Shown one piece after another: positions 1 through 14,759 of a stretch of 14,759 nt of DNA. The translations under genes were made by a program, and so were the position numbers. The notes below the pieces were generated by a model. That model ran no database searches. It was given only the letters and a program-made list of their open reading frames with translations, and was not told the DNA's origin. This DNA is from Nannocystis sp. (GTDB lineage: Bacteria > Myxococcota_A > Polyangia > Nannocystales > Nannocystaceae), in contig JBGAUO010000119.1 of NCBI GenBank assembly GCA_044228605.1, forward strand, positions 1-14,759, in the 5' to 3' direction. The number at the start of each line of letters is the position of its first letter. Position 1 is the first letter of the stretch.

Positions 1-63
1 CCCGTTATCAGAGTTACATCGACGCGGTCGCCGGCGGGGCCGACGACCTGCTGCGCTGAGGTC

Positions 64-1683
64 TCACGGGGCGTACTTGGTGAGCCAGACGTCGGCGAAC
101 TGGCCGACGCGGTACTCCTCGCCGGCGGCGTAGATGTTGCCGGTCTTGTCGATGGCGACGGCGCGGGCGATGTCGTTGCCGGCGTCGACGCCGTCGTGGA
201 TCTGCGTCCACAGCTCGCCGCCTTCGGGGTTGTATTTGCGGACCCAGGTGCGGGCGAAGTCGTTGGCGGTGTACTCCTCGCCGACGGAGATCAGGTTGCC
301 GGTGAGGTCGAAGGCGACGCCGTGGCCGATGTCGTTGTCGCCGCCGTCGCTGTCCTGGATCTGCGACCACAGCTCGGAGCCGCCGGCGCTGTACTTGGCG
401 GTGAGGATCGCGGACAGGCCCGCGACCTCGTAGACCTCGCCGGAGAGGCCGATGTTGCCGTCGGCGTCGATGGCGATGCCGTGCCACAGGTCGTTGCCCT
501 TCATGTGGTCGGCGCTGTGGGTCCACAGCTCCTTGCCGGCGGCGGAGTACTTGCGCAGCCAGAGGTCGGCGAGGCCGATCGGGACGTAGATGTTGCCGGC
601 GACGACGAGGTCGCCGTCGGCGGTGAAGGCGACGGCGTTGCCGGCGTCGTTGCCGGCGTTGGCGTCGAAGCTGTCGCTCCAGATCTCGACGCCGTCGGGA
701 TCGAGGAGGCCGGTCCAGACGTTGTGCAGGCCGATGAGCTTGTACTCCTCGCCGGTGACGGCGATGTTGCCCTGCGGGTCGACGGCGACGCCGAAGGCGC
801 GGTCGCCGAAGCCGGTCCCGCCGCTGTGGGTCAGCTGCCACACGGGCTTGCTGTCGGGGCCGAGCTTGAGGAAGAGCATGTCGGCGCCGTTGCCGGCGAC
901 GTTGGTCTCACCGACCATGACGAGGTCGTTGTCGGGGGTGACGGCGACACCGTAGAGGATGTCGGTGCCGTTGGTCTCGCTGTTCCAGGCGTAGCTCCAC
1001 AGGATGTCGCCGGCGGGGCTGTACTTGCGGGCCCAGGCGTTGGCGTTCTGGCCGACGACAAACTCCTCGCCGACGATGATCACGTTGCCCTCGGCGTCGA
1101 CGGCCGCCCCGTGGGCGCGGGCGTCGCCTGCGTCGTCGCCGGGGTAGTACTGCGTCCACAGCTCGGAGCCGGAGAGGATGCAGTCGACGTTGCAGCCGTC
1201 GCCGTCGACCTGGTTGCCGTCGTCGCAGGCCTCGCTGCCGTTGACGATGGTGTCCTGACAGTGCGGGCCGAGGGCGCTGCAGTCGGGGGCGCAGCCGCCG
1301 TAGCTGCCGTCGTTGGTGCCGTCGTCGCAGATCTCGCCCTCGCCGATGTTGCCGTCGCCGCAGACGGTGTTGGGGCACTCGCAGGGGCCAAAGCCGGCGC
1401 CGGCGGGGTCGCAGACCTGGACGCCGCTGTGGTCGGGGTCGCACATGCAGGGCTGCTGCTCGTCGGGCTGGCAGACGGGGTCACCGCTGCTGCCGCTGTT
1501 GCTGTTGCTGTTGCTGTCGCTGGTGGTCGGGACGTCGCCGGTGGGGCTGTCGGTGGTGCCGTCGGTGCTGTCGGTGGTGCCGGTGCCCGAGGCGGAGGCG
1601 CTGGCGGATGCGGTGACGGAGCTGTCGTCGCCACAGGCGGTGAGGAGCAGGGCGGTGGCGAGGGCGACGTGGGAGCGAGACAT
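64..1683 (-). CDS. Secreted lipoprotein with Myxococcus-type cysteine-rich repeats and C-terminal beta-propeller repeats. Start is placed at the ATG at 1683; the ORF track extends to a GTG at 1692.
   Basis: From the ATG at 1683 the N-terminus reads MSRSHVALATALLLTAC|GDD, a classic lipoprotein signal peptide with a lipobox Cys. It is followed by a Ser/Thr/Gly/Asn-rich linker. Next come several CxxDxxxxxxC / CGDGxxxxGExCDDGN units, matching the Myxococcus cysteine-rich repeat (TIGR02232-like). After that there are about eight repeats of the form ELW..Y.....D.A.AVA.D..GNI.V.GEEY, typical of SBBP-type beta-propeller repeats. Amino-acid composition is balanced, unlike the overlapping shadow ORFs. 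Confidence 0.8.
   Translation of the reverse strand: MSRSHVALATALLLTACGDDSSVTASASASASGTGTTDSTDGTTDSPTGDVPTTSDSNSNSNSGSSGDPVCQPDEQQPCMCDPDHSGVQVCDPAGAGFGPCECPNTVCGDGNIGEGEICDDGTNDGSYGGCAPDCSALGPHCQDTIVNGSEACDDGNQVDGDGCNVDCILSGSELWTQYYPGDDAGDARAHGAAVDAEGNVIIVGEEFVVGQNANAWARKYSPAGDILWSYAWNSETNGTDILYGVAVTPDNDLVMVGETNVAGNGADMLFLKLGPDSKPVWQLTHSGGTGFGDRAFGVAVDPQGNIAVTGEEYKLIGLHNVWTGLLDPDGVEIWSDSFDANAGNDAGNAVAFTADGDLVVAGNIYVPIGLADLWLRKYSAAGKELWTHSADHMKGNDLWHGIAIDADGNIGLSGEVYEVAGLSAILTAKYSAGGSELWSQIQDSDGGDNDIGHGVAFDLTGNLISVGEEYTANDFARTWVRKYNPEGGELWTQIHDGVDAGNDIARAVAIDKTGNIYAAGEEYRVGQFADVWLTKYAP
1486..1524 (-). repeat. Imperfect hexanucleotide microsatellite (GCTGTT)n inside the lipoprotein gene, encoding the (Asn-Ser)n part of the low-complexity linker.
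   Basis: Three perfect GCTGTT units occupy 1495-1512, flanked by the degenerate units GCTGCT, GCTGTC and GCTGGT. Read on the coding (minus) strand this gives AACAGC repeats, i.e. SNSNSNS in the protein. Confidence 0.5.
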
Positions 1684-1696
1684 CGCCCGCACGATA

Positions 1697-4120
1697 TCAC
1701 GCGCTCGCGGGGAGGCTGAGGGGGCGGGCGCGGCCGACCTCGGGGTGGTCGCTCAGGATCTCGTCGAAGGCGACGGGGTTGGCCTCCTTGATGGCACCGC
1801 CGGGGGCGTCGGGGCTGCCGATGAGGGCCACGACGCCGCGGACCGAGCCGTAATAATTGCTGCTCGCGTGGTCGACGTCGTCGATGCAGCGGCGGACCAG
1901 GGAGCGTGAGAGGCGGGGCAGGGCCAGCATGTCGAGGGCCTGCTCCCACAGGCCGTCGAGCAGGTTGGGGTCGGCGGGGAATTCGAGCAGGCCGGCGAGC
2001 AGGAGGAGGAGGCCTGCACGCTGGCCGCCGCGGGTGTCGAGCGGGGCGTCGGCGAGGTAGCCGAGATCGACGGCGCGCCAGTAGGCGTCGGCGGCGATGA
2101 GCAGGCGCTTGAGCTCCTGGGCGCTGTGGGCCAGGCTGGCGTGGAACATGACCTCGGCGCGCAGGCTGTCCTTGCCGCGCGGGTCGGGGATGTAGCGGAC
2201 GACGGCGGGGGCGCGGCCGAGGTCGACCAGCGGGCCCGGCCGGGTGGGCTTGCCGGCCGGGACGTCGCGGGGCGGGTCGACGGCGTCGTAGAAGCCGGCG
2301 GCGGCGAACACGTAGAAATTCTCGGCCTGGCCGGGCAGGCCGTCCCACAGCTCGGAGTACTGGGCGACGCGGTTGAGGCTGCCGGCGGCCCAGTTGAGGC
2401 CGCGGGCCGCGTCGCCGCCGATCTGCGAGGCGGCGACGCCGGGGCTCTTGGGGGTCGCAGAGTCGCGGATGGCCTCGGCGATCTCGACGACGCGGAGGTC
2501 GAGGAAGCCGTCGTAGAAGTCGGCCTTGCCGTCGCGGTTGATGTCCTCGTAGCGGGCGACGACGGCGGGGTGGGCGGGGCCGATGAACTGCACGAAGTCG
2601 GGCGAGCGGCTCTGCTTGTGGTGCCACTGCGCCTTGCGCAGCCGGACGTCGATCGCGGCGAAGTCCTCGCTGGCGGCCATGCCCCGGAGGATCGCCATGA
2701 AGCAGTCGATGCCCTCGCTGGCGGTGGTCTCGTCGTTGGCGCCGGTGTTGAAGTAGGTGCTGTCCCAGGAGGAGTAGATGTCGGCGTCGGGGAACTGCCG
2801 CGAGATCGCGAAGCGGGTGGTGAGGCCCGCGCACTGGCAGTTCATCATCAGCTTGTAGCCGACCTGCGTGACCTGGGTGAGCGCGGCCCGCATGTCGAAG
2901 GCGCCGAGGTTGGCGTGGCGGCTGATGAGGAGGCCGGTGAAGTAGGCGTTGCCCATCTCCGTGTTCTCGTCGCGCGGCGAGGCGGCGCGGGCAAACAGCT
3001 GGATCGTCTGACCCGCGGGGCCGGTGAAGGGGGCTTGCAGGACCTGATAGCCGTCGCCCCACGGGAGCGGGCTTGCGGGGGCGCCCTCGGGGGTGGGGAT
3101 CTTGGTGAAGCCGTACTTGGTCTGCAGGATCTTGAGCTCGCCGGGGAAGAACTCGGGCGCGGAATTGAGGACAAAGCGCCAGGGGCCGGTGAGCTCGGCG
3201 TAGGGCGGGGCGGCGCGACGAAGGCCGCGCAGGAGCGCCTCGGCCTGCTTCTGATCGTCGGGGCGCAGGGCCGGGCCGCGCATCGCCAGCAGCGAGATGG
3301 CGTGGGCCCGCAGCTCGGGGCGCGCGCCCGGGCCGGTCTCGGCGGCGATCAAGGCGAAGATGCGGGCGGCGGCCTGGTCGGCGACGGCGCGGAAGCTCGG
3401 GTCCTTGAGGACGGTGGCGACGATGTGTGAGAGGACGGTGAGGGCGGCGGAGCGCAGCTGGGCGGCGTCGATCGGGTCGATGTTGGCGGCCCCGGGGGCG
3501 GCGGCTGTCAGGATGGCGTTGAGCTGGGCGAGCAGGGCCTGGGCCTGGGTCGCGCTCAGATGCTCGGGGCGCAGGGCCTCCTCGGGGTGGAAGGGGCTGG
3601 CGGGGAACAGGCACTCGAAGCTGGTCGTGCGCCGGGTCGAGACCCAGCGGGCGGCGGTGACGAGCACCGGGAGGGCGTCGAGCCACACCGGGGCGGGGCC
3701 CGCGGCGTGGCCGGAGAGGGTGCCGTCGGCGAGCAGGAAGAGGGGAGGGGCGCCGTTCACGGAGGCGGTGAGATCGAGGGCGCTGCGCGGGGGCTCGGGG
3801 GTCGCGGTCGGGTGCGGGACCTTCCCGCCGATCGCCGAGAGGGTGCGGCGCACGCTGGTGCTGCGCCCGGCGAACTGGACCTGCACGCGCTTGCCGAGGG
3901 CGAGGGCGAGGACGTTGCGGGCCTCGCTCGGGGTCGGGCTCAGCTGCACGTGGTAGTCGCGCTCGCCGAGCAGGAGCAGGTGCAGGCCGGCGGCGGCGCG
4001 GGCGGCGTTGAAGCTCTTGCGCGCCGCGGAGCCGCTGGCGATGAGCTCGGCGGGGAAGGTGTGAATGACCGCCACAAGGCCGTCGTGGTTGCGTACCTGG
4101 ACTTCGAGACGATTCGCCAT
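1697..4120 (-). CDS. Hypothetical protein, 807 aa, with no family I can recognise. The 13-nt spacing suggests it is co-transcribed with the downstream lipoprotein gene.
   Basis: Long ORF with balanced, non-repetitive composition, whereas the alternative frames are Arg/Pro-rich or Gly/Ala-rich. The ATG at 4118-4120 is preceded by GAGGG five to six nt upstream. The stop at 1697 lies only 13 nt from the lipoprotein start. Confidence 0.7.
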   Translation of the reverse strand: MANRLEVQVRNHDGLVAVIHTFPAELIASGSAARKSFNAARAAAGLHLLLLGERDYHVQLSPTPSEARNVLALALGKRVQVQFAGRSTSVRRTLSAIGGKVPHPTATPEPPRSALDLTASVNGAPPLFLLADGTLSGHAAGPAPVWLDALPVLVTAARWVSTRRTTSFECLFPASPFHPEEALRPEHLSATQAQALLAQLNAILTAAAPGAANIDPIDAAQLRSAALTVLSHIVATVLKDPSFRAVADQAAARIFALIAAETGPGARPELRAHAISLLAMRGPALRPDDQKQAEALLRGLRRAAPPYAELTGPWRFVLNSAPEFFPGELKILQTKYGFTKIPTPEGAPASPLPWGDGYQVLQAPFTGPAGQTIQLFARAASPRDENTEMGNAYFTGLLISRHANLGAFDMRAALTQVTQVGYKLMMNCQCAGLTTRFAISRQFPDADIYSSWDSTYFNTGANDETTASEGIDCFMAILRGMAASEDFAAIDVRLRKAQWHHKQSRSPDFVQFIGPAHPAVVARYEDINRDGKADFYDGFLDLRVVEIAEAIRDSATPKSPGVAASQIGGDAARGLNWAAGSLNRVAQYSELWDGLPGQAENFYVFAAAGFYDAVDPPRDVPAGKPTRPGPLVDLGRAPAVVRYIPDPRGKDSLRAEVMFHASLAHSAQELKRLLIAADAYWRAVDLGYLADAPLDTRGGQRAGLLLLLAGLLEFPADPNLLDGLWEQALDMLALPRLSRSLVRRCIDDVDHASSNYYGSVRGVVALIGSPDAPGGAIKEANPVAFDEILSDHPEVGRARPLSLPASA

Positions 4121-4261
4121 GTTGCCCTCAGCTCCGGTTCGGGCGCATCGTACCGTGATCCAGCGGGCGCCGCATGGCCAGGAGCCCGGGCGGATCCGGG
4201 CGAGTCGGGCGAGTCGGTACGACTTCGCCCGCGGCGAGCGGTGTCGTGAGCTGTCGGCTTG

Positions 4262-4284
4262 GACATGTCTGTAGGGACATGTCC
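4262..4284. promoter_or_regulatory. Two tandem copies of the palindrome GACATGTC (the second extended to GGACATGTCC), 14 bp centre to centre, in the spacer between the 332 aa and 807 aa genes.
   Basis: The sequence is ggacatgtc tgtag ggacatgtcc. Each half is self-complementary, and the two halves also complement each other, so the region can form a 9-bp hairpin in RNA or present two dyad-symmetric protein-binding sites. It lies immediately 3' of the 332 aa stop and about 140 nt 5' of the 807 aa start. No U-tract follows on the transcript strand. Confidence 0.3.
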
Positions 4285-4290
4285 TGGAGG

Positions 4291-5289
4291 TCAGGCGAGT
4301 AGTCTGTCGAGCCAGGTCGCGAAACCAGGCTCGCGAAACAGGCGGCCGAGGTGGTGGTCCAGCTCGGCGTGCAGCGGGGCGCGCCAGGCCGCGACGAGGG
4401 CGGGGTCCAGGAGCTCGCCGAGGCTGCGCGACTCGAGCTCGGCGAGCAGCGAGCGCAGGACGCCGGTGGCCTCGTCGGCGAGGCGGTCCCAGTGGGCGAG
4501 GGCGTGGGCGGCGGCGTGGAGGTCGCTGGCGAGCGCCCGGGGGTCGAGCTTTTGTCGCTCGCGGAGGAACACGGGCTCGGGGAGGGCGAGGACGGAGCGG
4601 AGGGCGTCGCCGCGCCAGGCGGCCATGTCGCCGGCGAAGCGCGGGTCGGTGGTGCGCTCGACGATCATGTCGAGGGCGCGACCGAGAGCGTCGTCGACGA
4701 AGTTGCGGACGCGATCCTCGAGCTGGCGCTCGACCTCGGCGCCGACGACGGAGGCGACGCCCTTGGCGACGCCCATGAGCTTCGAGCGGATGCCGGCGCC
4801 GGGGATCCAGCCGGTGTCGGGCATGGCGGTGCGCAGCCGGGTGGCGAAGTCGAGGAGGGTGGTCTGCAGGACGCTGCGCACGAGCGCGCGCATGCCGGCG
4901 TGGTCGACGGCGGCGCGCACGAGCTCGCGGCTGGGCGTGAAGGGGCGGCGCAGGGCGGTCTGGAGGGCGCGCTGGAGCTCGGGTGGGAGGCGATCGGCGA
5001 GCGGTCCTGGGCGGGCGCGCGCGGCGGCCTGGCGGCGGGTGATCACGGCGGCGAGCTGCTCTGGATCGATCGCGGCGACGCTGGCTCGCAGGCCGGCGAT
5101 GAAGGCGGGGACGATGCGCTCGGGCGCGATGAACTCGCGGACGGGCGTGGCGAGCACGGCGTCGAAGATCACGCCCGCGAGCTCGGTCGCAAACGCAGGC
5201 TGGTCGCGCAGGCGCGCGAGGGCATCGGTGGCAGACGACACGCCGCTGCTATAGCAGGCCTGGCACGGGCTGAGATACGCTGGGTTCAC
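4291..5289 (-). CDS. Hypothetical protein, 332 aa, predicted helical, unknown function. The GTG start is uncertain.
   Basis: The minus-strand frame has a balanced composition (L/A/R/D/E/F/I), while both overlapping plus-strand frames are Arg/Ser-rich or Gly-rich shadows. A GTG start at 5287-5289 has no obvious RBS, so the true start may lie downstream. The gene sits upstream of the 807 aa gene, separated from it by a 170 bp spacer. Confidence 0.55.
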   Translation of the reverse strand: MNPAYLSPCQACYSSGVSSATDALARLRDQPAFATELAGVIFDAVLATPVREFIAPERIVPAFIAGLRASVAAIDPEQLAAVITRRQAAARARPGPLADRLPPELQRALQTALRRPFTPSRELVRAAVDHAGMRALVRSVLQTTLLDFATRLRTAMPDTGWIPGAGIRSKLMGVAKGVASVVGAEVERQLEDRVRNFVDDALGRALDMIVERTTDPRFAGDMAAWRGDALRSVLALPEPVFLRERQKLDPRALASDLHAAAHALAHWDRLADEATGVLRSLLAELESRSLGELLDPALVAAWRAPLHAELDHHLGRLFREPGFATWLDRLLA

Positions 5290-5345
5290 GCACGCGGGCC
5301 CGGTGTTTGAGAACGCCGGGCCGAGACACGCGTTCGCCCGCCGCC

Positions 5346-6146
5346 ATGCAAAGCAGCACGCTCCCGATCGCCAGCCCGTGTCACGAGTCGTGGGACGCCA
5401 TGTCCGGAGAGGCGACGCAGCGCTTCTGCGGGGTGTGCCAGAAGGATGTGCACAACCTCTCGGCGATGGGTCACGACGAGGCGCAGGCGCTGCTGCGCGA
5501 GAAGGCCGGCCAGCACCTTTGTGTGCGCTACTCGGCGGAGTCGGACGGGACGCTGCGCTTTCGTGACCTGGTGCCGAAGGCGAGCCTGACGCGGCGGATC
5601 GTGCGGACGGCCTTCGCGGCGACGATGCTGGCCGCGTGTGCGCCGCACGGGGAGGGGCCGGCGCAGGAGCTCGGGCAGGCGATCATCGACTCGATCCGCG
5701 AGGCGACGGTGCCGACCAGCGATGGTGGTTGTGACTACACGACCGGGCCGTTCACGACCTTCCACCTGCCGCCGGGACACGTGCTGTGCAGGGACGCGGG
5801 GCCGTCGGTGGCGATCGAGGCGGGGCCGTACCAAACGCGGCACAATCCGCCGCCGCCGCCGCCGTTGATGGGCGCGGCGCCGTTGCGGGTGCAAGACTCG
5901 CCGCCATTGATGCGGATGGGCGAGGCGATGGCGGTGCCCGAGCACACGAGCCCATTCGAGCCCTGCGACCCCAAGCCGGGGTTCGCTCCGCCGCCGCCGC
6001 CGCTGCCGGGTGAGGTCCGCGACCAGGGGGAGATCGCGGTCCCGAGGCCGCCGGAGCGGCCGCCGGAGCGGGAGTTGATGGGCGCCGTGGCCGCGCCGGA
6101 GCCGGAGGCGGAGTTGATGGGGAAGATCGCGGCGCCGCAGGATTGA
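5346..6146 (+). CDS. Paralog A (266 aa): N-terminal Cys-rich putative zinc-ribbon domain, a single hydrophobic (membrane-anchor) segment, and a Pro-rich C-terminal tail with (E)LMG motifs.
   Basis: Start is set at the first ATG (5346) because it gives MQSSTLPIASPCHESWDAM..., which aligns with the paralog B N-terminus MHSDSVKIESPCHESWDAM.... Conserved cysteines sit in C-x15-C-x2-C...H-x6-H...C. A hydrophobic stretch IVRTAFAATMLAACAP follows. The conserved block GGCDYTTGPFTTFHLPPGHVLC comes next. The tail carries runs of five CCG (Pro) codons and repeated LMG. The ORF track's TTG start at 5307 would add 13 poorly conserved residues. Confidence 0.7.
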   Translation: MQSSTLPIASPCHESWDAMSGEATQRFCGVCQKDVHNLSAMGHDEAQALLREKAGQHLCVRYSAESDGTLRFRDLVPKASLTRRIVRTAFAATMLAACAPHGEGPAQELGQAIIDSIREATVPTSDGGCDYTTGPFTTFHLPPGHVLCRDAGPSVAIEAGPYQTRHNPPPPPPLMGAAPLRVQDSPPLMRMGEAMAVPEHTSPFEPCDPKPGFAPPPPPLPGEVRDQGEIAVPRPPERPPERELMGAVAAPEPEAELMGKIAAPQD

Positions 6147-6188
6147 TGGGCGCGAGAACCTCGGCGAGCGGCGCACGTTGAGGCAGGC

Positions 6189-6914
6189 ATGCACAGCGAC
6201 AGCGTGAAGATCGAGAGCCCGTGCCACGAGTCGTGGGACGCGATGCAGGGCGAGGGGGCGCGGCGCTTCTGCGGGGTGTGCCAGAAGGACGTGCACAACC
6301 TGTCGGCGATGGGCCACGACGAGGCGCGGGCGCTGCTGGCCGCGTCGGCGAAGCAGTCGCTGTGTGTGCGTTACACGAGCGAGGCCGACGGGACGCTGCG
6401 CTTTCGCGATCTGGTGCCGCGGGCGAGCCTGACGCGGCTGCTCGTGCGGACGGCGTTTGCCGCGGCGGCGCTGGCTGCCTGTACGCCGCACGGCGCGGCG
6501 CCGCTGCAGGGGCTCGGGGAGTCGATCATCGAGGCGCTGCGCGAGCAGGCGACGGCGAGCGAGGCCGGCGGCTGCGACCTGACGACGGGGCCGTTCACGA
6601 CCTTTCACCTGCCGCCGGGGCACGCGCTGTGCCAGGGGGTGGGTGAGCCGTGGCGCCCGCTGGAGGCGCCCGAGGTGCCGGAGGGGCGGGTGCCGGAGAT
6701 CGCGGACCAGCCGGAGCGCGAGGTGCAGGGGCTGCGGGTGGCGGCGCCGGAGCCGAAGCCAGAGATGGTGCCCTGCGATCCGCTGGCCGACGAGGACGGG
6801 GCGAAGGTGGTGCCGCCGACGCCGCGGCCGCCGACGCGAAAGATGGGGATGATGAAGCGGCCGCCGATGAAGGAGACGATGGGCGACGTGAAGCTGGCGG
6901 GCGACGAGCTTTAG
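6189..6914 (+). CDS. Paralog B (241 aa) of the upstream gene, with the same N-terminal Cys-rich domain and hydrophobic segment but a divergent Pro/Glu-rich tail.
   Basis: ATG at 6189 with GAGG five nt upstream. The first roughly 150 codons are about 85% identical at the nucleotide level to paralog A, for example the shared run gggacgctgcgctttcg and the conserved TTGPFTTFHLPPGH block. The tail diverges entirely (PEVPEGRVPEIADQPEREVQ ... RKMGMMKRPPMKETMGD). A 42 bp gap from paralog A suggests co-transcription. Confidence 0.75.
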   Translation: MHSDSVKIESPCHESWDAMQGEGARRFCGVCQKDVHNLSAMGHDEARALLAASAKQSLCVRYTSEADGTLRFRDLVPRASLTRLLVRTAFAAAALAACTPHGAAPLQGLGESIIEALREQATASEAGGCDLTTGPFTTFHLPPGHALCQGVGEPWRPLEAPEVPEGRVPEIADQPEREVQGLRVAAPEPKPEMVPCDPLADEDGAKVVPPTPRPPTRKMGMMKRPPMKETMGDVKLAGDEL

Positions 6915-6933
6915 GGTCGGCAGCCGGAGTGAG

Positions 6934-6968
6934 CTGTTCTTTGCGACCTGTTCTTTGTGACCTGTTCC
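6934..6968. repeat. Tandem 14-nt direct repeat CTGTTCTTTG(C/T)GAC, two copies plus a partial third copy (CTGTTCC), followed by an imperfect hairpin, in the convergent intergenic region between paralog B and the kinase.
   Basis: The sequence is gctgttctttgcgac ctgttctttgtgac ctgttccggaggacag. It sits in an AT-richer 81-bp gap between the two convergent stop codons at 6914 and 6996. The last unit overlaps the inverted repeat ctgttcc gg aggacag. Confidence 0.5.
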
Positions 6969-6995
6969 GGAGGACAGGATGGGGTGGCCGCGAGA

Positions 6996-10019
<3,024 letters not shown>

Positions 10020-10186
10020 CTCGCCCCGGTCGATGCGGGTGACGTCGGAGTCGTCCACGCCAGGATGATCCCCGAAATCCGCGGCTTTGGTGGGGGCGAT
10101 CCTGAACACCGGCGCAGGCGCTCGCTGCTTGCGTTCGCGCGGGGCCGCGGAGTAGGGTGGGCCCCCGTTATCCCCAGGAAACACTC

Positions 10187-10768
10187 GTGAAGCCGATCCA
10201 GATCTGTCAGCACCTTGGTCAGGGACACATCGACGCGTACTACGACGAGCTGTCCGGCAAGGAAGTCCGCGTCGTGCTCAAGGCGGGCGGTTGTAGCGTC
10301 AACGTCCCGGAGACCGCGTACACCCAGGCGGCCCGCCGTCGCGCGTGGCGCAAGCGTTTCGACGCCGAATTCACCGGGGGTAACGACCAGCTCGCGCTCG
10401 CGTTGCTGCTCGAATGGTTGATGCGCCACCACCGGAGCATGCTGGTCGACTACCTCGACTTCCTCGGCGTGAAGCACCGCCAGGGCGAGACCGACGAGGA
10501 CTTCTGCGCGACGCGCGAGGAGTCCAAGCTGCGCGAGGGCGTGGCGGAGCTGCTCAAGAAGTACCCGCCGGCGCACGTGGCGACCTACCTGCTGCTGGTC
10601 GGTCACCTGCAGGAGACGCCGGTGTTCGATCAGACGCCCGAGGTGCTGACCTCGCTCGGCATGGCGGCCGACGCCGCGGCGAAGTACGTGGAGGAGCACA
10701 AGGCCAGCTACAAGCCGAGGGCTCAGCGCTCGCCGACGCCGATGATCACCACCGCTCCGGCGGCGTGA
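10187..10768 (+). CDS. Hypothetical protein (193 aa from the GTG at 10187), unknown function. It is the first gene of a plus-strand cluster that ends with the MVP homolog.
   Basis: AGGAAA lies 6 nt upstream of the GTG at 10187. Composition is balanced and non-repetitive (e.g. LALALLLEWLMRHHRSMLVDYLDFLGVKHRQGETDEDF). The gene is divergent from the kinase. The ORF track's longer GTG start at 10157 is possible but lacks an RBS. Confidence 0.55.
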   Translation: MKPIQICQHLGQGHIDAYYDELSGKEVRVVLKAGGCSVNVPETAYTQAARRRAWRKRFDAEFTGGNDQLALALLLEWLMRHHRSMLVDYLDFLGVKHRQGETDEDFCATREESKLREGVAELLKKYPPAHVATYLLLVGHLQETPVFDQTPEVLTSLGMAADAAAKYVEEHKASYKPRAQRSPTPMITTAPAA

Positions 10769-10785
10769 GTCAGGAGACGCACGCG

Positions 10786-14759: not shown

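Follow-up and report, generated by a model that had tools for sequence, protein, structure and literature searches.

What do two adjacent, similar genes in a 14,759-nt stretch of Nannocystis sp. DNA (hereafter the window) encode, and on which side of the membrane does each part of their products lie? The original prediction, made from the letters alone, had described a recent tandem duplication of a membrane-anchored, Cys-rich protein with a putative zinc-binding cytoplasmic domain, a single transmembrane segment and rapidly diverged Pro-rich tails. The Cys-rich N-terminal domain, the hydrophobic segment and the Pro-rich disordered tail of this layout stood up to analysis, while the permanent single transmembrane anchor is now doubtful.

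Judging from their sequences, genes A and B are clear paralogs. They lie on the same strand with a gap of 42 nt, their products match by BLASTP with E=1e-76 (58% identity over 209 aa), and their first 150 codons align without gaps, so that the adjacent paralog pair is real. The start of gene A, the ATG at 5346, is also the start of its orthologs (P0001, 96% identity). As had been described, both proteins carry the C-x15-C-x2-C...C spacing and an identical TTGPFTTFHLPPGH block, and the proline contents given in Table 1 bear out the Pro-rich character of both tails.

Table 1 Features of genes A and B and of the flanking divergent gene, in window coordinates
Feature	Position	Strand	Remarks
Divergent 332-aa gene, function unassigned	4291..5289	-	56 nt from gene A
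Gene A, upstream-type paralog	5346..6146	+	266 aa plus stop; ORF call
A: N-terminal Cys4 domain, aa 1-75 (C12, C28, C31, C59)	5346..5570	+	Profile, AlphaFold; predicted cytoplasmic
A: signal-peptide-like segment TRRIVRTAFAATMLAAC, aa 82-98	5589..5639	+	n-region positive, h-region 11 residues, lipobox L95-A96-A97-C98
A: small folded extracytoplasmic unit (predicted), aa 106-150	5661..5795	+	AlphaFold; holds C129, TTGPFTTFHLPPGH block, C148
A: proline-rich disordered tail, aa 151-266	5796..6143	+	pLDDT 49-71, Pro 26%
A tail: five MG/QG motifs	5859-5894, 5907-5942, 6015-6050, 6069-6104, 6108-6143	+	Translation-checked, aligned across family
A tail: PCDP motif	5961-5972	+	Translation-checked
A: internal 39-nt tandem duplication, 1.9 copies	6062..6137	+	Tandem Repeats Finder: 78% matches, score 94
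Gene B, downstream-type paralog	6189..6914	+	241 aa plus stop; ORF call
B: N-terminal Cys4 domain, aa 1-75	6189..6413	+	Invariant residues as in A
B: signal-peptide-like segment TRLLVRTAFAAAALAAC, aa 82-98	6432..6482	+	Lipobox LAAC at end
B: small folded extracytoplasmic unit (predicted), aa 106-150	6504..6638	+	Gap-free alignment to A; structure inferred from A model
B: proline-rich tail	6639..6911	+	Pro 20%
B tail: QG motif	6717-6752	+	
B tail: PCDP motif	6771-6782	+	
B tail: MG motifs	6834-6869, 6870-6905	+	

The duplication turned out to be older than had been supposed. Nucleotide identity between the heads, put at ~85%, measured 78% for the first 450 nt (80% for the first 300 nt alone), and the products of A and B are 66% identical across 160 residues. 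A tree of the heads placed A among the upstream copies found in other Nannocystis genomes and B among the downstream ones; among the sequences of this tree, A shares 85% and B 80% identity with its respective ortholog in L005, compared to 71% between A and B. Orthologs of B are P0049/L004 (97% head identity) and P0029/L005 (80%), and the tandem pair is also present in L004, L005/L006/L009 and L010. Since separate orthologs of A and of B exist in other Nannocystis genomes, the duplication is old and, as far as the tree indicates, A and B are long-established tandem paralogs. Synonymous divergence was rejected as a clock for this event: the dS of A versus B (0.31-0.47) does not exceed that of orthologs (0.29-0.48), and because of the strong GC3 bias dating by dS is unreliable, so that we relied on the tree.

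A recent tandem duplication, with positive, diversifying selection acting on the tails afterwards, would account for the much faster divergence of tails than of heads (the A and B tails are 35% identical, with an apparent dN/dS of 1.8), for the tail dN/dS of 1.25 among B orthologs and for the internal repeat duplication, which also changes the tails. We nevertheless consider this scenario very improbable. The A-type and B-type clades are separate, each with orthologs in several genomes, and the tail dN/dS of A orthologs reaches only 0.35-0.75. The whole range among orthologs (0.35-1.25) is to be read with dS compressed and unreliable at 72% GC and with gapped tail alignments, and on these values diversifying selection on the tails is not supported. 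Calling the tails unalignable was likewise an overstatement, because ordered motif islands are common to 59 family members; their conservation points to purifying selection on parts of the tail.

To which family do these proteins belong? We defined it by a profile (A2/A3) of the N-terminal ~75 residues, with A and B as seed members. This profile retrieved 15,831 cluster representatives at E<=1e-3, a number that falls to 6,419 at E<=1e-10. The family count of about 15,800 refers to clusters at 50% identity; profile E-values of the relatives ranged from 1e-38 to 1e-21 among the top 150 matches. Genome matches to the domain profile, in a scan that used a narrower alignment, came from Myxococcota, Bacteroidota, Planctomycetota and Armatimonadota. 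Across 80 diverse relatives C12, C28, C31 and C59 are invariant, with the spacing C-x15-C-x2-C-x27-C that is found in A and B, whereas the histidines, which had been offered as possible ligands, are unconserved in the wider family. In both A and B the domain leads, within ~30 residues, into a single hydrophobic segment and then a tail with MG motifs. We infer that these proteins belong to a family of cell-envelope proteins that is very large, unnamed and spread over several phyla.

AlphaFold predicted a compact fold for the N-terminal domain (pLDDT 86, pTM 0.73). As for the zinc-ribbon fold that was to be checked, a compact domain is predicted, while both the classical zinc-ribbon pattern and similarity to PDB entries are missing. 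Scanning A, B and 20 relatives against Pfam and NCBIfam returned no family for the domain, searches of the PDB by sequence, with single-sequence and profile queries, yielded nothing significant, comparison of the AlphaFold fold with PDB structures revealed no solved structure that it resembles, and literature searches found no description of the domain or the family. Sub-threshold matches to a KDM6 GATA-like module appeared in 3 of 10 relatives (E=0.006-0.05, below the curated cutoff). In the PDB sequence search, the Fe-S protein WhiB6 gave a non-significant match (E=0.23) that was gone in the profile search. The domain has no export signal of its own and is therefore predicted to stay in the cytoplasm, probably with zinc as its ligand.

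The four cysteines could instead carry an iron-sulfur cluster or serve as a redox switch, such that the domain would sense redox state or iron. That they are invariant and lack the double-CxxC spacing of zinc ribbons fits this idea, and so does the match to WhiB6, for what a non-significant hit is worth once lost in the profile search. In the predicted structure, however, C28 and C31 sit on either side of a beta-hairpin turn, like a zinc knuckle, and the weak GATA-like matches are to a zinc module; we regard an iron-sulfur or redox role as unlikely.

We then turn to the hydrophobic segment, for which a cleaved signal peptide had been named as the alternative that would speak against a single transmembrane anchor. 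In A, the uncharged stretch before Cys98 comprises 11 residues and is thus too short to span a membrane, and it ends in an invariant L-A-A-C lipobox, as expected of a cleaved signal peptide; none of the 59 family members departs from A96, A97 and C98. A lipobox is present in A as RTAFAATMLAAC and in B as RTAFAAAALAAC, and a strict pattern, [RK]-uncharged(5-18)-[LVI][ASTVI][GAS]C, was found in 77 of 81 family proteins versus 8 of 277 control ORFs. The lipobox cysteine is residue 98 and not within the first 15-40 residues, the conserved 75-residue domain standing ahead of it. Positive charges precede the segment and acidic ones lie beyond it. A Tat signal (S/T-R-R-x-F-L-K) was considered and rejected: A has TRRIVR, B TRLLVR and most relatives TRKIVR, and the arginine pair is unconserved.

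The way the segment ends differs between phyla. Among Myxococcota members a lipobox was found in 17 of 18 and a small-x-small-Gln motif in none (0/18). Among Bacteroidota members small-x-small-Gln occurs in 38 of 55, against a chance expectation of about 3.5 of 55, and a lipobox in 7 of 55, with a hydrophobic core of median 13 residues. Substrates of signal peptidase I in Bacteroidetes have a documented 'Q-rule', by which the new N-terminus is a glutamine (PMC5837995, PMC10653852), and the residues past the hydrophobic stretch obey the peptidase rule of the respective phylum. A type IX secretion sorting domain was also detected in some Bacteroidota members (TIGR04183, 42 bits; cutoff 23); it can be functional only if the protein leaves the inner membrane and thus argues for a cleaved segment. 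In the wider family a lipobox-like motif is present in only 55 of 141 representatives, and in Planctomycetota and other groups the uncharged run of many relatives extends to 19-25 residues without a lipobox, so that they look like plain anchors. For A itself, AlphaFold drew a 20-residue helix over residues 78-97 with low confidence (pLDDT 59-66), and this modelled helix could be read as a membrane anchor.

Beyond the segment, the full-length AlphaFold model of A reached a pLDDT of 85-93 in blocks 111-150, with a helix at 106-120 and strands at 121-123, 129-132 and 138-141. This folded unit is bracketed by two cysteines; across 59 family members G128 and C129 never vary, and conservation of C148 is 90% or higher. 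The tail that follows is predicted to be disordered. Its islands appear in a fixed order in the 59 family members: first an MG motif, next MGEAxAxPE..PFVPCDPxPGFAPPPP, followed by further MG motifs and finally a C-terminal MGKxxxP. The motif takes the form hydrophobic-M-G-[D/E/K]-[V/I]-A-x-P, in several copies plus one PCDP motif. In 133 tails we counted 284 MG dipeptides compared to 42 expected, and Gly follows 53% of the tail methionines. The last two MG motifs of A (RELMGAVAAPEP and AELMGKIAAPQD) are the product of the 39-nt tandem duplication. The motif recurs in Bacteroidota relatives, often just past the predicted cleavage site (for example ASA|QKMGKVA), and members with a SusC-N-terminal-like domain carry [L/M][G/E]E[V/I]VV[T/I] at the position of the SusC TonB box, which in Bt1763 is 82-DEVVVTG-88 (PMC7782687). 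The likeness of the MG motif to a TonB box, as read from these sequences, would be one of position and a few residues only. In the Nannocystis family, a search for relatives of the mature part that lack the Cys4 domain and have an ordinary short signal peptide in its place found none, save the truncated gene call P0258; this outcome counts neither as support nor as refutation.

Given methionine as the invariant core of the motif and the methionine-rich end of the B tail (KMGMMKRPPMKETMG), binding of copper(I) might be envisaged, like that of the Met-rich repeats of periplasmic copper proteins. Most motifs, however, have one Met followed by an equally invariant Gly and then hydrophobic-Ala-x-Pro, which is more a docking peptide than a metal site, and no copper-resistance genes were found nearby, among the window ORFs and at the orthologous loci. 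A copper-binding tail thus seems most improbable.

The genomic neighbourhood provided few clues. The 332-aa neighbour matched the gene at position -1 in L009, L010, L016-L018 and L020 by BLASTP (48-83% identity) and had no match among Pfam or NCBIfam families. It and the 807-aa neighbour are conserved only within the genus Nannocystis and are therefore of little information on function. No sigma factor was present among the scanned window ORFs or the called genes of the orthologous loci, and the search for an ECF sigma factor or partner genes that had been advised, extended to the 25 Pfam families listed for 74 neighbours, recovered no sigma factor or other regulator as a conserved neighbour. 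A promoter and terminator scan of positions 5150-7050 found nothing.

How, then, are A and B best explained? The reading we prefer, to which we give an even chance of being right, is that they are lipoprotein precursors with a cytoplasmic Cys4 domain ahead of the signal peptide and a mature part composed of the folded unit and a tail of docking motifs. The hydrophobic segment would be a type II (lipoprotein) signal peptide instead of a permanent anchor, the Sec machinery would export all that lies downstream of it, and Cys98 would be lipidated, with cleavage by signal peptidase II (LspA) at A97|C98. The mature product would be an extended, lipid-anchored periplasmic protein, whose repeated MG motifs may be docking peptides that act probably by beta-strand addition, as in the TonB box. 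The Cys4 domain, probably zinc-bound, would remain on the signal peptide at the cytoplasmic face, where it might govern export or its location, or else be freed as a cytoplasmic signal after degradation of the signal peptide; lipoprotein signal peptides are indeed known to give rise to signalling peptides through signal peptidase II and then Eep/RseP (PMC10202637). More tentatively, and with the chances rather against it, the family may represent a class of 'pre-signal' domains, that is, metal-binding cytoplasmic modules placed before a cleavable Sec signal of type I or II depending on the phylum. Against lipoprotein precursors stand the position of the lipobox cysteine, far beyond the first ~40 residues of canonical lipoprotein rules, the low-confidence 20-residue helix, the longer uncharged segments and sparse lipobox-like motifs of many relatives in other phyla, the limited likeness of the MG motif to a TonB box, and the absence of TonB, ExbB and ExbD from the 25 Pfam families listed for flanking genes.

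Several of these points would be accommodated by a permanent, single-pass N-in anchor, in which the intact protein links periplasmic events at the tail to the Cys4 domain as a signalling adaptor akin to anti-sigma factors or GltJ. Such an orientation fits the charges on the two sides of the segment, the modelled helix and the lipobox-free segments of Planctomycetota and other groups could be true anchors, and the constant pairing of the N-terminal domain with the MG-motif tail is easier to understand if the polypeptide stays whole. There is also a precedent in GltJ, where an N-terminal cytoplasmic zinc module on an envelope membrane protein acts as a switch (PMC11135422). Set against this are the ~11-residue stretch with its invariant terminal lipobox, the Bacteroidota relatives that obey the Q-rule, some of them with type IX sorting domains, and the lack of a sigma factor or other regulator among the conserved neighbours; we judge the permanent anchor a possible but less probable explanation. 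Another rival, a ZAS-type (zf-HC2) anti-sigma factor with its sigma partner encoded elsewhere, draws on the order of the parts, since membrane anti-sigma factors also consist of an N-terminal Cys domain, a hydrophobic segment and an extracytoplasmic tail. The HxxxCxxC motif is missing and the histidines are unconserved, however, A and B have no Pfam match at E<=0.1 and 10 relatives none to PF13490 at E<=1, and the 25 Pfam families listed for 74 immediate neighbours, which come from 42 loci in four phyla, include no sigma-70 family domain. With both motif and sigma neighbour missing, in agreement with what had been noted from the letters, we rejected an anti-sigma identity, which is now exceedingly improbable.

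Known systems share some of these features. Like precursors of the lipoprotein class (Lgt/LspA substrates), A and B have positive residues, a short uncharged stretch and an L-A-A-C lipobox, followed after the cysteine by polar, proline-rich sequence, and the Eep/RseP-processed signal peptides mentioned above are a precedent for a second life after cleavage. The usual n-region of this class has 2-7 residues, whereas A and B have a conserved, folded 75-residue Cys4 domain and a lipobox cysteine at residue 98. Extra N-terminal modules before an ordinary export signal, maybe with a function of their own, are also known from long signal peptides. Autotransporters have an extended signal peptide region of ~25 residues. 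Some vertebrate proteins have two-domain 'NtraC' long signal peptides (PMC2447879). The module of A and B differs in being a conserved, putatively Cys-coordinated globular domain present in four bacterial phyla, and it has neither sequence similarity to these signal peptides nor a Pfam match.

GltJ of Myxococcus xanthus and ZitP of Caulobacter are likewise envelope proteins whose cytoplasmic N-terminus carries a small Cys module, and that of GltJ is a protein-binding switch in a myxobacterium (PMC11135422). The GltJ zinc ribbon has two CxxC pairs (C5, C8, C28, C31), whereas A and B have one (C28, C31) plus the isolated C12 and C59, and they have no GYF domain. A classical zinc ribbon has two CxxC (or CxxH) knuckles on two beta-hairpins, and on the cysteine pattern one of the GltJ/ZitP type was rejected; the PDB gave no structural match. 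The comparison with SusC-type transporters concerns Bacteroidota family members in which the SusC/RagA model is matched over its first 84-90 positions; in these transporters an N-terminal extension domain precedes the TonB box (PMC7782687), and the Bacteroidota members have [L/M][G/E]E[V/I]VV at the equivalent position. The MG motif of A and B shares with this box a loose likeness of the core G-[D/E]-[V/I]-A, but A and B have no SusC-like domain or barrel, their disordered tails contain 3-5 copies of the motif, and TonB binding is putative. ZAS (zf-HC2) anti-sigma factors, finally, resemble A and B in part order and differ from them in the HxxxCxxC motif, the Pfam match and the sigma partner.

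On a conservative reading alone, the locus is an ordinary old gene duplication in an uncharacterised family. The family is nonetheless worth attention, being large, spread over four phyla by genome match and unnamed in the domain libraries searched, and it combines three conserved features that are rarely found together: a predicted cytoplasmic Cys4 domain, a hydrophobic segment whose end obeys the signal-peptidase rule of the phylum, and a short, putatively periplasmic peptide motif with conservation from myxobacteria to Bacteroidota. A folded Cys4 domain ahead of a predicted export signal is in itself an unusual layout. If the segment is cleaved, bacteria would make precursors with a folded domain before the signal peptide, which standard predictors, reading only the N-terminus, would overlook. 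This would raise the question of what use the cell has for the domain left after export. If the pre-signal reading is true, each exported molecule would leave one cytoplasmic token, kept on or freed from the membrane; alternatively, the domain may gate or localise the export of envelope proteins with TonB-box-like docking motifs. In either case, a cleaved segment would point to soluble or lipid-anchored proteins that show TonB-box-like peptides in the periplasm.

The two genes (A and B, see table) lie 42 nt apart on the same strand in a stretch of ~72% G+C that is most closely related to genomes and metagenome bins of Nannocystis (Myxococcota). As the original prediction held, they are by their sequence unmistakable paralogs (BLASTP E = 1e-76); the tandem duplication as such is ordinary. 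Both encode an N-terminal four-cysteine (Cys4) domain (aa 1–75), a hydrophobic segment (aa 82–98), a predicted folded unit (aa 106–150) and a proline-rich tail (26% proline in A, 20% in B). Codons 1–150 align without gaps, the proteins share 66% amino-acid identity (160 residues) and the TTGPFTTFHLPPGH block is identical in both. The observation is thus real and in part misdescribed: nucleotide identity, put at ~85% over ~450 nt, is 78% (80% over 300 nt).

Features of the Nannocystis stretch
Feature	Position	Strand	Description
542-aa protein	64–1692	-	lipoprotein-like N-terminus (LLLTAC), serine/threonine-rich linkers; sub-threshold match to cysteine-rich repeat DUF4215, weak beta-propeller repeat matches
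807-aa gene	1697–4120	-	beyond the 332-aa gene; no Pfam/NCBIfam match
332-aa gene	4291–5289	-	transcribed divergently from gene A; no Pfam/NCBIfam match
Gene A	5346–6146	+	ORF, 266 aa
Gene B	6189–6914	+	ORF, 241 aa
Repeat	6934–6967		14-nt tandem repeat CTGTTCTTTGCGAC x2.4, then short inverted repeat (CTGTTCCGGAGGACAG), in the gap where gene B and the kinase gene converge
840-aa protein	12196–14718	+	MVP_shoulder E = 2.4e-28, Vault_3 E = 3.7e-9, SPFH/Band 7 match

The duplication had been considered recent, and its phylogenetic distribution argues otherwise. Pairs of this type occupy the same locus in L004, L005/L006/L009 and L010 (upstream copy ~270 aa, downstream copy ~241–274 aa), each time between two constant neighbours, the 332-aa gene and the gene for a TPR-containing protein kinase. 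Neighbour-joining of the well-aligned N-terminal heads clusters A with the upstream copies, and B with the downstream copies, from L004 and L005; the downstream copy of L010 belongs to a third clade. Head identity is 85% between A and its L005 ortholog and 80% between B and its own, compared to 71% between A and B, so that the duplication is older than the split of these Nannocystis lineages. Synonymous divergence does not date it, because at this G+C content dS is ~0.3–0.5 for paralogs and orthologs alike. The closest relative overall (L001, JGI Ga0558126_00316; 98% identical to A in the head) carries only copy A (10001–10795), between a 316-aa gene and the kinase gene, which reads as secondary loss of B; named Nannocystis species have a single copy at this locus. 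Locus L004, which is near-identical, also has the repeat downstream of B; L005 and L001 lack it.

Tandem paralogs seem to be a common habit of the family, since in Bacteroidota the genes most often found next to a member encode other family-like proteins with carboxypeptidase-regulatory-like domains (present in 10 of 74 immediate neighbours) and Bacteroidota members (L039, L040, L041 and others) often belong to same-strand series of two to five genes of similar size. The absence of an adjacent sigma factor was borne out: none occurs among the scanned ORFs of the window or the called genes of orthologous loci, and the 25 Pfam families listed for 74 flanking genes (42 loci, four phyla) include no sigma-70 domain. 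A and B showed no defining feature tested of ZAS anti-sigma factors, and this candidate assignment was rejected. The 807-aa and 332-aa genes (65–86% and 48–83% identity) neighbour a family member only within Nannocystis, the former being inverted in named species. In Plesiocystis pacifica and three Enhygromyxa salina strains (L024, L025, L027, L028), a same-strand gene for an unusually long protein (808–832 aa) lies directly upstream of the family member; the two Pfam-scanned products (L024, L027) contain a signal peptidase I domain (Peptidase_S26, residues ~124–329, E = 1e-38), and four S26 matches were counted among immediate neighbours. Such an arrangement may reflect mere synteny between related genomes, or it may tie the gene functionally to processing. 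Further away, the 840-aa vault-domain gene recurs in the corresponding place at related Nannocystis loci, and its product, which has major vault protein domains, may deserve separate study as a candidate bacterial protein related to the shell protein of eukaryotic vaults.

Searching 1.84 billion cluster representatives with a profile built from residues 1–75 retrieved 15,831 proteins (E ≤ 1e-3), of which 6,419 reach E ≤ 1e-10. A and B thus belong to a family that is very large and unnamed; sequence and prediction show this membership as well as the order of parts described above. Pfam and NCBIfam gave no match in the N-terminal region of A, B or 20 relatives, PDB sequence searches with the domain returned nothing significant, and public entries read 'hypothetical protein' or 'carboxypeptidase-like regulatory domain-containing protein'. 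No description of the domain or family was found in our literature library, which is incomplete, and one may exist elsewhere. Scanning one genome per species placed the domain in four phyla: Myxococcota (Nannocystis, Plesiocystis, Enhygromyxa, Polyangiaceae), Armatimonadota, Planctomycetota and, with many members, Bacteroidota (Flavobacterium, Chitinophaga, Hymenobacter, Chryseobacterium).

Across 80 diverse sequences, C12, M19, C28, C31, V35, C59 and G68 are invariant, whereas His13 and His36, previously considered possible ligands, vary freely. Because the invariant residues include the four cysteines and neither histidine, the domain is best described as Cys4 with one zinc-knuckle-like element. 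A classical zinc ribbon was rejected on cysteine pattern and fold, in both of which the Cys4 domain differs from the ribbon of GltJ (PMC11135422); what the two share is the idea of an envelope protein that carries a zinc module in the cytoplasm. Judging from the invariant cysteines and cytoplasmic location, the domain would bind metal. A cytoplasmic placement fits Polyangiaceae-type members (L022 and others such as P0107, P0116 and P0127), in which a ~60-residue predicted coiled coil precedes the Cys4 domain without a signal peptide.

The hydrophobic segment had been taken for a single transmembrane anchor. Its uncharged stretch after R87 (TAFAATMLAA in A, TAFAAAALAA in B, then Cys98) spans only 10–11 residues, too few on sequence grounds to cross a bilayer, and its last residues make a textbook lipobox, with A96, A97 and C98 invariant throughout the family; both features point instead to a cleaved signal peptide. 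The strict lipobox pattern occurs in 77 of 81 family proteins; of 277 control ORFs at the same loci, 8 have it. Among distant representatives it occurs in 32 of 142, and a looser pattern in 55 of 141. Four points speak against a signal peptide: the position of the lipobox cysteine at residue 98, far from where the canonical rule puts it (the one point on which A and B, matching every local feature, depart from lipoprotein precursors); a low-confidence AlphaFold helix over residues 78–97; the 19–25 uncharged residues and no lipobox of many relatives; and a mature part that in the Nannocystis family never occurs without the Cys4 domain.

The strongest evidence for a signal peptide is the comparison across phyla. 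Among 79 genome loci, 17 of 18 from Myxococcota end the segment in a lipobox and none in small-x-small-Gln; in Bacteroidota, 38 of 55 end in small-x-small-Gln (~3.5 expected by chance) and seven in a lipobox. The Bacteroidota hydrophobic core has a median of 13 residues (for example RIPWLKYFFQIALPAFFISKASA/QK, the slash marking predicted cleavage), and signal peptidase I in this phylum exposes glutamine, the 'Q-rule' (PMC5837995, PMC10653852). The segment end thus tracks each phylum's own signal-peptidase rule. Several Bacteroidota members also carry a C-terminal type IX secretion sorting domain (TIGR04183, 42 bits, cutoff 23), which is meaningful only if the protein leaves the inner membrane and therefore counts toward a cleavable segment. 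Together, these data support well, if indirectly, a signal-peptide role for the segment in many members, among them A and B, whose precursors would be cleaved and lipidated; the Cys4 domain would then form a cytoplasmic extension of unusual size ahead of it. Family members thus appear to place a conserved Cys4 domain before a cleavable export signal; the nearest concepts are lipoprotein signal peptides processed by Eep/RseP into signalling peptides (PMC10202637) and the two-domain long signal peptides of vertebrates (PMC2447879).

In the full-length AlphaFold model of A, residues 106–150 form a confident unit of a helix and three strands (pLDDT 85–93), bracketed by the conserved C129 and C148, plausibly a disulfide, and followed by a disordered tail. 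The tails, described as unalignable, are indeed divergent, yet an alignment of 59 members shows ordered conserved islands: an MG motif; R/K-M-G-E-A-x-A-x-P-E ... P-F-V-P-C-D-P-x-P-G-F-A-P-P-P-P; one to three more x-M-G-D-[I/V]-A-x-P motifs; and a C-terminal K-M-G-K-x-x-x-P. Of these motifs A carries five and B three, some with Q-G in place of M-G, and a 39-nt internal duplication gave rise to the last two of A. Ortholog tail dN/dS (0.35–0.75 for A, 1.25 for B) falls short of demonstrating positive selection, because dS is compressed and the alignments are gapped. Further paralogs with longer tails occur elsewhere in Nannocystis genomes (P0082–P0085 and L012, on another contig of the L009 genome), with tandem PGFAPPPPP repeats, four copies in L012.

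In 133 tails of distant relatives, the MG dipeptide occurs 284 times against 42 expected and 53% of methionines precede glycine, with the consensus P-x-x-[V/P]-[L/T/V]-M-G-[E/D/K]-[V/I/P]-A-[P/A]-P. Bacteroidota members share the motif, often directly past the predicted cleavage site (for example ASA/QKMGKVA). Others in this phylum have a domain matching the first 84–90 positions of the SusC/RagA model and ending in [L/M][G/E]E[V/I]VV[T/I]. This position matches that of the TonB box of the SusC protein Bt1763, 82-DEVVVTG-88, directly after the N-terminal extension domain (PMC7782687). A TonB-box-like, beta-strand-docking role for the MG motif is thus a reasonable lead, and a lead only. The interest of A and B lies in their family, for its size, its lack of a name and its apparent domain order, and for a short, presumably periplasmic motif that is deeply conserved between phyla.
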